From contig JACQSK010000005.1 of the NCBI GenBank assembly GCA_016205975.1, forward strand, positions 13,362 through 77,361: DNA of 64,000 bases. The letters are read 5' to 3'. Numbering within the stretch: position 1 is the first letter of the stretch; each line of letters starts with the position of its first letter. This document shows positions 1-64,000 of this stretch, piece after piece. Both the position numbers and the translations under genes were made by a program. The notes below the pieces were generated by a model. It did no database searches, had not been told where the DNA came from, and saw only the letters and a program-made list of their open reading frames with translations. Source of the stretch: Candidatus Uhrbacteria bacterium. GTDB lineage: Bacteria; Patescibacteriota; Patescibacteriia; UBA9934; GWF2-40-263.

Positions 1-1650
1 CAGGTAACTGCGCAAATCTCTGTGCGGACGGTTGATGGTGTCGAGCAAGGCGTTTTCAGCCAACTGAATCTCGCGGCGAGCATACGAGGCAACGCCCATC
101 ACGCTCTCCCGCGGACTGACCCAAAGGATATCCGCCGTACCGCTGGCAAGAAAATATCGGCGCCGGTCAATCCCCATAGCAGAACCGTTCAATGCTCGTT
201 CGTAGGCTCTCAAATGGTCATCCACGACTTGCGGGGCGATTGCCTCGGTCGTTAACCTGTTGGCTTTCACGGGCTGGATGACAAAAAATAAAAAGGCGAA
301 GGGAAACAAAACGGTTGCGAGCGCGGGAACAATACCGGGCGTCCGCGTCGTCCTCACAGGGAAATCTTTCTCGTGGGGAAAAAGGCTATCGGAAGAACTC
401 ATAGCTGCCAATACCAAGACAAAGAACAGCAAAGACGTCACCCCATCAACCGACGTCAGATTCTGTACAAAATAGACAACAAGCATCGTCGTAAGAATGG
501 CTGGAATCGCCCCGCGCTGTTTGCGCGCGACGATCGGTCTCCACACCTGTACGATCGCTGTGATAAAAAGCGCAAGATAGACAAGCAACCCAATGACTCC
601 GGAATCCACAGCCACATCAAGCAAGGCATTGTGCGCGCTGTCAAACCAAATCTCGCCGCCGCAGGCTGGTGATCCCAGGCAGGGATGATAATAATCCTGT
701 TCAACAAATCCGAAGTTGTCCGGACCCCATCCTAACCACGGCCGTTCCTTGATCCCCTGCCAAGCCATGTCCCAAACAGCAAAACGAGCGTTGGAAGTCT
801 GTTCAATAAAATACTGACGGATCGCGCTTTGCGGTTGAAACAGCGAAAAACCAACAAACAGGAACGCGATCAAAAGACTGCCCAGCATGGCGTACCCCGT
901 CGTCCGTTGTCTATGAGATGCCCCAAGACTGATCAGCAGAAGAGAGGCGAGTAAGACTAGGCCGCCCAAGAAAGACATCTGGGCCGCGTTCGCGTCAATG
1001 GAAAAAAGAACACTGACAAAAATGAGGAAAGCAACCGCGGCATACCAACGTAAGAATGGCTTGCGCGCCTGCGTAAAAAGATAGACGCAAAAAAAGATGG
1101 GGAACAGGAGATAGGTTCCAAAAAAAGTCGAGTTGCCGAAGGTTGCCCCAAAACTTGCGTCGTACAAGAACTCAATTCCAAAGAGTGACAAGAAATGAGC
1201 GACAGTAACGACGAGCGCCACAAGCGTAGAGATAAAGAACACCTGCTCCCAAGCGGCCCTCGTTTGAAACACGCTCGTCGCAATAAAAAAAATGGCAACG
1301 AGATGAAGCCAAAGCAGGCTGCCAGTGGACCGAGCAAAGTCACTCCAGAAACTCACTAACGGATCAACTCCTATGAGAGAACTCCATAAAAGAACGAACA
1401 GAAAAACCAACAACGTCTTCCCCACAGAGTTCCATCTCAAAAGTCTCCGAGGATCTTTCCAAATGAGCCAGACAAAAGCAAGTACGGTCAGCTCGGCCAC
1501 GAACAAAACGAAATGCGTCTTTGTCGATGAATGCGGATAAACGAATCCGCTCCAAAAAATCAACGGCGTAAACAGCAAAAGACCCATCCCCGTCTGGACG
1601 GCGCGCAATAAAAAATTCTTTTCTCTCTCTGTTTGAATCATACGTAAACT
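1..1650 (-). CDS. O-antigen ligase / Wzy_C-domain polytopic membrane protein, C-terminally truncated by window edge (N-terminal ~550 aa present)
   Basis: Hand translation of the reverse strand from ATG (rc of 1648-1650) gives an uninterrupted, very hydrophobic multi-TM protein (MIQTEREKNFLLRAVQTGMGLLLFTPLIFWSGF...) with the Wzy_C signature region ...WFDSAHNALLDVAVDSGVIGLLVYLALF..., and no stop before position 1. It is absent from the supplied ORF track because the stop lies outside the window; the track ORFs listed here (456-707, 957-1343, 1364-1681 on the minus strand, 22-255 on the plus strand) are off-frame/antisense artefacts. Confidence 0.6.
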
Positions 1651-1654
1651 TAGC

Positions 1655-1686
1655 CGTATTGTGTCCTTTTTTTAAAAACATGTAAA
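1655..1686 (+). promoter_or_regulatory. candidate promoter of glycan operon (TTGTGT-N16-TGTAAAAT extended -10), near-leaderless start at 1698
   Basis: AT-rich patch immediately upstream of the first + strand gene; TGnTAAAAT-like extended -10 about 12 nt before ATG 1698. Confidence 0.3.
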
Positions 1687-1697
1687 ATGCGGTCGCT

Positions 1698-2663
1698 ATG
1701 GATAAACCAAAGACGATTCTCGTTACCGGAGGCGCGGGCTTTATCGGCTCCCACGTTGCGAGGAAATTGATCGCATCGGGTCACGAGGTTGTCCTCGTAG
1801 ACAACTTCAGTCCCTACTACGACCCATCGCTTAAGGAAGCCAGAATCGCCATCCTCCTCAAAGATCTCCCTTTCACCCTGTACCGAAACGACGTCCAGGA
1901 CGCGCCAGCCATGCGCAAAATTTTTGAAACACACAAACCGGATCTCATTTGCCACCAAGCCGCGCAAGCTGGCGTGCGCTACGCCATACAAGACCCGTTT
2001 GCCTACGGAGAGAGTAACCTCATGGGAACGCTCACACTCCTCGAGCTGTCAAAACAATTCGGGGTCAAGGGCATCGTCATGGCCTCAAGCTCCTCAATCT
2101 ATGGCGACGCCGCACACTATCCTGTCAAAGAAACAGATGTCGCGGATAAACCGATTTCGCTCTACGCCGCAACGAAGCGTGCCTGCGAACTCATGGCCTA
2201 CTCTTATCATCATCTCTACCAACTTCCCATCACCTGCCTGCGCTTCTTTACCGTGTACGGCCCATGGGGGCGACCTGACATGGCGCTTTTTTCATTTACA
2301 AAAGCGGCGCTCGAAGGAAAACCAATCGATGTATATGGACAAGGAGACATGGCACGCGACTTTACCTACATCGACGATATCACCGACGGCGTCGTCAAAG
2401 CTCTCGAAAAAAATCTTCCATGGGCCGCACTCAACTTGGGCCGGGGCAAACCTGAATCCTTGATGCATACGATCGAGCTCGTTGAGTCTGCAACAGGAAA
2501 GACGCTTGAAAAAAAACTTCTTCCCATGCAACCTGGAGACGTGAAGCAGACATGGGCGGATATCACGCAGGCGAAGGCACTCCTTGGATGGGAACCCAAC
2601 GTGAACCTCGAAAAGGGTGTCCCAAAATTCGTCGAGTGGTACAGAGAATATTATGGCGTCTAA
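1698..2663 (+). CDS. NAD-dependent epimerase/dehydratase (SDR), UDP-glucuronate 4-epimerase-like
   Basis: N-terminal Rossmann motif ILVTGGAGFIGSH; YYDPSLKEARIA and the YxxxK region are typical of the UDP-GlcA/UDP-GalA 4-epimerase subgroup; 321 aa. Confidence 0.75.
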   Translation: MDKPKTILVTGGAGFIGSHVARKLIASGHEVVLVDNFSPYYDPSLKEARIAILLKDLPFTLYRNDVQDAPAMRKIFETHKPDLICHQAAQAGVRYAIQDPFAYGESNLMGTLTLLELSKQFGVKGIVMASSSSIYGDAAHYPVKETDVADKPISLYAATKRACELMAYSYHHLYQLPITCLRFFTVYGPWGRPDMALFSFTKAALEGKPIDVYGQGDMARDFTYIDDITDGVVKALEKNLPWAALNLGRGKPESLMHTIELVESATGKTLEKKLLPMQPGDVKQTWADITQAKALLGWEPNVNLEKGVPKFVEWYREYYGV

Positions 2664-3762
2664 AGACACTACACGTGTCGCGGTCTTTTTCACGCACGGC
2701 GTTTCTCTCGAGCTTTGGGATCAGCGCGGCATGCTCTCCAGAGAGCTCGCGTTTTATCAAGCTCTCGCACAGACGGGTTTGGACGTGTGTTTGTATACCT
2801 ATGGAAAAAATGATGGCCGATACCGAGATCTACTGGGACCAAATCTCACTCTCGCGGAAAAACCATGTCATTGCCCAGCTTCTCACTACGCGTTCATGCT
2901 GCCATTTGTCTATTGGAAGCGCTTACGCAAAGCCGACCTATTACGAATTCATCAAGTCGCTGGAGCCATCCCAGCCCTGCTCGCGCATTGGCTTTGGCGA
3001 AAACCTCTGATTGTCCGCGCGGGATTCCATTGGTACCGCTTTGCCAAGCGGCAAGGTGCCTCGTGGCTTAAACTGAAGATGATCTCTTTGATCGAGTGGC
3101 TTACTTACAAAAGCGCCACGGCAATCATTCACACCACGCAAGAGGACGCGGACTTCGTCGCGGATCGATATCATGTCCCACGAGCAAAGATTCACGTCAT
3201 CCCAAACTGGATCGACACGCAGATGTTTCGTCCCATGAGTGTCGATAAAAACCCTCGTAGCGTCTGTTTTGTTGGCAGGCTCGAGGAACAAAAAAACCTC
3301 CACGCGCTTGTGGAGGCCATACAGGGACTGGGGGCACAGTTGATTGTGTACGGAGAAGGATCTCTGCGCGAATCGCTCGAGCAACAAGCTCGCGACCTCC
3401 ACGTCCCTGTCAAGTTCCGCGGCCATATCGCCAATAAAGAGCTTCCACGAGCTTTGAATGCATGTGAGATCTTCGTCCTCCCTTCCCTCTACGAAGGCAA
3501 CCCGAAGGCTCTGCTAGAAGCCATGGCCTGCGGACTCCCGGTAATCGGGACGAACGTCGAAGGGATTGCGTCTGTACTACAAAATCACGAAACGGGACTC
3601 GTGTGTGAAATAACTGTCGATTCGCTCAAAGAAGCGTTAACACAACTCTTGAACGACCACGACCTCCAAAAACAAATTGGAGACCGGGCACGCAACGATA
3701 TTCTGGCAACCTCTTCACTTGAACAAGCCGTCCAAACAGAACTCACCCTCTACCCTGTATGA
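2653..3762 (+). CDS. glycosyltransferase family 4 (GT-B)
   Basis: C-terminal EGNPKALLEAMACGLPVIGTNVEGI motif (GT4 E-x7-E region). Track ORF starts at 2617; ATG at 2653 (MASKDTT...) overlaps the upstream stop and is preferred. Confidence 0.8.
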   Translation: MASKDTTRVAVFFTHGVSLELWDQRGMLSRELAFYQALAQTGLDVCLYTYGKNDGRYRDLLGPNLTLAEKPCHCPASHYAFMLPFVYWKRLRKADLLRIHQVAGAIPALLAHWLWRKPLIVRAGFHWYRFAKRQGASWLKLKMISLIEWLTYKSATAIIHTTQEDADFVADRYHVPRAKIHVIPNWIDTQMFRPMSVDKNPRSVCFVGRLEEQKNLHALVEAIQGLGAQLIVYGEGSLRESLEQQARDLHVPVKFRGHIANKELPRALNACEIFVLPSLYEGNPKALLEAMACGLPVIGTNVEGIASVLQNHETGLVCEITVDSLKEALTQLLNDHDLQKQIGDRARNDILATSSLEQAVQTELTLYPV

Positions 3763-4388
3763 ATCGTCTCCTCGTCCGGCTCGCGCTAAAGCTTCACAAC
3801 TTCAGCTACAAACTTGCTAGCCACTTCGCCCTCCAGGCCGAGGGGGACTTGCATCCCAAGCATCAGCTGATGAATTACCACCTTTTTTTTCTCAATCACA
3901 TTCGCTCGAGTGACCGCGTCCTGGACATCGGATGTGGGAACGGAGCGCTCGCCTATGACCTCGCAGGAAAAGCGAGCCATGTCGTTGGGATCGACCTCAA
4001 CGCAAAAAATCAAGCAATGTGGACATATCGGTTCGAACGTGAGAATCTTGCATATCACTTTGGCGATGCCACAACGTTCTCTCCACAGGAACGATTTGAT
4101 GTCGTTGTACTCTCAAACGTTCTCGAACATATTGAACATCGTGTCGAGTTCCTCACCAAGATCAAACACCTCGCTCCCTTATTCCTCATCCGCGTCCCCA
4201 TGTTCGATCGCGATTGGATCACGCTCTATAAAAAGGAGCTCGGACTCGAATACCGACTCGACAAGACACATTTCACTGAATACACTTCGGAAAGCTTCGA
4301 CAATGAACTGACCGCCGCGGGTTATACGGTTGAATCATCTTCGATTCAATTCGGAGAAATTTGGGCGGTTGTGAAACGACATGAGTAA
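3759..4388 (+). CDS. class I SAM-dependent methyltransferase
   Basis: Motif I VLDIGCGNGALAYDLA; ~209 aa; start overlaps upstream stop (ATGA). Confidence 0.75.
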   Translation: MNRLLVRLALKLHNFSYKLASHFALQAEGDLHPKHQLMNYHLFFLNHIRSSDRVLDIGCGNGALAYDLAGKASHVVGIDLNAKNQAMWTYRFERENLAYHFGDATTFSPQERFDVVVLSNVLEHIEHRVEFLTKIKHLAPLFLIRVPMFDRDWITLYKKELGLEYRLDKTHFTEYTSESFDNELTAAGYTVESSSIQFGEIWAVVKRHE

Positions 4389-5343
4389 AAAACGAGCTCT
4401 CATTACTGGTGTCACGGGTTTTGTCGGTCCACATCTGGCTGATTTGTTATTGTCGCAAGGCGATGTTGATGTGATGGGTACCTACCGAGATTCCCAGAAT
4501 CTACAAACGCTCGGACCGCTTCGTGATCGAATCGAGCTCTATCCCATGGATCTCACCGACCAAGCGACGGTTCAAGAAACACTCACGCAAGCCCGACCGG
4601 ATTATCTTTTCCATCTTGCGGCACAATCAAACGTTGCCCAGTCCTGGAAAAAATCCGCACAGACCTTTGACGTCAATGTCCTGGGGACCATCCATCTCTT
4701 TGAAGCGATTCGGACACTCGCTCTGGATCCCGTCATCCAAATTGCTTGTTCGTCCGAGCAATATGGACTTGTTGCACAAGAGGACCTCCCGGTAACAGAG
4801 GAAACCGCTTTCCATCCCCTCTCGCCTTACGCTGTCTCTCGCGTAACTGTCGATCTGCTGAGCTATCAATACTTCAAAAGCTATGGCCTGCAAGCTATTC
4901 GCACAAGAGCTTTCAATCACACAGGACCTGGACAGGGTGACCAGTTTGTCTGTTCTCGATTCGCAAAAAAAATCGCCGAGATTGAAAAAGGGATTGCTCC
5001 CGCCGTCCTGACGGTCGGAAATCTTGAGGCGGTCCGCGATTTTACTGACGTCCGTGACGTCGTTCGTGCCTATGCCATGAGCGTCGTTAAAGGGAAACCT
5101 GGTGAAACGTATGTCATCGCCTCTGGAGTGGGCAGGTCTATACGAGAGGTGTTGGAACGCCTCTTGAGAATGTCACGCGTTCCTATCCTTGTGGAAATAG
5201 ATCCTGCTCTGCTTCGACCATCAGACGTCCCAGCCCTGTACGGTGCGAGCGACAAGTTTAAAGAGGCGACTGATTGGAAACCGGAAATCCCATTTGAACA
5301 AACGCTCAGCGATCTGCTCGATTACTGGAGAGCGCGCGTTTAA
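4381..5343 (+). CDS. NAD-dependent epimerase/dehydratase, GDP-4-keto-6-deoxy-D-mannose reductase (Rmd)-like
   Basis: ALITGVTGFVGPHLADLL Rossmann motif and ~320 aa length resemble Rmd/GDP-6-deoxy-D-lyxo-4-hexulose reductases; co-located with gmd. Confidence 0.65.
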   Translation: MSKKRALITGVTGFVGPHLADLLLSQGDVDVMGTYRDSQNLQTLGPLRDRIELYPMDLTDQATVQETLTQARPDYLFHLAAQSNVAQSWKKSAQTFDVNVLGTIHLFEAIRTLALDPVIQIACSSEQYGLVAQEDLPVTEETAFHPLSPYAVSRVTVDLLSYQYFKSYGLQAIRTRAFNHTGPGQGDQFVCSRFAKKIAEIEKGIAPAVLTVGNLEAVRDFTDVRDVVRAYAMSVVKGKPGETYVIASGVGRSIREVLERLLRMSRVPILVEIDPALLRPSDVPALYGASDKFKEATDWKPEIPFEQTLSDLLDYWRARV

Positions 5344-5346
5344 CCT

Positions 5347-6414
5347 ATGATGAAAAAAATCGTCCTTCTGATCCAGAGTATCCTCATGAATCTCTGGAGC
5401 AATCACTCTGGTTATCGCGTCACGCATATTGTTGAAATAAACGATTGGGCGATCAAGTATGTCGGGACGTCTTTAAGTCAATCCTTCCGTGCGCAACATC
5501 TCCTCCATGCGAGAATCAGTTACACCGCGATTGGACTTCGCAACCAACTGATCCACTTCGACTCCGTGAATACGTTTTTTCACAAAGGCTCCATTCGTCT
5601 TCCACATCGATCAAACAAGATTATCCTCACATGGTTTCACGTAGAACCCGGCGACCCAAGACTCAACCTGATCCAACAGGTACAGCGATCCATCGGACGC
5701 ATCCACACCTCTTGTCAGACAACGAAAGCGATATTGATCAAAGCCGGTGTCGCAGAAGAAAAAATCGTTGTGATTCCTCTGGGAGTCGATCTCGACTTGT
5801 TTCGTCCTGGGACACATGAGGAACGCCTCAGGATTCGACGTCAACTCGGTATACCTGAAAACCGTCTTGTCATCGGATCATTTCAAAAAGACGGTGTGGG
5901 TTGGAGGGAAGGAATGGAACCAAAACTCATCAAAGGTCCTGATGTGTTTGTGGAGGTTATCGACCGACTACGCGAGAAACATCCGTTCGTCCTCTTAAGC
6001 GGCCCAGCTCGCGGTTATGTGAAGCAGGGGCTCGAAAGACTCGGGGTGGACTACGTGCATGTCTATCCAAAAAACTTCTCCGAACTTCCGAAGCTCTATC
6101 AGGCGCTTGATCTGTACCTCATCACCTCTCGCGTGGAGGGCGGCCCGCTATCCCTGTTGGAATCTTGGGCAAGCGAAGTTCCGGTTGTCTCAACACGTAT
6201 GGGGATGGTTCCCGACATCGCGGAACACGAACACACAGCTCTCTTGACGGATGTGGAAAACGTCGATGCACTCGTCCGACAAACGCTCAGGCTCATAAAC
6301 GACCAGCCTCTCCGTCATCATCTCGTGAATCAAGCGCTCACCGTCGTGAAGAAAAACTCCTGGGACAACATCGCACGTCGATATGTTGATGAGCTGTACC
6401 GTCCCCTGCTATGA
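5347..6414 (+). CDS. glycosyltransferase family 4
   Basis: C-terminal LITSRVEGGPLSLLESWASEVPVVSTRMGMVPDI GT4 motif. Confidence 0.75.
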   Translation: MMKKIVLLIQSILMNLWSNHSGYRVTHIVEINDWAIKYVGTSLSQSFRAQHLLHARISYTAIGLRNQLIHFDSVNTFFHKGSIRLPHRSNKIILTWFHVEPGDPRLNLIQQVQRSIGRIHTSCQTTKAILIKAGVAEEKIVVIPLGVDLDLFRPGTHEERLRIRRQLGIPENRLVIGSFQKDGVGWREGMEPKLIKGPDVFVEVIDRLREKHPFVLLSGPARGYVKQGLERLGVDYVHVYPKNFSELPKLYQALDLYLITSRVEGGPLSLLESWASEVPVVSTRMGMVPDIAEHEHTALLTDVENVDALVRQTLRLINDQPLRHHLVNQALTVVKKNSWDNIARRYVDELYRPLL

Positions 6415-7451
6415 AGATTCATATTCTGCACCATCTTCGCGACGAACCGTGGGGCGGCGGAAACCAATTCCTCAAAGCGCTTCGAGATGCGTGGATTCGG
6501 CAAGACGTATTCGCCTCTTCTGCTGAGGAAGCCGACGTCATCCTTATCAATAGCTACCCCTTCGGGGCTGAGTCTCTTTTTGATAAACTCTGGCAGCTCA
6601 AAAAAAGATATCCAGAAAAAATCGTCGTCTATCGTCTGGATGGCCCCATCTCTTTTATTCGACAAAAAGATAAAGAGATAGACCACATCATCCATGTGTG
6701 GAATCAGCTCATCGTTGACGGAATCATTTTCCAATCTGCATGGTGCGAAGAAAAAAATAGAGAAGCGTTCGCTACCGTATCCGCGTACCAGACGGTCATT
6801 CACAACGCTCCCGACCCGACGATCTTTCACACAGAGGACAGACTCCCAACAAAAAAATCACGTGTAAAACTTATCGCGACCAGCTGGTCAGCCAATCCAC
6901 GCAAAGGATTCGACGTGTACAAATACCTCGATGCCTATCTCGATTTCTCCAAGTATGAGATGACCTTCGTCGGCAACTCTCCTGTCTCGTTCAAACAGAT
7001 CAAGACGATTCCGCCCGTTTCCTCACCTGAACTTGCCAAGATGCTCAAAGCGCACGACCTCTTCATCACCGCGTCAAAAACAGACCCCTGCTCCAACTCG
7101 CTCATCGAGGCCATCGCCTGCGGACTGCCTGCGGTGGCGCTGAACGACGGTGGACACCCAGAGCTTATAGGTCAAGGCGGCCTCCTGTTTGAAGGGACGC
7201 AGGACGTTCTGCGCGTCATCGATCTCGTCGCGAAAGACTTGCCGACCTTTCGAGCCCGCCTCCCTTCCTTCAACCTGTCGGACATTGCCAGTCGCTACTT
7301 CGCCTTTGCTGAACGCATCGTCGGCGAACGAAACGAAGGTCGGTACGTTTCCAAAGTCGTCAACAAGCTCGGACTCACCAAAATCCACGGCATGATCCTG
7401 CTGTGGAAAATAAAAAACGTGTGGAACACATTGACTGGATCTTCCATCTAA
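6411..7451 (+). CDS. GT-B fold glycosyltransferase (GT4-like)
   Basis: SLIEAIACGLPAVALNDGGHPELIG donor-binding motif; start overlaps upstream stop. The 3' end overlaps the next ORF by ~49 nt, so one of the two boundaries is uncertain. Confidence 0.65.
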   Translation: MKIHILHHLRDEPWGGGNQFLKALRDAWIRQDVFASSAEEADVILINSYPFGAESLFDKLWQLKKRYPEKIVVYRLDGPISFIRQKDKEIDHIIHVWNQLIVDGIIFQSAWCEEKNREAFATVSAYQTVIHNAPDPTIFHTEDRLPTKKSRVKLIATSWSANPRKGFDVYKYLDAYLDFSKYEMTFVGNSPVSFKQIKTIPPVSSPELAKMLKAHDLFITASKTDPCSNSLIEAIACGLPAVALNDGGHPELIGQGGLLFEGTQDVLRVIDLVAKDLPTFRARLPSFNLSDIASRYFAFAERIVGERNEGRYVSKVVNKLGLTKIHGMILLWKIKNVWNTLTGSSI

Positions 7452-8500
7452 AACACGACATTCCAAAATTTCTGGAACGCCTCAAGGGCCATCACACGCC
7501 TGGGTTTTTCCACTACTCCCTTTCAGGTGACCTGATAGACGAACAAGAGCACTGGGGCTTAGGGAACACGGTGTTTGCCATCAAAAGTTACTTCACCCTT
7601 GGCCAGCTCGACACCTTGCCTGAGAGGACGCGCACAGACATGGTGGATTTCGTAAAGTCATTCCAATCCACGAATGGTTCCTTTTTTGATCCGATTGTAT
7701 ACAGACGATCCTTTTGGCGAGACAAGCTCTCCGCCTTCAAGCACCACGACTTCAATAACGCTTTCCATCAGCAGACAAAACGGGCTGAGACGCGCCAAGC
7801 ACTGAGCGCACTTGGGCTCCTGGGCGAACAACTCGGACAGGCTCCTGCGGACACCCCAAAAACCGAACAAGAAATCGACCGCTATCTTGCGCGGCTTGAT
7901 TGGACCAAGCCTTGGGGCGCTGGGAGCCACTTCTCGCACTTGCTTTTTTTTCTCGCACACAGCCAGCGAGAAGAAGCACCGTCGCTCATCACGCATGCGG
8001 TTCGCTGGATCGCAACGCTCCAGCGTTCTTCTGACGGCGGATGGTATGCTGGCTCGCCTTCCTTGCAACAAAAAATCAACGGCGCCATGAAAGTCATCAC
8101 CGGTCTCAAGGCAGCCGACCGCTTATCAATCCACGAACCCAGGCGCTTGATCGACATGGCCCTTGGCGTCTCAAACGACGCGCAGGCTTGCGATCACTTC
8201 AACGTCATCTATGTCCTAAAATACGCAGATGAAGCCGTAGAGCATAGCTATCGGCATGACGAGATCACGTCCTTCGCCGTGAATCGCCTCGCCCAATACC
8301 GCAGCCACTACTGGCCGGAACAGGGCGGTTTCTCCTATTTTCTTGGAAAAGCCAACAACATCTACTACAATGCCGCGGTAAGCCGAGGGCTCCCTGAGCC
8401 TGATATCCATGGCACGGTTCTCTTCCTCTGGGGCATTGCCCTTATTGCCCAAATCCTTGGCAGAGAAGCAGAGCTGGGATTCAAAGAGTTCATCACGTGA
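7403..8500 (+). CDS. prenyltransferase / squalene-oxidase-repeat (alpha-alpha toroid, terpenoid-cyclase-like) protein
   Basis: Two QW-type repeat motifs, [13 protein letters not shown] and [11 protein letters not shown] (Q-x3-[DG]-G-[GW/F]); no signal peptide evident; true start may be downstream of 7403. Confidence 0.5.
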
Positions 8501-9510
8501 GTATGAAAAAAGCGCTCATCACGGGCATCACAGGGCAAGATGGCTCCTACCTTGCGGAGTTCTTATTGGCAAAAGACTATGCGGTGCACGGGCTCATCCG
8601 CCGCGCGAGCACCTTCAACACGGGACGCATTGATCACATCTATAAAGACCAGCACGCCGTCGGGACAAAACCGATCCTGCATTACGGAGACCTCTCTGAC
8701 GCCGGTTCCTTGTCGTCGCTTATCCAAAAAATCCAGCCGGACGAAATCTACCACTTAGGCGCACAGAGCCACGTGCGCGTGAGTTTTGACACACCTGAAT
8801 ACACGGCCGATATTACCGGACTGGGTACGGTGCGTGTGCTGGAGGCGATCCGCAGCATCAACCCCAACATAAAATTTTATCAAGCAAGCTCAAGCGAGAT
8901 GTTCGGAAACCCTCAGTCACCACCGCCCTACCACGAGGGGACGCCCTTCAATCCGCAAAGCCCCTACGGCTGCGCAAAAGTTCTTGCCTATCACACGACC
9001 AAAAATTATCGGAATGCGTACAGCTTGTTTGCGTGCAACGGCATCCTGTTCAATCATGAATCCCCGCGCCGAGGCGAAACGTTCGTCACCCGCAAGGTGA
9101 CACGCGGCATTGCCCGCATCAAGGCGGGGCTCGAGCAAAAATTGTACCTTGGAAATCTCGATGCTAAGCGCGACTGGGGCTATGCCCCTGAATATGTAGA
9201 GGCGATGTGGCTCATGCTCCAACAGGAACAGCCCGACGACTATGTGATCGCCACAGGAGAAACCCACTCGATCAAAGAGTTCGTGGAGGAAGCGTTTCGT
9301 CACGCGGGTCTGGGAGACTGGAGGACGTTTGTGGAAATCGACGAACGCTACAAACGACCCTCAGAAGTCCACCTCCTCATCGGTGATGCATCCAAGGCCA
9401 AACAGAAACTCGGCTGGGAGCCACGCGTGAAATTTACCGAGCTGGTGAAAATCATGGTGGATGCCGATGAGGAGGCCATCCGAAACCAGCTAAACGGCGT
9501 CATCCATTAG
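8497..9510 (+). CDS. gmd: GDP-mannose 4,6-dehydratase
   Basis: Canonical Gmd N-terminus [33 protein letters not shown] and full-length conservation (337 aa). Confidence 0.9.
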
Positions 9511-9512
9511 CT

Positions 9513-10550
9513 ATGCCGTGCGTGTACATCACAGGCGCCAGTAATAAACCCAGCGGCGGAGTGAAGGTTATGAACCAAGTCGCCGTCTTATTTCAAGACC
9601 GCGGCTTCGAAAGTTACGTTGTCCCGGCGGACGGGTCAGGACAAGCCACCTTTCTTGATCGACCGGCGCGTACGATAGGGATCGACGAGTATGCACGTCG
9701 ACTCAGACATGAGGATATCACCATCGACTTCTGGCCGGACAAACGTCTCATGGAGATTGCCTCACAAAAGAAAAATGCTACACGTATTTTCTGGCAACAC
9801 GGCGCGTCGATTCCCATCGGAGGAACAACGGTTGGTGACGCCATTTTCCGACCAGGGAATCCTTACACACAACATTGGAACGTGAGCCGGGCGTGCGCGG
9901 AGTATTTTCAAAAACACTACGACCTCTCCATGCCCGTCGTCCATCCATTTTTTGACTCACCAACCATGCGGGAGTACCAACAACAACCGCCCGTCCCCCG
10001 TGAGGGATTTCTTCTCCTGGCTCGGCGCGGCCAACGCCATCTCCCGGCCATCGCAAAAAAACTTGCCGGTCAGCGCGTCACGATTATGCAGGAGCCGTAT
10101 CATGAACGAGACTTTTTCAACGCATTGCTTGACCACACGTTCTTCGTGAGCACGGACGATGGAATCCATGCCCCCTCGCTTGTGCGGCGAACAAAAAATA
10201 AGCTCCGCGCTCTCTTGTCCAAACGCGAAAGAAAAACCCAGCGGCAAAGAAACCGATGGTTCATCCCTGAAGGACATCTCCTAGGATTCCCCATGCCCCC
10301 CGCAGAGGCGGCATGGCTTGGGTGCATCGTCATCGGCTTTGCCATGGGTGGCGGACGTGAGTGGATGAATGAACACAATTGTTTTCTCGCAAAAGACGGT
10401 GACGCAATTTCCTTGTTGACAAACATCGATCATGCTCTTGCTGCCAGCGAAGATGCGCGCCGTTGTATCCGCACGCAAGCCCGTCTTGACACCGCTCGAT
10501 TCACCAGCGAAAAAACTTGGGAGTCCCTGGCGCATCTCCTCTCCCTATGA
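9513..10550 (+). CDS. divergent GT-B-like glycosyltransferase / hypothetical
   Basis: ITGASNKPSGGVKV N-terminus and degenerate C-terminal GFPMPPAEAAWLGCIVIGFAMGGG resemble a GT-B donor site; otherwise no recognisable family. Confidence 0.45.
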   Translation: MPCVYITGASNKPSGGVKVMNQVAVLFQDRGFESYVVPADGSGQATFLDRPARTIGIDEYARRLRHEDITIDFWPDKRLMEIASQKKNATRIFWQHGASIPIGGTTVGDAIFRPGNPYTQHWNVSRACAEYFQKHYDLSMPVVHPFFDSPTMREYQQQPPVPREGFLLLARRGQRHLPAIAKKLAGQRVTIMQEPYHERDFFNALLDHTFFVSTDDGIHAPSLVRRTKNKLRALLSKRERKTQRQRNRWFIPEGHLLGFPMPPAEAAWLGCIVIGFAMGGGREWMNEHNCFLAKDGDAISLLTNIDHALAASEDARRCIRTQARLDTARFTSEKTWESLAHLLSL

Positions 10551-10624
10551 CCAACCGTCTTGAACCAACCATTACCGACGTGAGGACGTTCTGAGACAAC
10601 CATCCTCGTAACATCCGCAAAAGT

Positions 10625-11521
10625 ATGAACGCTTCGTTTCCAAAAATCTCTATTGTGACGGCATGCTATAACCATGCTTCCTTTATCGCCGAGACGATCG
10701 AATCCATTGTGTCGCAGGAATATCCCAACCTGGAATACATCGTCATGGACGACGGCAGCACGGACGGAAGCTGGGAAGTCATCCAGCGCTACCGATCGCG
10801 CCTCACGCATTGTGAACGTCTGGAGGGCTACCGAGCATCACCCGTCGCGGCCTTGAACGAAGGATTCCAAAAAACAACCGGAGAGATCATGCTCTTCCTC
10901 AACAGCGACGACATCTTGCTTCCCAAGAGCCTGTTCGTGATTGCAAAAATCTATCAGGAACATCCCGAAGTTGAATGGCTGACGGGTATGGCCACAACGA
11001 TCAACGAACGTTCGGAACTAGTGAACTCGCGCCTGCGACTGAAGCACCTCTTCGATTTTCTCATCGGAAACTGGAAAATCATCCAACAAGAGTCGACCTC
11101 CTGGAGACGCTCGCTGTGGGAGAAGACGGGCGGAGCACTCAATGGAGAAAAGCGCTGGGCGTTTGATACGGAACTCTGGACACGTTTTTTTCTTCACGCG
11201 ACCCATTTCCATGCGGCGACTCCCCTGGGCGCGTTCCGCTCTGGAAAGCAAAGCCAAAGCGTCTCCAGCCAAGAAAGTTTTTTGGCACCAAGCCGTTTCT
11301 ATTTGCACAGACTCACGACAGCCGCTTCCCAAAAACAGCGCCTCTTGGCATATCTCTACCGGCTGTGTCGGCCCCTTGGGAGCATCCTTGCTCTGATTCC
11401 TAACGCGCGCTACCAGCGCATTCCCTTCCTGAATCACTTTGCGTATGATGTCCTCACCTACGATCAAGGGCAGGATCGTTGGAAGGCACAAAAACAAAAC
11501 CCCTTTCGCCCCGCTCTATAA
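10625..11521 (+). CDS. glycosyltransferase family 2
   Basis: ISIVTACYNHASFIAETIESIVSQEYPNLEYIVMDDGSTDGS (GT-A DxD region). Confidence 0.8.
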   Translation: MNASFPKISIVTACYNHASFIAETIESIVSQEYPNLEYIVMDDGSTDGSWEVIQRYRSRLTHCERLEGYRASPVAALNEGFQKTTGEIMLFLNSDDILLPKSLFVIAKIYQEHPEVEWLTGMATTINERSELVNSRLRLKHLFDFLIGNWKIIQQESTSWRRSLWEKTGGALNGEKRWAFDTELWTRFFLHATHFHAATPLGAFRSGKQSQSVSSQESFLAPSRFYLHRLTTAASQKQRLLAYLYRLCRPLGSILALIPNARYQRIPFLNHFAYDVLTYDQGQDRWKAQKQNPFRPAL

Positions 11522-11524
11522 CGT

Positions 11525-12790
11525 ATGTCCTCTGTTTCAATCATCGGACTGGGAAAACTCGGCTCCTGCATGGCCGCCGTGTATGCCAGCAAGGGGCATG
11601 AGGTTTTTGGATTTGATCTCCAAGGAGCCCATGTGGCTGCTATCGCAGAAGCGAAACCTCCTGTCGTGGAAACGGACTTGGCGGCAACCCTCTCTCAAGG
11701 CCGACCTCGCCTCCACGGTACCGCGAGCGTCCAAGAGGCCGTTGATCGATCTTCTCTTACCTTCATCATCGTCCCAACACCCTCTGAACCTGAAGGCCAT
11801 TTTTCTTTAGACTCTGTGCGGCAAGCTTGTCATGACGTAGGCAAAGCGCTCAGGGGAAAAAAAGATTACCATCTCGTCGTGCTCACGAGTACCGTCCTTC
11901 CAAAAAATTGCGAGGAAAAAATCATTCCCGTTTTGGAACAAACATCCGGGAAAACCTGCGGAAAAGATTTCGGTTTTTGCTATAGCCCGCTGTTCATCGC
12001 CATAGGCTCGGTCATCCGGAACCTAAGACGCCCGGATTTTTTTCTCGTGGGACAAGCGGACGTACGCTCTGGCGATACGCTCGAAGCGTTTTACCAAACC
12101 GTCTGTGACGCTCTCGTCCCCGTGCGGCGTATGAGCCTACCAAGCGCGGAGCTCACGAAGATCGCCGTCAATAGCTACGTCACTATGAAAATTACCTTCG
12201 CCAATATGCTGGGCGAGATCGCTGAAAAAATCCCAGGGGTAAACATTGACGAGGTGACCGATGCCCTTGGCAGCGATGCGCGCATCGGCGCGATGTATCT
12301 CAAAAGTGGCCTGGGCTACGGCGGCCCTTGCTTCCCTCGGGACAATCGGGCGTTCGCCCACATGGCTCGGGAGCGCGGGGTCGATGCCCCGTTTGCCTCC
12401 AAGACTGACGCATACAACAAAACGCTCATGCACTACTGGACGGACAAAATCAAAACTCTCGCCTCTCCCAGCGACGTGATCGCCGTGATCGGAACCAGTT
12501 ACAAACCCGGCACGGCGTTTGCAGAAGAATCCCAAGCAATCGGCATCATCCAAATCCTCTTGAAAGACGGCTTCACCGTCTGCATCCATAACCCAGACGG
12601 AAACGAAGATACACGCAAGCGCCTTGGAGATTCTGTCACCTACTACGAGGATCTCGCGGCGTGCCTTAAACGAGCCACCATCGTCTTCCTGGGTCTTCCT
12701 GTAAAAGAAAATTCAGCGCTGGAATGTTTGAGACAACAAAGAGCCGTCCGCATCATCGATCCTTGGCGTCAGCTTGCCTCCCGTCTATGA
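11525..12790 (+). CDS. nucleotide-sugar 6-dehydrogenase (UDP-glucose/GDP-mannose dehydrogenase family)
   Basis: N-terminal ISIIGLGKLGSCMAAVYA NAD fold and catalytic GGPCFPRD (cf. GGSCFPKD of Ugd); 421 aa. Confidence 0.85.
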   Translation: MSSVSIIGLGKLGSCMAAVYASKGHEVFGFDLQGAHVAAIAEAKPPVVETDLAATLSQGRPRLHGTASVQEAVDRSSLTFIIVPTPSEPEGHFSLDSVRQACHDVGKALRGKKDYHLVVLTSTVLPKNCEEKIIPVLEQTSGKTCGKDFGFCYSPLFIAIGSVIRNLRRPDFFLVGQADVRSGDTLEAFYQTVCDALVPVRRMSLPSAELTKIAVNSYVTMKITFANMLGEIAEKIPGVNIDEVTDALGSDARIGAMYLKSGLGYGGPCFPRDNRAFAHMARERGVDAPFASKTDAYNKTLMHYWTDKIKTLASPSDVIAVIGTSYKPGTAFAEESQAIGIIQILLKDGFTVCIHNPDGNEDTRKRLGDSVTYYEDLAACLKRATIVFLGLPVKENSALECLRQQRAVRIIDPWRQLASRL

Positions 12791-13497
12791 ATCTCAAATC
12801 ACTCATCAAGCGCGCCCTGCCGTTATTTGGCTTGAGCTACCGCCATGTTGCCGTTCCGGTGTTCCGATCTAACATCTATTCGCAAAACGGCGAAGACGGC
12901 GTCATCGAGTTCCTCCTGAAAAAAATGCCAACCCTTCCACGGTATCTGATCGACATCGGCGCCAACGACGGCGTGGAATCGAGCAACAGCCGATGGCTCA
13001 TCGAAAAATACGGCTTTGATGGACTCCTGATCGAACCCTACCCGCCCGCTTTTGAAAACCTCAAAAACCTGTATCAAAATCAGGTCGGAATGACCTTGTC
13101 CAACCAGGCCGTCGGCGCAACATCCCATCAAGGAGCGATCAACTGGCATGGACACTTCCAAAGTCTTCCCACGCCCATCCGCCAGGTCAATGAGGTTCTT
13201 GAACAGGCTCCGCAGGAAATAGGATTCTTATCGATTGATGTAGACGGCCAGGACAACGAGGTACTACAATCTATTGACTGGAAGCGACATCGGCCATGGT
13301 TCGTCATCGCCGAAATAGACTCAAGTGCTCCCAACCACCTTCAGGCACAGACCGATATCATGGATCAGGCCGGTTACCAACCGTTCCTGCACATCGGCAA
13401 CGTGTTCTACGTCAGAAAAGATAAAGCAGGAGAGCTTCTCTTTAACTGGAAAACGCCGTTCTCAGGCGTCTTCGGAGTCTTCAAAAAAACCCTATGA
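12787..13497 (+). CDS. FkbM-family methyltransferase
   Basis: IDIGANDGVESSNSRWLIEKYGFDGLLIEPYPPAFENLK (Methyltransf_21 pattern). Track start 12724 overlaps the upstream gene; ATG 12787 (MNLKSL...) is preferred. Confidence 0.7.
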   Translation: MNLKSLIKRALPLFGLSYRHVAVPVFRSNIYSQNGEDGVIEFLLKKMPTLPRYLIDIGANDGVESSNSRWLIEKYGFDGLLIEPYPPAFENLKNLYQNQVGMTLSNQAVGATSHQGAINWHGHFQSLPTPIRQVNEVLEQAPQEIGFLSIDVDGQDNEVLQSIDWKRHRPWFVIAEIDSSAPNHLQAQTDIMDQAGYQPFLHIGNVFYVRKDKAGELLFNWKTPFSGVFGVFKKTL

Positions 13498-14426
13498 AAA
13501 TCCTTGTCACGGGAGGGAGTGGATACGTTGGTTCCGTTCTGGTTCCGGCGCTGTTGCGCCAGGGCTACCGCGTCAAAGTTTTTGATAACCTTCTCTTTAA
13601 ACAAACGTCGCTGCTTCCACACTTCATCAATCCTCTTTTCGAATTCGTACACGGTGACGTGCGCGATGTCCATGCGCTCGCGCGCGCGGTGGAAGACGTG
13701 GATCTGATTATCCATTTAGCCGCGATCGTCGGGGCCCCTATTTGCAGCGCACATCCTGAACTGGCGGAAGCCGTCAACTACCAAGGCACGGTGAATCTTG
13801 ACTCGGTACGGTCCTCGCATCAACCGATCATCTATGCTTCCACCGGAAGCAACTACGGGAAGGTCGATGGCATCTGCACGGAAGACACGCCGTTGCATCC
13901 CCTCTCTGTGTACGGCCAAACAAAAACAAAAGCCGAAGAACACCTCAAAAGAAGCGGCAACATGATCGGGTTCCGTTTTGCGACAGCCTTTGGCATCTCG
14001 CCGCGCCTGCGCCTCGACCTCATGCCCAACGATTTTGCGCTGCAAGCCTTACGCGTAGGAAATCTTATCGTCTACCAAAAACAGGTCCGACGGACATTCA
14101 TCCATGTGACGGATATGACCCGCGCGTTCCTCCATGCCATCCAACACTACGAGGAGATGAAAAACGAAATCTACAATGTCGGGCACGAGCGTATGAATCT
14201 GACAAAAGAAGAAGTCGCCCTCCTCGTCAAAAAATTCGTTAACTACTATTTGCACTTTGCTGAAATCGGATCGGATCCGGACCAACGCGATTACGAAGTC
14301 TCGTATGAAAAAATCCGGTCCAAGGGATTTGAAACGCAGGTCAGCATGGAGGAAGGCATCCGTGAGGTTGTCTCCGCTTTGAAACTCCTCCAACCGGAAA
14401 ACCCTTACTCCAATATCAGCATCTAA
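13494..14426 (+). CDS. NAD-dependent epimerase/dehydratase (SDR) of unknown sugar specificity
   Basis: MKILVTGGSGYVGSVLVPALLRQG Rossmann motif; 310 aa. Confidence 0.75.
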   Translation: MKILVTGGSGYVGSVLVPALLRQGYRVKVFDNLLFKQTSLLPHFINPLFEFVHGDVRDVHALARAVEDVDLIIHLAAIVGAPICSAHPELAEAVNYQGTVNLDSVRSSHQPIIYASTGSNYGKVDGICTEDTPLHPLSVYGQTKTKAEEHLKRSGNMIGFRFATAFGISPRLRLDLMPNDFALQALRVGNLIVYQKQVRRTFIHVTDMTRAFLHAIQHYEEMKNEIYNVGHERMNLTKEEVALLVKKFVNYYLHFAEIGSDPDQRDYEVSYEKIRSKGFETQVSMEEGIREVVSALKLLQPENPYSNISI

Positions 14427-14429
14427 GCT

Positions 14430-15368
14430 ATGGACACTTCTGCCAAAATCTTCGTTGCTGGACACCATGGCATGGTCGGCTCCTCAATCGTGCGCTCCCT
14501 GCAACGAAACGGATACACGAACCTCCTGCTGCGTTCAAGCTCAGAGCTCGATCTGCGCGACCAGCGTTCCACAATGGACTTTTTTGCCGACGAAAAACCG
14601 GACTACGTCTTCATGGCTGCGGCAAAAGTCGGCGGAATTTTGGCGAACAAGGAACAACAGGCGGAATTTTTCTATGATAACCTGGCGATCGAGCTTCATA
14701 CGATCCATGCCGCTCACCTGTCGGGCGTCAAAAAGTTTTGCTTCCTTGGCAGCTCCTGCATCTATCCGAAACTCGCCCCGCAGCCGATCAAAGAAGACGC
14801 CTTGATGACCGGGCATCTCGAGCCTACGAACTTCGGCTATGCCTCGGCCAAAATTGCCGGCGTAAAAATGTGCGAGGCTTACCACGACCAATACGGATTC
14901 AGCTACGTCGCCCTCATGCCCTGCAACCTATACGGGCCTGGAGACAATTTCGATCCGCGCAGCTCGCATGTGCTCCCTGCCTTGCTCAGAAGAGTCATCG
15001 AAACCAAAGAGCGGGGCGAGGAAACAATCGTCCTATGGGGCACGGGGACGCCAAAGAGAGAGTTCCTCTACGTCGATGACGTTGCAAGCGCCTGTCTCTT
15101 TTTGATGCAAAATGAACAGGCGACAGGGTTGTTCAACGTTGGCATGGGAGAGGACATCGCTACTAAAGACCTGTTGGAAAAAATCTGCCAGATCGTCGGA
15201 TACCAAGGCACGATCGTCCCGGACCTCAGTAAACCCGATGGGACACCGCGCAAAGTCTTGGACGTCAGCAAGCTCCAGGCGCTTGGATGGAAACCGACGG
15301 TCGACCTTGATGCAGGCATCCAACTTCTCTACGCTTGGTTTCTCGAACACCGAGGCGAATTCGTTTGA
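14430..15368 (+). CDS. fcl: GDP-L-fucose synthase (GDP-4-keto-6-deoxy-D-mannose 3,5-epimerase-4-reductase)
   Basis: KIFVAGHHGMVGSSIVRSL N-terminus and overall Fcl/WcaG conservation; 312 aa. Confidence 0.85.
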   Translation: MDTSAKIFVAGHHGMVGSSIVRSLQRNGYTNLLLRSSSELDLRDQRSTMDFFADEKPDYVFMAAAKVGGILANKEQQAEFFYDNLAIELHTIHAAHLSGVKKFCFLGSSCIYPKLAPQPIKEDALMTGHLEPTNFGYASAKIAGVKMCEAYHDQYGFSYVALMPCNLYGPGDNFDPRSSHVLPALLRRVIETKERGEETIVLWGTGTPKREFLYVDDVASACLFLMQNEQATGLFNVGMGEDIATKDLLEKICQIVGYQGTIVPDLSKPDGTPRKVLDVSKLQALGWKPTVDLDAGIQLLYAWFLEHRGEFV

Positions 15369-15372
15369 TCGT

Positions 15373-16170
15373 ATGCCTCTTATTTCCGTCATCATCCCTG
15401 CCCACAACAACGAAACGACGATCACCACGGCGATCCAATCCATGATCGATCAAACACACATAGATTTGGAGATCATCGTCGTGGATGACAACAGTACGGA
15501 CGCAACACGCGCAGTCGTCGACTCATTCCCGTCCGTCCGCTCTCTTGCGCTCCCCTTCGACGACCCGCATCGGTTCAACCGCCGTGGCGTGAACATCAAT
15601 GCCGGCTGGATGGCACGCAATTTCGGAATCGATCACGCACGTGGCGAATGGATCACATTCCAGGATGCTGACGACGTGTCCCTCTTGAACCGCATCGAAA
15701 CGCAGTATGAGCTCGCGCAGCGATTCTCATCTGCTCACGTCTGCATCGGCTGGCAATCGTTCAATGAGGTGCTTCTGGGACAGACACTCGATGCAAACGC
15801 CTTTCTTCAAGATCATCCTGAAGCCCTCATGCCCTCGCAAACCATCAGCGCGCTCGCCAAAAAAACAAAGGGCTTCGGATGCACCCTCTTAGGCCCCCTA
15901 CACTCCCTCGTCCCGTTCCCCCTCAAGCGCCGTACACGATTCTTTTTTTCCAGCTGGGATCCGTATCCGTTCGCGGGAAACTCTCCTCTTGTTCGACGCG
16001 ACGTCTTCGATCGAGTGCGTTTCCGCCCGCGCCACAAGCGCGTCTGGCCTTCTGACCGCGGTCGTGGGGCAGATCGGGATTTCAACTTTCAGGTTGCTGA
16101 CATTTTTCAAAACAGCCTGTGCGCCAACATCCCGCTCTACCTCTGGCGAACGGATAAAAAATCCCTATGA
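15373..16170 (+). CDS. glycosyltransferase family 2
   Basis: MPLISVIIPAHNNETTITTAIQSMIDQTHIDLEIIVVDDNSTD. The track ORF (15112) extends upstream in-frame over fcl; ATG 15373 directly after the fcl stop is the likely start. Confidence 0.8.
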   Translation: MPLISVIIPAHNNETTITTAIQSMIDQTHIDLEIIVVDDNSTDATRAVVDSFPSVRSLALPFDDPHRFNRRGVNINAGWMARNFGIDHARGEWITFQDADDVSLLNRIETQYELAQRFSSAHVCIGWQSFNEVLLGQTLDANAFLQDHPEALMPSQTISALAKKTKGFGCTLLGPLHSLVPFPLKRRTRFFFSSWDPYPFAGNSPLVRRDVFDRVRFRPRHKRVWPSDRGRGADRDFNFQVADIFQNSLCANIPLYLWRTDKKSL

Positions 16171-16895
16171 CCATCAAGACCTTCATCAAAGCCCTATTCC
16201 CTAAACGCTCTCTTCCCGCCCTGAGGTGTGTGTACTTCGCGTTATTTCCCTGGAAACAAAAACCGAGTGGAAAGGGTTACCATGAATTTGGATACTGGGA
16301 GACGCGAGCCAAGGCAGAAGGCACACTTATAAACGCGCACTACAAACCTTTTTATACGGCGCACTTCGGACTCACGGAACAGGACTATGCAGGAACATCT
16401 ATCTTGGACATCGGCTGCGGCCCTCGCGGCAGCTTGGAGTGGGCCGACATGACCAAAGAGCGGGTTGGACTCGATCCCCTTGCAGACTATTACCAACGTA
16501 TCGGCGCTCGAGCGCATCGTATGCGCTATGTGTCTTCTCCTTGTGAGCACATCCCATTCCCGGATGCCCACTTTGACACGGTGAGCTCTTTCAATTCTCT
16601 GGATCACGTCGACAACCTGGAACAGACGGCGGATGAGATCGTACGCGTGTTGAAACCTGGAGGACGGTTTTTGCTTCTGACCGATGTGAATCACCAACCG
16701 ACCCCCACCGAACCCATCGCTTTTTCGTGGGACATCCTTTCTGCTTTTTTATGCCGAGGCTTGACGTGCGTACAGGAACGCCGTTATGAGCGCGTACCAG
16801 AAGGTCTCTATCAAGGAATCGACAAGTCCGTCCCCTACGACCACACCAATCAAACGCCGCGCTACGGAATCCTTTCCGCACACTTTATCAAATAA
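16167..16895 (+). CDS. class I SAM-dependent methyltransferase
   Basis: ILDIGCGPRGSLEW (motif I) and LKPGGRFLLLTDV (post-II). Confidence 0.7.
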   Translation: MTIKTFIKALFPKRSLPALRCVYFALFPWKQKPSGKGYHEFGYWETRAKAEGTLINAHYKPFYTAHFGLTEQDYAGTSILDIGCGPRGSLEWADMTKERVGLDPLADYYQRIGARAHRMRYVSSPCEHIPFPDAHFDTVSSFNSLDHVDNLEQTADEIVRVLKPGGRFLLLTDVNHQPTPTEPIAFSWDILSAFLCRGLTCVQERRYERVPEGLYQGIDKSVPYDHTNQTPRYGILSAHFIK

Positions 16896-16899
16896 ACGT

Positions 16900-17490
16900 A
16901 TGCTGCTTGAGAAGTTTCTCCGTCGGAACATCGCCATCTCCTACCGCCTCCTAGACAAACTGAACTCCGGGCTTCACCTTTCTCAAGACGGTCTGTTTCG
17001 AACCGAATTAAAACTGTTTCTCGCCTCCCTTGCCCCTACCCTCCAAGGGAAACGCGTTCTGGACGTTGGCTCTGGACCATGGAACGGACCAAAAGAAATC
17101 TTCTCATCCTGGTGTTCAATCACGACGTTTGACATCGTCCCCCATGAACAGGTGGACGTCGTGGGCGATCTCTACCAACTCTCGGACGTTTTCTCCCACG
17201 TACCGCCATTTGATGCGGTCATCGCCACGGAAGTCTTCGAGCATGTCGCGGACATCCCCATCGTCCTGCAACAAATCAAACACGTCCTCACGCCAGGCGG
17301 ACGGATCGTAATCTCGACACCATTCAAAAAAAATCTGCACGGAGAAGACTATGGGGATTACTGGCGAATCACCAGACAAGGCTGGCGGTATCTCCTAGAA
17401 CAAGCAGGTTTTGAAAGCATCGCTATCACATGGCTCGGAGAAGAATTGCTTCCGCTCGCGTATTTCGTTCAGGCTTCCAGATCATCATAG
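16900..17490 (+). CDS. class I SAM-dependent methyltransferase
   Basis: VLDVGSGPWNGP and LTPGGRIVISTP motifs. Track start 16786 overlaps the upstream gene; ATG 16900 follows the upstream stop. Confidence 0.65.
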   Translation: MLLEKFLRRNIAISYRLLDKLNSGLHLSQDGLFRTELKLFLASLAPTLQGKRVLDVGSGPWNGPKEIFSSWCSITTFDIVPHEQVDVVGDLYQLSDVFSHVPPFDAVIATEVFEHVADIPIVLQQIKHVLTPGGRIVISTPFKKNLHGEDYGDYWRITRQGWRYLLEQAGFESIAITWLGEELLPLAYFVQASRSS

Positions 17491-19386
17491 GCTCGAATCT
17501 GTACGTTCAAACCATTCCTGCAACCAAAGGCGCAACATAAGCAGTGACCAAAGCTTGCGCGAGACATCCTCTCCCCGCTCATGGCGCGTGAGAAGGTCTT
17601 CGATGGCACTCCGGCTGAACCCGAAGCGAAGGAATGACGGGGCAAGGATGTGCTCGCGGACAAACGTTTTGAGCGTCGTGCGCAGCCAGATATCACAGGG
17701 GACGTTAAATCCCCTTTTTGGTTTCTCAAGGATCTCCAGCGGGACAAGGGCTTTAGCAATTTCCTTCAAAAGAATCTTTGACTCACGGCCAGCAAGCTTC
17801 ATCGCCACGGGCATCGAGGCGACCTGGGACACGAATACCTGATCGAGCAGCGGAGAGCGCACTTCCAGAGCATGTGCCATTGAGGCCATGTCCGTTTTGA
17901 CGAGCAGGTCATCGGGAAGATACGACTCAAAATCAACAAACAGCATCTGTTCGGTTGGACTCAACCCGGAGGACTCTTCAAACAGTCTCTGCATGACCGA
18001 GCTGGCGCGCGAGGCCAAGACGCGTTGCCTCGCCTCAGGCGTATACAATGCCTCCTTTTCATCTTCACGGAAAAAACCGAACGAGTGAAGATAAAATCTC
18101 CCGCGAACGCCCGTATAGGCAGAAAGGATTGTCGCGAGATACTCGAGTCGCTTTTGTTTGGTGAGACGTGAGGCGTGGCGCAGGACAGACGCCAAGGGTC
18201 CGCTTGCAGGACCAACGACTGCGCCAAACCGCCTAAGCGTCTCATAGCGCTGCATGGCTTTATAACGCGCGTAGCCGGCAAAGTTTTCATCTCCCCCGTC
18301 GCCATTCAACGCCACGGTCACGTGCTGGCGCGTCAACTCGCAAAGTATCCAGGTCGGCAAAGCCGACGAATCGGCAAACGGTTCTTCAAAATGGCGAGCG
18401 ATCTTGGGCAAGAGATCCACGGCATCGGACTCGACCACAAACTCGTGATGGTCTGTGCCGTACCGCTCAGCCACAAGGCGCGCTTGGGGAAGTTCGTTAT
18501 GCGAGTCTTCACGAAAACCGATGGAGAACGTCTTGACCGGCCGGCTCGACGCTTGCGCCATGAGTGCGACCACCAGCGAGGAGTCGACTCCGCCGGAGAG
18601 ATGCGCGCCCAGAGGGACATCGCTCACCATCCGAAGCCGCACGGACTCTTTGAGCGACTCCGTGATCTTTTCCTTCCACTCTTGCGGCGTGTGCTGCTCC
18701 TTTTTGGAAAAATCCAACTGCCAGTAGCGCTTTTTTCGTACCTCGCCGTTTTCTTTTACAATCAAATAGTGCGCCGGCTCGAGTTTTTCAATGCCGAGAA
18801 ACCCCGTCTTCGGATGCGGAACGAATTGATAGGAAAGATATTCATCCACGGCCGCCCAGTCGATCTCCTTGGGAATCTCGGGATTGACGAATAGCGCCTT
18901 CAACTCCGAGGCAAAAATGAACCGATGCGCATCAAGATAAAACTTCAGTGGTTTTTTACCAAGGCGGTCGCGCGCGATAAAGAGCTCGCGGGCGCGTGCG
19001 TCCCAGATGGCAAACGCAAACATGCCGCGCAGCCGCTCTAAGCAGCCCACACCGTATTTTTTGTAGAGATGGATGATCACCTCGCTGTCAGTCTCAGAAA
19101 GGAAGCGCACACCGTCCGCTTCCAGCTCTGCGCGCAGGGAACGGAAATTATAAATCTCGCCGTTGAACACCAAATGAACCTCACGAGCTTCATCGCTCAT
19201 GGGCTGGTGACCGCGCACAGACAAATCGATAATCGCCAGGCGCCGAAACCCCAGCCCCACATTCCCATCGACAAACATCCCCGCATCATCGGGTCCCCGA
19301 TGCGCCAGGCGGTCGCTCATGGCCTTGAGGGTCTGCGCCTGAACGGGTTCTGTGTTGAAATTCAGTCGTCCGACAATTCCGCACAT
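17485..19386 (-). CDS. asnB: asparagine synthetase B-type glutamine amidotransferase (glycan amidation enzyme, WbpS-like context)
   Basis: Canonical N-terminus MCGIVGRLNF (Ntn Cys), SGGVDSS PP-loop, 633 aa. Confidence 0.9.
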   Translation of the reverse strand: MCGIVGRLNFNTEPVQAQTLKAMSDRLAHRGPDDAGMFVDGNVGLGFRRLAIIDLSVRGHQPMSDEAREVHLVFNGEIYNFRSLRAELEADGVRFLSETDSEVIIHLYKKYGVGCLERLRGMFAFAIWDARARELFIARDRLGKKPLKFYLDAHRFIFASELKALFVNPEIPKEIDWAAVDEYLSYQFVPHPKTGFLGIEKLEPAHYLIVKENGEVRKKRYWQLDFSKKEQHTPQEWKEKITESLKESVRLRMVSDVPLGAHLSGGVDSSLVVALMAQASSRPVKTFSIGFREDSHNELPQARLVAERYGTDHHEFVVESDAVDLLPKIARHFEEPFADSSALPTWILCELTRQHVTVALNGDGGDENFAGYARYKAMQRYETLRRFGAVVGPASGPLASVLRHASRLTKQKRLEYLATILSAYTGVRGRFYLHSFGFFREDEKEALYTPEARQRVLASRASSVMQRLFEESSGLSPTEQMLFVDFESYLPDDLLVKTDMASMAHALEVRSPLLDQVFVSQVASMPVAMKLAGRESKILLKEIAKALVPLEILEKPKRGFNVPCDIWLRTTLKTFVREHILAPSFLRFGFSRSAIEDLLTRHERGEDVSRKLWSLLMLRLWLQEWFERTDSSL

Positions 19387-20435
19387 AAGGTTCGTAGGCC
19401 TTGGTAAAAAGAATCTTCAGGAATCTCATCAACCGCCTGCCGTGCGGCGCCTCCCAGCGAGGCAAGCTGTTTTTCGTTCTGCCAGAGAGCGCGAATCTTT
19501 TGCACAAGATCCTGAGCATCCCCAGGCTCGTAGAACACGACCTCACGGCCATCATCCAATGGGTAAGTGCTTGTGAGCGCCAGCGTTTTTGCCACCACGG
19601 TCGCCTTGCCCATCGCCAGCGCCTCAAGCAGCGCGCGCTGGCCCGTGAAACGATGGACCTCCTGGAGGCTCACGACCACGAGTCGGGCCTGGCGATACCA
19701 ATCAAGCAAGGTCGGATAGGCAACCAGGTTCAGGACAAGCTCCACGTTCCCAGGAACACAGAGCCCTTGTACGCGCGCCCGAGACGTCACGACCTTGGCA
19801 GGAATCTTCAGCGCCTCCAGAGCCTTAAACAGCGTTTGAAAATCCCTCCCGACGTCTCGGCCGACGCAGAGCACGAAATCTCCCAAGGACGCCTGGAAGT
19901 CCGGTTGATAAAAATGCGTATCTGCTTCCAAGAGAACAGAGCGTGCCCGCGCTCCCGTCAGGTCGCGATACAGGGCTTCCTCCAGTGGCGACCAGCAGAC
20001 GATGAAATCCGCGGCGCGCAACAGCCACCGATACCAGGCAAAGAGCCGCGTGTGCTGTTGCGCCTCGAGTTCGTTGATCAGCCCGGCAGAGATGAAGCCC
20101 ACTCGCCCGCGGATGAACCCCAGGCGCTTGAGAAGCAGAAGCGGCAACCCCGTCGAGTCGGTCTCTGCGAGGATCACCTCCTGCCGACGGATGGCCCACA
20201 GGTGCCTCAAGGCTTGATCAAGACGGAACCCAACATGCACGCGCGCAATGAGGTACGTCTCAAGCGGCCGGCACAGCAGCTGCAAAAAAGGATTCCGCAC
20301 CCAGCGCACGCACAGGTCAAAGGCAGGATCCTCGCGCAGTTTGTCTGTCCCATAAAAAATAACCGATGGGACATCTCCCGCCTGCTCGTAGGGTGGTCGG
20401 CTTGCCGCAAAATAGAGAAGCGCAGTTTTTTTCAC
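19362..20435 (-). CDS. glycosyltransferase family 4
   Basis: C-terminal region with LLEALAMGKATVVAKT donor motif; overlaps asnB start and the wzx stop (operon). Confidence 0.7.
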   Translation of the reverse strand: MKKTALLYFAASRPPYEQAGDVPSVIFYGTDKLREDPAFDLCVRWVRNPFLQLLCRPLETYLIARVHVGFRLDQALRHLWAIRRQEVILAETDSTGLPLLLLKRLGFIRGRVGFISAGLINELEAQQHTRLFAWYRWLLRAADFIVCWSPLEEALYRDLTGARARSVLLEADTHFYQPDFQASLGDFVLCVGRDVGRDFQTLFKALEALKIPAKVVTSRARVQGLCVPGNVELVLNLVAYPTLLDWYRQARLVVVSLQEVHRFTGQRALLEALAMGKATVVAKTLALTSTYPLDDGREVVFYEPGDAQDLVQKIRALWQNEKQLASLGGAARQAVDEIPEDSFYQGLRTLCAELSDD

Positions 20436-21682
20436 ATGCGTTTGAACAGATAGATGGTCACCACGGCATTGATCGTCTGGGTTACGAGCCAGGCAACGAT
20501 CACCCCAGACAAACCGTACAGCCAGACGAAAAGGATGAGCGCGGGGACCAGCAAAAGCGGGGCGAGGACGCTACTGATATAGAGTTCCTTGGTGCGACCG
20601 AGCGCTTGAAACACGGTCCCAAACAAGGAAAGCGGGGTCACCAGAATCGAAAGCGAGATCCACTGGGAATAATAGACGGATTCAAGGTAGGCGGGAAAGA
20701 GCCACGTAAAGATAAACGGCGCCAGAAGAATATAGGCGATCGTACAGGGGATAAGCAAAAGATACAGCTTTGCAATCTTTCCCATGAGCGTCCGCTGGAT
20801 GTCTTCTTTGGTGTGCTGGCTAAACTTGGGCAAGGCGATCGGAAAGGCTTCCGTGAACAGCCGGCGCAATTCCTGTGGCGGGCGCAGAGCGAACGCAAAA
20901 ATGGCCACGGAGGCAGGACCCAGCACATGCCAAATCACCACGTCCGTGGCATTGTTGGCGATGGCAAACAGGACGCCGGAGAAACTGATATACCGGCCAT
21001 AGGGTATCGTCTCCGGGTCACGCGTTTGATTCTCCAGTCGTCGTTTGGTAAGAAAATAAAAAAAACCCGAAGCGGCAGTCTGCGCTATAAAATAAACCAA
21101 GATGAGTGTGAAGAGATCGTTCGTGAGTACGATGGTCGCCACAAGCGCCAGGGCGACGAATAACTCCTGCGCAACGGCGAACTTGGAAAAAATATCGAAC
21201 CGCTGCTTGCCTTGCCAGTATGCCTGGTAGACGGAAAATGAAGACTTGAACGGCAAGAAGATGGCAACAACCACGAAGATCGCTGAGAGCAAACGGTTCT
21301 CTTGTATCTGATAGGAGAGAACAACCAACAAGGCCAAGGCCGCACCAAGGACGCCCCACTTCATCCGTGCGCGCAGGGCGGGGACGACCGATCCCTCATA
21401 GCCCTTTGCCACCGACCGCGTCAGCGAGGTGTTGATGCCCGAGAGCGTCGTAACAGAAAGCAAGAGAGACGCCGAAATGACATATTTGTAGGCGCCGTAC
21501 GTTTCTTGCGGCAGCAAGTTGGCAAACGCAATCGCCAGCCCAAACGAGATGATCGAAATGCCGACTTGTCTTGCGATCATCCAGAAACTCCCCCGAGCCA
21601 GATAGACCATGTCGGTTTTCGTGTACCGTTCAGACCAGCGTAAAACTCGCAAGATCTGTTGCTTTAGGCGTAAAAGTAACAT
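20432..21682 (-). CDS. wzx: polysaccharide flippase (Wzx, MOP superfamily)
   Basis: 416 aa, ~12 predicted TM segments, N-terminus typical of Wzx (…YLARGSFWMIARQVGISIISFGLAIAFANLL…). Confidence 0.75.
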   Translation of the reverse strand: MLLLRLKQQILRVLRWSERYTKTDMVYLARGSFWMIARQVGISIISFGLAIAFANLLPQETYGAYKYVISASLLLSVTTLSGINTSLTRSVAKGYEGSVVPALRARMKWGVLGAALALLVVLSYQIQENRLLSAIFVVVAIFLPFKSSFSVYQAYWQGKQRFDIFSKFAVAQELFVALALVATIVLTNDLFTLILVYFIAQTAASGFFYFLTKRRLENQTRDPETIPYGRYISFSGVLFAIANNATDVVIWHVLGPASVAIFAFALRPPQELRRLFTEAFPIALPKFSQHTKEDIQRTLMGKIAKLYLLLIPCTIAYILLAPFIFTWLFPAYLESVYYSQWISLSILVTPLSLFGTVFQALGRTKELYISSVLAPLLLVPALILFVWLYGLSGVIVAWLVTQTINAVVTIYLFKRM

Positions 21683-21745
21683 AAGCTCATTGGCAGCAGT
21701 TTAGCATAGAACGATAAAAGCGATCAGGAACCAGAGTCCAGACGT

Positions 21746-22576
21746 ATGCCACGGATTTCCATTCTCCTGTCTGTCTGCAACGGTGAGCGGTATCTGCGAT
21801 CGGCCATCGAGAGTCTGCTCGCACAGACGTATCGAGATTTTGAATTGCTCGTGGTGGATGACGGCTCGAACGACCAGACGTCCGCGATCTTGCGCGAAGA
21901 GTCGCAACGAGATGCTCGCGTCCGCGTCATCACCAACCCCACCAACCTCGGGCTCACTCGCTCGCTCAACATCGCTCTCGCCCAGGCTCAGGGAGCGTAC
22001 ATCGCGCGTATGGACGCAGACGATATCGCCCGGCCCGACCGGCTCGAGAAGCAAGTCGCGTTTCTGGATGCACACATGGACGTGGGGCTCGTGGGGAGCG
22101 CGTATCAGTTCATCGATGGCGCAGGCGACGTAATCGGCGAGAGGCACCCGCCGACCACCGACCGCGAGCTTCGCCGCGCGCTCCCGCGCACCAATCCTCT
22201 CCTGCACAGCTCGGTGATGATGCGCAAGGAGCTCCTGGATCGCGTCCACGACTACGATGAAAACTACCACCGCGCACAAGACTACGACCTCTGGATGCGC
22301 GTCGCGCCACTCACCGCGCTCGCCAACCTCCCCTACGTCCTCATGCAAAAACGCTTCACCACAGGCATGATCTCCTACGCGCGCGAGCGCGAGCAGATCC
22401 GTTGTGCCCTGCGCGTGCGCTGGCGCGCCATCCGCCGCGGCTCGTATCCCTATTGGTGCCTGATCTTTCTCGTCAAGCCGCTGGTCGCAACGCTCTTGCC
22501 GGCCTCCGTCGTACGGCGCGTACGGATTCATCTGTTTGGACAGAGCCAATATAAGCAGGCCACAAAAAAAATGTGA
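21746..22576 (+). CDS. glycosyltransferase family 2
   Basis: MPRISILLSVCNGERYLRSAIESLLAQTYRDFELLVVDDGSNDQT. Confidence 0.8.
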   Translation: MPRISILLSVCNGERYLRSAIESLLAQTYRDFELLVVDDGSNDQTSAILREESQRDARVRVITNPTNLGLTRSLNIALAQAQGAYIARMDADDIARPDRLEKQVAFLDAHMDVGLVGSAYQFIDGAGDVIGERHPPTTDRELRRALPRTNPLLHSSVMMRKELLDRVHDYDENYHRAQDYDLWMRVAPLTALANLPYVLMQKRFTTGMISYAREREQIRCALRVRWRAIRRGSYPYWCLIFLVKPLVATLLPASVVRRVRIHLFGQSQYKQATKKM

Positions 22577-23715
22577 AAATTTTTTTCCTCATCACCAAGT
22601 CCGAAGCCGGAGGCGCCCAGACGCATGTCGCGCAACTCACCAAATTTTTTATTGCGCATGGTGATGAGGTGGGAGTCATGAGTCCCCCCAACGGCTGGCT
22701 GGAGACACAAGCGCATCATCTGGGAGCGCGATTCTTCCCTAACCCATTTCTCTCAAACTCCCTCAACCCACGACGCACGCTCTCCGCCGCCAAGGCTATC
22801 ACCCGCGCCGTGCGCGACTTCCAACCTGATCTCATCGCCTGTCACTCCACCACGGCAGGACTCCTGGGCCGCTTCACGATCCGCAACCGCATCCCCACAA
22901 TCTTCACCGCCCACGGCTGGGGATTCCAGCCTGGCGCTCCCCTGGCGCGGCGCCTCACCCTTCCGATCCTGGAACGCCTCGCCGCGCGCTTCTGCTCGAA
23001 GATCATCTGTGTCTCGCAAAACGACCTGGCGCTCGCGCAAGCGCATCGTATCGCCCGCCAAGAGAAGCTCGTTCAAATCTATAATGGAATCGAGCTCACT
23101 CAACCGACCCCAGAAGCCACTCAGGCAGAAGCTTGGGACACCCATTCAAACCATGACGACGATAGCGTCCACATCTTCTTCGTCGGCCGACTCGCTCCGC
23201 CAAAAAATCCGTCTCTCTTGATCCACGCCGTAAGGAACCTCCCAGAGTCACTCCGTAATCGCGTCCGCATTACCATCATCGGCGACGGCCCGCAGATGCC
23301 AGCATTACAGAATCTTATCAAGCGGGAGCAGTGGCTCCCGCCTATGAATCAGATAAATCTCCCGGGCGCTCTGCCGCGCGAGGAAGTCCTGCGGCGGCTC
23401 AGGGACGACGCCGATCTCTTCGTCCTGACCTCTCACTGGGAAGGCTTCCCCTATTCGATTATCGAGGCCATGGCATGCGGCGTCCCCGTAATAGCAAGCG
23501 ACGTGGGCGGTGTGCGCGAAGCGGTCACGGCTCAGACAGGTATTCTGCTCGCACATGATGACGTACAGACTCTGTCACAGGCATTAGAACAACTCATCAA
23601 AAATCCAGAACAACGCAAAGCCATGGGAGAGCAAGCCTGCCTCGCCGCACAAAAAAAATTCTTGGTTGAGACGATGTGTGAGGCAACGCTCGCGGTCTAT
23701 CAGTCACTCGTCTGA
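22573..23715 (+). CDS. glycosyltransferase family 4
   Basis: EGFPYSIIEAMACGVPVIASDVGGVRE. Confidence 0.8.
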   Translation: MKIFFLITKSEAGGAQTHVAQLTKFFIAHGDEVGVMSPPNGWLETQAHHLGARFFPNPFLSNSLNPRRTLSAAKAITRAVRDFQPDLIACHSTTAGLLGRFTIRNRIPTIFTAHGWGFQPGAPLARRLTLPILERLAARFCSKIICVSQNDLALAQAHRIARQEKLVQIYNGIELTQPTPEATQAEAWDTHSNHDDDSVHIFFVGRLAPPKNPSLLIHAVRNLPESLRNRVRITIIGDGPQMPALQNLIKREQWLPPMNQINLPGALPREEVLRRLRDDADLFVLTSHWEGFPYSIIEAMACGVPVIASDVGGVREAVTAQTGILLAHDDVQTLSQALEQLIKNPEQRKAMGEQACLAAQKKFLVETMCEATLAVYQSLV

Positions 23716-23762
23716 TATACTGATGCTATCAAACCCAGGCTAAAGCCTGGGTCTACCAAACT

Positions 23763-25109
23763 ATGAAGGAGGAGGTTCTGACAAAACTCATCAAGCAGAC
23801 ACCCGCTCTTGCGTTTGTCGAGCCGTTTCTTGAAACGCATCCGGGCGCAGAGCTCTACCTGGTGGGCGGCGCGGTGCGTGATGCCCTGCTGAGCAGAAGG
23901 ACACCGGACATGGATTTTGATTTTGTCGTCCGCGGACTGCCCGGCAGCGACGTGCAAGCCTGGTTCGCCATGCAGGGCGACGTGAGCCTCGTGGGACAAC
24001 ATTTCGGCGTGTTCAAGTTTATGCCGCGCGGCTCTTCGCCTGAGCGCATGCCCTTCATGGATCTGGCTCTGCCGCGCACGGAAGCCGTCTCCCAAGGGTC
24101 CCTGGGCGGCTACAAAGATTTTGACGTCCAGTCAGATCCCAGCCTCCCCATCGAAGACGACCTTGCGCGCCGCGACTTCACCGTGAATGCCATGGCCTTC
24201 GATGTGCGCGCGAAGCGGCTCATCGATCCATTCCAGGGGCTCACCGACCTCTCCAAAAAAATCCTCCGCGCCGTGGGAAACCCCGAGGAGCGGTTCCGCG
24301 AAGATCTGACCCGCCTCTTGCGCGCGATCCGATTCTCGACGGAACTCGGATTCGCGATCGAACAGACAACGCTCCACGCGATCCAGACCCTCATACCCGA
24401 GATCAACAAAGAGCGCGAAGAAGACGGCGCACGCGTCTTCGTCGTCCCAAGGGAGATCGTGGGGCTCGAGCTCGCCAAGGCGCTCGCAAGCCATCCGGCC
24501 CGCGCGGTGGAAGTGCTGCGCCTCGCGCACGCGTTGCCCGTGCTCTTTCCTGGCCTCCCTGCCCAAAAGGAATACGACGAACCGCTCGCGCTTGCGCAAC
24601 CCCATGAGCTTCTCGTCAGCGTCGTCTTGCTCCTGCGCGCACTCTCCAAAGACCAGCTCGCGTCCGCCATCCATCTCTCAGGGCTGGACCGTTTGCCAGG
24701 GCACTCGCCTCTACGCCTTGACCCGCTTGATGTCCTCTCACTGGTGAAGGCGCTCCAGACAGAATCCTCCGTCCACATCGTGGAGGGCATGCCCGGGTCC
24801 GAGTTTGAGCGGCGATTCATGAATGCCCGAGGCGGCGCGCTCATACGAGCCCTGGAGTTCACGCAACAAAAACACGCCGCCGACGCAGCGCGCCGACGAC
24901 GAAAAGAAATTGAAGATCGCTGGCTCGTGGATCACGATGAAACGATCGCGCCGCTTCTGTCAGGCAACGACGTGCTTGCCGCGGGCGTCCCGGCTGGCCC
25001 CAAGGTGCGTCTGTGGCTAGACGGCATCCGCGATCTTCAGCTCGATGGCCGCCTCATGACCCGCGAGGCGGCACTCACCTGGCTCAAGGACAGTCTGGCT
25101 CGCCCGTAA
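23763..25109 (+). CDS. cca: tRNA nucleotidyltransferase (CCA-adding enzyme / poly(A) polymerase family)
   Basis: LYLVGGAVRDALLSRRTPDMDFDFVV and RRDFTVNAMAF head-domain motifs. Confidence 0.8.
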   Translation: MKEEVLTKLIKQTPALAFVEPFLETHPGAELYLVGGAVRDALLSRRTPDMDFDFVVRGLPGSDVQAWFAMQGDVSLVGQHFGVFKFMPRGSSPERMPFMDLALPRTEAVSQGSLGGYKDFDVQSDPSLPIEDDLARRDFTVNAMAFDVRAKRLIDPFQGLTDLSKKILRAVGNPEERFREDLTRLLRAIRFSTELGFAIEQTTLHAIQTLIPEINKEREEDGARVFVVPREIVGLELAKALASHPARAVEVLRLAHALPVLFPGLPAQKEYDEPLALAQPHELLVSVVLLLRALSKDQLASAIHLSGLDRLPGHSPLRLDPLDVLSLVKALQTESSVHIVEGMPGSEFERRFMNARGGALIRALEFTQQKHAADAARRRRKEIEDRWLVDHDETIAPLLSGNDVLAAGVPAGPKVRLWLDGIRDLQLDGRLMTREAALTWLKDSLARP

Positions 25110-26625
25110 CCTGAAGCCAAGCCGGAGGCACGGGGTCGTCCATGTAGTAATCGGGAAGCCGCTTACGCGCCCAGTTCCATTCTTGCCACTCAAAACCCAG
25201 CGTCGTCTCTCCCATGTCGTACAGGCTTTGGTAGAATGACCCGCCCAGCATCTCGCGCTGGTACTGATCCTCGCACGTCCCAGAGAATCCTTGAACGTCG
25301 TTCTCCTGCGCTGCGTCCAAGAAGGCTTTGATCGCCGGATAGGCCTCCTCGCTCAAGGACGGGAAGAGTGTCGCGTCCACTCGACATTCATCCGAGGTCT
25401 GTTGGCAGGCCTCGTGTTTTTGGATGTTCAACCTGACGGTGAGCTCGTCTTGCGGCGTCCAGGAAAACAGGAGGCCCGCGATCCCCAGGACGATGAGCCC
25501 ATGGCGCATGAGGGTTGACTGGGACGCGGCGCGCACAACGCTGACAAGCAACATCAAAAGCAGGAAGCCCAGAGTCCCCATCACCCAGTAGCCAAACAGG
25601 CGCTCCGGCGTATACCCATAGGCGTCGGTGTACAGGTTTAAGCGCATGAAGGCAGAGAAAAGCACGAGCAAGGTCTCTCCAATCAAAATCGTCTGCATAG
25701 CTATGAGCCATTTGCTCGTTGCCTCACCGTGCAGGCGCCTGAGCGTCAGCACAAGGCCGATGACAAGCAGCGCCACGATAACCAGCTGAAAGAATCCCTG
25801 CCGGGCATACTCTGCGTACGTCACGCTAACCATCTGGGCAAACGCTGCCTCACCCCCAAACAACGCATAGCCCTGCACCAAAAGAAAACTGACGAACAGC
25901 ACAGCCGTCCCGCCTACGATCACCTGGCTCTCCAGAATAAACCGCGGTTTGATGTCCCCTGTCTCTGGATGCACAAATCGCTGCCAAAACGCGGCAGCAA
26001 AAATCGACGAGAAAAACATACTCCAGAACCCCACGAATAGGACATGGCCCAACCAAGCATCGGGTTCAAAAATGATATTGAACCTCATGAACACCTCGTC
26101 GCTGAAAACGCGGAAGAGCAGATCGGCGCTCGCAAACAGGGCGATAAAGATGAGAAGGATCGGAATGAGTACCACGAGGCCTTTGATCAGGGCACTCTCT
26201 CGTGAAGCAAGACGCTTTATCCGCAGCTCACGCACGATCGACAGGCGCGAGAAAAGCTTCCACCCAAGCTCGAGCGTTCCCGCGCTCAATATTTCAAACG
26301 GGTGGCGCCAATCTCCTCGATGGCCCAACGCAAAAACGATGAACAACAGGTTGGAAATGAGACACCCGAAAAAAGTGACGGTAAGCCCGAGGCTCCCGGT
26401 CCACACGGCAAAGACCGCGCTGAAGGCAACCGCGAAGCCGGCCGCAACCCAGGCACGCACAGGCAGAACGTGTCCGGTCCACCGAGCGAGCAAAAGACTC
26501 ACCGTCAAAAAAAGAATCTCGGCGACGGGCAGGTTGACGCCCACACGCGAGAGATCAAAAAAGAAATAATCGAACGCGATTCCAAGCCCGAGTGCAGAGA
26601 GAAACACTTTTGCTGGCGTGGTCAT
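25084..26625 (-). CDS. polytopic membrane protein with extracytoplasmic C-terminal domain, function unknown
   Basis: 513 aa, many hydrophobic segments in the N-terminal two thirds; no family recognised by eye. Confidence 0.6.
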   Translation of the reverse strand: MTTPAKVFLSALGLGIAFDYFFFDLSRVGVNLPVAEILFLTVSLLLARWTGHVLPVRAWVAAGFAVAFSAVFAVWTGSLGLTVTFFGCLISNLLFIVFALGHRGDWRHPFEILSAGTLELGWKLFSRLSIVRELRIKRLASRESALIKGLVVLIPILLIFIALFASADLLFRVFSDEVFMRFNIIFEPDAWLGHVLFVGFWSMFFSSIFAAAFWQRFVHPETGDIKPRFILESQVIVGGTAVLFVSFLLVQGYALFGGEAAFAQMVSVTYAEYARQGFFQLVIVALLVIGLVLTLRRLHGEATSKWLIAMQTILIGETLLVLFSAFMRLNLYTDAYGYTPERLFGYWVMGTLGFLLLMLLVSVVRAASQSTLMRHGLIVLGIAGLLFSWTPQDELTVRLNIQKHEACQQTSDECRVDATLFPSLSEEAYPAIKAFLDAAQENDVQGFSGTCEDQYQREMLGGSFYQSLYDMGETTLGFEWQEWNWARKRLPDYYMDDPVPPAWLQVTGEPDCP

Positions 26626-26628
26626 ACG

Positions 26629-26802
26629 TTAGGGGATGGTGAGAGAATAAAACAATCCATAGAACAGAATAAGGATCGCCGAGGCCGCAATGAGGGCGCA
26701 CAGGCCGATGATGCCCTCTCTGTCCTGACGCTTGAGCGCTTTTCTCAGAAGGAAAACGGACACGATGAGCAGGCTGATACCGATAAAAAGGAATGGCATA
26801 GG
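26629..26802 (-). CDS. small 2-TM membrane protein (hypothetical)
   Basis: MPFLFIGISLLIVSVFLLRKALKR...LILFYGLFYSLTIP; lies 3 nt upstream of the 25084-26625 gene. Longer track start (26847) would overlap the tRNA. Confidence 0.4.
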   Translation of the reverse strand, partial: PMPFLFIGISLLIVSVFLLRKALKRQDREGIIGLCALIAASAILILFYGLFYSLTIP

Positions 26803-26813
26803 ATGATCATGTT

Positions 26814-26890
26814 TGGTGGGGGTGGATGGACTCGAACCATCGACCATCGAGGTATAAGCTCGACGCTCTGACCAACTGAGCTACACCCCC
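26814..26890 (-). tRNA. tRNA-Ile (anticodon UAU), CCA encoded
   Basis: Manual cloverleaf: 7-bp acceptor GGGGGTG/CACCCCC, D stem GCTC/GAGC, anticodon stem TCGAG/CTCGA with loop CTTATAC (U33, anticodon TAT, A37), T stem GATGG/CCATC, TTCGAGT loop, 77 nt. Confidence 0.8.
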
Positions 26891-26948
26891 AAGGCCGATA
26901 CTCTAGTATAGCATTGCGTCCTGTCAACCTGGTATACTTACGATCGCT

Positions 26949-27416
26949 ATGGACCCCCAACTCACCCCGCTTATCATTCTGCTTTCGATCTTCTGGTTCC
27001 TTTTGTACTGGGTCTTGGGAGGCGTGTTCTTCGCGGTCATCACGATCCTGCGCCTGGGCAGAATCCGCATGGTGCGCTTCAGCTGCCTGTTCACGCTGCT
27101 CGCCTTGGCATTGGGAGCGGGCGCGGGCTTCCTGGGAATCCAACGATCCCAGCAAGCTGTGCTCGTATGCCTTGCGGAGGCACAGACCAGAGCCGAGACG
27201 GTCGTAGCGGTTTTCGGCTGCGGCTTCGCAAGCATCTTCGGTGTCTTTCTGGCAGGCGCGGGCGTGCTGACCATCGGCGGGTTCCTCATCATGGCGATCT
27301 CCAAAAGCAAAACCAAGCCGTGGATTATTTTGGAGGAGCCGCAGGAGGAAACGTCTCAGGAGGAGCCTACACCCACGGAAGGGTCAAGTCCTGATAGCAA
27401 ATTTTTTTCAGGTTGA
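26949..27416 (+). CDS. hypothetical 4-TM membrane protein with acidic C-terminal tail
   Basis: Hydrophobic segments and EEPQEETSQEEPTPTE tail; preferred over antisense ORF 26924-27316. Confidence 0.45.
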   Translation: MDPQLTPLIILLSIFWFLLYWVLGGVFFAVITILRLGRIRMVRFSCLFTLLALALGAGAGFLGIQRSQQAVLVCLAEAQTRAETVVAVFGCGFASIFGVFLAGAGVLTIGGFLIMAISKSKTKPWIILEEPQEETSQEEPTPTEGSSPDSKFFSG

Positions 27417-27460
27417 CGCACGCGCGGATTGTTCCTATCATGCAGCCGGTTATGAGAGAA

Positions 27461-27537
27461 GGGCGGCTAGCTCAGGTGGTTAGAGCGTCACATTGACATT
27501 GTGAAGGTCAGAGGTTCGAGTCCTCTGCCGCCCACCA
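27461..27537 (+). tRNA. tRNA-Val (anticodon GAC), CCA encoded
   Basis: Acceptor GGGCGGC/GCCGCCC, anticodon stem TCACA/TGTGA with loop TTGACAT, T loop TTCGAGT. Confidence 0.9.
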
Positions 27538-27561
27538 AAAACCTCCAGGCGCTGGAGTTTT

Positions 27562-28509
27562 TTGTTTAGTCTGTTACTATGCGCAGCATCTATGCCAGAG
27601 ATTCGTGTCACACAGAAACAGAGCAATGAGCGGCTCGATCGCTTTTTGACGTCGACAATGGAAACCACGCGCTCGCAGATTCAGAAGCTCATCGAGGCAG
27701 GGAGCGTGCTGGTCAATCGGGAGGTTGCGAAGTCTAACCGGCGCCTGGAAGAAGGCGACGTGATTTTTTATCCAGAGGTAGAGCTCTCCGCACATAAAAA
27801 GACAGAGACCGCTCCCTTGCTTGAAATTGTCTACCAAGACGACGACGTGCTCGTCATCAACAAACCCTCGGGGCTCCTGGTCCACGAGGCGTTCAAGGAC
27901 GAGATGCGCGCGACCGTCGTGGACGCGCTGTTGGAATCCTTCCCCGAGGTCGCCGAGGTGGGCGACGACCCCAAGCGCCCAGGGATCGTGCACCGGCTCG
28001 ATAAGGACGTCTCGGGACTCATGGCGATTGCCAAGACACAAGCAGGGTTCGATCATCTCAAACATCAATTCCAAGCGCGCACGCTCACCAAAGAATACTT
28101 GGCCCTCGTCTACGGCGCGCTTCCCAAAGACCACGACGTGATCACTCTGCGCGTTACGCGCTCCAAGTCCAAGGGTCGCATGGTCGCGCGACCGGAGTCC
28201 CAGGAAGGCAAGGAAGCACACACCGAGTATGACGTGCTGGAGCGCCTGCCGACGACGACCTACGTGCGGGTAAAAATCCTGACCGGCCGCACGCACCAGA
28301 TTCGCGTGCACTTTCAAGCGCTCGGCTACCCGATCGTCGGAGACAAACTCTACAAAGTGAAGGGCATGAAGTTTCGTCCCATTGAACTGAGCCGACTGTT
28401 CTTGCACGCAAGCAAACTGACACTGAGGCTCATGGATGGGCGTGAGAAGACGTTTGAGGCAGGACTGCCAGACGAGCTTGAACGACTGCTGAGGTCGCTC
28501 AAAAAATAG
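27562..28509 (+). CDS. RluA-family 23S rRNA pseudouridine synthase (RluD-like, with N-terminal S4 domain)
   Basis: ERLDRFLTS S4 motif; catalytic HRLDKDVSGLMAIAK. Start could be ATG 27592; antisense ORF 27577-28512 rejected. Confidence 0.85.
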   Translation: MFSLLLCAASMPEIRVTQKQSNERLDRFLTSTMETTRSQIQKLIEAGSVLVNREVAKSNRRLEEGDVIFYPEVELSAHKKTETAPLLEIVYQDDDVLVINKPSGLLVHEAFKDEMRATVVDALLESFPEVAEVGDDPKRPGIVHRLDKDVSGLMAIAKTQAGFDHLKHQFQARTLTKEYLALVYGALPKDHDVITLRVTRSKSKGRMVARPESQEGKEAHTEYDVLERLPTTTYVRVKILTGRTHQIRVHFQALGYPIVGDKLYKVKGMKFRPIELSRLFLHASKLTLRLMDGREKTFEAGLPDELERLLRSLKK

Positions 28510-28565
28510 CATAGGCGAGAGAAGCGCGTGCGGCAGCAGGGGCTGCCGCCTATAAGAACATCTTT

Positions 28566-29135
28566 ATGAGAGGAACCATTTTCATCATCACCGGTCCAAG
28601 CGGCGTGGGCAAGACGACGGTCGCTCTGGAGCTCCTGAAGCGTCGGCCGAGTCTCAAAAAAGTCGTGACGTACACAACGCGTCCACCGCGCCCGGAAGAA
28701 ACGCCTGACGTCTCGTATCACTTCGTCAGCGAAGCGGCGCTCACGGATCTGCTGAACGCCGGAGAGCTCTTCGAGTGGGCTCGCGTCTATGAGACGCTCT
28801 ACGGGAGCAAGCGGTCGGACGTGGAGGGGCTGCTCTCGCAGGGCAACGACGTCTTGTTTGTGATCGATGTGCAAGGAGCCAAGACGATCCAAGCGGAACA
28901 CCCTGAGACCGTGGTCATCTTCATCGACGCCGAATCGGATGAAGCACTCATGAGGCGCCTCGCGGCTCGAGATCAAGGCAAGACGGTCAACCTGGAGGAA
29001 CGCGTGCAAGCGATCCAAGATGAACGTACCTATGGGGCAACCTGCCGATACCGAATCGTCAACCGAGAAGGGAATCTTGAACAAACCGTAGAGGAGGCCT
29101 TAGGGGTTATGGATTCTCTTGACGAAAAACGCTGA
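28566..29135 (+). CDS. gmk: guanylate kinase
   Basis: P-loop GPSGVGKTT; TTRPPRPEE...YHFVS motif. Confidence 0.9.
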   Translation: MRGTIFIITGPSGVGKTTVALELLKRRPSLKKVVTYTTRPPRPEETPDVSYHFVSEAALTDLLNAGELFEWARVYETLYGSKRSDVEGLLSQGNDVLFVIDVQGAKTIQAEHPETVVIFIDAESDEALMRRLAARDQGKTVNLEERVQAIQDERTYGATCRYRIVNREGNLEQTVEEALGVMDSLDEKR

Positions 29136-29156
29136 GTTTTCTATACTCTCGCTACT

Positions 29157-29594
29157 ATGTCAGACGAACAGACACAAACAACGACCGCACCCGAGGAAAC
29201 AATGGTCCCCGTGGAGACGGCCAAGGCTCCTGTCAGCCCCCAAGAAAAACCCGTGGCAGGAAATGTTCTCGCGATCGATCAACTCCGCGCCGGTCAAACC
29301 GTGCGACTCCATGAGCGCATCAAGGACGTCACGGCCAAGGGCGAAGAACGGCAGCGCGTTCAAGTCTTTGAAGGCATCATCTTGGGAGTCCGAGGATCTG
29401 GAGTCAGCAAGACGCTCACGATTCGCAAAGTCAGCGAAGGCATCGGGGTCGAAAAAATCTATCCCCTGCACTCCCCCGTGATCGCCAAAATCGAACTCGT
29501 GAAGACCGCCCGCGTGCGCCGTGCCAAGCTCAACTTCCTCAACAATCTGAAATCGCGTTTCAAACGTAAGCTCGAAGAGACGTACGTGAAGTAA
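29157..29594 (+). CDS. rplS: 50S ribosomal protein L19 with ~30-aa N-terminal extension
   Basis: LRAGQTVRLHERIKDV...QVFEGIILGVRGSGVSKTLTIRKVSEGIGVEKIYPLHSPVIAKIELV...RRAKLNFL matches L19. Confidence 0.85.
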   Translation: MSDEQTQTTTAPEETMVPVETAKAPVSPQEKPVAGNVLAIDQLRAGQTVRLHERIKDVTAKGEERQRVQVFEGIILGVRGSGVSKTLTIRKVSEGIGVEKIYPLHSPVIAKIELVKTARVRRAKLNFLNNLKSRFKRKLEETYVK

Positions 29595-29597
29595 AAA

Positions 29598-29627
29598 AAC
29601 GGACCCCGTTAAAGGGTCCGATTTTTG
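29598..29627 (+). terminator. rho-independent terminator after rplS (GGACCC-cgttaaa-GGGTCC + GATTTTTG)
   Basis: Perfect 6-bp GC stem followed by a T-run immediately after the rplS stop. A second imperfect palindrome GGGGGACA...TGTCCCCC follows at 29631-29678. Confidence 0.6.
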
Positions 29628-29741
29628 TCGGGGGGACAAAATTTCGTATATACGAAAAAATGTCCCCCAAAAAAACACCCACCGTCGCTCGTTGAGCTCT
29701 GGTGGGTAGGTTCCGTCGATAGTCGCAAGTACGGTCGTTGT

Positions 29742-29969
29742 TCACTGTCCTTCGCGGTTCAGCTTCACGTGCGCCTTGAAGATCATGAGAAGGATCGGGG
29801 CGACGATCGTCGCCAGACCCATGGCGCCAAGCCACCATGTGGGCGCACCCATGGCGACCCAATCGACGACGAAAATCGCGATCGTGCCGCCTCCGACGAA
29901 CCAGAACATGAGGGTTGCAAGGGCGTCTCCTTGACCGAACTCGTGGAACTCCGGAAGAGAGCGAAACAT
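29742..29969 (-). CDS. small 2-TM membrane protein (hypothetical, 75 aa)
   Basis: Strong RBS GGAGG-ctac-ATG on the minus strand; MFRSLPEF...two hydrophobic helices. Lies in-frame within the longer track ORF 29742-30431. Confidence 0.5.
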   Translation of the reverse strand: MFRSLPEFHEFGQGDALATLMFWFVGGGTIAIFVVDWVAMGAPTWWLGAMGLATIVAPILLMIFKAHVKLNREGQ

Positions 29970-30149
29970 GTAGCCTCCAATACGTTGTTGTCTTCCCACA
30001 TCTGATAGGCGGCAGCCACTGCTGCCGCATGACAGGTGTCGAAAGGCAACGGAGGAAATGGTGAGACGCCCCGTCCGTCTCACGCGTGGTGTGAAGACGG
30101 ACGGGGGTCGCGATGAGCGTCGGGTCAGTTGCAGGAACGGACGGGTCCT

Positions 30150-30401
30150 GTGGCCACGAAGTAGCCGTAGTTCTGTCCCTGACGCCGATTCCGTTGCCGT
30201 GAGGGCGCGCACCTCCAGTTCGGGGTGCTCTTCCAGGAAGCGGCTCAGAGCGACCGCGAAGTTGCGGTCGGTCATGGGGATGAGGTACACCCCGTTGCCG
30301 TAGTCGACGACGTATGCCGACGTCGGCTGGGTCGCGACGATGTTCGCAGCATCCGTGGCTGGGTCACTGCACGAAACGATGAGCATGAGGAACAGATGCA
30401 C
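30150..30401 (-). CDS. putative small lipoprotein (GTG start; signal peptide VHLFLMLIVS-C), 3' end unresolved
   Basis: AGGAGG-6nt-GTG start; lipobox-like LIVSC. The same frame stays open through R-rich junk into the downstream small membrane gene, so a frameshift, sequencing error or fusion is suspected. Confidence 0.3.
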
Positions 30402-30539
30402 GAGAGCCTCCTTGTTTGAGCTGTTTTCCAACCCAGATCCCTGGAGCCCGCAAGGAGCGAGATCCAGAGTCTGTGTTCGAGATGATAACCACCCCTAATC
30501 CCTCCTTGAAAAGGATGGGAACCGAGATGGGCTATAAAC

Positions 30540-32252
30540 TTAGATCGATCGCACGTCTTCACCTGAGGCGATGTTCGCGCCCTTCCCGTACTTCCACAAG
30601 TATGTGTCATTCACCTCGATAATCCCTTGGTTCCAGTCAGAGCCGTAGACTTCATCGGCGACGGTCTCACTCACGATCCAGTGGATCTCGTAGTCGGAGC
30701 CCACGACGTAAACCTTCGCGGAGCTCACGGCTTTGACGCGCGTGCCGGGGGCGAACTTGAGGTCGCCCTCATAGTCGGAGGTCTCGACGTATACATCGAT
30801 GGTCGCCTGGCTTACTTCAACGACTTCGTCCCACGAATCAAACCAGGTGAAGTAAACGTCCTCGCTTGGGACAAGCCACATCTGTTCCCCGCTGACCAAA
30901 TACACCGCTGAAGCCCCGTAGGCGCTGAACGCCTCGACCTCATTGCGCACTAGGTCCAAGAGCGGAGAGAATGTAACCTCATAGACGTTGCCGTCCGTCC
31001 CCTGCCAGTAGGCATGCTCACGATCCGAGAGGGTCGCAACGGAGCCGAAGCCGACGTTCAGGAGGCGTCCGTTGGTCGTGTTCTCATACCAGACGTTGCC
31101 GTTCTCGTCGACTCCCACAAGGATGTCCTCAAAGGCATCCGTCACGTGGTAGGCGCGGGTTTCCCAGGCACGAGTGGTGAAGTTGTAACCCACGTACTCA
31201 TCCTGGTCGTTTTGGAAGTAGATGGCATCCCCCGTCAGGTTGAACAGGCCGTCCGTGGCAACGCCCAGCTTGTGGACGCCGTCCAGATCGCTCACGTACA
31301 AACCGTCCTCGTCATCGATGTAGGCCATACGGTCGCCGTCGATCTGAACGGCGTCTGCGACGTCATCAAACCACGTGAGGTACGCACCACCGGCATCCGA
31401 AGGCGCTTCATCAGCCCCTTGGGTATAGGTCCACAAACGGAAGTTGCGGAAGTAACGGATGGAGCCATCGGAGAGGTAATGCGCGCCGACGATGTCCGCG
31501 CCGGGTTCTGTCCAGGTGTCAGGAATCGCTTCCACGGAACGCGCGGTCTGGTTCACAATCCACAGCTGCTCAAAGCCGCCGTCAAAAAATACTTTTACCA
31601 GAGCGTTGCCGTCTTGGACATCCACGATCTCCTGCCACGGTGCGGTCAGCGCATAGGTGAAATCCGTGCGCTCATATCCTGAGCCGTAGTCGTACACGGA
31701 AAGCGCAGTCTCCACGTCGCCCGAATCCTCATCGGTTTGCAGGGTGGACGTGTAGAGGCGGTTGCCGTCGGTGGCAAACGTCATGAAGGACAAGCTGTTG
31801 TCTGCACGCGTGGTCTCAGAGAGCGCCGTCACGGCTCCCGACTCCGTATCGTATTCGTAAATCGTTCCCCAAGTCTCATCCGAGTCCTTCGGGACCAAGT
31901 AGATGAACCGGCCGTCTTGGGCCGTCTGCCAAAAGGCATCCGTCACAGAATCTGAAACGGATGCAATCTCAAGCGAGACACCATCTTTAAAGATGGTCAG
32001 GTCGACCTGCTCGCAGGCATCAGGATCACTGCACGCCTGAGCGGTCGCAGCGACAAACACCGCATCGTTAAATGCGTAGGGGCCAGACGCGCCCGCATCA
32101 AGCGCCAAACGCTCAACACGGAAGGAGTCATAATCCCAGGCCGCTGTGGCAACCGTTGTCTGCCACGCCCCGGAGTCAGCAAAGACGCTGGGGAGCAACG
32201 GGGAGACGCCGATGGCCACGGCCACGGCTAAAATAAGTGTTTTCTTCAACAT
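30540..32252 (-). CDS. secreted repeat protein, beta-propeller-like (hypothetical)
   Basis: Signal peptide MLKKTLILAVAVAIGVSPLLPSVFA; multiple DG..Y / YV..D blade-like repeats; 570 aa. Confidence 0.7.
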   Translation of the reverse strand: MLKKTLILAVAVAIGVSPLLPSVFADSGAWQTTVATAAWDYDSFRVERLALDAGASGPYAFNDAVFVAATAQACSDPDACEQVDLTIFKDGVSLEIASVSDSVTDAFWQTAQDGRFIYLVPKDSDETWGTIYEYDTESGAVTALSETTRADNSLSFMTFATDGNRLYTSTLQTDEDSGDVETALSVYDYGSGYERTDFTYALTAPWQEIVDVQDGNALVKVFFDGGFEQLWIVNQTARSVEAIPDTWTEPGADIVGAHYLSDGSIRYFRNFRLWTYTQGADEAPSDAGGAYLTWFDDVADAVQIDGDRMAYIDDEDGLYVSDLDGVHKLGVATDGLFNLTGDAIYFQNDQDEYVGYNFTTRAWETRAYHVTDAFEDILVGVDENGNVWYENTTNGRLLNVGFGSVATLSDREHAYWQGTDGNVYEVTFSPLLDLVRNEVEAFSAYGASAVYLVSGEQMWLVPSEDVYFTWFDSWDEVVEVSQATIDVYVETSDYEGDLKFAPGTRVKAVSSAKVYVVGSDYEIHWIVSETVADEVYGSDWNQGIIEVNDTYLWKYGKGANIASGEDVRSI

Positions 32253-32383
32253 AATTTTTTGGTTAATTTAAGGGCAAAAAATACCATATTTGAAGGTTTC
32301 TGTCAACCAGGAGGCTGGACTTTATAGCTCAACTGAGCCAAAACGAAAAGCCGCTCCTCTCCCGGAGCGGCCCACTCGACAGT

Positions 32384-35275
32384 CTACTTCAGAAGCGGCT
32401 TCAAATACTGCCCCGTGACGCTTCTCTTCACCTTCACGATGTCACGAGGCGTCCCAACGGCGACCACTTCCCCGCCCTTGATGCCGCCGTCAGGCCCCAT
32501 GTCGATCACCCAGTCCGCACCCTTCACGACGTCCAAGTTGTGTTCGATGATGACTACGGTGTTTCCCTTGTCGACGAGCTGGTGGAGCACGCCCAAGAGG
32601 CGCTTGATGTCTTCAAAGTGCAAACCTGTCGTCGGCTCATCTAAGATGTACAGCGTGCGGCCTGTGGCGCGGCGCGAGAGCTCGGTGGAAAGTTTCACGC
32701 GCTGCGCCTCGCCGCCTGAGAGCGTGGTCGCGCTCTGTCCCAAGCGGATGTAACCGAGCCCCACCTCGTGGAGCACGTTCAGCTTGTCGAAGATAGCGGT
32801 CTGGTCGGCGAAGAAACGGCGCGTTTCCTCGACCGTCATATTCAGAACATCCGAAATTGTTTTCTGCTTGTAATGAACCTCGAGCGCCTCATGGTTATAG
32901 CGCGTGCCGCGGCATTCGGTGCACTCGACGTACACATCAGGAAGAAACTGCATCTCGATACGGCGCACGCCGTCGCCTCCGCACGCCTCACAGCGTCCGC
33001 CGCCTTTCACGTTGAAAGAAAACTTGCCGGCATCGTACTTGCGCATCTTGGCCTCGGGCAAGTCAGCGAACAAGTCGCGGATCGCGGTGAACACTCCTGT
33101 GTAGGTCGCGGGGTTAGAGCGCGGAGTGCGGCCGATCGGCGACTGGTCCACGGCGACGACCTTGTCGATGTGCTCGGTGCCCTTGATGTCCTTGTGCTCA
33201 CCCGGGTAGAGCTTGGCGCGATAAAACTTCCGGCTGAGCGCCTTCCCCAGAATATCCAAAACGAGCGTTGACTTGCCTGATCCTGAAACGCCCGTGACGC
33301 ACACGAGACAGCCAAGCGGAATCTCCACGTCGACGTCTTTCAAGTTGAAGGCGCTCGCACCCAGCACGGTCAGTTTCTTGCCGCTTCCCTTGCGATATTT
33401 TTTGGGAAGCGGAATAGACTTCGCCCCGGAAAGATATTGGCCGGTGAGAGAGTCCTTGTCTTTTTGAATCTTCGCGGCCGTGCCTTCCGACACAATCTGT
33501 CCGCCGTACTCGCCGGCTCCCGGCCCCACGTCAAACACATAGTCCGCGGCGCGGATCATCGCCTCATCGTGCTCCACGACGATCACGGAGTTGCCAAACG
33601 CCTTAAGCTGGCGGATCGTTTCGATCAAACAGTCATTATCACGCGGATGCAGCCCGATGGAGGGTTCGTCTAAGATATAGATGACGCCCGAGAGCTGACT
33701 GCCAAGCTGCGTGGCCAGGCGCACGCGCTGAGACTCGCCCCCTGAGAGCGTCATAGCACTGCGATCCAGCGTGAGGTATCCCAAACCTACCTGAGTGAGC
33801 TGATCCAACCGCACGCGTACTTCCTTTGCCACGCGCTCGGTGACCAAACGTTCATCCCCCGTCAGCTTCCCCAGCGTCTCCCCTTGTCCCCCTTTGCGCC
33901 CTTTGTCCCCCTTTGCGCCCTTTGTCCCCCTTTGTCCCCCTCCTCCCACCAGCCCATCAAAAAACGCTTTCACGTCCTCCACCGGCAAATTCACAACGTC
34001 GGCAATCGACTTCCCGTCTATGGTAATCGCGAGCACGGCTTTGTTGAGACGGCGCCCTTCACAGGAAGGACAGATCGTTCGGCGCATATAGCCCTCGAGC
34101 TCTGAACGCACATACTCGGAATCGGTCTCGCGGTATTTTTGTTCAAGCTGCGCCAAGACGCCTGGAAACGTGACGGTCTCGCCTTTGAAGGCATAGGTTT
34201 CCTCCCCGGTCCCGTTCAACACCAGTTCCATTTTTGCCTTGGGAATCTTTTGCACGGGCACGTCCATGGGAATGCGGTGCACTCTCCCAACGACCTGGAG
34301 CAGGTCCAGGTAGCTTGTCTGGTTGCCGGCAATCTTCGTCCAGGGTCTCACTGCTCCCTCTTCAAATGTCAGCCGGCGGTTGGGAACCACGAGCTCTGCT
34401 TCAAGCACCAGCTTCTCGCCGAGCCCCGTGCACTCCTCACACGCCCCATGGGGAGAGTTGAACGAGAACAATCGCGGCTCAGGCTCAGGGAGGTTGATGC
34501 CGCAGGAGGGACACATGTAGCTCTTAGAGAGCGACAGCTCGTCGCCAGAGTCGTCATTTACCAGCGTGATGAAACCGTTGCCGTAATCGAGCGCTTTGTT
34601 CACGAACTGCGTGATGTGCTCGGGAGAGTAGGCTGTGCCAGGCTCGAAAGCAAAGATGAGCACGTCGATGTCGTGATCTTTCTTTTTGTCTTTGCGCATG
34701 GAGAGCGCCTCGCTCGCGTCGATGAGCAGTCCATCAAAGCGCACTTGACTAAATCCCGCGTTCAGGGCGCCTTGCAGCACGTGCTTGTGTTCGCCTTTCA
34801 GGCGGCGGACGACGGGCGCAAACAGGAGCACGCGGTTCTTTCCGATGAGGGAGGACACGCGCGCCACAATCTCGGTGAGCGTCTGCTCGCCGACGTTTTG
34901 CCCGCACGCGGGACAATGCGGCCGACCGGCCCGCGCAAACAAGACGCGCAGAAAATCATAAATCTCCGTGACGGTCCCCACGGTCGAGCGAGGATTGTGC
35001 GATGAGGATTTTTGGTCAATGGCGATGGTGGGAGAGAGTCCCGTGATCTCATCAACGTCTGGCTTGTCTTGAAGCTCCAAAAATTGGCGGGCGTAGCTCG
35101 AGAGCGACTCCATGTACCTGCGCTGCCCTTCCGCGTAAATGGTATCAAACGCGAGCGAGGATTTTCCCGAACCCGAGAGGCCGGTCACGACCACGAGTTT
35201 GTTCTTGGGAATATCCACGTTCACATTTTTGAGATTGTGAACGCGCGCCCCACGGATGGAAATGAAGTCGGACAT
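32384..35275 (-). CDS. uvrA: excinuclease ABC subunit A
   Basis: [54 protein letters not shown]...; two ABC modules and zinc-finger Cys clusters. Contains an unusual Gly/Lys-rich insertion ([22 protein letters not shown]) encoded by a tandem decamer repeat. Track start 35287; ATG 35275 preferred. Confidence 0.9.
33882..33944 (-). repeat. tandem ~10-nt repeat (GGGGACAAAG / GGCGCAAAG units, ~6 copies) inside uvrA
   Basis: Plus strand reads CTTGTCCCC CTTTGCGCC CTTTGTCCCC CTTTGCGCC CTTTGTCCCC CTTTGTCCCC; same unit family recurs at 37688-37731 and 50498-50530. Confidence 0.85.
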
Positions 35276-35368
35276 AATCGAACACACTCAAAAAATAAAC
35301 ACGCTGGCAAGGCTATCACAAACAAAAACACAGGGCAAGAGAGGTGCCCCATGTTCATGCCAAATCGA

Positions 35369-36922
35369 TCAGCGCGTTCTCCCCCGATCGTACGCCTCGT
35401 CTTCTGCATTGACGCTGATGCTCTTACAGTCGTTTCCTTGAATGATAGAAAGGAGAGACGCTGGGGCTCCCGTAATATATGAGATCAAACTATCTCCTGT
35501 AATCGTTGGGACATGCGCGGAACACTTCTTTCCTTCCATCCCTTCTTTCTGCGCAACATTGCATGGGTCTGCAGAACAGATGCTGTCTAAAGATTCGTCT
35601 CCGAGATTATACGTTCCGTCGACCATGCCGCCTATAACCTGTTCGAGCGGCACGGTTGCTGACAGATTTGATGCTTGAGGCGTTGTATCGTAATCCTCAC
35701 ATGTATCGATAGCACTGCAATCCATGGTCAGCATCGCGCATGCCCCCTGTTTCCAAGTGTCCAGGTCAAGGGAAGCGGCTGTAAGTAAGAAAGGACTCCC
35801 TGTCCAAAAACATTGTTGGCTGATTTCATTTACGATGTAGCCATTCCTCGTCTGTGGCGCTCCGCCGCTGTACGTCGTCAGTCTAGAAAACTGCGGACAC
35901 AGCGAAGACGATGGAGTGAAATACGGGTTCCCGATGACGAGGCTCTCACAGGTCGTGCACTGCCCGCCAGAGGCAGAGACAAAACACCTTTCACCTTTGC
36001 CTGAACAATAATCATACGTGCACGTCTGTTCTGCAACCGAGTTTCCTTCCCAATCCTTGGTGATCGTCGCCACAGAGCCGCACTCGGTCCCCTTGCTCGG
36101 CTTTTCCACCGTGTACGGTTTACCTCCCTTGGGTGCCGGCTGACCCTGCGCGTGCGGAGAGTCCTCGGGCGCGCCGTTCTGTGTGAGATACGCGGATGTT
36201 CCCCACGTGCCTGTCAGGTACCCGCAGCTCGTTTGTCCCTCCACGAGCGCGACGGTTTTGATCATGGGAAAATCCGGAACCTTCAGTTTCAGCAAGTTGG
36301 GATTCACCGTCGCCAAAATGAAATACGTCGAGAGCAGAAGCACGAGGCCTATCACCCCGTTTGTCATACGCTTCTTGGCTTTGCCCATCAGCTCTGCGCT
36401 GGCCGCGCCAAACGACCATTGCAATCCTCCCACCATGATGAACACGATCGCGATAAGCGTGGCCGCGCCGATCAGCCAATTGTAGACAGCGGCGATGTAC
36501 TCTCCTAAGTCGGCCGGCACTTTGAGCGAACCGATGGAAACTTGCAGCGTGACCTTTGCCGCTTTACTGGAATCAGGGTAGCAGTAGCGTTCGCCTTGCA
36601 TGCATTCTCCTGGCTGGTATTTCGTATCAAGTTTTCCACCCTGGGCCGTACACTCGCTCTCCTTAAAGCACATGACGTGCTCACTGGGCAGCTCGGCGGA
36701 CGATGATGCGCACGCGGCCACGCGAGAGCCATTGGTTTCGCACTTGCTCTGGCATGCCTCGGCCGTGAGCATGCCTTGTCTTTTGGCGCCCGTGCCGTCC
36801 ACGGCGCAGTAGCAGTCGCAGGCCGTCTCAGCCGCCCGGGTGGCAAGCGGCGCGCCAAAGAGAAAACTCATCGCGACGGCGAGGAACAAAAGGCGCATGG
36901 CCCATGGATGAACGGTCGTCAT
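35369..36922 (-). CDS. cysteine-rich secreted/membrane protein with VirB2/TrbC-pilin-like two-helix hydrophobic hairpin
   Basis: Signal peptide MRLLFLAVAMSFLFGAPLATRA. About 35 Cys in 517 aa, including CDCYC and CxxC pairs. Central segment IAAVYNWLIGAATLIAIVFIMVGGLQW...GVIGLVLLLSTYFILATV resembles conjugative pilin VirB2/TrbC topology. Confidence 0.6.
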   Translation of the reverse strand: MTTVHPWAMRLLFLAVAMSFLFGAPLATRAAETACDCYCAVDGTGAKRQGMLTAEACQSKCETNGSRVAACASSSAELPSEHVMCFKESECTAQGGKLDTKYQPGECMQGERYCYPDSSKAAKVTLQVSIGSLKVPADLGEYIAAVYNWLIGAATLIAIVFIMVGGLQWSFGAASAELMGKAKKRMTNGVIGLVLLLSTYFILATVNPNLLKLKVPDFPMIKTVALVEGQTSCGYLTGTWGTSAYLTQNGAPEDSPHAQGQPAPKGGKPYTVEKPSKGTECGSVATITKDWEGNSVAEQTCTYDYCSGKGERCFVSASGGQCTTCESLVIGNPYFTPSSSLCPQFSRLTTYSGGAPQTRNGYIVNEISQQCFWTGSPFLLTAASLDLDTWKQGACAMLTMDCSAIDTCEDYDTTPQASNLSATVPLEQVIGGMVDGTYNLGDESLDSICSADPCNVAQKEGMEGKKCSAHVPTITGDSLISYITGAPASLLSIIQGNDCKSISVNAEDEAYDRGRTR

Positions 36923-36924
36923 AG

Positions 36925-37665
36925 CTATGGCGTCTGAATAATGGACTGCACGATTGCTTCCATCACCTCGGCGGGGATCGCGCCGGCAATGCGGTTGCCA
37001 TTGATGAAAAATGTCGGTGTCCCGCGCACGCCTGCTTCTGCGCCGTCTTTGAGATCCTCTTCGACCTCACTCGCATACCGCCCTGAGGAAAGGCAGCTCT
37101 CAAACTGGTCCACGCGCATGTTGAGCTCCGACGCAAACGCCACAAACGACTCTTGTGTCAGGCTCGACTGATTCTGAAACAGCTTGTCATGATACTCCCA
37201 AAACTTTCCCTGCTCATCCGCGCACTCTCCCGCCTCCGCCGCGAGCTGCGCAAGCGGGTGGAGGTCGGTGAGAGGAAAATCACGATACACATAAAAGACA
37301 TCATCGGGATACTTGGCTGCCAACTCGCGCATCGTGAAGCTTGCCTCTTGCGAGTACGGGCACTGGAACTCAGCGAACTCCACGATCGTCACGCGCGCGC
37401 CTGGATTTCCAAGACTCGGGTCGTCCGTGGTCGTGACATCAAACTCCCCATCAGGTTGCGGGGCGCTGGCAAGCGCAATGCTTGCGGTCAGTTTCTTGGC
37501 AAAGTCGAACGAGGAAAGGTCCAGACCGCCGCTTTTGATTTGGTCGGCAAAGTAGAACACGCGCGCCGCAAACGCGATCACCAACGCCAGGACGGCGAGC
37601 GTTACGATCGTGGCGATCCAACTGCGTCGGCGGTTCTCTTGTCGATCGAGCTCCATGGCTTCCAT
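36925..37665 (-). CDS. membrane-anchored DsbA-family thioredoxin-fold protein with CxxS (CPYS) active site
   Basis: N-terminal TM anchor, EFAEFQCPYSQEA active-site region, C-terminal GTPTFFINGN DsbA motif; immediately downstream of (co-oriented with) the Cys-rich protein. Confidence 0.7.
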   Translation of the reverse strand: MEAMELDRQENRRRSWIATIVTLAVLALVIAFAARVFYFADQIKSGGLDLSSFDFAKKLTASIALASAPQPDGEFDVTTTDDPSLGNPGARVTIVEFAEFQCPYSQEASFTMRELAAKYPDDVFYVYRDFPLTDLHPLAQLAAEAGECADEQGKFWEYHDKLFQNQSSLTQESFVAFASELNMRVDQFESCLSSGRYASEVEEDLKDGAEAGVRGTPTFFINGNRIAGAIPAEVMEAIVQSIIQTP

Positions 37666-37687
37666 ATGGAGAAAAGTATATCATGGG

Positions 37688-37731
37688 AAGGGCGCAGAGG
37701 GGGACAAAGGAAGACAAAGGGCGCAGAGGGG
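37688..37731 (+). repeat. tandem decamer repeat (GGGCGCAGAG GGGGACAAAG GAAGACAAAG GGCGCAGAGG) in the secG/dsbA-like intergenic region
   Basis: Same unit family as the uvrA and GT4 (50498) insertions. Confidence 0.8.
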
Positions 37732-37875
37732 AAAATAAAAAAGTATGGAAAAAATACAAGATCAAGAGGAGGCTCGCGGGAAGCGACGGGAGAAGAAACG
37801 CCGGCCCAGCATGCGAGTGAGTGGGCGCGGGATGAAACGGTTTGCGTCTCCCAACAAAAAGACGGGGAGGAGTCA

Positions 37876-37904
37876 TTGACGAAAGGACTCCTCTTTGATA
37901 GTCT
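37876..37904 (+). promoter_or_regulatory. candidate promoter of secG (TTGACG-N17-TAGTCT with TG extension)
   Basis: One of four instances in the window of TTGACG/N17/(TG)nTAGnnT; predicted TSS ~3 nt before ATG 37914 (near-leaderless). Confidence 0.4.
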
Positions 37905-37913
37905 TTCCTCACT

Positions 37914-38135
37914 ATGAACGTCGATCTTATCCTCAGCGTTACGCAAATCGTTTTGGCCGTCCTGTTGGTCGCCGCCATCTTGCTGCAAGCTCGCGGCACA
38001 GGCCTGGGCGCGGCCTTCGGCGGAGGCGGCAACGTCTACCGCACCAAACGCGGAGCCGAAAAAAAACTGTTCCAGCTCACCATCGTCCTCGCTATTTTGT
38101 TCTTCGGTGTCGCGCTCGCTAATGCTCTGGTTTAG
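37914..38135 (+). CDS. secG: preprotein translocase subunit SecG
   Basis: LLQARGTGLGAAFGGGGNVYRTKRGAEK with two TM helices, 73 aa. Confidence 0.85.
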   Translation: MNVDLILSVTQIVLAVLLVAAILLQARGTGLGAAFGGGGNVYRTKRGAEKKLFQLTIVLAILFFGVALANALV

Positions 38136-38202
38136 TTGCATGCGCTCATTGTTCTCACGAACGTCACGCCAGAATCCGGCTGATCAAAAAAAAGACTTGA
38201 CC

Positions 38203-39960
38203 ATGCGTCAGGTCCTTTCCGTTACCAAGATGCGTACACTCCCTAGCTGGCAGCAATGGAAACAACTCCCGCGCCTGCTCACGCCCGGAGAAAAAAAGAC
38301 GCTGAACGCGGCGCTGGGCGTCTTCCTCTTTGCCTGCCTCTCGCTCCTGGGCACCTATCTTTTTTCACACCGCGTGAACGTGCCCGCCGTGGGCGGGGCG
38401 TACACCGAAGGCTTGGTAGGCGAGCCGCGCCTGTTGAATCCCCTCTACGCCCAAGCAAGCGACACGGACCAAGACCTCACGCGCCTCATCTACTCCGGCC
38501 TCTTGCGCTATGATCCGGAAGAAGGCTATGTGCCCGATCTCGCAGAGTCGCTCAGCGTAAGCGAGGACGGCCTTACCTACACGCTCAAGATCAAGGAACA
38601 CGCACGCTTCCACAACGGCGAAGACGTCCGCGCGCGCGACGTGCTCTTCACTGTGAACGCTATCCAGAATCCCGCCTACCACAGTCCTTTGATCGATTCC
38701 TTCTACCGCGTCTCGGTCGTACAAGAAGACGAGCGCACCGTTTCCTTTATTCTGGAGGAGCCGTTCGCGCCCTTTGTGCAATCGCTCACGGTGGGTATTC
38801 TCCCGGCGTCCTTGTGGGCTGAAATCCTCCCGCAGAACGCCCCCCTTGCCGCCTTGAATCTCCAACCGGTTGGCTCGGGTCCGTACCGGTTCGAAGCGTT
38901 CGCCAAAGACCAGCGCGGTTCGATCCGAAGCTACACGCTCACGCGCAACGAAGACTTCTATGACGCGCCCGCCTTCATCGAGACGATCACGTTTAAGTTC
39001 TACCAAGACACCATGGCGCTTGGCGAGGCGCTGGAAAATAAGAACGTAGAAGGCGCCGGCGTCGTACGCCTGGAGGATCTTGAACGCGTCGCAGGCAACA
39101 GCGAGGTACAGCTCCTGCTCCCGACCATCCCTCAAGAGACCATCCTCTACTTGAATCAAACCGTTCAACCGATCCTAGGCGACCTCGCGGTGAGGAGTGC
39201 CATCGCAAGCGCGATCGACAAACAAAAAATCGTGGAAGCCGTCCCGCTCGCACGCTCACAAATCATTCACGCGCCCATCCTTGAGGGACAGGTGGGATAT
39301 GACGCGGGCGTGCAGGTGGCCTACAATGAAAGCCAAGCCCATACGCTCTTGGAGGAAGCAGGGTACCGTCTGAATGCCGACACGGGGCTCAGAGGCGTCA
39401 AAGGCGACGGGAAACAGGAGGATGAAGACGAGCAGGCAGCTCCCGCGACCTTGGGCTTCACTCTAACCGCGCTCGACTCAGAGGAGATGCGCGCCGTCGC
39501 CGCGCGTCTGCAAGAGGACTTCGCGAACATCGGCATCACGCTCTCCCTTTCGTTTGTGCCCTCTGACCTCATGTACTCGCAAGTCATCGAGCCCAGAAAC
39601 TTTGAGCTTCTGCTTGCAAGTATCCTCATGGAGGGCGATCCAAATCCGTATCCCTTCTGGCATTCAACCCAAGCAAAAACGGGCGGCCTGAACTTCGCCA
39701 ACTACAGCAACGCCGATGTCGACACCCTGCTACTCGATGGACGCAAAGAGATGGACGCGAGTGTCCGCGCCCAAAAATACCAGCAATTCCAACAGCTGCT
39801 TGCCAAAGACGTCCCGGTTGTGTTCTTATACCAGTCCCGTTTTGCCCATGCGCTTGCCCAGAAGATCCGACTGGATCCTCCCGCGCGCCTCGTGATCCCT
39901 GCCGATCGGTTCGCCAACGTGACAAGCTGGTACATCAAAACGAAACAGGTCCTGAGGTAA
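38203..39960 (+). CDS. ABC transporter substrate-binding protein, family 5 (OppA/DppA-like), N-terminally membrane-anchored
   Basis: PDLAESLSVSEDGLTYTLKIKEHARFHNGEDVRARDV (SBP_bac_5 signature). Track start 38107 overlaps secG; ATG 38203/38233 preferred. Confidence 0.8.
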   Translation: MRQVLSVTKMRTLPSWQQWKQLPRLLTPGEKKTLNAALGVFLFACLSLLGTYLFSHRVNVPAVGGAYTEGLVGEPRLLNPLYAQASDTDQDLTRLIYSGLLRYDPEEGYVPDLAESLSVSEDGLTYTLKIKEHARFHNGEDVRARDVLFTVNAIQNPAYHSPLIDSFYRVSVVQEDERTVSFILEEPFAPFVQSLTVGILPASLWAEILPQNAPLAALNLQPVGSGPYRFEAFAKDQRGSIRSYTLTRNEDFYDAPAFIETITFKFYQDTMALGEALENKNVEGAGVVRLEDLERVAGNSEVQLLLPTIPQETILYLNQTVQPILGDLAVRSAIASAIDKQKIVEAVPLARSQIIHAPILEGQVGYDAGVQVAYNESQAHTLLEEAGYRLNADTGLRGVKGDGKQEDEDEQAAPATLGFTLTALDSEEMRAVAARLQEDFANIGITLSLSFVPSDLMYSQVIEPRNFELLLASILMEGDPNPYPFWHSTQAKTGGLNFANYSNADVDTLLLDGRKEMDASVRAQKYQQFQQLLAKDVPVVFLYQSRFAHALAQKIRLDPPARLVIPADRFANVTSWYIKTKQVLR

Positions 39961-39968
39961 CCCCAAAC

Positions 39969-40053
39969 GCGGACGTGGCGGAACTGGTATACGCGTGCGT
40001 CTCAGAAGCGCATGGCGAAAGCCTTGAGGGTTCGAGTCCCTCCGTCCGCACCA
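39969..40053 (+). tRNA. tRNA-Leu (anticodon CAG), type II long variable arm, CCA encoded
   Basis: Acceptor GCGGACG/CGTCCGC, anticodon stem TGCGT/GCGCA loop CTCAGAA, variable stem-loop GGCGAAAGCC, T arm GAGGG-TTCGAGT-CCCTC. Confidence 0.9.
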
Positions 40054-40270
40054 TTCGACTTCGGCCAGAGGCTGGCCTTCGCTCATGGTCGTTGACCACG
40101 AAATGTCGTTGACCACGGAAGACACAATCTGTTCAACGCGATTTTCCTCTCCCGCTGTTTCACATGGCTGGAGAATAAAGATCACGTTCCCCTCGTGCTG
40201 CTCTTTCACAATTAAACCCTTACTCAACGCGCGCGGGTTTTAGCCTGCGGCGACCATTTTTTTAGTTTTT

Positions 40271-42127
40271 ATGTCCCCACAGCAACCCCGTAAACCGCAA
40301 CACTCCGGGCCGCCCCGTTCGGGCAAGCCAAAATTTCGCGGACGCATGTTCCGATCCCAGAAGCCACAGACACAGCACCCCTCCGCACCCCAGCGATCTT
40401 CCCCTCACGTCCAGACACCAAGCCATCCAGGGCACGCTCCCTCAGAAACCATTATCCGCTCTCCTCAGGGCGAGACCTTGCGCATCGTCGTCTTGGGCGG
40501 CTGCGAGGAAGTCGGACGCAACTGCACGCTCATCGAGTACAAGAGCGATATCATCCTCATTGACATGGGTCTCCAGTTCCCTGAAGAAGACATGCCAGGC
40601 GTGGACTACATCATTCCCAACATGAGCTACCTGAAGGGCAAGGAAAAAAACATCCGAGGCCTCATCATCACCCACGGCCACTACGACCACATTGGCGCGA
40701 TCCCGCACACGGTGCCACACATCGGCAACCCGCCGATCTATGCCCTTCCCATGTCAGCCGCGATCATCAAGCGCCGACAGGAAGACTTCCACACGCGCCA
40801 ATTGAACGTCAAAGTCACCAAGGCGAGCGACGTTCTGAAGCTCGGCGCGTTTACCGTGTCCTTCTTTCACATCAACCACAACATCCCCGACTCGGTGGGC
40901 ATCGTGGTTGATTCCCCGGTCGGCCGCGTGTGCCACACCGGCGATTGGAAATTCGATTTCCATCCGGCCGGAACCGAGCATGCGGACTTCCAGCATATTG
41001 CGAGCTTAGGCAAACAAGGCGTACTCGTGCTCATGGGAGACTCTACGAACGCCAACCACCCGGGCCACCAGGTCTCGGAAAAAGTGATCGGCGAGGAGTT
41101 GGAGCTCATCATTGAGAAGGCGCCTGGGCGCGTCATCATCGGCACGTTTGCGTCGCTGCTCTCCCGCGTCAAACAGATTATCGAAGCCTCGGAGCGTCTG
41201 GGCAAAAAAGTCGCCATCGATGGCTACTCCATGAAGACCAACGTCGAAATCGCCAAGGTCATGGGCTTCATCAAGTGCAGTCAATCCACGCTCATCAAGC
41301 CAGAACAGATGGACGCCTACGACGACGGCAAAGTCGTCCTCATCTGCACCGGCGCGCAAGGCGAGAAAAACGCCGCGCTCAATCGTATCGCCAACAACGA
41401 GCACCGCAGCGTCAGGATCCGCGAGTCCGACACCATTATCTTTTCTTCTTCGGTCATCCCGGGAAACGAGAACTCGGTCCAGCGCCTCATGGACACGCTC
41501 TACCGCAAAGGCGCCAACGTCATCAACTACAAAATGATGGACGTGCACGCGGGAGGGCACGCCAAAAAAGAAGACATCAAACTCATGCTGGCCTTGTTCA
41601 AACCCACCTACTACGTGCCCATTGAAGGCAACCACTTCCTGTTGCGCGAAAACGCTAAGGTTGCTTACTCGCTTGGCTGGAACAAAGAACACGTCTTCAT
41701 CGTCGACAACGGACAGATCATGGAGTTCCAGAAGGGCCACGGCGTCCTGCGCAAAGAAAAAGTTCCGACCGACTACGTCTTCGTCGACGGGCTGGGCGTG
41801 GGCGACGTGTCCCAAGTCGTCTTACGCGACCGCCAAGTGCTCGCCGAGGACGGCATGGTGATCGTGATCGTGCAGATTGAAAAAAATACCGGGAAGCTGA
41901 TCGGCAACCCGGACATCATCAGCCGAGGCTTCATCTTCATGAAGGACCAGCAGGAGCTCATCCGCGCCGCGCGCGAGGAGGTGAGAAAGGCCCTTCTGGA
42001 CAACGATCCGAAATCTTCCGCCGATCCAAAATATACTCGCGACCGCATTCGCGATGAAGTCGGCAAGTTCCTGTTCAAAAAGACGGAACGCCGTCCGATG
42101 ATTCTCCCAGTGGTCATCGAAGTCTAA
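40271..42127 (+). CDS. rnj: ribonuclease J (metallo-beta-lactamase / beta-CASP)
   Basis: LRIVVLGGCEEVGRNCTLIEY, HGHYDHIGAIPH motif. Carries a ~65-aa Pro/Gln/Ser-rich basic N-terminal extension; alternative in-frame TTG start at 40478. Confidence 0.85.
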   Translation: MSPQQPRKPQHSGPPRSGKPKFRGRMFRSQKPQTQHPSAPQRSSPHVQTPSHPGHAPSETIIRSPQGETLRIVVLGGCEEVGRNCTLIEYKSDIILIDMGLQFPEEDMPGVDYIIPNMSYLKGKEKNIRGLIITHGHYDHIGAIPHTVPHIGNPPIYALPMSAAIIKRRQEDFHTRQLNVKVTKASDVLKLGAFTVSFFHINHNIPDSVGIVVDSPVGRVCHTGDWKFDFHPAGTEHADFQHIASLGKQGVLVLMGDSTNANHPGHQVSEKVIGEELELIIEKAPGRVIIGTFASLLSRVKQIIEASERLGKKVAIDGYSMKTNVEIAKVMGFIKCSQSTLIKPEQMDAYDDGKVVLICTGAQGEKNAALNRIANNEHRSVRIRESDTIIFSSSVIPGNENSVQRLMDTLYRKGANVINYKMMDVHAGGHAKKEDIKLMLALFKPTYYVPIEGNHFLLRENAKVAYSLGWNKEHVFIVDNGQIMEFQKGHGVLRKEKVPTDYVFVDGLGVGDVSQVVLRDRQVLAEDGMVIVIVQIEKNTGKLIGNPDIISRGFIFMKDQQELIRAAREEVRKALLDNDPKSSADPKYTRDRIRDEVGKFLFKKTERRPMILPVVIEV

Positions 42128-42190
42128 AAAGAACACCGCCTCTCAAGGCGGTTTTCTTTTTATGGTCCTCTTTGCTACCATAAAGCGCGT

Positions 42191-43177
42191 ATGCGAATTC
42201 TCACGGCCCTCCAACCCTCTGGAATCCTCCACATCGGGAATCTCTTTGGCGCCATTGAACCAATGGTGAAGCTTCAAATTTTCGGCAATGAAAATCTCCT
42301 CTTCATCGTCGACTATCACGCCATCACGGTCCCGCAGGATCCCGCCGAGCTTCGACGTAACATCTTGTTCGCCGCCGCAACGTATCTTGCCATCGGAATC
42401 GATCCAAAGAAAACGATCCTCTTCCAACAGTCACGCATCTCAGAGCACACCGAGCTTGCATGGATCTTGAACTGCCTGGTTCACATGGGCGAGCTCGAAC
42501 GCATGACGCAGTACAAGGACAAGGCGCGAGGCAAGGGTGAGGCTGTCTCGGTCGGACTCTTCGATTACCCCATCCTCATGGCCGCTGACATTCTCCTTTA
42601 CGACACGAACGTCGTGCCCGTGGGGGAAGACCAGAAGCAACACGTCGAACTCGCCCGCGACTTGGCTCAACGGTTCAACAAGACCTTCGGCGAAACGTTC
42701 GTCATTCCCAGGCCGGAAATCCGCAAAGAAGGCGCGCGCATCATGGGGCTCGACGACCCGGACAAGAAAATGTCCAAGTCGGCCTCAAGCGAGAAGAACT
42801 ACCTCTCACTCATGGACGATGAGACGACGGTACTCAAAAAAATCAAGTCGGCCGTGACAGACTCGGGTTCGACGATCACCTTCGACAAGACGCGCGCGGG
42901 CCTCGCGAACCTCCTCACGATCTACTCACTCGTCACCGGAAAAACCACCGACCAACTCGTAAACGAATATGAAGGCAAGGGCTATGGCGACTTCAAGATT
43001 GGCCTCGCGGGAACCGTAAGCAGCTATCTCGCTCCCATCCAAGAAAAAATCAACAACTCCCTCGAAGACGAGAGCAAACTCCTGTCCATCCTCGACCAGG
43101 GTGCCGCGCGCGCCAAGGCGATCGCTGAAAAAAAGATGGCCGACGTGCGCAAAAAAATCGGCGTCACACTCTCCTGA
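42191..43177 (+). CDS. trpS: tryptophan--tRNA ligase
   Basis: HIGN-type motif (LHIGNLFGA) and KMSKS. Confidence 0.9.
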   Translation: MRILTALQPSGILHIGNLFGAIEPMVKLQIFGNENLLFIVDYHAITVPQDPAELRRNILFAAATYLAIGIDPKKTILFQQSRISEHTELAWILNCLVHMGELERMTQYKDKARGKGEAVSVGLFDYPILMAADILLYDTNVVPVGEDQKQHVELARDLAQRFNKTFGETFVIPRPEIRKEGARIMGLDDPDKKMSKSASSEKNYLSLMDDETTVLKKIKSAVTDSGSTITFDKTRAGLANLLTIYSLVTGKTTDQLVNEYEGKGYGDFKIGLAGTVSSYLAPIQEKINNSLEDESKLLSILDQGAARAKAIAEKKMADVRKKIGVTLS

Positions 43178-43185
43178 AACAAAAA

Positions 43186-43211
43186 ACCCTGAACGCGTCA
43201 GGGTTTTTTGT
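43186..43211. terminator. bidirectional intrinsic terminator shared by trpS (+) and RNase P RNA (-)
   Basis: AAAAAACCCTGA-cgcg-TCAGGGTTTTTTG: the hairpin is flanked by A-run and T-run. Confidence 0.6.
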
Positions 43212-43213
43212 TG

Positions 43214-43741
43214 TCCGAGGATCTGTCTGTAAGCCGAATTTTGTCTGCCCTGATTTCTCAGAGGAGATGGCAATCTATCTAGGCCGTCCATTGCTGGAGG
43301 GCTCAAGCGAGCTACCAAATTTGCTCTTTCACCGGACGAGGGTTTACCACACTCCATGTCACCATGGAGCGAAAGATGTAGCCGATTACTCGACATCACC
43401 TCACTTTTCACGTTTCGTTCTGCACAGCAGAACGACCCTGAGCCTGTCGAAGGGTGCACCCCTCGACGTTGCTCAAGATAGTTTTGCTGCGCAAAACTAG
43501 TATTGTCTCTGTGGCACTTTCCCTAGGCTTTGAGTCAGGAGTCATGGAACAGATTTCTCCAATTCCGCGAGTCCCAATCCTTATACCTGGTCGCCGTTAG
43601 CGACTCTCTTTGGTGTTGTGTCTTGCGACCCAACAGGTGTTCGGACTTTCCTCAATGAATGGAAGTTGGAGACCGACGTCCAATTCCCAACGTCTAACAT
43701 CCAACTTCCATTCATCGTAGCCATCCGACAGTCCTCAGACC
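43214..43741 (-). ncRNA. rnpB: RNase P RNA, bacterial type A, with expanded P3
   Basis: On the minus strand: GAGGAAAGTCCGAACACC (P4 5' strand), GGTAAACCC...GGTGAAAGAGCAAA, GCTTGAGCC...AGCAATGGACGGCCTAGATAGATTGCC and ACAAAATTCGGCTTACAGACAG (P4 3' strand) align motif-for-motif with E. coli M1 RNA, with GUCCGGG/CCCGGC to GUCCGAA/UUCGGC covariation. P1 5' GGTCTGAGGACTGTC pairs with the 3' end. A 63-nt P3 hairpin is present. Ends are approximate (±5 nt). Confidence 0.85.
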
Positions 43742-43745
43742 AAGA

Positions 43746-43774
43746 AAAGATAGCAAAACGTCTGGCGAATGTCA
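43746..43774 (-). promoter_or_regulatory. promoter of rnpB (TTGACA-N17-TATCTT), TSS at the GGTCTGAGG 5' end
   Basis: Reverse strand reads cTTGACAttcgccagacgttttgcTATCTTttcttgG; overlaps the divergent TGATAGACT extended -10 of the 43792 gene. Confidence 0.5.
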
Positions 43775-43791
43775 AGCCGTTTTGATAGACT

Positions 43792-45213
43792 GTGAGGCGT
43801 ATGAAGCGATCTGAACTGGCTTTTACCCTTGCCCTTGTCCCATTTGATTTTTTTGCTCTCATCGCCGCCTCCACGGTCGCATTCTTTGCTCGTTATCTTC
43901 CCGCCTTCACCCAGATCCGTCCTGTCATTTTTAATTTGAACCTTGAGAGCTACCTGGCCGTCGCGGCCCCGACCGCGATTCTGTTCCTCCTGGTTTTTGC
44001 TCTCACCGGCTTGTATAGCACACGGCGTTCTTCCATCGGCCGCGAGCTCTCGCACATCGCGCTCGCCTGCTCCGCATCCATGGCGCTCGTATTTGCGATC
44101 TCCTTTTTCTCGCGTGTCTTGTTCGAGTCGCGCTTCATCGCCCTTGCCGGCTGGGGCTTGGCCATCTTGTTTGTGGCGCTCGAACGTCTAGTCATGCGTG
44201 GGCTCCAGCGATCGCTCCTGCGGTTTGGCATCGGGACGCATCGCGTTGTCGTCATCGGAAAGACGTCTGCCGCCGAGGCGCTCATGGGAGAGTTCACACA
44301 AAAAAAACGTCTGGGCTTCCGAGTCGTGGGTCACTACAAGGATTTTACCAAAGCTCTCGCCAAGGAACTCCGCGACCTGAAACGGAACGATAAAATAGAC
44401 GAGATCATTCTGGCAGATCCTGAGGCTTCCCGACAGGAAACGCTCGAGATCATCGCCTTCACGGAACAGGAACACTTGGGCTTCCGCTACTGCGCCGATC
44501 TCTTTACCGCCGCGATCGGCCGCTCTGTCATCCATACCTACGCCGGCATCCCCGTGATCGAAGTACAAAAGACGCCGCTCGACGGTTGGGGAGCGATCTA
44601 CAAACGCATCTTCGACGTGGCGGCTTCCCTTCTCCTGATCCTCCTCGCCTCCCCGATCATGCTGATCACAGCGCTCGCGATCAAACTCGATTCACGTGGC
44701 CCCATCTTTTTTGCGAGACTCGACGATGGAAGTCTGTCACGACGTGTGGGTCAAGGCGGACGGCCGTTCACCTACTTTAAGTTCCGCTCCATGCGACCTG
44801 GCACGCATGCTCTGCGCTACAACGAACTCGCCGCCGCTGATACACGCCACGGCTCGCCGCTCGTGAAGATCAAGGACGATCCGCGCGTGACGTGTGTCGG
44901 AAAATTCATTCGCAAATTTTCGATCGACGAGCTCCCTGAATTCTTCCTGGTCCTGCGCGGGCATATGAGTCTTGTCGGCCCACGCCCCCATTTACCCGAG
45001 GAAGTCGATCGATACAAACCTGAACAACGCAAGGTTCTCACGATCAAGCCTGGTATCACAGGCATGGCACAAATCTCCGGCCGTGCTGATCTCAATTTCG
45101 ACGACGAGGTGCGTCTAGACACCTACTACATTGAACACTGGAGTCCGTGGCTCGACCTCTATATTCTCCTCAAAACTCCTCTGGTTGTTCTCTTTGGAAG
45201 AGGTGCATCTTGA
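43792..45213 (+). CDS. polyprenyl-phosphate hexose-1-phosphate transferase (bacterial sugar transferase, WbaP/CpsE-type priming enzyme)
   Basis: C-terminal [30 protein letters not shown] (PF02397 signature); N-terminal TM bundle; 473 aa. Apparent leaderless start (extended -10 TGATAGACT ends 8 nt before ATG). Confidence 0.85.
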
Positions 45214-46199
45214 GAGCGTAACCATCACAATGTTCCAGCAGTCCCATATACGACGGCATGTTCTCGAGAGTAACCTTCTTGAACATCCGTCGTTTTGTTT
45301 TTGTGCGCAGGACACGGTGGTGTGAGAGTGTAACGTAGCCAAGAAAGTCGATGCCTTGTCCGAGCTTGCGAATCTCAACCTTGTGAGGATGGAGCGTCAA
45401 TCGTCGTTCACTCCAAAGCCATTGTTCAATGAACGGCAGGAGCCATCGGAGCTCAGCAGGATCGTTTGCAAGAATAACCGCGTCGTCTGTGTAGCGAAGA
45501 TACTGCTTCACCTGAAGTTCGTCTTTAATAAAGTGGTCGAATGCGTCCAGGTAGATATTCGCAAATAGCTGGCTGGTCAGATTCCCGATGGGAAGTCCCG
45601 TTGTGTTTGAAGTTCCTAGAGAGCACCCCCCCCCCGACGGAATTTGAAGTTGAGTAACTCCCGACGATGTCGGAGAGAAGTTGTTCGGCTCTCCCCCTTC
45701 CCAAGGGGGAGCTGGAAGAGGTTGCCGTTGCCAGCTTCTTGTACAAAATGTTCATCAAAATCTCGTGATCCACCGAATCAAAAAACTTCCTGATATCGAA
45801 CTTGAGCGCCCAGCAAGGTCTCGTGTTGTTTCGACTTACCTGACGAGTGAACTGCTCTAAACGGTCAACCGCTGCATGTGTCCCCTTCCTTGTTCGACAC
45901 GAATAACTGTCGAAAATAAACGAACGGTCAAACACCGGATACAACACTCGATACACTGCATGGTGTACCAATCGGTCACGGACGGTTGCTTTGTGGATGA
46001 TCCGATGTTTGGGATCAAAAATGTGGAAACGATGGTAAGAGCCATGACGATACCGGCCATTAAGATCGTCGTGAAGCAAGAAGACGTTGTCCTCCAGGTG
46101 TCGTTCAAACTCCTGGACGTCCTGCCTCGACCGCTTGCCACGTCGAAACTCTCGCCAGGCGGCAAAGAGATTCTCTAAGGAAATGATTTGATTGAACAT
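45170..46199 (-). CDS. diversity-generating retroelement reverse transcriptase (bRT-like), interrupted by a frameshift at a C10 tract (45626-45635)
   Basis: N-terminal ORF (46199-45525) carries RT motifs 1-3: FDPKHRIIHKATVRDRLVHHAVY, FDSYSCRTRKGTHAAVDRL, FDIRKFFDSVDHEIL. The second frame, open from 45751, carries motifs 4-5: GLPIGNLTSQLFANIYLDAFDHFIKDELQVKQYLRYTDDAVIL. This is near-identical in pattern to Bordetella phage bRT (GLPLGNVTSQLFANVYL...YLRYVDDFLLL). The two halves are in different frames. Confidence 0.85.
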
Positions 46200-46535
46200 A
46201 TGAACTCAACTCCAGCATTTCAAAAATCTTATGACTTCTATAAGAACCTCTATCTCAACCTTCGGCAGATTCCCAAACGGGATCGGTTCACCTGGGGCGA
46301 GAGGTGTGAAACATTGGCTATAGACCTTCTCTCAAGACTTTCAAAGGCAACCTATGCTCCACGCCAAATACAACGTTTGTCTTTGCTAGAGGCAAGTGAT
46401 CTCATCGATCGATTAAAAATTTACCTCCGACTTGGGGCTGATCTAAAAATTCTTGACCAAAAGAAATACTTCTCCAGAGTAAGTGAGCTGATCGAGCTTG
46501 GAAAAATGATCGGGGGATGGCTCAAGACTGTCTAG
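46200..46535 (+). CDS. avd: DGR accessory variability determinant (Avd, four-helix-bundle protein)
   Basis: 111-115 aa; YDFYKNLYLNLRQIPKRDRFTWGERCETLAIDLLSRL ... ELIELGKMIGGWLKTV matches the bAvd pattern (Y..L...IPK..R...L, C-terminal IGr.LGsWI). The ATG at 46200 abuts the RT ATG (CATATG at 46197-46202). Track start is a TTG at 46188. Confidence 0.7.
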   Translation: MNSTPAFQKSYDFYKNLYLNLRQIPKRDRFTWGERCETLAIDLLSRLSKATYAPRQIQRLSLLEASDLIDRLKIYLRLGADLKILDQKKYFSRVSELIELGKMIGGWLKTV

Positions 46536-46540
46536 AACAG

Positions 46541-46666
46541 CCGAGGAGGCGGAAGCCCACGTTGTCGTTGGGATTGTTCGACCAGTTCCTGTTCACGCTA
46601 GCGAGCCCACCGTTGTCACGGTTGCCGACGATCACGCGGTTGTCAGAACCGTAGGCGTTTTGGCTC
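46541..46666 (-). repeat. DGR template repeat (TR); sense strand = minus
   Basis: 126 bp near-identical to 46963-47088. On the minus strand it encodes ...AYGSDNRVIVGNRDNGGLASVNRNWSNNPNDNVGFRLLG, with AAC/AAT (Asn) codons at the positions that differ in the VR. Confidence 0.85.
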
Positions 46667-46952
46667 TCGCCTCCTCATTGTCCTTGTCCATCTATACGCA
46701 CTACATAAAGGTAACTAGTCCCTCATGCTGAAAGCCAAGCTAGGCTCACTGTTGCCCCAAGGCAACCTCTGTTTGGCGGCAGGATTTTCATCCACCCGCT
46801 CCAGACAAGGACAAGCAGTTCTCTTCGTATCCCTAAACTTAGGGAGAAGCGGCGACCCATGGCCTTAACACATGGGTGCACGAGCCAACTTCAACCGCAT
46901 TGTATCAAAAAGAAAAAGGATCCAAGGTTCCAAGAACCAAGGATCCAAGCGT

Positions 46953-47867
46953 CTAGAGAACGCCGAGGAGGCGGAAGCCCACGCCGCCGTTGGGAACGTC
47001 CGACCAGTCCCTGCGCACGCTAGCGAGCCCACCGTTGCCACGGCCGCCGACGATCACGCGGCTGCCCGAACCGTAGGCGCTTTCGGTCCATTCCCACGAG
47101 GCCGTGGCGCCGAGGTCAGGGAACTCCGTTCCATGGAGTCGGTTGAGCTCCAACAGGATGTTCCCGAAGAAGTTCCACTCCTCCGCGGTGAGCGGCCGCA
47201 CCGCCGCCTTCTTGAGACCCCAGAGCTGAGCCGTCAGCGGGCACAGGGTGGCGCGCAGATGATCCCAGGAAACCCTAAAACGGGACTGGAGGTTGAGCTC
47301 GCGGGTGAGCCGATCGTCCCCGTATCCCTCGGGGTCGTTCCAGTCGGGCTTCCTGATGAGCTCAGCCACGACCCACCGTCCGGGCAGGGGGTGGCGCTTG
47401 ATGAGGCTCGCATCGATGTGCTGACCCAAGTCGGAGCGGATCCATGTGTTGGAGTAGACATCCTGGGTGATGGCCGCGGGAAGGAGGATCGGGAGCAAGC
47501 TCCCGTCGTCGATCCAGCCGCGAGTCTTCGTGCTGATGCGCGGAAGAGCCGGCACCACGACCTCAAGCGCCCCGAACTTCTGGGCGTAGAACTCGCTCCA
47601 GAACACACGGGGGTCACCCGCGATCCGACGCAGGAGCGCCTCGGTCACGGAGACACTGAGCGGATCTTCCACCGACGCCTTGGACGCGAGCTGGGTCTTC
47701 ACCCAGGCATCGAGCATCGCGGGGTCGATCAGCCCGCGAGCGAGCGCTTCGCCCAGCGGCATGGTGACCGCATAAGCGCCGAGCAGGCCGCCCAGACCGG
47801 CGGGGCTGATGTGGTCGCGCCTACGCAGGATCTCGTCGATCCAGGAAGGCAACCCTTCGAGTGCCAT
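46953..47867 (-). CDS. DGR target protein with C-terminal FGE-sulfatase / C-type-lectin-fold variable domain; no signal peptide
   Basis: C-terminal PLTAEEWNF...WEWTESAYGSGSRVIVGG...GFRLL matches the FGE-like (PF03781) DGR-target pattern (LPTEAEWEYA ... GNVWEW ... GFR). Start ATG 47867 has RBS AAGGAG-6nt; track start 47900 is upstream. Confidence 0.8.
   Translation of the reverse strand: MALEGLPSWIDEILRRRDHISPAGLGGLLGAYAVTMPLGEALARGLIDPAMLDAWVKTQLASKASVEDPLSVSVTEALLRRIAGDPRVFWSEFYAQKFGALEVVVPALPRISTKTRGWIDDGSLLPILLPAAITQDVYSNTWIRSDLGQHIDASLIKRHPLPGRWVVAELIRKPDWNDPEGYGDDRLTRELNLQSRFRVSWDHLRATLCPLTAQLWGLKKAAVRPLTAEEWNFFGNILLELNRLHGTEFPDLGATASWEWTESAYGSGSRVIVGGRGNGGLASVRRDWSDVPNGGVGFRLLGVL
46963..47088 (-). 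repeat. DGR variable repeat (VR) at the 3' end of the target gene
   Basis: About 15 of ~18 mismatches to the TR occur where the TR sense strand has A (plus-strand T to C/A/G). Encodes ...AYGSGSRVIVGGRGNGGLASVRRDWSDVPNGGVGFRLLGVL*. The GC-rich identical 3' block GGGCTTCCGCCTCCTCGGC is IMH-like. Confidence 0.85.
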
Positions 47868-48059
47868 AATCTTCTCCTTCCCTTGCGACTCTCCCACCAC
47901 TCTTTACAGACGGATTGGTAGGTGCTTGCAAAGGACGAACGCACACGGTTCCGCCGTGCCGGTGTGAGTACAAAACCGGGGATTTCCGGTTGTGCAAACG
48001 ACTGGAGAATATACTCCTGTTTGGCGGAAAAGTCAAGAATTGCTAGGATGGCTCCACGT

Positions 48060-49160
48060 ATGAAACTGGCTCTTGTCCATGATTATTTGATCCAAGACGG
48101 CGGGGCGGAAAAGGTGGTAGACGTCATGCATGGCCTGTGGCCAGACGCGCCGCTGTATACGCTCCTGTTCGATCCCAAATCCCTTCCTGCATTTGCGGGG
48201 AGGGATATTCGTACATCATTCTTGTCGCGCCTCCCGTTTGGTCGGCGCAAGTACCAGTGGTACTTGCCGCTCATGCCCACCGCGACCGAGCTCTATGATC
48301 TGTCTGACTACGACGTCGTGCTTTCCTCGACGAGCGCGTTTGCCAAAGGCGTACTCACACGCGAGAACGCTCTGCACATCTGCTACTGCCACACGCCCAC
48401 GCGCTATCTCTGGAGCGACACGCATAGCTATGTGGAGGAGCTGCGCGTGCCGAGGTTTGTGAAGGCGATGCTTCCCAGTGTCCTCTCGCGGCTGCGGTTG
48501 TGGGACAAGGCGGCGGCCGACCGTGTGGACGTGTTTGTCGCCAACTCCAAAACCGTGAAAGCACGCATCCAAAAATATTATCGCCGCGACGCGACCGTAA
48601 TCCACCCGCCCGTGGACACGCGCCGCTTCGCTATTTCGAGCGAACCAAAAACCTATTTCCTCACCGGCGGCCGCCTAGTCGCCTACAAGCGCTACGACCT
48701 GGTGATCAAAGCCGCCAACCGCGTCGGCCTTCCGCTAAAAGTTTTCGGTGCAGGACCTATCGAAGCGGACCTCAAACGGATGGCCAACCCACACATCGAG
48801 TTTCTGGGTCGCGTGGGAGAAGCAGAGCAGGCACGCCTCTACGCGAACGCAATCGCGTTCATCCATCCGCAGGAAGAAGACTTCGGCATCACGCCCGTGG
48901 AGTCTATGGCGAGCGGCCGGCCGGTGATCGCGTACAAAAAAGGCGGCGCGACCGAAACCGTGGTCTCCGGGCTCTCGGGCGAGTTTTTCCACGAACAAAT
49001 CTGGGAGGAGCTCGCCGACCTCATGCTGCGCTTTGATGAACGGCGCTACAACCCCGCGGCCATCAAGGCCCACGCAGAACATTTTTCGCGCGAGCGGTTC
49101 GAACGCGAGATGCGCGCGTTCGTGATGGCACAGTGGGAGGCTCACCAAAGCCGCCTATGA
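48060..49160 (+). CDS. glycosyltransferase family 4
   Basis: MKLALVHDYLIQDGGAEKVV N-terminus and C-terminal GT4 motif (DFGITPVESMASGRPVIAYKKGG). Track start 47922 extends over the DGR target gene; ATG 48060 with AGGATGG RBS is preferred. Confidence 0.8.
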   Translation: MKLALVHDYLIQDGGAEKVVDVMHGLWPDAPLYTLLFDPKSLPAFAGRDIRTSFLSRLPFGRRKYQWYLPLMPTATELYDLSDYDVVLSSTSAFAKGVLTRENALHICYCHTPTRYLWSDTHSYVEELRVPRFVKAMLPSVLSRLRLWDKAAADRVDVFVANSKTVKARIQKYYRRDATVIHPPVDTRRFAISSEPKTYFLTGGRLVAYKRYDLVIKAANRVGLPLKVFGAGPIEADLKRMANPHIEFLGRVGEAEQARLYANAIAFIHPQEEDFGITPVESMASGRPVIAYKKGGATETVVSGLSGEFFHEQIWEELADLMLRFDERRYNPAAIKAHAEHFSRERFEREMRAFVMAQWEAHQSRL

Positions 49161-50269
49161 GAATTCTCGTCGATATCCGCCACCTCTCAGCGCCTCACCT
49201 CACGGGCGTGGGGCAGTACACGACGCAGCTCCTGCGCGCGTTGTTTGAGATCGACCATGAAAACGAGTATGTGCTCTTTTCCAGCGGCGGCCGCAGACCC
49301 GAGCTCTCAACCGCCCACCTCTCCACTTCCAACAAACTCTTAAACGTGCGGACGCTCCTGTTGCGCCACCCGGCCATCAACTGGCATATCCGCGAGCCTA
49401 TCGATCTCATCTTCCTCCCCAACGTAAACATCACGACTCTGCCCCAAGACATCCCGACCGTGCTCACGCTCCACGACCTCTCATGGATCCTCTATCCAGA
49501 GTTCTACTCGCTCAAGATGCGCGCCTGGCACGCCGCCGCGCGCGTCCCAGAACTCGTAGGTCAAAGCCGCGCGATCATCACACCCTCTGCACGCACCAAG
49601 CAGGACGCCTGCCGTTTATTCGCCACGGCTCCCGAGCGCATCCATGTCGTGCCCCACGGGGTGTCGCCTACACTCTCTCCAAAGATGGCCGCACAAGATC
49701 ACGGCGTGCGCTCGCGCCTGAAGCTCCCGAAACACTTCGCCCTCTTCGTGGGCACGATTGAGCCGCGCAAAAATCTCCTGGCGCTCGTGGAGGGCGTGAA
49801 AGAATATCGAGAACGCGCGCATGACGACTTGCATCTGGTGCTCGCCGGCCCCTGGGGCTGGAGGTCCCACGCCCTGCGCCGGCGGCTCTGGAAGCGCGAC
49901 ACCCAAGGCTGGGTGCACCAGATCGGGTATGTGAACGAGAGCGACCTCCCCGCCCTGTACCGCTCTGCCAAGGTTACGGTTTGGCCGTCGATTTACGAGG
50001 GGTTCGGGTTGCCTGTGTTAGAGTCCATGGCCTCAGGTACGCCAGTCATCACCTCTCACACATCCTCTCTCCCCGAGGTCGCAGACGACGCCGCGATCTA
50101 TATCGATCCCTACAACAGCCGCGACATCACCGAGGCCCTGCGCGGACTTCTCGGATCAACAAGCCTGCACTCCCTGCTCGCTCACAGGGGCCTCGAGCGG
50201 GCCAAAGGATTTACCTGGCAGACCGCGGCACGTCAGACGCTTGAGGTGTTTCTTCAGGCCGCCTCGTAG
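49157..50269 (+). CDS. glycosyltransferase family 4
   Basis: EGFGLPVLESMASGTPVITSHTSSLPEV; start overlaps upstream stop (ATGA). Confidence 0.8.
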   Translation: MRILVDIRHLSAPHLTGVGQYTTQLLRALFEIDHENEYVLFSSGGRRPELSTAHLSTSNKLLNVRTLLLRHPAINWHIREPIDLIFLPNVNITTLPQDIPTVLTLHDLSWILYPEFYSLKMRAWHAAARVPELVGQSRAIITPSARTKQDACRLFATAPERIHVVPHGVSPTLSPKMAAQDHGVRSRLKLPKHFALFVGTIEPRKNLLALVEGVKEYRERAHDDLHLVLAGPWGWRSHALRRRLWKRDTQGWVHQIGYVNESDLPALYRSAKVTVWPSIYEGFGLPVLESMASGTPVITSHTSSLPEVADDAAIYIDPYNSRDITEALRGLLGSTSLHSLLAHRGLERAKGFTWQTAARQTLEVFLQAAS

Positions 50270-50364
50270 CCAAACGAACATGCGCCTCGGCGACAAGCGC
50301 CCGACGGCAATGGCCCTGTGCATATCCTGCGAACAAACGCAGGATCTTTTGCTATAATTGCCTC

Positions 50365-51474
50365 ATGCAAGTGGGAATTGATGCCAGGATGTTTGGACCA
50401 GCCATGGGTGGGGGCGGTCTTGGGCGATATGTTGAAGAGCTCGTGCGCGAGCTCGGCACACTCGCAGACAAGCACCGCTTTGTTTTGTTCTTGAAGGAAA
50501 GGGCGCAAAGGGGCGCAAAGGGGACAAAGGTTGAGGAGAGGATTACGGATGTGCATTGGTACACGCTCAAGGAGCAGCTTGTCATGGGACGCCTGATCGA
50601 TCGTGAGCGCCTCGACCTCGTGCACTTCCCGCACTGGAACGTGCCTGTGTTCCTGCGAACACCATTTGTCGTCACCATCCATGACCTCATCTTGCTTGAG
50701 GAGCCTCGCTCCGCGCGCGCGACCACGCGACACCCATTCATCTACGCGATCAAGTACGCCGGCTACAAATGGATCCTCAAAAACGCTCTCACCAAATCCC
50801 GCGCCATCATCGCGGTCTCGCAGTACACCAAGTCTTCGATTCTAAAATACTTTCCTGAGATTCCTGAAAACAAAATCCACGTCATCTACGAAGGCCTCAC
50901 GACCTTCCCACCTTCCCCTCCTCGACCTTCTCTCCCTCCTCACCCAACCATCCTGTACGTCGGCAATGCCTATCCGCACAAGAACCTCGAGGTGCTCCTG
51001 CGCGCCTTCACCCTGTTTCATGAGTCACACCCTGAGGTTCATCTCGTCCTTGCCGGACGCAGCGACGTCTTTTACGAGCGTCTGAGGAAGGAAGCCGCCC
51101 GTCTAAACCTCGAAAACTGCGTCGACTTCATCCAAAACCCAACAGACCAAACACTCTCCCAGCTCTACCGCGATGCCTCCCTCTTTGTCTTCCCTTCCCG
51201 CTGCGAAGGTTTTGGCCTGCCGCCCTTGGAGGCAATGGCGTGCGGGCTTCCCGTCGCGGCTGCGAGCGCCGGTTCCCTGACAGAGGTCTTGGGCGATGCG
51301 GCCGCCTTCTTCCCTCCCGATGATGTGCCAGAGATAGCACGCGTGATGGCACGCGTGTACGACGATCCGGTGCAGCAACAATCCCTCAAAGAAAAAGGAC
51401 TCGAACGCGTCCGGCGCTACTCCTGGCGCCGCATGGCAGAACAGACGCTTCGCATCTACGAATCGTGTGCCTAA
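50365..51474 (+). CDS. glycosyltransferase family 4 (with decamer-repeat-encoded insertion KERAQRGAKGTKVEE)
   Basis: EGFGLPPLEAMACGLPVAAASAGSLTEV. Confidence 0.8.
   Translation: MQVGIDARMFGPAMGGGGLGRYVEELVRELGTLADKHRFVLFLKERAQRGAKGTKVEERITDVHWYTLKEQLVMGRLIDRERLDLVHFPHWNVPVFLRTPFVVTIHDLILLEEPRSARATTRHPFIYAIKYAGYKWILKNALTKSRAIIAVSQYTKSSILKYFPEIPENKIHVIYEGLTTFPPSPPRPSLPPHPTILYVGNAYPHKNLEVLLRAFTLFHESHPEVHLVLAGRSDVFYERLRKEAARLNLENCVDFIQNPTDQTLSQLYRDASLFVFPSRCEGFGLPPLEAMACGLPVAAASAGSLTEVLGDAAAFFPPDDVPEIARVMARVYDDPVQQQSLKEKGLERVRRYSWRRMAEQTLRIYESCA
50498..50530 (+). repeat. tandem decamer repeat GGGCGCAAAG GGGCGCAAAG GGGACAAAGG inside GT4 CDS
   Basis: Same unit family as 33882-33944 and 37688-37731. 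Confidence 0.8.
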
Positions 51475-54103
51475 AAAGAAACCCGCCACAAAACGCCCAG
51501 CAAAAAAACCCGCCGTCGCGCGCAAGAGGAAGACGCCGGTTTCGCGCACTCGCAAAAGTGCCAAGAGCGTATCTGTGCATCCCTATCATCTCCCCACGCA
51601 TCCAAAAATCGAACGCCCGCTTACGCACGCGACCTCTCCTTTTATCCTGTCTCTCAAACCAACAGCCTGCGAAGCGCATCTTGAAGAGGCACGGCGCGTT
51701 CATGTGAACCTGCTCATGCGCTCTGCTCCTTGTCTTGATAAAACCCCAGACCTCTCAGGCGATCTTGCCCTCACACACGCAGAGCTTGCCGACCAGTTCG
51801 CAGAAGAAATCCTGCACGCGCATGGCTCGCGCCCCTTCACCCTGCCTCTGCCGCGCCTGCATCCCGAGGCGGTTTCCTTTTCTTGGCTGTGCGGCACGAG
51901 CCCGCAGTCCTGCGCCCTCACGTCCGCCGCGCGCGCGACGCTCTCCTGGGAATCCTTTCTCCCCACGGCGCCTCCTGAAGATATCTTTTCCTTTTTCGAC
52001 TTCCCCGAGGAAGATGGGGCCCCGGAAGCCGATCTCGTAGACCTCGACGAAATCGAAACATCAGGGTCCCCGTCGGCGACGCAAACCAAACGAACCTGGC
52101 GCCGCGCGTTCGCTTCCCTGCGCATGCCCACCATCCGTTTTGAACCTTCCTGGCAGAAGGCTGTGGCGTCGTTTGTCGCGTTCTCGTTCGTCTTCGTCCT
52201 GCCCTTGCATGCCATGAACGTCGTCCAAGACCTGCGTGCAACCAAAACAGAACTGGAACAGACGGGAACCGAGGCGGCGACCCTCTTGTCAGACGCCGCG
52301 CGCTTGGCGATGGCGCGGGACGGGGAAAACGCTCAAGCGCAATTCATCCTCTCGAGTGATCGGTTTGCCGCGGCCAGGGAAACCTTGGCTGATCTGGGAG
52401 CGGGTACGCGCCTGCTCTTGGCGGTCCTCCCCTTCACCCAATCAAGCTACAAAACAGGCGAGGCGCTGGTGCGCTCTGGCGAAGAGCTCGCGATCGCCGG
52501 CGCGCGGCTCTCAGAAGGCTACACCGCGATCGAACAGGAAATCTCCCCCACGCCCATCTCACGCCTGAACCTCCTGCATGCCTATGCGGGATCCGTCCTG
52601 CCTCACCTAGAAGCGGCGCAGGAAGCGCTCGCACAGGTTGATCCTCAAGCGGTTCCTGAGGACAGGGCCGCAGACGTACTCACGCTCACGGAAAGCGTGC
52701 CCAAGCTGATCGCGACCATCGAGGCTTTCGAGTCTTTCTATGCCATGGCGGGCGACCTCTTAGGTGCCTCGGGGAGCAAACGTTACTTAATCGTCTTTCA
52801 AAATAACACCGAGCTGCGCCCCACCGGGGGATTCATCGGGAGCTTTGCCGAAATCAAAGTCCGCGACGGCGTGATCGAACACATGGATGTCCCCGGCGGC
52901 GGTTCGTATGACCTGCAAGGAACCCTGCAGGAAAACCTCATGGCGCCGGAGCCGCTGCAACTTCTGAAAGCGCGGTGGGAGTTTCAAGACGGCAACTGGT
53001 TCCCCGACTTCCCCACGAGTGCCAGGCAGCTGATCCAATTTTACCGCGACGCGGGCGGCCCCAGCGTGGATGGCGTCTTAGCTGTGAACGCGACGTTCGT
53101 GGCAGACTTGATCGGGCTCTTGGGCCCCATCGACATGCCTGACTACGGACGCACGATTACGCAGGAAAACTTTATCTTCGAAGCCCAACGCGTGGTCGAA
53201 CTGGAATATGACCGCGCGCTCAATCGCCCTAAGGCGTTCATCGGGGACCTGGCGCCCCTCCTCATGGACCGCGCCGCTCAGAAAACATCCGAGGACTTCC
53301 TTTCCTCGCTGGACTTTGTAAGTGAAGGTCTCGCCCAGAAAGATCTCCAACTCTATCTGACCGATGAAGCCTCCCAGCGCGAAGGGCTCGCGCGCGGCTG
53401 GGGCGGAGAAATCAAACAGACGGACGGCGACTACCTGATGGTAGTAGATACGAACTTGGGCGGCGGTAAAACCGATGGCGTCATCCAGGAAACGATCGAC
53501 CTGACGGTCAGGGTCCAAGAGGACGGCACGATTGTGAACACGGCGACGATCTCCCGCACGCACTTGGGAATCCCTGGGCTCCTCTTCACGGGCGTCAACA
53601 ACGTCGACTACCTGCGCGTGTACGTTCCCAAAGGATCACAGCTCCTCGACTCAGAAGGCTTCAGCCCGCCGGACGCATCCTTGTTTGAACGGCCGCCGGA
53701 AGACTGGGACGTGGATGACGACCTGGCCTACGCGGTCCTCACGCAAACCGTGGATCCCGAGAGTGGCACCGTCATCACGCAAGAGCACGGCAAAACCGTT
53801 TTCGGAAATTGGGTGCAGACGCGCCCCGGCTCCACCTCCACCGTCACCTTCTCCTACCAGCTCCCCTTCACGGTTGATAGGCTCTCCGCGCAACGAATCG
53901 GAGCTTCGTTCAAATCACTCATGGGCCTTCCCCAGATGTACGACTACACGCTCCAAGTCCAAAAACAGTCCGGCGTCATCGATCGCACCACCCGCGTGAA
54001 CATGGAGACGCCACAGGGAACCAACGTCCTGTGGACCTCAGACGATGCGCCCATGAACAACGACACGGACCGCCTCTTTGCCGCTCTGCTTGAAATCCTA
54101 TGA
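51467..54103 (+). CDS. DUF4012-like membrane-anchored extracytoplasmic protein
   Basis: NNTELRPTGGFIGSFAEIKVRDGVIEHMDVPGGGSYDL matches the DUF4012 signature. TM segment near aa 230; long basic/acidic disordered N-terminus. GTG start overlaps the upstream stop; start uncertain. Confidence 0.65.
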   Translation: MPKKKPATKRPAKKPAVARKRKTPVSRTRKSAKSVSVHPYHLPTHPKIERPLTHATSPFILSLKPTACEAHLEEARRVHVNLLMRSAPCLDKTPDLSGDLALTHAELADQFAEEILHAHGSRPFTLPLPRLHPEAVSFSWLCGTSPQSCALTSAARATLSWESFLPTAPPEDIFSFFDFPEEDGAPEADLVDLDEIETSGSPSATQTKRTWRRAFASLRMPTIRFEPSWQKAVASFVAFSFVFVLPLHAMNVVQDLRATKTELEQTGTEAATLLSDAARLAMARDGENAQAQFILSSDRFAAARETLADLGAGTRLLLAVLPFTQSSYKTGEALVRSGEELAIAGARLSEGYTAIEQEISPTPISRLNLLHAYAGSVLPHLEAAQEALAQVDPQAVPEDRAADVLTLTESVPKLIATIEAFESFYAMAGDLLGASGSKRYLIVFQNNTELRPTGGFIGSFAEIKVRDGVIEHMDVPGGGSYDLQGTLQENLMAPEPLQLLKARWEFQDGNWFPDFPTSARQLIQFYRDAGGPSVDGVLAVNATFVADLIGLLGPIDMPDYGRTITQENFIFEAQRVVELEYDRALNRPKAFIGDLAPLLMDRAAQKTSEDFLSSLDFVSEGLAQKDLQLYLTDEASQREGLARGWGGEIKQTDGDYLMVVDTNLGGGKTDGVIQETIDLTVRVQEDGTIVNTATISRTHLGIPGLLFTGVNNVDYLRVYVPKGSQLLDSEGFSPPDASLFERPPEDWDVDDDLAYAVLTQTVDPESGTVITQEHGKTVFGNWVQTRPGSTSTVTFSYQLPFTVDRLSAQRIGASFKSLMGLPQMYDYTLQVQKQSGVIDRTTRVNMETPQGTNVLWTSDDAPMNNDTDRLFAALLEIL

Positions 54104-55929
54104 TGCACCGACACAAACGACACTCCTCACGAGAGATCAAACAGGAGCTGCGATCCATCTACACGCGCGACGGCCATGTGCCTGACCTCACGCGGTTGGA
54201 GCGCGGCGCACGCTCCGGTTTCACCGGCGTGCTCGTGAAGATGATCATCGCTTTGGGACTGCTCTCCGCAGTCGCCTGGGGCGGATTTTTTTTGTTCTCG
54301 CAGGGATTTTTCCGCGACAATGAAACGCTTTCCCTCTCCGTTGAGGGCCCAGAGGAGGTGAAATCCGGAGAGCCCGTCAGCTACACCTTCCGCTACGAAA
54401 ATACCGGCTCGGTCCCGATCGCGTCCCTTGTCATGAAACTGAACGTCCCCGATTCCTTCCACATCCTCTCCGCGACCCCGGAGCCAGGGCGAGCCGACGA
54501 GTGGACGATCGGTTCTCTCAGCGCCGGCTCTGACGGCGCGGTGAGCGTGGAAGGCGTCTTCCTCTCAGAGGTCCCGAGCTCTGAGCGCCTGCAAGCGCTC
54601 TTCACCTACAAGCCCGCCAACTTCAGCTCCGACTTCCAGGACATCGCCACGCACAAAGTGGACGTCAACGATTCCGTTGTCGCTCTCTCGCTTACGGGAC
54701 CTGAGAAAGCGCTCTCGGGTGACGTCTCGGAGTTTATCGTCAACGTGCAGAACACGGGGAGTGAGAGCGTGTACAACCTGCGTGTCACGCCCGTGAGGCC
54801 CCAAGACTTCACCCTGTCGGAGTCGGACCCGGCACTCCCAGACGGAGACTCTTTTTGGACGATCCCCGTGCTTGAGCCCGGGGAGCTCAAGGCTATCACC
54901 CTCCGAGGGGCATTCACCTCCACGGCCTCTGGCGAACAGACCCTGGCCGTGACAGTCGGATTTGTCGACGATGAACTCACCCTTGCCCAAGCCACCGAAG
55001 AAGTCGTGACCGACGTCCTGGGAGCAGGCATGGCGTTCTCGATCATTGTGAACGGCTCCAATCAAAACCAAACCGCCGAGCTGGGAGAAACGCTGCGCGC
55101 GTCCGTGGACTTCAAAAATGCCAGTGAAGAGGCCGCGGAAAATCTGTCTTTTGAGATGACGCTCCAAGGCAACGGCGGGAACGTTCCGATTGCCTGGAGC
55201 GGCGCAGACTTGGGGAACGGCTCGCGCAGCGGGAACACGATCACCTGGACGCAAGACGCTATCCCCGCGCTCGCAAGACTTGATCCAGATGAGGAAGGCG
55301 TCATTGACCTCTCTCTCCCCTTGAGCTCAAGCCTTGGCGGCAACGACGCGCAAAGCTTCACGCTCACGGTCACGCTCACACTCCTCAAAGTCGGCAACGT
55401 GTCCGGCACGCGCACGCTTAGTGCAACGCCGATCGTCATCTCGCTCAACTCAGACGTCCGCGTGAACGCACAAGCGCGGTACTATTCGGAAGCGGGCTCG
55501 GCCATCGGCTCGGGCGCGCTGCCGCCGCGCGTGGGAGAGACAACGAGTTACCGCATCTACTGGAATATCGCCAACTCCCTGCACGCGCTCACGGGCCTCA
55601 AGATGTCCACGACTCTCCCCCAAGACGTCACCTGGCTTGAGCGCACCGACACGGACATTGGCACGGTGAGCTACAACGCGACCACCAGACTCGTGACCTG
55701 GACGGCCAGCAAGCTCCCCGTGGAGGTCGAACATGCCGGCGCGTGGTTTGATGTTGCGATCCATCCGGACGAGTCGGACATAGGGCGGTTCATGAAGCTC
55801 ACCAGCCCCACGAGCTTTGAAGCCAAGGACACAACCACAAACGAAACCCTGAACGAGTCGCTCGACGCGCTCACGACGGAACTTCCTGAGGATGCGTTTG
55901 CCAAAGGCGAAGGCGTCGTCATTAAATAA
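54100..55929 (+). CDS. membrane-anchored surface protein with DUF11/CARDB-like repeats
   Basis: N-terminal TM (MIIALGLLSAVAWGGFFLF) followed by repeated ~100-aa modules (…GEPVSYTFRYENTGSVPIASLVMKLNVP…, …VSEFIVNVQNTGSESVYNLRVTPV…). Confidence 0.6.
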   Translation: MMHRHKRHSSREIKQELRSIYTRDGHVPDLTRLERGARSGFTGVLVKMIIALGLLSAVAWGGFFLFSQGFFRDNETLSLSVEGPEEVKSGEPVSYTFRYENTGSVPIASLVMKLNVPDSFHILSATPEPGRADEWTIGSLSAGSDGAVSVEGVFLSEVPSSERLQALFTYKPANFSSDFQDIATHKVDVNDSVVALSLTGPEKALSGDVSEFIVNVQNTGSESVYNLRVTPVRPQDFTLSESDPALPDGDSFWTIPVLEPGELKAITLRGAFTSTASGEQTLAVTVGFVDDELTLAQATEEVVTDVLGAGMAFSIIVNGSNQNQTAELGETLRASVDFKNASEEAAENLSFEMTLQGNGGNVPIAWSGADLGNGSRSGNTITWTQDAIPALARLDPDEEGVIDLSLPLSSSLGGNDAQSFTLTVTLTLLKVGNVSGTRTLSATPIVISLNSDVRVNAQARYYSEAGSAIGSGALPPRVGETTSYRIYWNIANSLHALTGLKMSTTLPQDVTWLERTDTDIGTVSYNATTRLVTWTASKLPVEVEHAGAWFDVAIHPDESDIGRFMKLTSPTSFEAKDTTTNETLNESLDALTTELPEDAFAKGEGVVIK

Positions 55930-56158
55930 AAGGACCCCGCCCGATCGCTTGCGGGCGTTCAGGCGGGGTGGCCGGAAGTTTGGGACTCCCGGAAGTAGGG
56001 ATGTAGTCACTAGAAGAACCCGGAAGGAAACAAACCTCCCATGGGCTACCTCCTTCTTGTGTCTGAGGGGGACAGCGAGGACTCCACGGAATCGGCGAGC
56101 AGGGCGCCGCGCCCATTCCAGCCCACGCGTGCGTGGACCAGGATGCGGGCAAGGTATC

Positions 56159-56220
56159 AAAAAACAGCGATTTGGTCAAGGCTTTATGGCACATTCCTTG
56201 ACGAATCGCTGTTTTTTTGA
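56159..56220 (+). promoter_or_regulatory. nested perfect palindrome (15-bp outer arms CAAAAAACAGCGATT/AATCGCTGTTTTTTTG enclosing GTCAAGG/CCTTGAC) overlapping a TTGACG-N17-TAGCCT promoter
   Basis: Read directly from the sequence; lies ~35 nt upstream of ORF 56254. Confidence 0.4.
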
Positions 56221-56253
56221 TAGCCTTCCACCCTGGAGGTAAGCGTGGAACCA

Positions 56254-56676
56254 ATGCCAGAAACGCTCATCAAGGCCATTGATCGTCATGCCCCAAAGGG
56301 CTGGAGGCGCCTCGCGTGTCCGGACCCCAAGCTCGTGGTCCTGCCAGAGCTCAAGCGCTTCGCCCTCTCCTCGAGTGCGTTCGCCTCAGGCCACCTGTGG
56401 AACGACGCCTGGGCCGACCCCGACGTCGGCTTCCCGGTCACGGGCGACCGCGCGAGCGTGAAGAGCTTCGCCACCGCGCATCCGCAAGCGGATGGCATCG
56501 TGCACTTCGGGCCAGGCTTCCTGGACGAGGTGGGGCGAATGACGCAGATGCAGGACGTGCCCGACTACTTGGCGGGCATCGTCGCGGCCATCAGGCAGGG
56601 AGCCGATGACGCCTTCCTGCACGGCCGTCTCTTCGTGGATGGCGGCACCGTGCGCCTGCGCCTCATCGCCGCCTAG
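56254..56676 (+). CDS. hypothetical protein (140 aa)
   Basis: GGAGGT RBS ~13 nt upstream of ATG 56254; protein-like composition; no family recognised. Confidence 0.4.
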   Translation: MPETLIKAIDRHAPKGWRRLACPDPKLVVLPELKRFALSSSAFASGHLWNDAWADPDVGFPVTGDRASVKSFATAHPQADGIVHFGPGFLDEVGRMTQMQDVPDYLAGIVAAIRQGADDAFLHGRLFVDGGTVRLRLIAA

Positions 56677-56764
56677 CTCCGCTGCTGCCCCGAACCTCAT
56701 GCGGTTCGGGGCTTTTCTTTTATTCCAAAAACGATCTCGTGTGAGATCGCTTTTTATTTCTCTC

Positions 56765-56841
56765 TGGTGATCCTGGCGGGATTTGAACCCACAACCTTCT
56801 CCTTCGGAGGGAGACGCTCTATCCAGTTGAGCTACAGGATC
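56765..56841 (-). tRNA. tRNA-Arg (anticodon CCG), CCA encoded
   Basis: Acceptor GATCCTG/CAGGATC, anticodon stem TCTCC/GGAGA loop CTCCGAA, T arm GTGGG-TTCAAAT-CCCGC. Confidence 0.9.
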
Positions 56842-56854
56842 ATGAGCGCACACC

Positions 56855-57523
56855 CTACCAAGGGACACGCTGCCCGGCAAACCAGAATCCACCGGTCGCG
56901 GGGCGTGACATGGCGACCCCGTAGATCCCCTCTGCCGCCTGCTCAGGCGTGAGATCCGCGTCCTGCCCGCCCATATCCGTCTTCACCCATCCGGGATGGA
57001 CGCTTGAGACAGTCACGGCAGGAGCCAGACGTTTCGCGAGCGTAGCCGTATACATGTTGAGTGCGGCTTTGGATATTTTGTAGGCAGGATAGCGGCCTTC
57101 AAAATGGCTGGCGTGCTCTCCCGTGAGCGCGAGCGAGCCGGCGGTCGAGGAGATGTTCACGATGTGGCCGCCTTCCTTCATGAGGGGAATCAGGCGCTCC
57201 GTGAAATCAACCACGCCGACCAGATTCACTTCCAACGTCTGTCGAAGTTTCTCCGGAACCGTAGCAACCTCGTCCTCGTCCAAGAGCACACCAGCGCAGT
57301 TTACGAGAACGTCGAGCGTCCGACCGAAGTTCGTGATCGCCTGAACGCAGGAGGCGATGGAGGCGCTCGAGGAGAGGTCCAGAGAAAAATCCTTCAAGGA
57401 CTCCTGCGGCTCAGGCCGTCCGGTTAAAAAAGTCCCGATGACGAAAAAACCTTCTTGGAGAAACTTCTGCGCGAGAGCCTTGCCGATGCCTTTTCCCACG
57501 CCGGTAATGAGGACCGCTTGCAT
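56855..57523 (-). CDS. short-chain dehydrogenase/reductase (SDR)
   Basis: MQAVLITGVGKGIGKALAQKF; 222 aa. Confidence 0.8.
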   Translation of the reverse strand: MQAVLITGVGKGIGKALAQKFLQEGFFVIGTFLTGRPEPQESLKDFSLDLSSSASIASCVQAITNFGRTLDVLVNCAGVLLDEDEVATVPEKLRQTLEVNLVGVVDFTERLIPLMKEGGHIVNISSTAGSLALTGEHASHFEGRYPAYKISKAALNMYTATLAKRLAPAVTVSSVHPGWVKTDMGGQDADLTPEQAAEGIYGVAMSRPATGGFWFAGQRVPW

Positions 57524-57537
57524 AGCGATTGGTGCGT

Positions 57538-58494
57538 TTAATGGCGCAGCGCGCGAACGACCGCACGGCTCATGGCATAGAGGCGATAGCGCGCCGGTTG
57601 TAAAACGAGATCAAAGGTTCCTGGCGCGGCGACTTCCTCTCCGAAGAACCCGCGCTTGAACCGGCTGATGCCCGACCAGGGATGATCTGAAGGTGCCCCC
57701 ACAAGAGCCACGCCGCCCCAATCATAGAAATGCTTCCCGCGCGCCTTGGCGTCTTTCAGGAGACTCCAATGGAGCAGATAGGGCGCCATGAGGTTGCGAT
57801 CTTCACTTGAAGAAGCCCCATGCAGGTACGTCCGCGTGTCGCCGAAGTCTACCATGATCGCCACGGCAAGCGGCTTGCCTGATTTGTGAGCGGCCGCGCA
57901 GAAAGCCCGACAGCCGTCCGTTTGGAGATGGCGGAGCATCAGCTCGTAGTAGGATCGGCTGTGCAGCCGGAAGTCTCCCCGCTGCGCGGTCTGACCAAAC
58001 AGCATCCAGACGTCATCAAAAGAGGCGTGATGGAGATCGATCTCCAGGTCGTGCTTCCCGGCGACGCGAATATTATAGCGCGTCTTTTCATGCATGGCGG
58101 CAAGAAGCGCGTCCTCACTGTGCGTGAGCTCTGTGATGAGCGTGTTGGCAGGATTGAGGTCGATCGACTTCTTTGCACGAAGGAGTAGCTCGCCACCCTC
58201 CGGCTCGATCCGTAAAAAAATCTTTCCTCCCGCTTGTGCTAACCCCTCCAGCCGTCCTTCTCCTTTTCTTATCACAGGCCCCTTGGGACAAAAGGCATAC
58301 GTCCCCAACAGCGGAACCTTGCGATCCAGCCATTGGGCGACCCCGACGATCTCGCCGTCCTCTTCAAACGTCTCGCGGCGCACGGTCTCGCCTGCCGCGC
58401 GCTGAAACTCTCCCCACTCCCACGATTGCAAAAACCGGCCTGAACGCGGGCCGTGCTGAAGGACGAACGGGTTCCAGATTGTTTGGTCCAACAT
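57538..58494 (-). CDS. FemAB-family aminoacyltransferase-like protein (peptidoglycan interpeptide bridge formation family)
   Basis: LQSWEWGEFQ... and overall ~320-aa FemAB-like layout; assignment by pattern only. Confidence 0.5.
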   Translation of the reverse strand: MLDQTIWNPFVLQHGPRSGRFLQSWEWGEFQRAAGETVRRETFEEDGEIVGVAQWLDRKVPLLGTYAFCPKGPVIRKGEGRLEGLAQAGGKIFLRIEPEGGELLLRAKKSIDLNPANTLITELTHSEDALLAAMHEKTRYNIRVAGKHDLEIDLHHASFDDVWMLFGQTAQRGDFRLHSRSYYELMLRHLQTDGCRAFCAAAHKSGKPLAVAIMVDFGDTRTYLHGASSSEDRNLMAPYLLHWSLLKDAKARGKHFYDWGGVALVGAPSDHPWSGISRFKRGFFGEEVAAPGTFDLVLQPARYRLYAMSRAVVRALRH

Positions 58495-58500
58495 ACGGAC

Positions 58501-59046
58501 TTACCGGCTGAGCCTCCTGAGCGCCGCGCGGATACGCGATTCCGTATCCTGCGCATCAACTCCGCCAAGCGCCGCTTCCGCGTCCCGGCGCGAGTAGCCA
58601 AGCCCCACAAGCGCTTCGACCGCATCGGCATCCATGCCTGCCGCGTCTGGTTCCTCCACGAGCGCGCCTTTCAACTCCAGGATAATTTTCTGCGCCGTCT
58701 TTTTGCCGATGCCCGGTACGTTCGTAAGCGCTCCAAGATCCCCTTCCATGATCTTGGCTTTCACGCGCTCGACCGCATCAGAGAACACAATCTTCTGCGC
58801 GCTCTTGGGGCCCACGCCCGAGACGCCGATCAGCTTCCAAAATAATTCCAGCTCGGCAACGGAACGAAATCCAAACAGCTCCCGGCCGTCCTCTCGCGCA
58901 ACCTCATGCAGATACAGCATCACCTCGCCGCGGAACTCATGCGCCACATGCTCGGGCAGGGTGATTTTGTATCCCAGGTCTTTGCACTCAACCAAAAGAT
59001 ATCCGACGCCATGGAACAGCACGCTCCCACGGATGAAGCTCAGCAT
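58501..59046 (-). CDS. ruvA: Holliday junction branch migration protein RuvA
   Basis: MLSFIRGSV...LIGVSGVGPKSAQKIV (HhH), C-terminal domain III. Confidence 0.85.
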   Translation of the reverse strand: MLSFIRGSVLFHGVGYLLVECKDLGYKITLPEHVAHEFRGEVMLYLHEVAREDGRELFGFRSVAELELFWKLIGVSGVGPKSAQKIVFSDAVERVKAKIMEGDLGALTNVPGIGKKTAQKIILELKGALVEEPDAAGMDADAVEALVGLGYSRRDAEAALGGVDAQDTESRIRAALRRLSR

Positions 59047-59048
59047 AC

Positions 59049-60314
59049 TTAGGCTCCTTGCTTAAACGATTTCTGATAAAACTGCGCGATGCGTTTTTCT
59101 ATCTCCTCATCAATGCGCGGGCCGAACTTCGGCATCTCACTGCGCCCCAAAATCCCCGCGTGGATCCGCCTGAGCGAAAGCCCGAACGCGCGCCCGGGTT
59201 CCATCTGAAGGACGTCCATGAGCGCCACGCCGTCTAGCCCGACTTCCTTGAGCAGCCGGTTGCGCGCGCGACGTTCGGCTTCTTCGCGCTCCCGCGTTTT
59301 TTGCGCACTGCGCCAGGGCGCGTACTCGCGCTCGCTTTTCAAGCACTGGATGAGCGCGCTTGGATCGTGCCACGCTCCGTGGGGCGCCAGGCGCTTGGAA
59401 CCACACACGCCATCGAGAAACAGACAGCATTGCAAAAGATCAACGAAATCGTCCGCGTCATAACCGCGCTTGGTGGCCAGATGCACATAGCGATCGATTT
59501 TTTTGGGAGCGATGCGGTCGAAGTCCGTCCAGAACTCCATGTGGTGGCTCACCAGATCGTCCATCATGTCGCGCTCGCGTTGCGTTAAGCCGTGCGCCTG
59601 GCACAAGCGGTCAAGCAGGTCTTCGTACACGCGAGCGTGAATGAGGCGCGCGTGGTTGGGGTAGTGCACGTCGATTCGGTGTGCCAGATAAAACTGCGCT
59701 TGCGTCTCGCGCGCAGAGAGCTCGGCGTGGGACAACGCGAAGGCGCGATACCGCTCCAGGTACGCCTGGCGTGCTTGAAACCGCTCGTGGGTGTTTTGCG
59801 TGGCGTGGAATGTCCGGCCTTCTTTGGCTGAGGTGAAAGAGACGGCGACCCACTTGGCCACGTCGTGCATGAGTGTGAAGACGACAAAAAAAGCGAACTG
59901 CTCTTTAAACGTGTCCTCGAGCTCCTGAATCTCGCCCTCATAGCCCTTGAGGCGGCGCAACTCTTCCAGGTCAATAAGGTGGAGGCGCTCGTCCGCGATC
60001 GCTTTCAAGACCATGAGCATGAGGCTCAGGTGGTCGCGCACACAAGGGCCCTCGGCATGGAACCGCACGTCTTGAGGCGCTCGCAGGCTCTCTGAGACCA
60101 GAGGCTCCTGCGCGGCCACGCCGTCGATGATCGCCTGCGCGTGAGAACGCAAACGCTCGTCCGACTCAATACGCGTGATCGCGTGGTCGAGATACTCCGT
60201 TTCTTTTTGCTGATGCGTGGATTCAAATCGCCACATAGTGAACACCCCCATTTTACCCGCTCTCCTCTCAAACCCCAAGGAACCTTCGGATGATCTCATC
60301 GGCTGTTTCTGCAA
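59049..60314 (-). CDS. hypothetical protein with possible HD-type phosphohydrolase motif
   Basis: FTLMHDVAKW (H..HD-like). Start uncertain: the first ~25 aa look non-coding, and MWRFESTHQ is a plausible start. Confidence 0.4.
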   Translation of the reverse strand: MQKQPMRSSEGSLGFERRAGKMGVFTMWRFESTHQQKETEYLDHAITRIESDERLRSHAQAIIDGVAAQEPLVSESLRAPQDVRFHAEGPCVRDHLSLMLMVLKAIADERLHLIDLEELRRLKGYEGEIQELEDTFKEQFAFFVVFTLMHDVAKWVAVSFTSAKEGRTFHATQNTHERFQARQAYLERYRAFALSHAELSARETQAQFYLAHRIDVHYPNHARLIHARVYEDLLDRLCQAHGLTQRERDMMDDLVSHHMEFWTDFDRIAPKKIDRYVHLATKRGYDADDFVDLLQCCLFLDGVCGSKRLAPHGAWHDPSALIQCLKSEREYAPWRSAQKTREREEAERRARNRLLKEVGLDGVALMDVLQMEPGRAFGLSLRRIHAGILGRSEMPKFGPRIDEEIEKRIAQFYQKSFKQGA

Positions 60315-60852
60315 CGGTCTTCACGCCCTGCGAGCCATCGATGATGCCGTGGGCATGCGCGCGCAGAGGCATCACGGTCGCCCGAGCCGCTGGGAGCGCC
60401 ACGGCGTGGTGATACTGGACGTCATAATCCGGCTGTCTCTGGAGGCGTCGCTCAAGAGCCGTCTCTTCGTCGATCTCCAGCCAGAGCCTCAAGTCAAACA
60501 GCTCGCGGATGCGCGGGTCGGAAAACAACTGAAGGCCTTCGGCAAAAATAACCGGCGCGGGTTTGTAGAGCATGTGCCCTGTGCGCTCGCACAGGCGTCG
60601 GTTGTAGATCGGGAGAAAGACCTCATGCCCTTGCCGCAGCTCGCACAAGGCTTCATACACCTCGTCCAGATAGAGGCTCTCCGGCAGGTCCCAGTGCAAA
60701 CGGCCATCGGCAAGCTTGGGACAGTCGGCTTTAGACTTATAGTAGGCGTCGAAACGGAACCGCTTCACACCGCCCTGCGCCTCCAAGTGTTCTGCCAAAG
60801 TCGACTTGCCCGCGCCCGAGAGGCCGGCGAGTCCGATCAAAAAAGATTTCAT
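60268..60852 (-). CDS. udk: uridine kinase / PRK-family P-loop kinase
   Basis: LIGLAGLSGAGKSTLAEHL Walker A; 194 aa. Confidence 0.7.
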   Translation of the reverse strand: MKSFLIGLAGLSGAGKSTLAEHLEAQGGVKRFRFDAYYKSKADCPKLADGRLHWDLPESLYLDEVYEALCELRQGHEVFLPIYNRRLCERTGHMLYKPAPVIFAEGLQLFSDPRIRELFDLRLWLEIDEETALERRLQRQPDYDVQYHHAVALPAARATVMPLRAHAHGIIDGSQGVKTVAETADEIIRRFLGV

Positions 60853-61856
60853 ACTCTGCCTCTGCGCTTATAGCGCGTCTCCTCAATCGCCTGCTGTACC
60901 TGCATGAGCGTCACTTTCTGCTTCCCTTCGTTGCGATAGCCCCAGTTGCGGTCGAGCCCGAAGGTAAACCCGCCGAAACGCTCGAACAGATGTAGCGCGT
61001 AGGGAGACTCCTGAACGTAAATGAGGCCGCGGCCGTACTCCACCACGATGAGCGGCGTCGGCCGTCCGATCTCCTCCACCACCAGACGCGAAAGTCTGGG
61101 ACGCAGCTGCAGATCGGCGCGGGTGGTGATCACCAAAAACTCGTGCCAGGTCTTTTTGCGCTGCCAGGCTGCGCGGGCCAGACGATCTTTCTTTGCGTCG
61201 GTCCTTGGATTGCGCAAGTGGACGATCAGCTCATCATGAAAGGCCATGACCGCTTTAATCTCGACTCTTGAGTATCCCTCCTCCTGCAAGGCCCACACGT
61301 ACCCGCGATCCTGAATCCCGATCCCGCGCACGAGCCTTGGAACGAATCCCCACCGCGTCAGCTGCGCGTCCGTCACCTGGAACATCTCCAAAAATTGTTC
61401 TAGAGAAGACGGGAGGAGGCGCCCTTTTTTGTCATGCGCGCGGCTGAGTCCTGTATAGTGATGGTGGTCGATTACGATCAGCTTCACTCCAAGCTTGCGA
61501 ATCCGCGCCTCGGCCTTGACCCCTGGCATCTCCACGACGATCACGCGAGAATAGCCGCCCGCCTTCACATCGCGGACATAGTCACGACCCCGGTCGAGCG
61601 AGGCGCCGTGCCTCTGTCGAGAGAGGGCCGTGGGCAGCTCGAGTTTCTGCGCCAGTCGTTGGATCATCACCGCCTCTGCGTCATTGGGCGGGATGATGAG
61701 AAGCGTCTTTGGGTGGGGAGACCTTTGCAAAACTCGATGAGATTGCCTTGAACGGGCTGTCGAGCCACACGAGACGTAGTGAAAACTACGTTGAGTTGGG
61801 TCGACGGGCGCCCGTGAAAGGCAAGATCGCGAGTTTTGCAGAGGTCTCTGGGGCAT
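60849..61856 (-). CDS. hypothetical protein with DHH-like motif (VIDHHHYTG)
   Basis: The N-terminal ~60 aa of the track ORF are R/S-rich and probably non-coding; a start near ATG 61667 (MIQRLAQKL) is plausible. Confidence 0.4.
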   Translation of the reverse strand: MPQRPLQNSRSCLSRAPVDPTQRSFHYVSCGSTARSRQSHRVLQRSPHPKTLLIIPPNDAEAVMIQRLAQKLELPTALSRQRHGASLDRGRDYVRDVKAGGYSRVIVVEMPGVKAEARIRKLGVKLIVIDHHHYTGLSRAHDKKGRLLPSSLEQFLEMFQVTDAQLTRWGFVPRLVRGIGIQDRGYVWALQEEGYSRVEIKAVMAFHDELIVHLRNPRTDAKKDRLARAAWQRKKTWHEFLVITTRADLQLRPRLSRLVVEEIGRPTPLIVVEYGRGLIYVQESPYALHLFERFGGFTFGLDRNWGYRNEGKQKVTLMQVQQAIEETRYKRRGRV

Positions 61857-61884
61857 ACAGGGGCATTGTACTTTAGACGCCTCG

Positions 61885-61914
61885 TTGAGGAAACAGTAGC
61901 CGCTGCGCTATACT
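61885..61914 (+). promoter_or_regulatory. candidate sigma-70-type promoter TTGAGG-N18-TATACT
   Basis: Direct read; no ORF downstream; an intrinsic terminator lies 310 nt downstream. Confidence 0.4.
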
Positions 61915-61920
61915 GGATCC

Positions 61921-62231
61921 TGGAGTGCGTGGTCATGAATGGATAACGGCCATAGTCTATGAAGGGCAATTGGGAAAGAGTGCGCGCGCAAGATAGGCTT
62001 GCGTCGTGCACGAGGCTTCAAGCCTTGCGAACTCCGATGCACTCCGCTTCGGAGGTTTAGACACACAGAGTACCCCTCTGGTCAACACCCGGATTCGTCC
62101 GGGTCATGTGCCCCTTGCGGCGCTGGAGTGATCACGTTCGTACGCCCCGCAAGGGAGCGGACGCGATCCAGTGAGTCATGCCCGGCTGTGGCTGGGCTCA
62201 CACGAGGCCGGTCTTCATGACCGGCTTTTTT
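61921..62231 (+). ncRNA. candidate novel sRNA (~310 nt), highly structured, unidentified family
   Basis: Bounded by promoter 61885-61914 and terminator 62206-62231. Contains a C(UUCG)G tetraloop hairpin CTCCG-CTT-CGGAG, ACCCGG-attcgt-CCGGGT, and a 9-bp CCCTTGCGG...CCGCAAGGG helix. No tmRNA, SRP, 6S or RNase P signature found. Confidence 0.35.
62206..62231 (+). terminator. intrinsic terminator GGCCGGTC-ttcat-GACCGGC + TTTTTT
   Basis: Direct read. Confidence 0.6.
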
Positions 62232-62246
62232 AATTTGGCGCGGGCC

Positions 62247-62275
62247 TTGACGGATCCGACTTTTTCTGATAGATT
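62247..62275 (+). promoter_or_regulatory. candidate promoter TTGACG-N17-TAGATT with TG extension
   Basis: Matches the recurrent motif seen upstream of secG, ORF 56254 and the 43792 gene. Confidence 0.4.
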
Positions 62276-62281
62276 GTCCGG

Positions 62282-62645
62282 TCTGACGATTCCCGCGGAC
62301 AGCTACACCCGTAGCGGTCCGCCTTCACAGGAGCGGACCAAGATGAATGGCTAATCGCCACAGACAGCTCTCGCTGGACAGGAAAAGGACATCCGATCAC
62401 ATCGCCTCGCCGATGCACTCCGACGACGATCTTTTCCCGCGCGGAAAAAAGTCGTCTCGAACCGTCTTCCCAGAGGTGCCTATGGGCGGATAATGGCCAG
62501 CGCAACCCCGCTGTCGTGAAGCCCTACGCAGGCTGCACGACAGCGGGAGAGCGCCGCACATCCCCTCGCGCCTCACGACCACGAAACGAAACCGACCTCC
62601 CTGAGAGGCCTCCCACTTGGGAAGCCGACTCTTGGAAGGTCGGTT
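62282..62645 (+). ncRNA. second candidate sRNA (~360 nt), unidentified
   Basis: Ends in AAACCGACCTCC...GGAAGGTCGGTTTTCTCTTTTATTT (terminator-like, also serving the convergent TrmB gene). Contains a perfect 12-bp hairpin CCCGCTGTCGTG-17nt-CACGACAGCGGG (62503-62545) and GGTCCGC-ttcacagga-GCGGACC. Confidence 0.3.
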
Positions 62646-62652
62646 TTCTCTT

Positions 62653-63414
62653 TTATTTCCTGAATGACTGCGCGGAACAAACAGACCACGCCGCACGGAA
62701 CAAGACTCTCGCCATATCCGCGAACCCTTTGCTGTGAACGATCACGGTCATCATCTTCCCTACGAACTGGACGAACGCCACGCGGTCCTCGTACACCCAG
62801 ATCTCTCCCGTGAACTCCCCGAACTCGGAAAGCAGACGGCAGTACTCGGCGCCCGGGCGCGGGTTGCGCAGCTCGCCCCTGTGCAGCATTTTGATTTTGA
62901 CCTTCGTATCGTCCAGCGCTTTGCGCGCCTCCAGCAAGACGTTGGGATCGATCTCTCCATAGGCGGCATCAATGTTGGAGAGCTCGAGCAGCTCCTTGGG
63001 GTGAACCGAGACCAAATCGGCAAACAACGCATGGAGGGCTTCCCTCCCTTCGAAAAACCGCACGGTCGGCCTCTCGCCGCCGGCGAGCATTTTCATTTCC
63101 GTCAGGGAGCGCGTGAACGTCTCGATTTTCTCCACGAGCTCCTGCGACCGGTTCTTGAAGTAGGCGACGGCACGTTCCGGCTCTTCGGCGGAAAAATACT
63201 TTTTCTTTCCACGCTCAAAGGTGGACATGAGTCCGCGCTCTTGCAAGACGGCGATCACGTCATAGCTTGCCGTGCGCGAAAGCTTGGCGACCTTGGCGAT
63301 CTCTTGAACGGACGTGGGACCCAGTTTCAATGAAGCCAAATACACGCGCGCCTCCGTGGGCGTGAAACCCAGGTCGGTCAGGAGCTTGGAGAAATCCACA
63401 GGCATATTCTCCAT
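62653..63414 (-). CDS. TrmB-family transcriptional regulator
   Basis: N-terminal wHTH LGFTPTEARVYLASLKLGPTSVQEIAKVAKLSRTASYDVIAVLQERGL. Track start 63462; ATG 63414 (MENMPVDF) preferred. Confidence 0.75.
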   Translation of the reverse strand: MENMPVDFSKLLTDLGFTPTEARVYLASLKLGPTSVQEIAKVAKLSRTASYDVIAVLQERGLMSTFERGKKKYFSAEEPERAVAYFKNRSQELVEKIETFTRSLTEMKMLAGGERPTVRFFEGREALHALFADLVSVHPKELLELSNIDAAYGEIDPNVLLEARKALDDTKVKIKMLHRGELRNPRPGAEYCRLLSEFGEFTGEIWVYEDRVAFVQFVGKMMTVIVHSKGFADMARVLFRAAWSVCSAQSFRK

Positions 63415-63476
63415 GGAATCAGGACAAAAAATAAGGCTCTGCTTAGCCAAGGCTAAACGCATTGTCCACGGAATGC

Positions 63477-64000
63477 CTACATGATAGCAAATCCAATCGT
63501 GATGTCGAACTCGTTTGCGCGGAAGGTGCTGTTGATTTCTGGAACTTCGCCGTCCGTGCGGACAGAACTCGAGAGCGTCCCGCGCAGCAATAGCTCTGTC
63601 TGTTCCTGAACCGCTTTCAGAATCTCTGGACCGCCCGAGACGTACAGCGCAATCCGGTCTTCCAGAGTCAGGCCGGACGTTTTTCGCAAATCATTCACAC
63701 GACGGATGATCTCCCGCATGGTTCCCTCGCGCACCAGAGCCGGCGTGAGTGCGAGATCCAGCTCGACCGCGTACTCCCCTTTTCGGACGTCGATCGTCTT
63801 CACGTTCACCTCGTCTTTCACGAGCTCTTGATACTCGGGGGCAAACACTCCGCCTGGGACCGTCACGGTCATGCCAGCCAACACCTGCCGGACGTTGATT
63901 CCCGCATCGGATCGGCGCTCAAGCGCCTTAGAAACAATCGAACGTGTACGACCCATCTCCTCCAGAACCTGTTCGTCGATGTCAGACGCGTCTGCCACGG
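63477..64000 (-). CDS. ileS: isoleucyl-tRNA ligase, C-terminal ~174 aa (gene continues beyond window end)
   Basis: ...VNVKTIDVRKGEYAVELDLALTPALVREGTMREIIRRVNDLRKTSGL... is the conserved IleS C-terminal region. The upstream part lies outside the window, so the M at 63998 is not the real start. Confidence 0.65.
   Translation of the reverse strand, partial: VADASDIDEQVLEEMGRTRSIVSKALERRSDAGINVRQVLAGMTVTVPGGVFAPEYQELVKDEVNVKTIDVRKGEYAVELDLALTPALVREGTMREIIRRVNDLRKTSGLTLEDRIALYVSGGPEILKAVQEQTELLLRGTLSSSVRTDGEVPEINSTFRANEFDITIGFAIM

What the first reader, a model, noticed from the sequence alone, without database searches (positions are those of the whole stretch)
35369..37665. Cys-rich secreted VirB2/TrbC-like protein paired with a membrane-anchored CxxS DsbA-family protein
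The 517-aa protein carries ~35 cysteines in CxC/CxxC clusters around a pilin-like two-helix hydrophobic hairpin. It is co-oriented with, and immediately precedes, a DsbA-fold protein whose active site is CPYS rather than CPHC. Single-Cys thioredoxin folds act as isomerases or chaperone-like holdases, not oxidases. The pair looks like a dedicated substrate/folding-factor module, possibly for a pilus-like or adhesive surface structure.
Basis: partly seen in the sequence, partly recalled or inferred. Interest (0 to 1): 0.55.

Follow-up and report, generated by a model that had tools for sequence, protein, structure and literature searches.

The report
Folding helper plus cysteine-rich surface protein
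An uncultivated ultra-small bacterium (Candidatus Uhrbacteria) has a two-gene unit: a membrane-anchored DsbA-type enzyme that has lost one of its two catalytic cysteines, directly followed by a membrane-hairpin surface protein with 26 conserved cysteines. The same pairing recurs in dozens of related genomes, which points to a dedicated disulfide-shuffling helper for one hard-to-fold protein.

Summary
Both ORFs exist at the stated coordinates, on the minus strand. The transcription order is DsbA-like (37665->36925), a 2-nt gap, then the Cys-rich protein (36922->35369). A terminator-like hairpin follows, then uvrA. The Cys-rich protein has 26 cysteines, not ~35. It has a signal peptide, a 10-Cys N-domain, a two-helix hairpin that passes Pfam T4SS_pilin (PF18895), and a 16-Cys C-domain with no detectable fold relatives. 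The DsbA-like protein has a confident DsbA fold, an N-terminal anchor, CPYS, Thr-cisPro and a helical-domain Cys pair.

Comparative evidence is strong. All 26 Cys are conserved in 53 homologues. In 28 metagenome loci and 6 of 8 genome loci, a CxxS/T DsbA sits immediately upstream of such a protein. Only 1 of 80 canonical CxxC DsbA relatives does. The CxxS proteins form one pure clade. A second, CxxC-type DsbA clade is linked to a paralogous hairpin protein that carries a VanY peptidase domain, in a different gene context and once on the same contig.

Best reading: a dedicated monothiol disulfide isomerase or escort for a 13-disulfide, hairpin-anchored surface protein. A true T4SS pilus role is not supported: no T4SS genes are nearby and homology to VirB2 proper is weak. 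I rate it a new variant of known kinds, of moderate interest.

The parts
36925..37665 (-). DsbA-family gene (246 aa) with a monothiol CPYS active site; first gene of the pair
   Evidence: Pfam Thioredoxin_4 E 1.3e-27 and DSBA E 1.6e-21. AlphaFold2 model pLDDT 87.7. Foldseek top hits are C. diphtheriae DsbA 4pwp, 3gyk, BdbD, TsdA, ScsC and BcfH at E 1e-10 to 1e-8. 100% identical to a protein NCBI names 'DsbA family protein [Candidatus Uhrbacteria bacterium]'.
37555..37629 (-). N-terminal transmembrane anchor of the DsbA-like protein (residues 13-37), preceded by a basic stretch (RQENRRR); this places the catalytic domain outside the cell
   Evidence: Kyte-Doolittle maximum 2.57. The model shows a long N-terminal helix 2-45. 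Translation checked. Orientation is inferred from the positive-inside rule.
37351..37362 (-). Active-site tetrad C102-P-Y-S105 (TGC CCG TAC TCG)
   Evidence: C102 and S105 are invariant in 37 homologues. CPxS occurs in 108 of the 120 best database homologues.
37015..37020 (-). Thr216-Pro217, the cis-proline loop next to the active site
   Evidence: Invariant 'TP' in all 144 DsbA relatives that cover this column.
37093..37224 (-). Cys148 and Cys191 in two helices of the inserted helical domain; probably a structural disulfide
   Evidence: Both Cys are present in 137 of 145 aligned relatives, including CxxC members. They lie in helices 139-151 and 185-194 of the model. Pairing is inferred.
35369..36922 (-). 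Cys-rich T4SS_pilin-family gene (517 aa, 26 Cys); second gene of the pair
   Evidence: 100% identical to 'hypothetical protein HY631_00940 [Candidatus Uhrbacteria bacterium]'.
36833..36922 (-). Signal peptide (residues 1-30, ending ATRA|AE)
   Evidence: Hydrophobic core at residues 6-30. Helix 6-22 in the model. The AAE motif precedes the first conserved Cys in the alignment. The cleavage site is inferred.
36548..36832 (-). N-terminal ectodomain (residues 31-125) with 10 conserved Cys
   Evidence: Cys35/37/39/57/61/71/85/91/107/114 are conserved in 44-53 of 53 homologues. Model pLDDT is 80-89 here. The domain is homologous to the N-domain of the VanY-bearing paralogous family.
36290..36517 (-). 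Two-helix membrane hairpin (residues 136-211) with a basic loop (KAKKR)
   Evidence: PF18895 match at residues 141-202, found in 23 of 23 homologues. Helices 136-174 and 176-206 in the model. Hydropathy peaks.
35372..36247 (-). C-terminal ectodomain (residues 226-517) with 16 conserved Cys; fold unknown
   Evidence: Cys conservation 49-53 of 53. No Pfam or PDB sequence match. No Foldseek match at E <= 0.001 in PDB or BFVD.
35326..35356 (-). Terminator-like hairpin (12-bp stem followed by a T-rich tail) 13 nt after the stop codon and before uvrA
   Evidence: This is a consensus match only, and the total number of such sites in the region is not above the shuffled expectation.
37666..37913 (.). 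248-nt divergent intergenic region between the DsbA-like gene and secG; presumed promoter region
   Evidence: No sigma-70-like consensus was found, so this is inferred from gene arrangement only.

Best explanation
The two genes form a bicistronic unit in a Candidatus Uhrbacteria (Patescibacteria/CPR) chromosome.

Gene 2 encodes a surface protein. After signal-peptide cleavage it is held in the membrane by a VirB2-like (T4SS_pilin family) helical hairpin, with the basic loop in the cytoplasm. Both flanking domains are therefore outside the cell. They carry 10 + 16 cysteines and most likely form 5 + 8 disulfides.

Gene 1 encodes a type-II-anchored, outward-facing DsbA-fold protein. It keeps the nucleophilic Cys102, the Thr-cisPro loop and the structural disulfide, but the resolving Cys is replaced by Ser. 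It therefore cannot store an internal disulfide and cannot act as a classical oxidase.

The most likely mechanism is as follows. The Cys102 thiolate attacks wrongly paired disulfides in the emerging ectodomains and forms a mixed disulfide. That bond is resolved by a substrate cysteine. This is disulfide isomerisation or covalent escorting, as in the CxxS PDI relatives Eug1p, ERp44 and AGR2. Oxidising equivalents would come from elsewhere: a second, CxxC-type DsbA module seen in related genomes, or the environment.

Shown here: gene anatomy, fold, family membership, Cys conservation, gene linkage, and the clade-specific CxxS state. Inferred: topology, disulfide formation, isomerase or escort chemistry, the substrate relationship, and the final role of the surface protein (envelope or host-contact ectodomain rather than a polymerised pilus).
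For: (1) Tight coupling. The gap is 2 nt in the window and -32 to +11 nt in 28 metagenome loci. Independent gene calls on a relative's contig give a 1-nt gap. A terminator-like hairpin follows gene 2.

(2) Linkage specific to the active-site state. In a scan seeded with the DsbA protein alone, 6 of 8 CxxS/T proteins are immediately followed by a Cys-rich hairpin protein. One of the two exceptions is a contig that ends inside the gene. Only 1 of 80 CxxC relatives shows this.

(3) The 31 non-redundant CxxS proteins form a pure neighbour-joining clade. Ser105 and Cys102 are invariant.

(4) Linkage recurs in another gene context. A distinct clade of 216-aa CxxC DsbA proteins sits directly upstream of a paralogous hairpin protein between clpC and radA. 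One 141.5-kb contig carries both modules (L021 and L043).

(5) All 26 Cys are conserved at 83-100% in 53 homologues. The modal mature count is 26, and the count is even in 41 of 53.

(6) Both proteins are predicted to face outward.

(7) The DsbA fold is confident.

(8) CxxS thioredoxin folds cannot carry oxidising equivalents, are suited to shuffling, and need a CxxC partner in the cell (Eug1p; PMC2195995).

(9) Dedicated DsbA paralogues co-expressed with one fimbrial substrate are precedented: SrgA/PefA, and BcfH with isomerase activity (PMC8405906).
Against: There are no biochemical data. Within Uhrbacteria the order secG-dsbA-X-uvrA could persist by vertical inheritance alone. This DsbA-like protein might be the lineage's only, general-purpose envelope thiol enzyme.

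A few homologous Cys-rich genes lack an upstream DsbA: L031/L032 in the secG-uvrA slot, and L045 and L080 in other contexts. Group-3 relatives have even more cysteines (35-72) but mostly keep CxxC DsbA, located 2-3 kb away. A high Cys load therefore does not by itself demand CxxS.

No CxxC DsbA, VKOR or DsbB was seen in the 64-kb window, so the source of oxidising power in this organism is unknown.
Confidence: 0.5

Rival explanations
1. The DsbA-like protein is a general housekeeping envelope oxidoreductase. It serves all secreted proteins of the cell, and its adjacency to the Cys-rich gene is inherited synteny in a conserved secG-uvrA neighbourhood, not a dedicated partnership.
For: The pair sits among housekeeping genes: secG, uvrA, RNase J, TrpRS and RNase P RNA. 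The secG/uvrA flanks are conserved across most group-1 loci. Only one DsbA-like gene is present in the window.
Against: A separate DsbA clade is linked to a paralogous hairpin protein in an unrelated context, clpC-radA, so the linkage outlives the neighbourhood. Gene overlaps or gaps of a few nt suggest co-translation. A CxxS enzyme cannot be a general oxidase. One related contig carries two DsbA modules.
Confidence: 0.2
2. The DsbA-like protein is a covalent retention or assembly partner. Its single Cys forms a long-lived intermolecular disulfide with the hairpin protein, as in ERp44/AGR2-type thiol-mediated retention. This holds or positions the protein at the membrane rather than catalysing shuffling.
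For: There is a single reactive Cys with an invariant Ser. Both proteins are membrane-anchored and face outward. A minority of homologues (12 of 53) have an odd Cys count.
Against: The window protein and most homologues have an even number of Cys (26), and all of them are conserved. That leaves no obvious free partner cysteine.
Confidence: 0.12
3. The Cys-rich protein is a genuine VirB2-type pilin that polymerises into a T4SS pilus decorated with disulfide-rich domains, and the DsbA-like protein is a pilus-assembly factor. This would be analogous to the thioredoxin-like TraF/TrbB of F-type systems (own knowledge).
For: PF18895 passes the gathering threshold in 23 of 23 members. Eight also touch TrbC/VirB2 at E <= 0.1. 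VirB2-like pilins are widespread and sometimes essential in Patescibacteria (PMC12102498). One relative has tandem duplicated copies (L002), reminiscent of the pilin arrays described there.
Against: No T4SS gene was found among the window's large ORFs scanned with Pfam or in the contexts of related loci. Comparison with genuine VirB2 is weak: probability 7%, TM1 only. The protein is 517 aa with ~95- and ~290-aa globular domains on both ends of the hairpin, against ~70-120 aa for known pilins. The same scaffold carries a VanY peptidase in paralogues.
Confidence: 0.1
4. The cysteine clusters bind metals (Zn, Fe-S or Cu) rather than forming disulfides, and the CxxS protein handles metal or thiol protection, like the ScsC copper-resistance DsbA-likes.
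For: The CxCxC and CxxC spacings could bind metal. ScsC proteins are among the structural neighbours.
Against: Both Cys-rich domains are extracytoplasmic. No His or Asp co-conservation is evident among the invariant columns. The DsbA fold partner and even Cys counts fit disulfides.
Confidence: 0.05

Closest known systems
DsbA-family oxidoreductases of monoderm bacteria: C. diphtheriae DsbA/TsdA/MdbA, A. oris MdbA, B. subtilis BdbD
   Same: Same fold: thioredoxin with an inserted helical domain. They share the N-terminal membrane anchor, the Thr-cisPro loop, and an extracytoplasmic role. These are the best sequence and structure matches in the PDB. MdbA is required for folding of pilins in Actinobacteria (PMC5478893).
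   Different: All of them have a CxxC dithiol and act as oxidases recharged by VKOR or BdbC. Here the resolving Cys is Ser in a whole clade. No recharging partner is seen in the window.
Substrate-dedicated DsbA paralogues encoded next to fimbrial genes: Salmonella SrgA/PefA and BcfH in the bcf operon
   Same: A DsbA-like gene co-located and co-expressed with one surface-fibre substrate. BcfH has isomerase activity (PMC8405906). BcfH is among the structural hits.
   Different: Those are CxxC enzymes (CPPC, CSWC) of diderm periplasm, and they serve chaperone-usher fimbriae. Here the enzyme is a CxxS protein in a CPR bacterium, and it serves a hairpin-anchored 26-Cys protein.
Natural CxxS members of the PDI family: yeast Eug1p; ERp44 and AGR2 (the last two from own knowledge)
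   Same: A monothiol active site that keeps the N-terminal Cys. It cannot carry oxidising equivalents, is suited to shuffling or mixed-disulfide escort, and depends on a CxxC enzyme elsewhere (PMC2195995).
   Different: These are eukaryotic ER proteins with a PDI-type architecture and no homology beyond the thioredoxin fold. The resemblance is mechanistic only.
VirB2/TrbC conjugative pilins and the Patescibacteria VirB2-like pilins (Pfam PF18895)
   Same: A two-helix hydrophobic hairpin with a short basic loop after a signal peptide. The window protein is a scoring member of PF18895. This family was used to count VirB2-like pilins in 1,948 Patescibacteria assemblies (PMC12102498).
   Different: The protein is 517 aa, with large disulfide-rich ectodomains on both sides of the hairpin. 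It is not next to virB4 or any other T4SS gene. It scores below threshold for PF04956 and matches real VirB2 only weakly.
Paralogous CPR module: CxxC DsbA (216 aa) plus N-Cys-domain/hairpin/VanY-M15 peptidase protein (loci L033-L070)
   Same: The signal peptide, N-terminal Cys domain and hairpin are homologous (hhalign probability 100%, E 1.5e-43 over residues 12-231). The upstream-DsbA arrangement is the same.
   Different: The C-terminal domain is a D-Ala-D-Ala carboxypeptidase fold instead of the 16-Cys unknown domain. The DsbA keeps CxxC. The context is clpC...radA.

Membership tests
DsbA family (Pfam DSBA PF01323 / Thioredoxin_4 PF13462) | Profile match above the curated threshold | tested here: met
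   Thioredoxin_4 97.4 bits (cut-off 23.2); DSBA 77.4 bits (cut-off 25.6).
DsbA family (Pfam DSBA PF01323 / Thioredoxin_4 PF13462) | Thioredoxin fold with an inserted alpha-helical domain | tested here: met
   AlphaFold2 model pLDDT 87.7. 187 PDB matches at E <= 0.001, topped by DsbA, BdbD, TsdA and ScsC structures.
DsbA family (Pfam DSBA PF01323 / Thioredoxin_4 PF13462) | Catalytic CxxC dithiol able to hold an internal disulfide | tested here: not met
   The site is CPYS. CxxS is invariant in the clade. It is a fold and family member but not a classical DsbA oxidase.
DsbA family (Pfam DSBA PF01323 / Thioredoxin_4 PF13462) | Cis-proline loop adjacent to the active site | tested here: met
   Thr216-Pro217 is invariant in all aligned relatives that cover the column. 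The cis conformation itself was not checked.
DsbA family (Pfam DSBA PF01323 / Thioredoxin_4 PF13462) | Extracytoplasmic location | tested here: met
   A single N-terminal TM helix preceded by a basic cluster. Orientation is inferred from the positive-inside rule.
DsbA family (Pfam DSBA PF01323 / Thioredoxin_4 PF13462) | Membrane re-oxidation partner (DsbB/VKOR/BdbC) in the genome | not testable with these tools
   Only 64 kb of the genome is available. No second thioredoxin-fold gene is in the window. VKOR and DsbB were not specifically searched genome-wide.
T4SS_pilin (Pfam PF18895; VirB2-like pilins of Patescibacteria and monoderms) | Profile match above the curated threshold | tested here: met
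   29.8 bits against a cut-off of 26.6. All 23 homologues match, best E 3.5e-14.
T4SS_pilin (Pfam PF18895; VirB2-like pilins of Patescibacteria and monoderms) | Signal peptide followed by a two-helix hydrophobic hairpin with a short basic loop | tested here: met
   Hydropathy. Model helices 136-174 and 176-206. The loop contains KAKKR.
TrbC/VirB2 pilin proper (Pfam PF04956) | Profile match above threshold, or significant profile-profile similarity to genuine VirB2 | tested here: not met
   PF04956 E 0.38, 11.4 bits against a cut-off of 27.9. Eight of 23 homologues reach E <= 0.1. hhalign against four annotated VirB2 proteins gives probability 7%, P 0.005, 38 columns; the reversed control gives P 0.065.
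TrbC/VirB2 pilin proper (Pfam PF04956) | Small protein (~70-120 aa) encoded within a T4SS gene cluster (virB3/virB4 neighbours) | tested here: not met
   The protein is 517 aa. Its neighbours are secG, an SBP_bac_5-type binding protein, uvrA, RNase J and TrpRS. Pfam scans of the large ORFs of the window found no VirB4/VirB6/VirD4.
TrbC/VirB2 pilin proper (Pfam PF04956) | Polymerises into an extracellular filament | not testable with these tools
   Needs microscopy or biochemistry.
Monothiol (CxxS) thioredoxin-fold isomerases/escorts (Eug1p, ERp44, AGR2 type) | CxxS motif that keeps the N-terminal nucleophilic Cys | tested here: met
   CPYS, with Cys102 and Ser105 invariant.
Monothiol (CxxS) thioredoxin-fold isomerases/escorts (Eug1p, ERp44, AGR2 type) | A CxxC oxidase co-exists in the same cell | tested here: inconclusive
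   One related 141.5-kb contig carries both a CPYS module (L021) and a CEAC module (L043). None is seen in this window.
Monothiol (CxxS) thioredoxin-fold isomerases/escorts (Eug1p, ERp44, AGR2 type) | Isomerase or mixed-disulfide activity on a Cys-rich client | not testable with these tools
   Needs enzyme assays or trapping experiments.

The most novel reading that the evidence does not exclude
CPR bacteria such as Uhrbacteria may run a minimal, substrate-wired oxidative-folding system. It would use two clades of anchored DsbA proteins, one CxxC (oxidase-type) and one naturally monothiol CxxS (isomerase or escort-type). Each is hard-wired by operon to its own member of a family of VirB2-hairpin-anchored, disulfide-rich ectodomain proteins. 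That would be the first natural CxxS DsbA clade with a defined client. It would also be a bacterial counterpart of the Eug1p/ERp44/AGR2 logic, in organisms thought to lack quinone-linked DsbB/VKOR recharging. The client could be a core cell-surface or host-contact structure of these epibionts.
Probability: 0.35. Interest if true: 0.65.

Novelty: new variant of a known kind. Interest (0 to 1): 0.5.

Why it matters
Oxidative protein folding in Patescibacteria/CPR is essentially undescribed. Full-text searches found no paper that combines these organisms with DsbA. The 2025 survey of their T4SS pilins does not mention disulfides or DsbA.

A whole clade of DsbA proteins that has given up the resolving cysteine, always next to the same 26-Cys client, gives a clean natural test case. 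It can show how monothiol thioredoxin folds work outside the eukaryotic ER, and how disulfide-rich surface proteins are made in tiny cells with little redox machinery.

The client family is large: 304 clusters at 50% identity with E <= 1e-30. It is conserved in a core chromosomal slot and has no known fold relatives. It is therefore a candidate for an important but uncharacterised envelope or host-contact component.

The work also cautions against counting every PF18895 hit as a T4SS pilin. The hairpin here and in the VanY-bearing paralogues behaves like a modular membrane anchor.

Tried and rejected
(1) Fold assignment of the Cys-rich domains. The AlphaFold2 model (pLDDT 71) searched against PDB and BFVD gave no match at E <= 0.001, only generic helical hairpins. 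A PDB sequence-profile search gave nothing meaningful. Pfam on all 23 homologues gave only the hairpin.

(2) Direct homology to VirB2. I verified a recalled A. tumefaciens VirB2 sequence against annotated plasmid genes (99%) and built a 4-sequence alignment of real VirB2. hhalign gave only probability 7%. Both profiles are shallow, so this is not a strong negative.

(3) T4SS context. None was found in the window or in the paralogous module, whose neighbours are clpC, a beta-propeller protein, radA and recG.

(4) Gene fusion as a Rosetta stone. L011 has one 748-aa ORF spanning both genes. The pilin part keeps its own Met and signal peptide, and the fused topology would be inconsistent. This is probably a lost stop codon or a sequencing error, so I did not use it as evidence.

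(5) Homology of the C-domain to the VanY domain of the paralogues: rejected.

(6) Selenocysteine at position 105, suggested by a weak NCBIfam selenoprotein-family hit: rejected, because the codon is TCG.

(7) Cys-pair co-loss analysis. Too few losses to infer connectivity; only 37/39 and 301/313 are co-lost, twice each.


Full report
WHAT IS THERE. The window is a chromosomal piece of a Candidatus Uhrbacteria bacterium (Patescibacteria/CPR). Both proteins are 100% identical to NCBI entries from that taxon, named 'hypothetical protein HY631_00940' and 'DsbA family protein'. Both ORFs lie on the minus strand. The DsbA-like gene runs 37665->36925 (246 aa). Its TAG stop is followed after 2 nt by the ATG of the Cys-rich gene, 36922->35369 (517 aa). 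Thirteen nt after that gene's stop lies a 12-bp-stem, T-tailed hairpin (35356-35326). uvrA starts 81 nt downstream of the stop. Upstream, a 248-nt gap separates the pair from the divergent secG. In transcription order, therefore, the DsbA-like gene comes first.

THE CYS-RICH PROTEIN. It has 26 cysteines, not ~35. That is 5.0% of residues against 0.77% in 26 other large ORFs of the window (P = 1.2e-13). Its layout is:
- a signal peptide (residues 1-30, ...ATRA|AE);
- an N-domain of ~95 aa with 10 Cys;
- two long hydrophobic helices (136-174 and 176-206) joined by a basic loop (KAKKR);
- a ~290-aa C-domain with 16 Cys.

With the signal peptide cleaved and the basic loop inside the cell, both Cys-rich domains face outward (inferred). 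The hairpin passes Pfam T4SS_pilin (PF18895) at 29.8 bits against a cut-off of 26.6. All 23 close homologues also pass, with best E 3.5e-14. TrbC/VirB2 (PF04956) is sub-threshold (E 0.38); 8 of 23 homologues reach E <= 0.1. hhalign against four annotated VirB2 proteins gives only probability 7%, P 0.005. Neither Cys-rich domain has a detectable relative in Pfam, in PDB sequences, or by Foldseek in PDB or BFVD. The model has pLDDT 71 overall and 80-89 in the N-domain.

THE DsbA-LIKE PROTEIN. Its features are:
- an N-terminal anchor (residues 13-37) after a basic cluster;
- a confident DsbA fold (pLDDT 87.7);
- best structural neighbours C. diphtheriae DsbA/TsdA, 3gyk, BdbD, ScsC, BcfH, alpha-DsbA and MdbA;
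- the active site C102-P-Y-S105 (TGC CCG TAC TCG);
- the Thr216-Pro217 loop;
- Cys148 and Cys191 in two helices of the inserted domain. This pair is present in 137 of 145 relatives and probably forms a structural disulfide.

IS THE PAIRING REAL? Three independent lines say yes.

(i) Seeding with the Cys-rich protein in metagenome contigs returned 80 loci. In the ~30 loci with full-length relatives, the order is secG | DsbA-like | Cys-rich | uvrA, with gaps of -32 to +11 nt. Every one of these DsbA-likes is CxxS: CPYS, CPFS, CTFS, CSFS or CEYS. Independent gene calls on another contig show the same order with a 1-nt gap. The exceptions are L029, where the contig starts inside an upstream Cys-rich ORF, and L031/L032, which have no DsbA in the slot.

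(ii) Seeding with the DsbA-like protein alone in species-representative genomes returned 80 loci across Bacteria and Archaea. Of 8 CxxS/T proteins, 6 are followed at once by a Cys-rich hairpin protein. The other two are a truncated contig and one CPFT protein. Of 80 canonical CxxC proteins, only one is, itself from an Uhrbacteria genome in the same secG-uvrA slot.

(iii) In a neighbour-joining tree of 139 non-redundant catalytic domains, the CxxS proteins form a pure clade of 31. Thirty are hairpin-adjacent, and for one the contig is cut. CxxS/T also arose separately in L076 and L145.

Synteny inside one lineage could be simple inheritance, so a second observation matters more. A different clade of 216-aa CxxC DsbA proteins (21 tips, also pure) sits directly upstream of a paralogous hairpin protein in a different neighbourhood (clpC ... 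radA, recG). One 141.5-kb contig carries both modules (L021 CPYS; L043 CEAC).

THE CLIENT FAMILY. All 26 Cys are conserved at 83-100% in 53 non-identical homologues. The modal mature count is 26, and the count is even in 41 of 53. The protein itself diverges faster than its neighbours: 26-67% identity, against 46-77% for the DsbA-like protein and 69-88% for UvrA. A profile search of 1.84 billion cluster representatives finds 304 at E <= 1e-30 and 6,841 at E <= 1e-10.

The paralogous family shares the signal peptide, N-Cys domain and hairpin (hhalign probability 100%, E 1.5e-43 over residues 12-231). Its C-terminal domain is a VanY/Peptidase_M15 fold instead (see also P0029 and P0031). The hairpin plus N-domain thus looks like a modular anchor that displays exchangeable ectodomains. 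No T4SS gene was found among the window's large ORFs scanned with Pfam, or next to the paralogues.

MECHANISM. A CxxS thioredoxin fold cannot form the internal disulfide needed to donate oxidising equivalents, but it is suited to shuffling. Yeast Eug1p rescues a pdi1 deletion only when a CxxC homologue is present (PMC2195995). By analogy, Cys102 would attack mispaired disulfides in the emerging ectodomains, and a client cysteine would resolve the mixed disulfide. A client with 13 disulfides has an enormous number of wrong pairings. A co-translated, membrane-tethered isomerase or escort next to the translocon therefore makes sense. Oxidation would come from the CxxC module or the environment (inferred).

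Dedicated DsbA paralogues encoded beside one fibre substrate are known: SrgA/PefA, and BcfH with isomerase activity (PMC8405906). So is DsbA-dependent pilin folding in monoderms: MdbA with VKOR (PMC5478893). All DsbA active sites tabulated in that review are CxxC.

RIVALS. The rivals are a general housekeeping oxidoreductase with inherited synteny (0.2), a covalent retention partner (0.12), a true decorated T4SS pilus (0.1), and metal binding (0.05).

NOVELTY AND VERDICT. The substrate/folding-factor reading is well supported by comparative genomics but untested biochemically. The pilus reading is weak. Both components belong to known superfamilies (DsbA fold; PF18895). The clade-wide natural CxxS DsbA hard-wired to a 26-Cys hairpin-anchored client appears undescribed in the literature searched, as does the parallel CxxC module. 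I rate it a new variant of a known kind, interest 0.5.

Noticed in passing
window 45170-47900: A diversity-generating retroelement. The reverse transcriptase is split into two minus-strand ORFs: 45525-46199 (RVT_1 N-part) and 45170-45511 (RVT_1 C-part with YTDD). There is a bAvd accessory gene at 46188-46535 (PF22296, E 1.6e-14). A 127-nt repeat pair lies at 46540-46666 and 46962-47088, 86% identical. Almost all mismatches are T in the first copy on the + strand, i.e. A in the template repeat on the minus strand. The variable copy lies at the C-terminal end of minus-strand ORF 46953-47900 (315 aa, no Pfam hit). The overlapping + strand ORF 46872-47921 is probably spurious.
   Followed up: partly
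L074 3457-8585; also L065 and L067: In more distant CPR relatives, a hairpin protein with 35-72 cysteines lies downstream of the gamma and alpha subunit genes of a pyruvate/2-oxoacid:ferredoxin oxidoreductase. In L074, the only locus scanned with Pfam, the next gene encodes the TPP-binding beta subunit. A CxxC DsbA gene lies 2-3 kb upstream, next to secG. This is an odd place for a surface-protein gene.
   Followed up: partly
L043 5338-7347; similar in L033-L070: A paralogous module: a 216-aa CxxC DsbA directly upstream of a protein with the same N-Cys domain and T4SS_pilin hairpin fused to a VanY/Peptidase_M15 (D-Ala-D-Ala carboxypeptidase) domain. It lies between clpC and radA/recG. This suggests that PF18895 hairpins anchor cell-wall enzymes and that not all PF18895 hits are pilins.
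   Followed up: partly
L002 3766-7482: One relative has the CPYS DsbA followed by two tandem Cys-rich paralogues (488 and 494 aa, 26 Cys each) before uvrA.
   Followed up: no
L011 5248-7494: A single 748-aa ORF spans the DsbA-like (CSFS) and Cys-rich genes in frame. The second part keeps its own Met and signal peptide, so this is probably a lost stop codon or an assembly error rather than a functional fusion.
   Followed up: partly
L131 5836-7367: In another Uhrbacteria genome, the same secG-uvrA slot holds a canonical CPFC DsbA followed by a short (259 aa) hairpin protein. That protein lacks the N-domain and has a 12-Cys C-domain. It may be a simpler or ancestral state of the module.
   Followed up: partly
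window 26814-26890: A tRNA-Ile with anticodon TAT (UAU), an uncommon way of reading AUA in bacteria.
   Followed up: no
window 43214-43688: A bacterial class A RNase P RNA spanning 475 nt against a 367-position model. It scores only just above the gathering threshold (108.3 against 100 bits), which implies sizeable insertions.
   Followed up: no
window 30540-32252 (minus strand): A 570-aa ORF directly downstream of uvrA with no Pfam match. A 570-aa gene with no recorded Pfam hit occupies the same position in a relative's contig, so it is probably a conserved unknown gene.
   Followed up: no

What the first reader, a model, noticed from the sequence alone, without database searches (positions are those of the whole stretch)
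45170..47900. Complete diversity-generating retroelement (RT + Avd + TR/VR + FGE-fold target) inserted between the rnpB/priming-transferase region and a GT4 block
Four DGR parts are visible directly.

(i) Reverse transcriptase: a bRT-like RT (GLPIGNLTSQLFANIYLDAF...YLRYTDDAVIL, FRDRLVHHAV, FDIRKFFDSVDHEIL).

(ii) Avd: a 111-aa four-helix Avd-like protein.

(iii) Repeats:
- two 126-bp repeats, 46541-46666 (TR) and 46963-47088 (VR);
- they differ at ~18 positions, about 15 of which are A in the TR sense (minus) strand;
- the TR encodes Asn codons (GNRDNGG, NRNWSNNPNDN) where the VR encodes GGRGNGG, RRDWSDVPNGG.

(iv) Target:
- the VR forms the last ~40 codons of a 304-aa target with an FGE-sulfatase/C-type-lectin-fold C-terminus (PLTAEEWNF...WEWTESAYG...GFRLL);
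- the target has no signal peptide, so it is a cytoplasmic or non-classically exported binding protein rather than a typical surface receptor.

Two identical GC-rich 3' blocks (GGGCTTCCGCCTCCTCGGC) are IMH-like.
Basis: partly seen in the sequence, partly recalled or inferred. Interest (0 to 1): 0.85.

Follow-up and report, generated by a model that had tools for sequence, protein, structure and literature searches.

The report
Retroelement whose reverse transcriptase has a slippery switch
This is a genuine protein-diversifying retroelement (DGR) of a groundwater Candidatus Uhrbacteria bacterium. Its reverse-transcriptase gene is broken by a run of ten G's that sits at the same spot, varies in length and flips the reading frame in dozens of relatives, so the mutator appears to have a built-in on/off switch.

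Summary
The four DGR parts are real.
- Template and variable repeats differ at 15 positions in the 117-nt core, 14 of them template adenines.
- The Avd accessory protein scores above the Pfam cut-off.
- The reverse transcriptase (RT) is closest to the Bordetella phage DGR enzyme.
- The 304-aa target models with an FGE/C-type-lectin fold.

Avd lies on the opposite strand. That is the published "B3" layout typical of candidate-phyla-radiation (CPR) DGRs, so the element itself is ordinary.

A G10 run (45626-45635) shifts the catalytic half into the +1 frame; G9 would restore it.

Across fetched relatives, a repeat sits at exactly this site: poly-G of 6-12, or (GA)7-9.
- 29 of 39 repeat-bearing RT variants are out of frame.
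- 0 of 25 repeat-free RTs are out of frame.
- The shifted C-terminal halves stay open and under purifying selection.
- Several otherwise identical or near-identical contigs differ only in repeat length, sometimes in frame versus out of frame.

Best reading: a slippage-prone repeat gates RT expression. This is heritable phase variation, possibly with leaky RNA-level or ribosomal rescue. I found no published report of it. The window's own tract length rests on a single assembly.

The parts
46953..47867 (-). Target (variable protein) gene, 304 aa. An alternative GTG start at 47900 would give 315 aa. The C-terminal half has an FGE/C-type-lectin fold; the N-terminal half is helical with unknown function.
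46962..47078 (-). Variable repeat (VR) core, the last ~39 codons of the target. The repeat as detected extends to 47088.
46962..46982 (-). IMH-like GC-rich block at the 3' end of the VR. It is identical to the block at the TR 3' end; the sequence diverges immediately downstream.
   Evidence: 2 matches in the window, 0.01 expected by chance.
46918..46946 (-). Inverted repeat (hairpin or cruciform) just 3' of the VR, followed by a T-run. It is either the target-gene terminator, the DGR hairpin, or both.
   Evidence: DNA fold of 46900-46985: -15.3 kcal/mol, z = -4.6. Identical sequence in relative L006. Absent after the TR.
46898..46905 (-). Conserved -10-like box (ATACAAT / TATAAT / TATACT in relatives), the putative start of the TR transcript.
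   Evidence: Conserved columns in the 23-locus alignment. Inference only.
46678..46886 (-). Conserved structured non-coding RNA domain immediately 5' of the TR (six helices).
   Evidence: 33 pairs; 92.9% of cells paired against 36-52% for slid controls; covariation score 0.719 against 0.09-0.17; 0 of 500 shuffles reach it. No Rfam match.
46540..46656 (-). Template repeat (TR) core; the repeat as detected extends to 46666. It is rich in AAC codons. Its 3' end pairs with the 5' flank at about 46662-46692.
   Evidence: Duplex of -36.8 kcal/mol with compensatory changes in L034, L037, L043 and L061.
46200..46535 (+). avd accessory gene (111 aa; an upstream TTG at 46188 is possible). It lies on the opposite strand, between the TR and the RT, and its start overlaps the RT start.
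   Evidence: Pfam PF22296 bAvd 54.8 bits (cut-off 40). NCBIfam DivGenRetAVD 74.5 bits (cut-off 80). P0144 is annotated as a four-helix-bundle protein.
45636..46199 (-). RT, N-terminal part (fingers; motifs up to FDIRKFFDSVDHEIL), in frame with the ATG at 46199. As assembled, this frame runs on to a stop at 45525 (224 aa).
45626..45635 (-). G10 simple-sequence repeat inside the RT gene, where the frame changes. G9 would give one continuous 342-aa RT.
   Evidence: It is the only G/C run of 8 or more, A/T run of 9 or more, or dinucleotide repeat of 6 or more units in the 64-kb window. A repeat occupies the same site in the repeat-bearing relatives tallied here.
45170..45625 (-). RT, C-terminal part in the +1 frame: GLPIGNLTSQ (DGR-type motif 4), the YTDD catalytic motif and the thumb. 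Stop codon at 45170-45172.
   Evidence: Aligns to bRT residues 177-284. The frame stays open for 141 codons from the PIGN motif.

Best explanation
The locus is a chromosomal DGR of a Candidatus Uhrbacteria (Patescibacteria/CPR) bacterium with the CPR-typical layout: target(VR) - structured RNA - TR - (avd, reverse strand) - RT.

DGR mechanism (inferred from the Bordetella phage BPP-1 paradigm):
1. A minus-strand transcript starts after the target's terminator. It carries the structured 5' domain and the TR.
2. The RT-Avd complex copies the TR into cDNA, misincorporating opposite adenines.
3. The cDNA replaces the VR, rewriting about a dozen codons on the ligand-binding face of a cytoplasmic (or non-classically exported) C-type-lectin-fold protein. 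That protein is encoded at the head of a surface-glycan gene cluster.

What is new: RT production is gated by a slippage-prone repeat inside the RT gene. With G10, as assembled here, translation ends in a 224-aa product that lacks the YTDD active site, so the mutator is OFF. Loss of one G (G9, the state of the closest relative, L010) gives an intact 342-aa RT, so the mutator is ON.

I propose that replication slippage at this tract switches the DGR on and off heritably and stochastically (phase variation). The most common tract length is set to OFF, so only a minority of cells hypermutate at any time. RNA-polymerase or ribosome slippage on the same tract may add leaky expression from OFF alleles.

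Shown versus inferred:
- Shown: all sequence features; the conserved repeat site; the association of repeat and frame state; purifying selection on the shifted half; DNA-level tract-length differences between otherwise identical or near-identical contigs of relatives.
- Inferred: switching rates, reversibility, the actual state mix in this population, and all biochemistry.
For: That it is a DGR:
- Adenine-specific TR/VR differences.
- The fused RT's best PDB match is the BPP-1 bRT, 8ub7 (E = 8e-45), against 1e-13 or weaker for group II intron RTs and chains deposited as retron-type RTs. It carries LPIGNLTSQ and YTDD.
- Avd and a CLec/FGE-fold target.
- The TR-(avd)-RT layout is architecture B3, '90% of the CPR set' (PMC5758913).

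That the RT is gated by a repeat:
1. G10 is the only such repeat in 64 kb. In 32 repeat-bearing loci (203.5 kb) only 3 comparable runs lie outside the RT site.
2. The same site carries G6-G12 or (GA)7-9 in relatives. In-frame homologs read GGG(G) or RERERE there, so what is conserved is the DNA property, not the peptide. A distant RT (38% identity) from a 39%-GC contig also has G10 there, out of frame.
3. Frame state: 29 of 39 repeat-bearing variants are out of frame against 0 of 25 repeat-free RTs (p = 5e-10). The in-frame fraction, 10 of 39, does not differ from 1/3.
4. In every out-of-frame locus that reaches the 3' end of the gene (20 of 21 tested; the L060 contig ends first) the C-terminal frame stays open for 136-156 codons, against 135-154 in in-frame loci. 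OFF-OFF pairs give pN 0.10-0.32 against pS 0.57-0.98, and dN/dS 0.06-0.17 where computable.
5. All of these loci that include the region, ON or OFF, show adenine-biased TR/VR divergence.
6. Same-lineage pairs that differ only in the tract:
   - L054 (G8, in frame) vs L061 (G10, out): 972 nt, 0 mismatches.
   - L059 vs L069: a 1-nt difference, 772 nt, 0 mismatches.
   - L112/L113 (G8, in frame) vs L109-L111 (G9, out): the tract is the only indel in 2.9 kb at 98.4-98.9% identity.
   - L116 (G8) vs L118 (contig starting with a run of 10): 977 nt, 0 mismatches.
   - L136 (GA)8 vs L137 (GA)7: 1055 nt, 0 mismatches.
   - In the P0148 lineage, four contigs have a 229-aa truncated RT ORF; one has an uninterrupted ORF of at least 311 aa.
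7. Tract states are reproduced by independent assemblies of the same lineage (L109/L110/L111; L129/L130/L131).
8. Truly decayed cassettes look different: large deletions or a transposase insertion.
9. Roux et al. 2021 found lower-than-average activity for the Patescibacteria-restricted DGR clade 2 (PMC8144416).
Against: - For this window's own strain only one assembly covers the tract. The Logan contigs stop at 46074, so G10 here could be a miscalled G9.
- No reads were available, so within-population tract heterogeneity and VR variability are untested. The three independent contigs of this strain carry an identical VR.
- Some same-strain pairs come from 2-3x coverage contigs.
- Among out-of-frame variants the +1 state is over-represented (23 vs 6, p = 0.002; lineages are not independent). 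Pure random phase variation does not predict this; directional recoding would.
- A few out-of-frame tracts are short (G6, G7) and would switch slowly.
- Phase variation has not been described in Patescibacteria in the literature I could search.
Confidence: 0.6

Rival explanations
1. Programmed recoding is the main route to full-length RT. The out-of-frame tract is the normal genotype. A fixed fraction of transcripts (RNA-polymerase slippage on a repeat about as long as the 9-bp RNA-DNA hybrid) or of ribosomes (+1 on GGG-G, -2 on GAGAG) restores the frame, giving constitutively low RT levels, as in many IS transposases.
For: - The slippery site keeps a fixed position.
- The +1 state dominates among out-of-frame variants (23 vs 6).
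- G10 is nearly always the out-of-frame length (13 of 14 G10 tracts with a readable frame; my tally).
- The shifted half is under strong purifying selection across lineages whose synonymous sites are saturated.
Against: - Ten variants are simply in frame and six need the opposite shift.
- No conserved stimulatory element or adjacent stop codon is evident.
- DNA-level length differences that toggle the frame exist within lineages.
- Poly-G and (GA)n would need different slippage chemistries.
Confidence: 0.2
2. Assembly or sequencing error at a homopolymer: the true sequence in this organism is G9, and the DGR is simply intact and ordinary.
For: - Only one assembly covers 45626-45635.
- The closest relative, L010, has the same flanks with G9, in frame.
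- Contigs of relatives tend to break at the tract (L006, L033, L118).
Against: - The same out-of-frame states recur in independent assemblies from different projects and assemblers.
- All six (GA)n variants are out of frame, and (GA)n is not homopolymer-error-prone.
- 0 of 25 repeat-free RTs are out of frame.
- Even if this window were really G9, the tract would remain a conserved hypermutable site.
Confidence: 0.1
3. A decaying DGR: the frameshift is an inactivating mutation and the VR is frozen.
For: - Sporadic frameshifted DGR RTs have been reported as inactivation events (PMC3521204).
- Cassette loss does occur in this clade.
- The VR is identical in three contigs of this strain.
Against: - The only defect is one base in a repeat.
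- The 141-codon C-terminal frame is intact, and dN/dS to relatives is 0.09-0.17.
- The same 'defect' at the same site in 29 variants, with no secondary lesions, is not how pseudogenes look. The truly decayed relatives show large deletions or an IS insertion.
Confidence: 0.05

Closest known systems
CPR-type DGRs, architecture B3, TR-(avd)-RT (Wu et al. 2018, PMC5758913); DGR clade 2 of Roux et al. 2021 (PMC8144416)
   Same: Gene order and inverted avd; Patescibacteria host; adenine-specific TR/VR divergence; VR at the 3' end of a C-type-lectin-fold target of otherwise unknown function; chromosomal, with no phage genes nearby.
   Different: No paper I could search mentions a simple-sequence repeat or a recurrent frame change inside the RT gene. 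The ~210-nt covarying RNA domain 5' of the TR is also not in Rfam.
Bordetella phage BPP-1 DGR (mtd-avd-TR-brt); bRT-Avd-RNA complex, PDB 8ub7
   Same: The RT is the closest solved relative (E = 8e-45). Shared features: [LIV]GxxxSQ and YxDD motifs, Avd, a GC-rich IMH-like block, a hairpin after the VR, a duplex closing the TR (compare the 'cPRT Stop' duplex, bioRxiv 10.1101/2023.10.23.563531), and a CLec-fold target.
   Different: - Cellular, not phage.
- avd is inverted, so the segment 3' of the TR is antisense avd.
- The RT has a ~26-residue longer linker before motif 4, and that linker holds the repeat.
- The target has no obvious export signal.
- Substitutions are mostly A>G.
Simple-sequence-repeat contingency loci (phase variation by slipped-strand mispairing; for example poly-G tracts in Campylobacter, Neisseria, Helicobacter)
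   Same: An intragenic poly-G or dinucleotide repeat; length differences between otherwise identical sequences toggle the reading frame; about one third are in frame; the downstream ORF is preserved.
   Different: Classic cases switch surface structures or restriction-modification genes in host-associated pathogens. Here the switched gene is the engine of a targeted hypermutation system, in free-living or episymbiotic groundwater CPR bacteria. Switching rate and reversibility are unmeasured.
Slippage-dependent expression of mobile-element enzymes (IS3/IS1 transposases) and poly(A)-tract rescue in endosymbionts
   Same: An enzyme that is hazardous or only occasionally needed is split over two frames at a slippery run. 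The full-length product depends on slippage.
   Different: Those sites are short heptamers or A/T runs with a fixed shift direction and stimulatory structures. Here the tract length and the required shift vary between close relatives.

Membership tests
Diversity-generating retroelement (DGR) | RT belongs to the DGR clade rather than to group II intron or retron RTs | tested here: met
   The fused RT's best PDB hit is bRT 8ub7 (E = 8e-45, 157 bits). Chains deposited as retron-type RT (5hhj, 5hhl) and group II intron RTs score E = 2e-13 or weaker. It scores below the NCBIfam cut-offs for group II (130 vs 300), retron St85 (43 vs 235) and the Drt families.
Diversity-generating retroelement (DGR) | Motif 4 reads [I/L/V]GxxxSQ, and a YxDD catalytic motif is present | tested here: met
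   LPIGNLTSQ and RYTDD are read directly in the +1 frame. That these motifs define DGR RTs is from my own knowledge.
Diversity-generating retroelement (DGR) | A TR/VR pair whose differences fall at TR adenines | tested here: met
   14 of 15 core differences are at TR adenines; 14 of 25 A's changed against 1 of 92 non-A bases, p = 1.3e-10.
Diversity-generating retroelement (DGR) | The VR lies at the 3' end of a target ORF with a variation-tolerant fold (C-type lectin / FGE-like) | tested here: met
Diversity-generating retroelement (DGR) | Accessory protein Avd | tested here: met
   Pfam bAvd 54.8 bits, above the cut-off of 40. NCBIfam DivGenRetAVD 74.5 bits, just under its cut-off of 80.
Diversity-generating retroelement (DGR) | IMH at the VR end, a non-identical IMH* at the TR end, and a hairpin only after the VR | tested here: met
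   An identical 21-nt GC-rich block, then divergent sequence. The hairpin (z = -4.6) occurs only after the VR. Function was not tested.
Diversity-generating retroelement (DGR) | An uninterrupted RT open reading frame | tested here: not met
   The frame changes at G10 (45626-45635). As assembled, the product is 224 aa without YTDD.
Diversity-generating retroelement (DGR) | Ongoing diversification: variability at the population level confined to VR positions opposite TR adenines | tested here: inconclusive
   No reads were available. Three Logan contigs of the same strain have an identical VR. Across homologs, the scattered variable columns fall at the AAC-templated positions.
CPR DGR architecture B3 (Wu et al. 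2018) | Core order TR-(avd)-RT with avd on the reverse strand | tested here: met
   TR 46540-46656 (-), avd 46200-46535 (+), RT 46199-45170 (-). Definition taken from PMC5758913. The same order is seen in L006.
Phase-variable contingency locus (slipped-strand mispairing) | A simple-sequence repeat inside the coding region, far beyond chance | tested here: met
   It is the only such repeat in 64 kb. In 32 relatives only 3 comparable runs lie elsewhere in 203.5 kb.
Phase-variable contingency locus (slipped-strand mispairing) | Repeat length differs between otherwise identical genomes and toggles the frame | tested here: met
   Met in relatives: L054/L061, L112-113/L109-111, L116/L118, L136/L137, L059/L069 and the P0148 lineage. 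Not testable for the window's own strain, which has a single assembly.
Phase-variable contingency locus (slipped-strand mispairing) | High-frequency, reversible switching within a clonal population | not testable with these tools
   Needs read-level or single-cell data, or culture.
Programmed frameshift / transcriptional slippage gene | A conserved shift site with one conserved shift direction | tested here: inconclusive
   The site is conserved. The states are 23 (+1), 6 (-1) and 10 in frame.
Programmed frameshift / transcriptional slippage gene | The trans-frame protein or edited mRNA is detected | not testable with these tools
   No transcriptome or proteome data.

The most novel reading that the evidence does not exclude
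A whole clade of Patescibacteria DGRs, and at least one distant low-GC lineage, keeps its mutagenic reverse transcriptase behind a hypermutable poly-G or (GA)n tract. Targeted protein hypermutation would then itself be switched on and off stochastically and heritably: a contingency locus controlling an evolvability engine. This would be the first phase-variable reverse transcriptase and the first contingency locus described in the candidate phyla radiation.
Probability: 0.5. Interest if true: 0.8.

Novelty: new variant of a known kind. Interest (0 to 1): 0.65.

Why it matters
How DGR activity is controlled is largely unknown. Survey work reports that the Patescibacteria DGR clade shows unusually low apparent activity, without an explanation.

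A repeat-gated RT offers a concrete mechanism that can be checked with existing metagenomic reads. Most cells would carry an OFF allele, protecting a well-adapted variable protein and avoiding RT cost. A minority would switch ON and explore.

There are practical consequences too:
- Gene callers split these RTs, so DGR surveys that require an intact RT may under-count or mislabel them as dead.
- Tract length could be used as a read-level marker of DGR state in time series.
- The covarying RNA domain 5' of the TR gives a handle on how the inverted-avd (B3) DGRs assemble their ribonucleoprotein.

Tried and rejected
- Sequence-level annotation of the target (Pfam, NCBIfam, PDB phmmer at E up to 10) found nothing. 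Only the predicted fold was informative.
- I looked for a second assembly of the window's own RT. The Logan contigs of this strain end at window 46478 or 46074, and the 224-aa N-terminal ORF is on one contig only. The G10 call could therefore not be cross-checked.
- RNAalifold on TR plus flanks across 23 loci returned no structure, because two unrelated TR/target subfamilies were mixed. I replaced it with per-locus duplex folding against mismatched controls. That supports the TR-closing duplex only in the window's subgroup.
- Rfam search of 46150-47100 gave only chance-level hits.
- The simple promoter/terminator scan gave nothing above shuffles.
- Paul et al. 2017 (CPR DGR survey) could not be fetched, so I cannot exclude that it mentions split RTs.
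- 'Mobile insertion' reading rejected: synteny with the glycan genes is conserved in relatives.
- Group II intron or retron identity of the RT rejected.
- A second target rejected: no other IMH/VR copy in the window.

Full report
**What is in the window.**
The target protein is an exact match to a hypothetical protein of a Candidatus Uhrbacteria MAG, P0001 (HY631_01000). All 23 homologs come from Patescibacteria-type sources.

On the minus strand, in order:
- a 304-aa gene, 46953-47867;
- a hairpin plus T-run;
- about 290 nt of non-coding DNA;
- a 117-127-nt repeat of the gene's last codons;
- an RT gene, 46199-45170.

A 111-aa gene on the plus strand (46200-46535) fills the space between the repeat and the RT. 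Flanking genes:
- RNase P RNA, 43214-43688;
- a Bac_transf priming glycosyltransferase;
- three GT4 glycosyltransferases;
- a DUF4012 protein;
- a DUF11 protein.

**Checking the observation.**
The two repeats are real. In the 117-nt core there are 15 differences. 14 fall on adenines of the copy nearer the RT, on the minus strand: 12 A>G, 1 A>C, 1 A>T. So 14 of 25 adenines changed against 1 of 92 other bases, p = 1.3e-10. The template reads GNRDNGG / NRNWSNNPNDN where the gene reads GGRGNGG / RRDWSDVPNGG.

Both copies end in the same 21-nt GC-rich block. That block occurs nowhere else in the window. The sequences then diverge, and only the gene copy is followed by an inverted repeat (fold z = -4.6).

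The small plus-strand protein is an Avd: Pfam bAvd 54.8 bits against a cut-off of 40, and NCBIfam DivGenRetAVD 74.5 bits against 80.

The RT's closest solved relative by far is the Bordetella phage DGR enzyme. 8ub7 scores E = 8e-45. Group II intron RTs and chains deposited as retron-type RTs score 1e-13 or weaker.

The RT is not one ORF. The frame that starts at 46199 ends at 45525 after 224 codons. The catalytic half (GLPIGNLTSQ...RYTDD) is in the +1 frame. The change of frame falls at a run of ten G's, 45626-45635 on the minus strand. This is the only G/C run of 8 or more in the 64-kb window, and no A/T run of 9 or more or dinucleotide repeat of 6 or more units exists either. One G fewer gives a continuous 342-aa RT. 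The closest relative (L010, 83% identity) has the same flanks with G9 and is in frame.

**The tract is a conserved, variable feature of a clade.**
I fetched relatives from genome and metagenome collections, and also used Avd homologs as anchors. RTs of about 50-87% identity carry a repeat at the same place, 0-39 nt before the codons of the PIGN motif. It is poly-G of 6-12 in most, and (GA)7-9 in others.

In-frame homologs read GGG(G) or RERERE at that point. 38 of the 112 closest full-length proteins do so, and several others show degenerate remnants. The DNA property is what is shared, not the peptide. A distant RT (38% identity) on a 39%-GC contig also has G10 there and is out of frame.

I counted distinct variants in which both halves could be read. 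The hand tally draws; the statistics are.

| RT class | In frame | Needs +1 | Needs -1 |
|---|---|---|---|
| With repeat (39 variants) | 10 | 23 | 6 |
| Without repeat (25) | 25 | 0 | 0 |

Fisher p = 5e-10 for repeat against frame state. The in-frame share (26%) is compatible with one third (p = 0.40).

**These are not pseudogenes.**
Twenty of the 21 out-of-frame loci tested keep an uninterrupted 136-156-codon C-terminal frame; the L060 contig ends before the stop. In-frame loci have 135-154 codons. Between out-of-frame pairs, non-synonymous differences are 0.10-0.32 per site, against 0.57-0.98 for synonymous sites. dN/dS is 0.06-0.17 where synonymous sites are not saturated.

All loci that include the region, in frame or not, show VR/TR pairs with 9-25 adenine-site differences and few others.

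Real decay in the same clade looks different:
- deletion of TR-avd-RT right after the VR hairpin (L004/L005 against L006, otherwise about 100% identical);
- an RT reduced to a 35-codon remnant (P0163 lineage);
- an RT with large internal deletions (P0168 lineage);
- an RT cut after codon 35, with a DDE transposase gene adjacent (L139).

**The tract length differs at the DNA level within lineages.**
- L054 (G8, in frame) vs L061 (G10, out of frame): 972 nt aligned, no mismatches, only a 2-nt indel in the run.
- L059 vs L069: 772 nt, no mismatches, one G more or less. These are low-coverage contigs.
- In the lineage sharing Avd P0159, two assemblies have G8 in frame and three have G9 out of frame. 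The tract is the only indel in 2.9 kb at 98.4-98.9% identity.
- L116 (G8, in frame) vs L118, a contig that starts with a run of ten: 977 nt, no mismatches.
- L136 (GA)8 vs L137 (GA)7: 1055 nt, no mismatches, one repeat unit.
- In the P0148 lineage, four contigs have a 229-aa truncated RT ORF. One has an uninterrupted ORF of at least 311 aa (gene table only).

Independent assemblies of one lineage reproduce the same tract state. That argues against random homopolymer error. Contigs also tend to break at the tract (L006, L033, L118).

**Interpretation.**
The element is a CPR B3-type DGR. By analogy with BPP-1, a TR-containing RNA is copied by RT-Avd with adenine misincorporation, and the cDNA replaces the VR.

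The added layer is a slippage-prone repeat that decides whether a catalytically complete RT is made. The DNA-level polymorphisms and the roughly one-third in-frame share fit slipped-strand phase variation. The commonest length, G10, is out of frame in 13 of 14 readable cases. This suggests the flanks are set so that OFF is the default and ON is one step away.

Two observations keep recoding alive as a partial or alternative mechanism. The excess of the +1 state (23 vs 6, p = 0.002; lineages not independent) is one. The persistence of out-of-frame states across deeply diverged lineages under purifying selection is the other. The two mechanisms are not exclusive.

For this particular window, a miscalled G9 cannot be excluded, because no second assembly or reads were available. 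Roux et al. reported lower-than-average activity for the Patescibacteria-restricted DGR clade (PMC8144416). A mostly-OFF RT would explain that.

**Literature.**
Full-text searches paired DGR with phase variation, homopolymeric tracts, frameshift, slipped-strand mispairing, transcriptional slippage and programmed frameshift. A separate search paired Patescibacteria with contingency loci. None found a report of such a tract in a DGR RT. One survey noted sporadic frameshifted RTs as inactivation events (PMC3521204). The claim of novelty is limited to that extent.

**RNA features.**
Downstream of the target's terminator, and after a conserved -10-like box, lies a ~210-nt non-coding stretch 5' of the TR. 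It folds into six helices with strong covariation across 23 loci:
- 92.9% of cells paired, against 36-52% for slid controls;
- covariation score 0.719, against 0.09-0.17;
- no shuffle out of 500 reaches the observed score.

Invariant and frequent G-U pairs fix the strand as that of the TR and RT. There is no Rfam match.

In the window's subgroup, the 5' flank of the TR pairs with the TR's own 3' end (-36.8 kcal/mol), and four relatives show compensatory changes. This resembles the TR-closing 'cPRT Stop' duplex of the BPP-1 ribonucleoprotein (bioRxiv 10.1101/2023.10.23.563531).

**Verdict.**
The DGR call is right and, as a DGR, ordinary for CPR bacteria. 'Complete' and 'inserted' are not supported. 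The repeat-interrupted RT is a real, clade-wide and apparently undescribed feature. It most likely acts as an on/off (or strongly attenuating) switch on targeted hypermutation.

Noticed in passing
window 46678-46886 (minus strand), with a -10-like box at 46898-46905: A ~210-nt conserved non-coding stretch 5' of the TR folds into six helices with strong covariation across 23 related loci. It has no Rfam match. It is probably the 5' domain of the DGR RNA in inverted-avd (B3) DGRs.
   Followed up: partly
window ~46662-46692 pairing with ~46533-46561 (minus strand): The 5' flank of the TR is complementary to the TR's 3' IMH-like end (-36.8 kcal/mol). L034, L037, L043 and L061 carry compensatory changes. 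In the second TR subfamily the matched duplexes are no better than mismatched ones.
   Followed up: partly
L004/L005/L007-L009 versus L006 (the species encoding target P0010): Contigs about 100% identical over 5.98 kb diverge right after the VR hairpin. Most lack TR, avd and all but the last ~80 nt of the RT; L006 keeps the full cassette. Both forms encode the identical VR. This is a presence/absence polymorphism of the mutator, leaving a frozen target.
   Followed up: partly
L099-L108 (Avd P0163), L123-L128 (Avd P0168), L139 (Avd P0145): Other lineages keep avd (and, in the P0163 and P0168 lineages, a TR-sized ORF and a target-sized gene), but the RT is badly damaged. It is a 35-codon remnant beside an aldolase gene, or carries large internal deletions, or matches only codons 1-35 with a DDE_3 transposase gene adjacent.
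   Followed up: partly
all repeat-bearing RT loci (tally in the full report): Among out-of-frame variants the +1 state outnumbers the -1 state 23 to 6 (p = 0.002; lineages not independent). G10 is out of frame in 13 of 14 readable cases, while G8 is mostly in frame. Simple random phase variation does not explain this.
   Followed up: partly
L088:2520-2529 (JGI contig Ga0315284_10038179, 38.7% GC): A distantly related DGR-type RT (38% identity) in a low-GC contig has a G10 run 15 nt before its MPLGNLTSQ motif and needs a +1 shift. The repeat-in-RT feature is therefore not confined to the Uhrbacteria-like clade.
   Followed up: no
L021 (= L084), about 750 nt into the RT: This RT is in frame at the usual G7 site but changes frame again near residue 265, close to a second G6 run.
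   Followed up: no
window VR/TR and the related loci analysed: Substitutions at template adenines are strongly skewed towards G in most loci of this clade (12 of 14 in the window; often 10-15 of 15-20 in relatives) rather than spread over all three alternatives. This could be an RT property or selection on Gly/Asp/Ser/Arg codons.
   Followed up: no
alignment; e.g. L025, L029, L031, L038: The same RT clade serves two unrelated TR/target families. The second family has a strong GC-rich hairpin between the TR and the 3' end of avd, which the window's family lacks.
   Followed up: no
window 43214-43688 (minus strand): The RNase P RNA match spans 475 nt against a 367-position model and scores only just above the gathering threshold (108 vs 100 bits). 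This suggests sizeable insertions.
   Followed up: no
L014, L025, L027, L028, L031, L036, L038 (record titles): Several MAGs titled 'uncultured Gammaproteobacteria' carry RTs that are 64-69% identical to this Uhrbacteria RT, with the same poly-G tract. The taxonomic labels of those records look doubtful.
   Followed up: no

Follow-up and report, generated by a model that had tools for sequence, protein, structure and literature searches.

An intergenic interval in a genome of Candidatus Uhrbacteria (CPR) probably encodes an mRNA-like small RNA (unit 1, about 61921 to 62231, + strand) that represents the A copy of a tandem A/B RNA family of the Uhrbacteria and would act via ribosome engagement. 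Homology, synteny, motif statistics and codon-like variation link this unit to counterparts in related genomes. Unit 1 and the unit that follows it (unit 2) are tandem A/B paralogues of a previously undescribed Uhrbacteria RNA family; no description of an Uhrbacteria mini-ORF RNA family was found in the literature. All positions refer to the window, the whole stretch of DNA that was analysed (64 kb).

Architecture of unit 1

The initial annotation had described an orphan promoter-to-terminator unit without an ORF and had proposed a novel structured sRNA. Its boundaries were recovered: a consensus scan returned the promoter TTGAGG-18-TATACT at 61885-61914 (+) with 9/12 matches, and the intrinsic terminator at 62204-62231 (+) comprises a 10-pair stem (62204-62228) and a T run up to 62231. 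The unit does lie on the strand opposite to both neighbours, which are minus-strand genes: one for a DHH-type phosphoesterase at 60849-61667 (called as 272 aa in public records), the other of the TrmB family at 62653-63462. Across the region 61000-63500, 3 promoter-like sites were counted (0.7 expected) and 8 terminator-like sites (2.5 expected). The term orphan had to be abandoned, since a sister unit lies directly downstream at 62247-62658 and orthologues occur in other genomes. Nor is the unit free of ORFs: a conserved three-codon ORF, ATGAATGGATAA, is located at 61935-61946, 9 nt 3' of the GGAG at 61922-61925. The longer ORF at 61999-62220, dismissed earlier as Arg-rich, is present and Arg-rich and has no conserved counterpart; as candidate genes, both this ORF (73 aa) and a 48-aa ORF at 62347-62493 were rejected because they are not kept in homologues. 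The elements of unit 1 are as follows.

61885-61890, +: -35-like hexamer TTGAGG, homologous to part of the conserved upstream motif TGTGGGAAAC of orthologous units
61909-61914, +: -10 box TATACT, from the consensus scan
61922-61925, +: first Shine-Dalgarno sequence (SD1), GGAG, at or beside the predicted transcript 5' end (about 61921)
61935-61946, +: mini-ORF 1, ATG AAT GGA TAA (Met-Asn-Gly-stop), a peptide pattern found in 18/27 units
61980-62011, +: hairpin H1, GUGCGCGCGCAAG/CUUGCGUCGUGCAC, in the MFE and centroid structures of the window sequence
62012-62026, +: hairpin H3, GAGGCU-UCA-AGCCUU, kept in position in A units with differing stem sequences
62034-62046, +: 13-mer CCGATGCACTCCG, with an exact second copy in unit 2 (62410-62422)
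62042-62055, +: SD2 hairpin, CUCC(G)-loop-(C)GGAG plus G (CTCCG-CTT-CGGAG at 62042-62054)
62056-62075, +: site of mini-ORF 2 (ATGGGNGGN-stop) in other units, a gap in the profile alignment
62088-62103, +: hairpin CCCGG-AUUCGU-CCGGG, aligned to CCCCGG-UUAC-GCCGGG of loci L015 and L012
62105-62200, +: segment of about 95 nt exclusive to unit 1 of the window genome, with two hairpins
62204-62231, +: intrinsic terminator; across A units, compensatory changes occur in the terminator stems

The -35 element of unit 1 is weak (TTGAGG, spacer of 18, without an extended -10), in contrast to that of unit 2, and its equivalent in L015, TGTGGGAAACAGG, sits 12 nt farther from the -10 box. A TAnnnT box is found at equal distance before the SD in 11/11 orthologous A units (TATACT, TACACT, TACAAT, TATAAT or TAGGAT). 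The -10 box and 5' end of unit 1 align to those of L015 (GCTATACTAGATCCTGAGGA versus GCTATACTGGATCCTGGAGT), and in the other A units, too, (U)GAGGAG stands at the start, 7-8 nt downstream of the -10 box. From this arrangement, transcription is predicted to start near 61921.

None of the 4227 models of Rfam 15, twoAYGGAY included, reached its gathering score in the window interval or in 18 orthologous loci. The top match in the interval (E up to 10, chance level) was SorX, whose 19.1 bits fell short of the gathering score of 46.6, and it covered the terminator hairpin only. No tmRNA was found by ARAGORN. These models and ARAGORN ruled out tmRNA, SRP, 6S, RNase P, riboswitches and twoAYGGAY, in agreement with the earlier by-eye search for known RNAs; the RNase P RNA of the window lies at 43214-43688, outside the unit 1 interval.

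Local hairpins are kept in position

Folded from 61915, the plus strand of unit 1 is more stable than shuffled sequences by z = -4.2, and by z = -3.4 when folded from the predicted start; the reverse strand reaches z = -2.9. The closing helix CTGGATC/GATCCAG of the longer fold was set aside because it uses bases 5' of the predicted start. Among the A units 11/11 fold better than shuffles (z from -1.3 to -4.3). Because helices fall out of register in whole-unit MAFFT alignments, RNAalifold recovered from them little apart from the terminators and the hairpin of mini-ORF 2; for the internal hairpins we make no claim of formal covariation. Counterparts of H3 were read by eye from the unscored alignment as GCGAGC/GCUCGC in L015, GGGA/UCCC in L012, GAGGC/GCCUC in L011 and GAGGA/CCUC in L070.

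A hairpin at 62042-62055 had been reported with a C(UUCG)G tetraloop. The hairpin stands, and the element is better drawn as CUCC-GCUUC-GGAG or CUCCG-CUU-CGGAG, in which it masks the second SD. Such masking of SD2 was found in 9/12 A units including unit 1, compared to 7/162 SDs of ordinary genes. Part of mini-ORF 2 also pairs with a C-rich segment 3' of it, with compensatory changes (GGGUAGC/GCUACCC in L007, GGUGG/CCACC in L013), so that RNA structure too constrains the nucleotides of mini-ORF 2.

A tandem RNA family at one chromosomal locus

With the sequence of unit 1 as query, 73 syntenic loci gave no match, even when filters were disabled and E values up to 50 were admitted. Orthologous units were instead located via the mini-ORF motif, and a profile was then built. 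The window contributed nothing to the nhmmer profile, which was made from 8 A units of other genomes. On both strands of the 64-kb window, its best match was unit 1 (61933-62104, E 1.2e-5) and its sole other match was unit 2 (62342-62652, E 1.3e-3). Related units were found in 11 other Uhrbacteria genomes, and the -10 box, 5' end, several hairpins and terminator of unit 1 have counterparts in 11 other Uhrbacteria units. Between these conserved elements the units evolve fast and carry indels, and the sequence of the RNA body is not conserved beyond close relatives. A metagenome scan for the pattern of two mini-ORFs returned only Uhrbacteria loci with equal synteny, plus microsatellite noise; the scan was mostly taken up by GGAT-type microsatellites because the stop pattern TRR permits TGG.

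In related Uhrbacteria, one or two units lie between the genes for the DHH-type phosphoesterase and the TrmB-type regulator, encoded on the other strand from either gene. In the 11 loci with an A unit (L007, L008, L010-L015, L070, L092 and L105), the A unit occupies the same position as unit 1 in the window, on the opposite strand to the gene for the 272-aa DHH-type protein, upstream of it and divergent from it. The A unit is absent or degenerate in L009 and L080, and A units are restricted to one subclade. The family itself is held at one chromosomal locus throughout a class-level clade, and the locus is vertically inherited. Four contigs of the same species are identical to one another and hence uninformative about selection on unit 1. 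Runs SRR12113385-SRR12113433 contain this population as well. The neighbourhood in the window comprises ileS, TrmB, DHH, uridine kinase and ruvA. A FemAB-family gene lies three genes away; a connection between it and the Gly-ending mini-ORFs described below would be pure speculation.

Unit 2, the B copy, contains the following elements.

62247-62658, +: unit 2, second promoter-to-terminator unit, directly after unit 1
62247-62275, +: promoter TTGACG-N17-TG-n-TAGATT with extended -10, from the consensus scan
62343-62354, +: mini-ORF 1, ATG AAT GGC TAA (Met-Asn-Gly-stop), with SD AGGAG at 62329-62333
62482-62493, +: mini-ORF 2, ATG GGC GGA TAA (Met-Gly-Gly-stop), with SD GAGGTG at 62473-62478
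62506-62547, +: long hairpin 3' of mini-ORF 2, with position and flanks kept and stems wholly different between genomes
62589-62658, +: terminator, adjoining the stop codon of the convergent TrmB gene

Homologues of unit 2 were found directly, and their promoter is nearly invariant in L007, L008, L009 and L080; TTGACA-N17-TGnTAnnnT is present in 16/19 syntenic loci. In every syntenic locus, unit 2 reaches the 3' end of the convergent gene.

Mini-ORFs are the most conserved elements

The first mini-ORF of the units follows the pattern of a Shine-Dalgarno sequence and ATG AAY GGN stop (Met-Asn-Gly), and a second is usually present, in which a strong SD masked by a hairpin precedes ATG GGN GGN stop (Met-Gly-Gly). 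Both motifs were counted on both strands of 513 kb of Uhrbacteria loci alongside seven control patterns. While the controls occurred 0-6 times each, ATGAAYGGN-stop occurred 19 times (about 1.5 expected) and ATGGGNGGN-stop 17 times (about 3 expected). Among SD-preceded ORFs of 2-5 codons, Met-Asn-Gly-stop and Met-Gly-Gly-stop gave 30 pattern matches each and the next class gave 7. In the 64-kb window, the only SD-preceded mini-ORFs of these two types are the three at this locus.

Variation within the mini-ORFs resembles that of coding sequence. Codon positions 1 and 2 are nearly invariant and position 3 is variable, with A/C/G/T at the Gly wobble base of mini-ORF 1 in 7/7/5/4 cases. All three stop codons are used (TAA 23, TGA 19, TAG 11), Gly, Ser, Thr or Ala precedes the stop in 51/53 mini-ORFs, and the distance between SD and AUG is 4-9 nt. 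No mini-ORF length other than 9, 12 or 15 nt occurs; the set was partly defined by requiring an in-frame stop, which makes the argument from multiples of three partly circular, yet nearly every syntenic unit has such an ORF. The codons are common ones: in the window genome GGC and GGA account for 45% and 23% of Gly codons and AAC and AAT for 70% and 30% of Asn codons, while its rare codons (ACT, TTA, CTA, ATA, AGA) are unused in mini-ORFs. A trap for a rare tRNA is therefore unlikely.

Since the top-conserved elements of the family are translation signals (SD, AUG, two codons and a stop) and not one extensive tertiary fold, "structured noncoding sRNA" is an incomplete label. The earlier proposal of a novel structured sRNA is borne out in that unit 1 is stand-alone, without an Rfam family, well folded and conserved in position, but a description as an mRNA-like small RNA with mini-cistrons and local hairpins would fit its sequence better.

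The competing reading, in which the RNA is a structured scaffold whose SD- and AUG-like motifs merely bind the 30S subunit or a protein without peptide synthesis, appears unlikely. The RNA could then be a 5' stabiliser (of the STAB-SD or ermC-leader kind) against a 5' exonuclease or a ribosome sponge, and the actual function would reside in its body, such as base-pairing with targets. This reading would suit the SD of A units, placed right at the predicted 5' end where 5' stabilisers act (PMC3997798), as well as the retention of local hairpins with different sequences, the consistently negative MFE z-scores and the covariation of mini-ORF 2 with its downstream segment. However, a stabiliser requires neither an optimally spaced AUG nor an in-frame stop exactly two codons later, and some 50 instances retain both AUG and stop, with all three stop codons in use and the wobble bases unconstrained. 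The RNA body that a scaffold would depend on is not conserved beyond close relatives, and hence no seed region can be made out.

Unit 1 is a modified A-type member

Unit 1 differs from the other A units. The region after its SD2 (62056-62075) contains no ATG, GTG or TTG, which indicates that mini-ORF 2 has been lost; unit 1 is accordingly an atypical or partly degenerate A-type member. The 13-mer shared with unit 2, for which the chance expectation is about 0.002, has no matching stretch in the unit 2 homologues of L007-L009, and this distribution suggests a sequence exchange between units 1 and 2 in the window genome. Unit 1 also carries the segment of about 95 nt, whose hairpins have arms at 62112-62123/62144-62155 and, for the second, a position at 62180-62197. 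By eye this segment resembles the B-unit domain CCCC-stem-GGG-AG(A)GCG. For the 3' hairpin domain of B units (R1), a covariance model built from 8 seeds regained all 8 and gave one new weak match (16.4 bits, E 0.75), which lies in L092 where a B unit is expected; the model missed both the window's unit 2, a known homologue, and the look-alike hairpin of unit 1. As the model gave no confirmation, a B-type origin of the extra 95 nt is a visual impression.

These departures raise the alternative that unit 1 is a decaying duplicate of the unit 2 type, an RNA pseudogene that may still yield a transcript but fills no role itself. The loss of the second start codon, a promoter weaker than that of unit 2, the genome-specific addition, the lost or degenerate A units of L009 and L080, and the confinement of A units to a subclade would all fit. 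We nevertheless regard decay as doubtful, since the -10 box, SD1, Met-Asn-Gly mini-ORF, SD2 hairpin, CCCGG hairpin and a perfect terminator are intact, the added segment is itself well folded, and the MFE z-score of unit 1 (-3.4) is among the best of the family.

Comparison with known mini-ORF systems

The order of mini-ORF, hairpins and terminator is that of a classical attenuator, and leader-peptide attenuators (trp, his, pheST; erm/cat) similarly combine a short ORF with alternative hairpins and a terminator or a masked second SD. Were the units cis-acting attenuators, terminator formation, and with it read-through, would depend on whether ribosomes occupy the mini-ORFs; transcription would read through from unit 1 into unit 2 and from unit 2 antisense into TrmB and ileS. 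Alternative structures could come from the SD2 hairpin and from base-pairing between mini-ORF 2 and its downstream segment, and Gly-rich codons are reminiscent of amino-acid-sensing leaders. This is nonetheless quite improbable. Leader-peptide attenuators control a downstream gene on the same strand, whereas no locus has a protein-coding gene in that position: unit 1 leads to unit 2, and unit 2 to the 3' end of the convergent TrmB gene. Leader ORFs of attenuators have 8 or more codons with runs of the sensed codon, while a three-codon ORF leaves small room for stalling-dependent switching, and the use of all four bases at the Gly wobble position means that no single tRNA is sensed.

Dual-function sRNAs (SgrS/SgrT, RNAIII/hld, SR1/SR1P) also stand alone with their own promoter and terminator and are translated, as we infer for the Uhrbacteria units. 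Their peptides are 26-43 aa long and their base-pairing seeds are conserved, whereas the Uhrbacteria units have three-codon ORFs and no conserved seed. Examples of 5' stabilisers are the cryIIIA STAB-SD, the stall sites of the ermC and ermA leaders and a mini-ORF ribosome-binding site that protects a T3SS mRNA. In such elements, an SD near the 5' end recruits a shielding ribosome, with or without a short ORF (PMC3997798). The A units likewise begin with an SD, but 5' stabilisers precede a long payload mRNA, and in the Uhrbacteria units only hairpins and a second mini-ORF follow.

The bar minigene of phage lambda, AUG AUA stop, is a short element within a phage transcript, and its effects are seen in Pth-deficient hosts. 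Like bar and synthetic toxic minigenes, the Uhrbacteria units combine an SD with an ORF of two or three codons; unlike bar, they are dedicated promoter-to-terminator genes of the chromosome with conserved Asn and Gly codons. An SD with a two- or three-codon ORF promotes peptidyl-tRNA drop-off and ties up tRNA and ribosomes (see also PMC2490762). The CreT RNA of Haloarcula hispanica acts by being translated and not via its peptide (PMC8501985): two identical rare codons (AGA AGA or AUA AUA) trap a rare tRNA, and the gene is found sporadically, as a mobile element beside cas genes with its antitoxin creA. As in CreT, the active part of the Uhrbacteria small RNA would be a mini-ORF, with the same list of parts: a strong SD, an efficient start, two codons, a conserved stop and a stem-loop (PMC8501985). 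This likeness favours a toxin, either a CreT-like RNA of a type VIII toxin-antitoxin system or a bar-like toxic minigene that arrests growth by tying up a tRNA in the form of peptidyl-tRNA, and we consider it very improbable all the same. The rare identical codons and the adjacent creA and cas genes of CreT are absent; the codons of the Uhrbacteria mini-ORFs are common with free wobble, the two codons of mini-ORF 1 differ, and each RNA usually bears two distinct mini-ORFs, with the RNAs arranged as a tandem pair. The 64-kb window showed neither a CRISPR array nor any creA-like repeat. The promoters are near-consensus with no evident repressor RNA, and vertical inheritance at one locus across a class-level clade is unlike that of mobile addiction modules.

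A chance coincidence of promoter-like and terminator-like sites in a spacer, without an RNA product, would be compatible with a promoter match of only 9/12 and with the tendency of GC-rich DNA to fold well, seen in the reverse strand too, but is hardly credible given orthologous units with equal element order in 11 other genomes, a significant nhmmer profile match and a strongly enriched mini-ORF motif.

A model for the mini-cistron RNAs

Transcription, translation and mode of action of the units are read here from sequence. In the model that we favour, in which the RNA is mRNA-like and engages ribosomes, a sigma-70-type promoter would drive an RNA of 210-560 nt closed by an intrinsic terminator. 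Its core would be one or two mini-cistrons, each with an SD at optimal spacing and an AUG that is followed, after two codons (in rare cases one or three), by a stop; the first mini-cistron would typically specify Met-Asn-Gly and the second Met-Gly-Gly. The second SD, often a full GGAGGUG, would be masked in A units by a small local hairpin. The RNA would work through ribosome binding and translation, such that its function would lie in initiating and terminating on the mini-cistrons and not in the RNA body; this might engage ribosomes, tRNA or factors, or protect the RNA by means of the bound ribosome. Unit 1 is a modified member that kept its promoter, SD1, Met-Asn-Gly mini-ORF, SD2 hairpin, CCCGG hairpin and terminator; its second start codon is gone, about 95 nt have been added, and it bears signs of exchange with unit 2.

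More tentatively, the family may represent a housekeeping "minigene RNA", expressed from near-consensus promoters at a fixed locus, with the fMet-Asn-Gly and fMet-Gly-Gly cistrons behind optimal or maximal Shine-Dalgarno sequences as its sole conserved payload; it would function in the translation cycle and not as an addiction toxin. If translated, such an RNA might park or titrate ribosomes, sense the capacity for initiation, termination or recycling, or provide a controlled output of peptidyl-tRNA or of tripeptides ending in a small residue. We know of no function for three-residue peptides. Should this proposal be true, it would define a new functional class of bacterial RNA.

About 1 kb of the Uhrbacteria locus is kept without protein genes and would be occupied by one or two strongly promoted RNAs. 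To our knowledge, hardly any regulatory RNAs have been described in the CPR/Patescibacteria, whose genomes are tiny. A defining ORF of three codons can be overlooked when screens for sRNAs call "no ORF". If the mini-ORFs are untranslated, the units are still a new RNA family absent from Rfam, with a clear signature useful for annotating Uhrbacteria genomes. If they are translated, they would constitute a natural, vertically inherited counterpart of CreT and bar minigenes, and would offer a testable handle on the ribosome cycle as a regulatory or storage device in bacteria with reduced genomes.

The RNA locus between the DHH and TrmB genes

At 61885-62231, the initial annotation placed an orphan, ORF-free, structured sRNA candidate of ~310 nt. 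A promoter/terminator scan of 61000-63500 recovered the same promoter and resolved the proposed intrinsic terminator as a 10-pair stem followed by a T run; both flanking genes lie on the minus strand, as had been stated.

Features of the locus (window coordinates)
60849-61667 (-), DHH gene, 272 aa
61885-61914 (+), unit 1 promoter, TTGAGG-N18-TATACT
61999-62220, ORF of 73 aa, the sole sizeable one within the interval
62012-62026, H3 hairpin, just upstream of the SD2 hairpin
62042-62055 (+), hairpin over the second Shine-Dalgarno site (SD2) of unit 1
62088-62103, CCCGG hairpin
62204-62228 (+), stem of the unit 1 terminator
62247-62275 (+), unit 2 promoter, TTGACG-N17-TGATAGATT (extended -10)
62295-62322, unit 2 5' hairpin
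62343 and 62482, unit 2 mini-ORFs MNG-stop and MGG-stop, respectively
around 62619-62649 (+), unit 2 terminator
62653-63462 (-), TrmB gene

The 73-aa ORF, dismissed earlier as R-rich junk, is indeed Arg-rich and has no conserved counterpart. The interval had been called helix-rich, and its plus strand folded better than dinucleotide shuffles (z -4.2; z -3.4 from the inferred start), with the reverse strand at z -2.9. No known RNA was recovered: across all models of Rfam 15 no match near the interval reached the gathering score (up to E 10, chance-level matches only), ARAGORN found no tmRNA, and RNase P RNA was placed elsewhere. From these results, the original observation was correct as far as it was taken. 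The promoter-terminator unit is real but not alone, since the ~985-nt non-coding gap between TrmB and DHH holds a second unit, previously missed, directly after it; likewise, unit 1 lacks a long conserved ORF but carries a Met-Asn-Gly-stop (MNG-stop) mini-ORF preceded by a Shine-Dalgarno site (SD1).

The RNase P RNA (bacterial class A; 43214-43688, minus strand) spans 475 nt against a 367-position model and, at 108 bits, barely passes the gathering score of 100, so it is an expanded or divergent form with insertions. ARAGORN also identified a tRNA-Ile with anticodon TAT (UAU) at 26814-26890 (-); in bacteria AUA is more usually read by a lysidine-modified CAU tRNA (tilS). A short tandem repeat occupies 33876-33941, made up of 6.8 copies of GTCCCCCTTT or 2.9 copies of a 19-nt unit.

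Unit 1 and unit 2 have relatives in other Uhrbacteria genomes

We took 73 loci from GTDB species representatives, each surrounding a homologue of the 272-aa gene, and added metagenome loci. Single-sequence searches of the 73 loci detected no homologues of unit 1. A repeat search within the window picked out ATGAATGG[A/C]TAA and the exact 13-mer CCGATGCACTCCG, which both units carry in identical order, with a third related copy, ATGGGCGGATAA, located in unit 2. Each motif copy is preceded by an SD-like GGAG or GAGG, and the copies read as MNG-stop or Met-Gly-Gly-stop (MGG-stop).

Units adjoining the DHH gene and divergent from it (A units) occur in L007, L008, L010-L015, L070, L092/L099/L101 and L105, confined to the subclade in which the DHH protein shares at least 70% identity with that of the window. 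Unit 1 lies at exactly this position, and alignment with L015 matches the two at the -10 box and the 5' end (GCTATACTAGATCCTGAGGAACGGAGCCATGAACGGATAAC versus GCTATACTGGATCCTGGAGTGCGTGGTCATGAATGGATAAC). When a profile HMM was built from eight A units of other genomes, leaving the window out, its only matches in the 64-kb window were 61933-62104 (E 1.2e-5) and unit 2 (E 1.3e-3); on this sequence evidence unit 1 is homologous to the A units.

Unit 2 (folding z -6.4, MFE) is better conserved, with homologues in at least 16 Uhrbacteria loci; in the most closely related genomes (L007, L008, L009, L080), its direct sequence homologues have an almost invariant promoter. Of the 19 loci with TrmB-gap-DHH synteny, 16 have a TTGACA-N17-TGnTAnnnT promoter on the strand opposite to TrmB, at 400-550 nt from its stop. 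RNAs of this TrmB-side promoter type, which include unit 2, are termed B units. In nearly all 16 loci the RNA first presents an SD and ATG AAY GGN stop, and further along a strong SD (often GGAGGTG) and ATG GGN GGN stop, then hairpins and a terminator. The long hairpin after mini-ORF 2 has entirely different stems among genomes with its flanks kept; a covariance model of it was too insensitive.

Rfam gave no match in the window RNA locus or in 18 orthologous loci, a literature search found no description of the family, and a two-mini-ORF pattern scan of metagenomes, at one spacing range, returned true matches only from Uhrbacteria at the same locus.

Two further elements occupy the space separating the A position from the B position. 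The first is a third small conserved unit (L007 2936-3090, L009 2973-3125, L080 3190-3340; minus strand of the loci), in which a promoter-like CTGACA-N17/18-TATCAT precedes GGGATGATTTTTCTGTCAAGAGTAT and AT-rich sequence; it carries no mini-ORF, and the window lacks it. The second, a 448-nt stretch (L070 2298-2745, L011 2214-2659), shows 89% identity between the two genomes, against 78-82% around it. Its only ORFs overlap and look like junk, on either strand, and it has no Rfam match; it may represent a further conserved RNA. The gene for a small conserved protein (70-78 aa, motif GTLAQLIEWARKRKNG) adjoins it.

The mini-ORFs vary as expected of reading frames

In 513 kb of loci, counting both strands, there are 19 instances of ATGAAYGGN-stop and 17 of ATGGGNGGN-stop, compared with 0-6 for each of seven controls (patterns with a non-stop ending, swapped codons or a non-ATG start). 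Nearly all occurrences of MNG-stop and MGG-stop lie behind an SD on the RNA strand of A and B units. Among SD-preceded ORFs of 2-5 codons in the loci, each gave 30 pattern matches and the next class 7; across the whole window, the only SD-preceded examples of either are the three at the RNA locus.

Variation was tabulated for 53 mini-ORFs, about one per position per unit, a set partly selected by demanding an in-frame stop. The ATG never varies, the first two codon positions hardly do, and lengths are exclusively 9, 12 or 15 nt, with 4-9 nt from SD to AUG. The Gly wobble base of mini-ORF 1 is free (A7 C7 G5 T4), its Asn codon is AAC in 16 and AAT in 7, and stops are TAA (23), TGA (19) and TAG (11). 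In 51 of 53 the stop follows Gly, Ser, Thr or Ala, despite the unrelated codons of these residues. Such variation is what reading-frame constraint would be expected to produce, though it falls short of proof. Mini-ORF 2 also partly pairs with a C-rich stretch 3' of it, with compensatory changes (L007 GGGUAGC/GCUACCC, L008 GGCGG/CCGCC, L013 GGUGG/CCACC), so RNA structure acts on the same bases as the reading frame.

All 11 A units folded better than shuffles (z -1.3 to -4.3). A local hairpin covers SD2 in 9 of 12 (CUCC/GGAG, CUCCC/GGGAG, UCCGC/GCGGA), and in the other three CCGC/GCGG or CCGG/CCGG covers its first two G; the same masking test was positive for 7 of 162 SDs before long ORFs. In unit 1, the SD2 hairpin is the "UUCG" hairpin described initially. 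H3 and the CCCGG hairpin have positional counterparts with different stem sequences; MAFFT alignments put helices out of register.

Unit 1 is a modified A unit

The A-unit elements still present in unit 1 are the -10 box and SD1, the MNG mini-ORF, three hairpins (H3, the one over SD2 and CCCGG) and the terminator. At 62056-62075, the 12-nt ATGGGNGGN-stop of other units is replaced by sequence without any start codon, and ~95 nt with two hairpins (62105-62200) are added before the terminator. Unit 1 may be a decaying copy. Its -35 box derives from a conserved upstream motif (TGTGGGAAAC in relatives), moved to -35 distance by a 12-nt deletion. The exact 13-mer common to both units sits in a stretch absent from unit 2 homologues, which suggests that units 1 and 2 recently exchanged sequence. 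Four contigs of the same species, recovered from independent samples, show no differences over 61819-62652 and are therefore uninformative on selection.

The divergent promoter region common to A units and the DHH gene contains a conserved CTGGACA-N8-10-TGTGGGAAA, ~30-60 nt upstream of the A-unit -10 box (L015 3395-3425, L012, L013, L014, L010, L070). At 61885-61896 only its second half is left (TTGAGGAAACAG), now acting as the -35 box. The motif may be a regulator binding site (TrmB?).

Neighbouring genes

The 272-aa protein, which contains an IIDHHHY motif, has the same sequence (100% identity) as a hypothetical protein encoded in a Candidatus Uhrbacteria metagenome-assembled genome and is conserved in Uhrbacteria; nearly all of its about 276 relatives come from Uhrbacteria or Patescibacteria. 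No Pfam match was found. Its AlphaFold model is confident (pLDDT 90) and matches DHH/DHHA1 phosphoesterases, best NrN (TM 0.64-0.69), then pAp phosphatase and pApA phosphodiesterase. The protein is thus confidently predicted to have a DHH/DHHA1 phosphoesterase fold, closest to NrN (SAM-AMP/nanoRNA-type phosphodiesterase). On the other side lies the gene of a TrmB-family regulator, and ileS comes after.

An imperfect palindrome of ~130 nt (61712-61852; arms 61718-61757 and 61810-61848) separates the DHH gene start (61667) from its conserved -10 box (TACAAT, 61865-61870, minus strand), and so lies inside the DHH 5' UTR. Copies occur elsewhere in Uhrbacteria in varied places and either orientation (L009 2309-2477, L016 twice, L043, L069, L020), and same-species Logan contigs all break within it, with 61760-61818 missing. 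It has no Rfam match and looks like a MITE- or REP-like mobile element. A FemAB-family gene (L001 3329-4222, same organism) is found on the downstream side of the DHH gene, at a distance of three genes from the RNA locus. FemAB enzymes use aminoacyl-tRNAs of small residues (Gly, Ala, Ser) for cell-wall cross-bridges; the correspondence with mini-ORFs ending in Gly, Ser, Thr or Ala is a speculative lead, a coincidence only.

A proposed mode of action

What the family conserves is a set of signals to RNA polymerase (promoter, terminator) and to ribosomes (SD, AUG, stop); the body changes fast. For this reason we infer that the RNAs most likely act through ribosome engagement: ribosomes would engage them on the mini-cistrons, and that engagement would be the mode of action.

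Alternatively, an SD at the extreme 5' end of the RNA could act as a ribosome-dependent stabiliser, for which there is precedent (PMC3997798), or the unit could be a non-translated scaffold RNA. An attenuator controlling read-through is a weak reading, as no gene follows on the same strand.

For action through ribosome engagement, the CreT RNA toxin comes closest among described architectures: in it, a strong SD and efficient start are followed by two codons, a stop and a stem-loop, and it acts via translation, not its peptide (PMC8501985). The Uhrbacteria RNAs fall outside CreT, as their mini-ORF codons are common in this genome with a free wobble base, the 64-kb window shows no CRISPR context, and the locus is vertically inherited. 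The bar minigenes of lambda have a similar minigene architecture.
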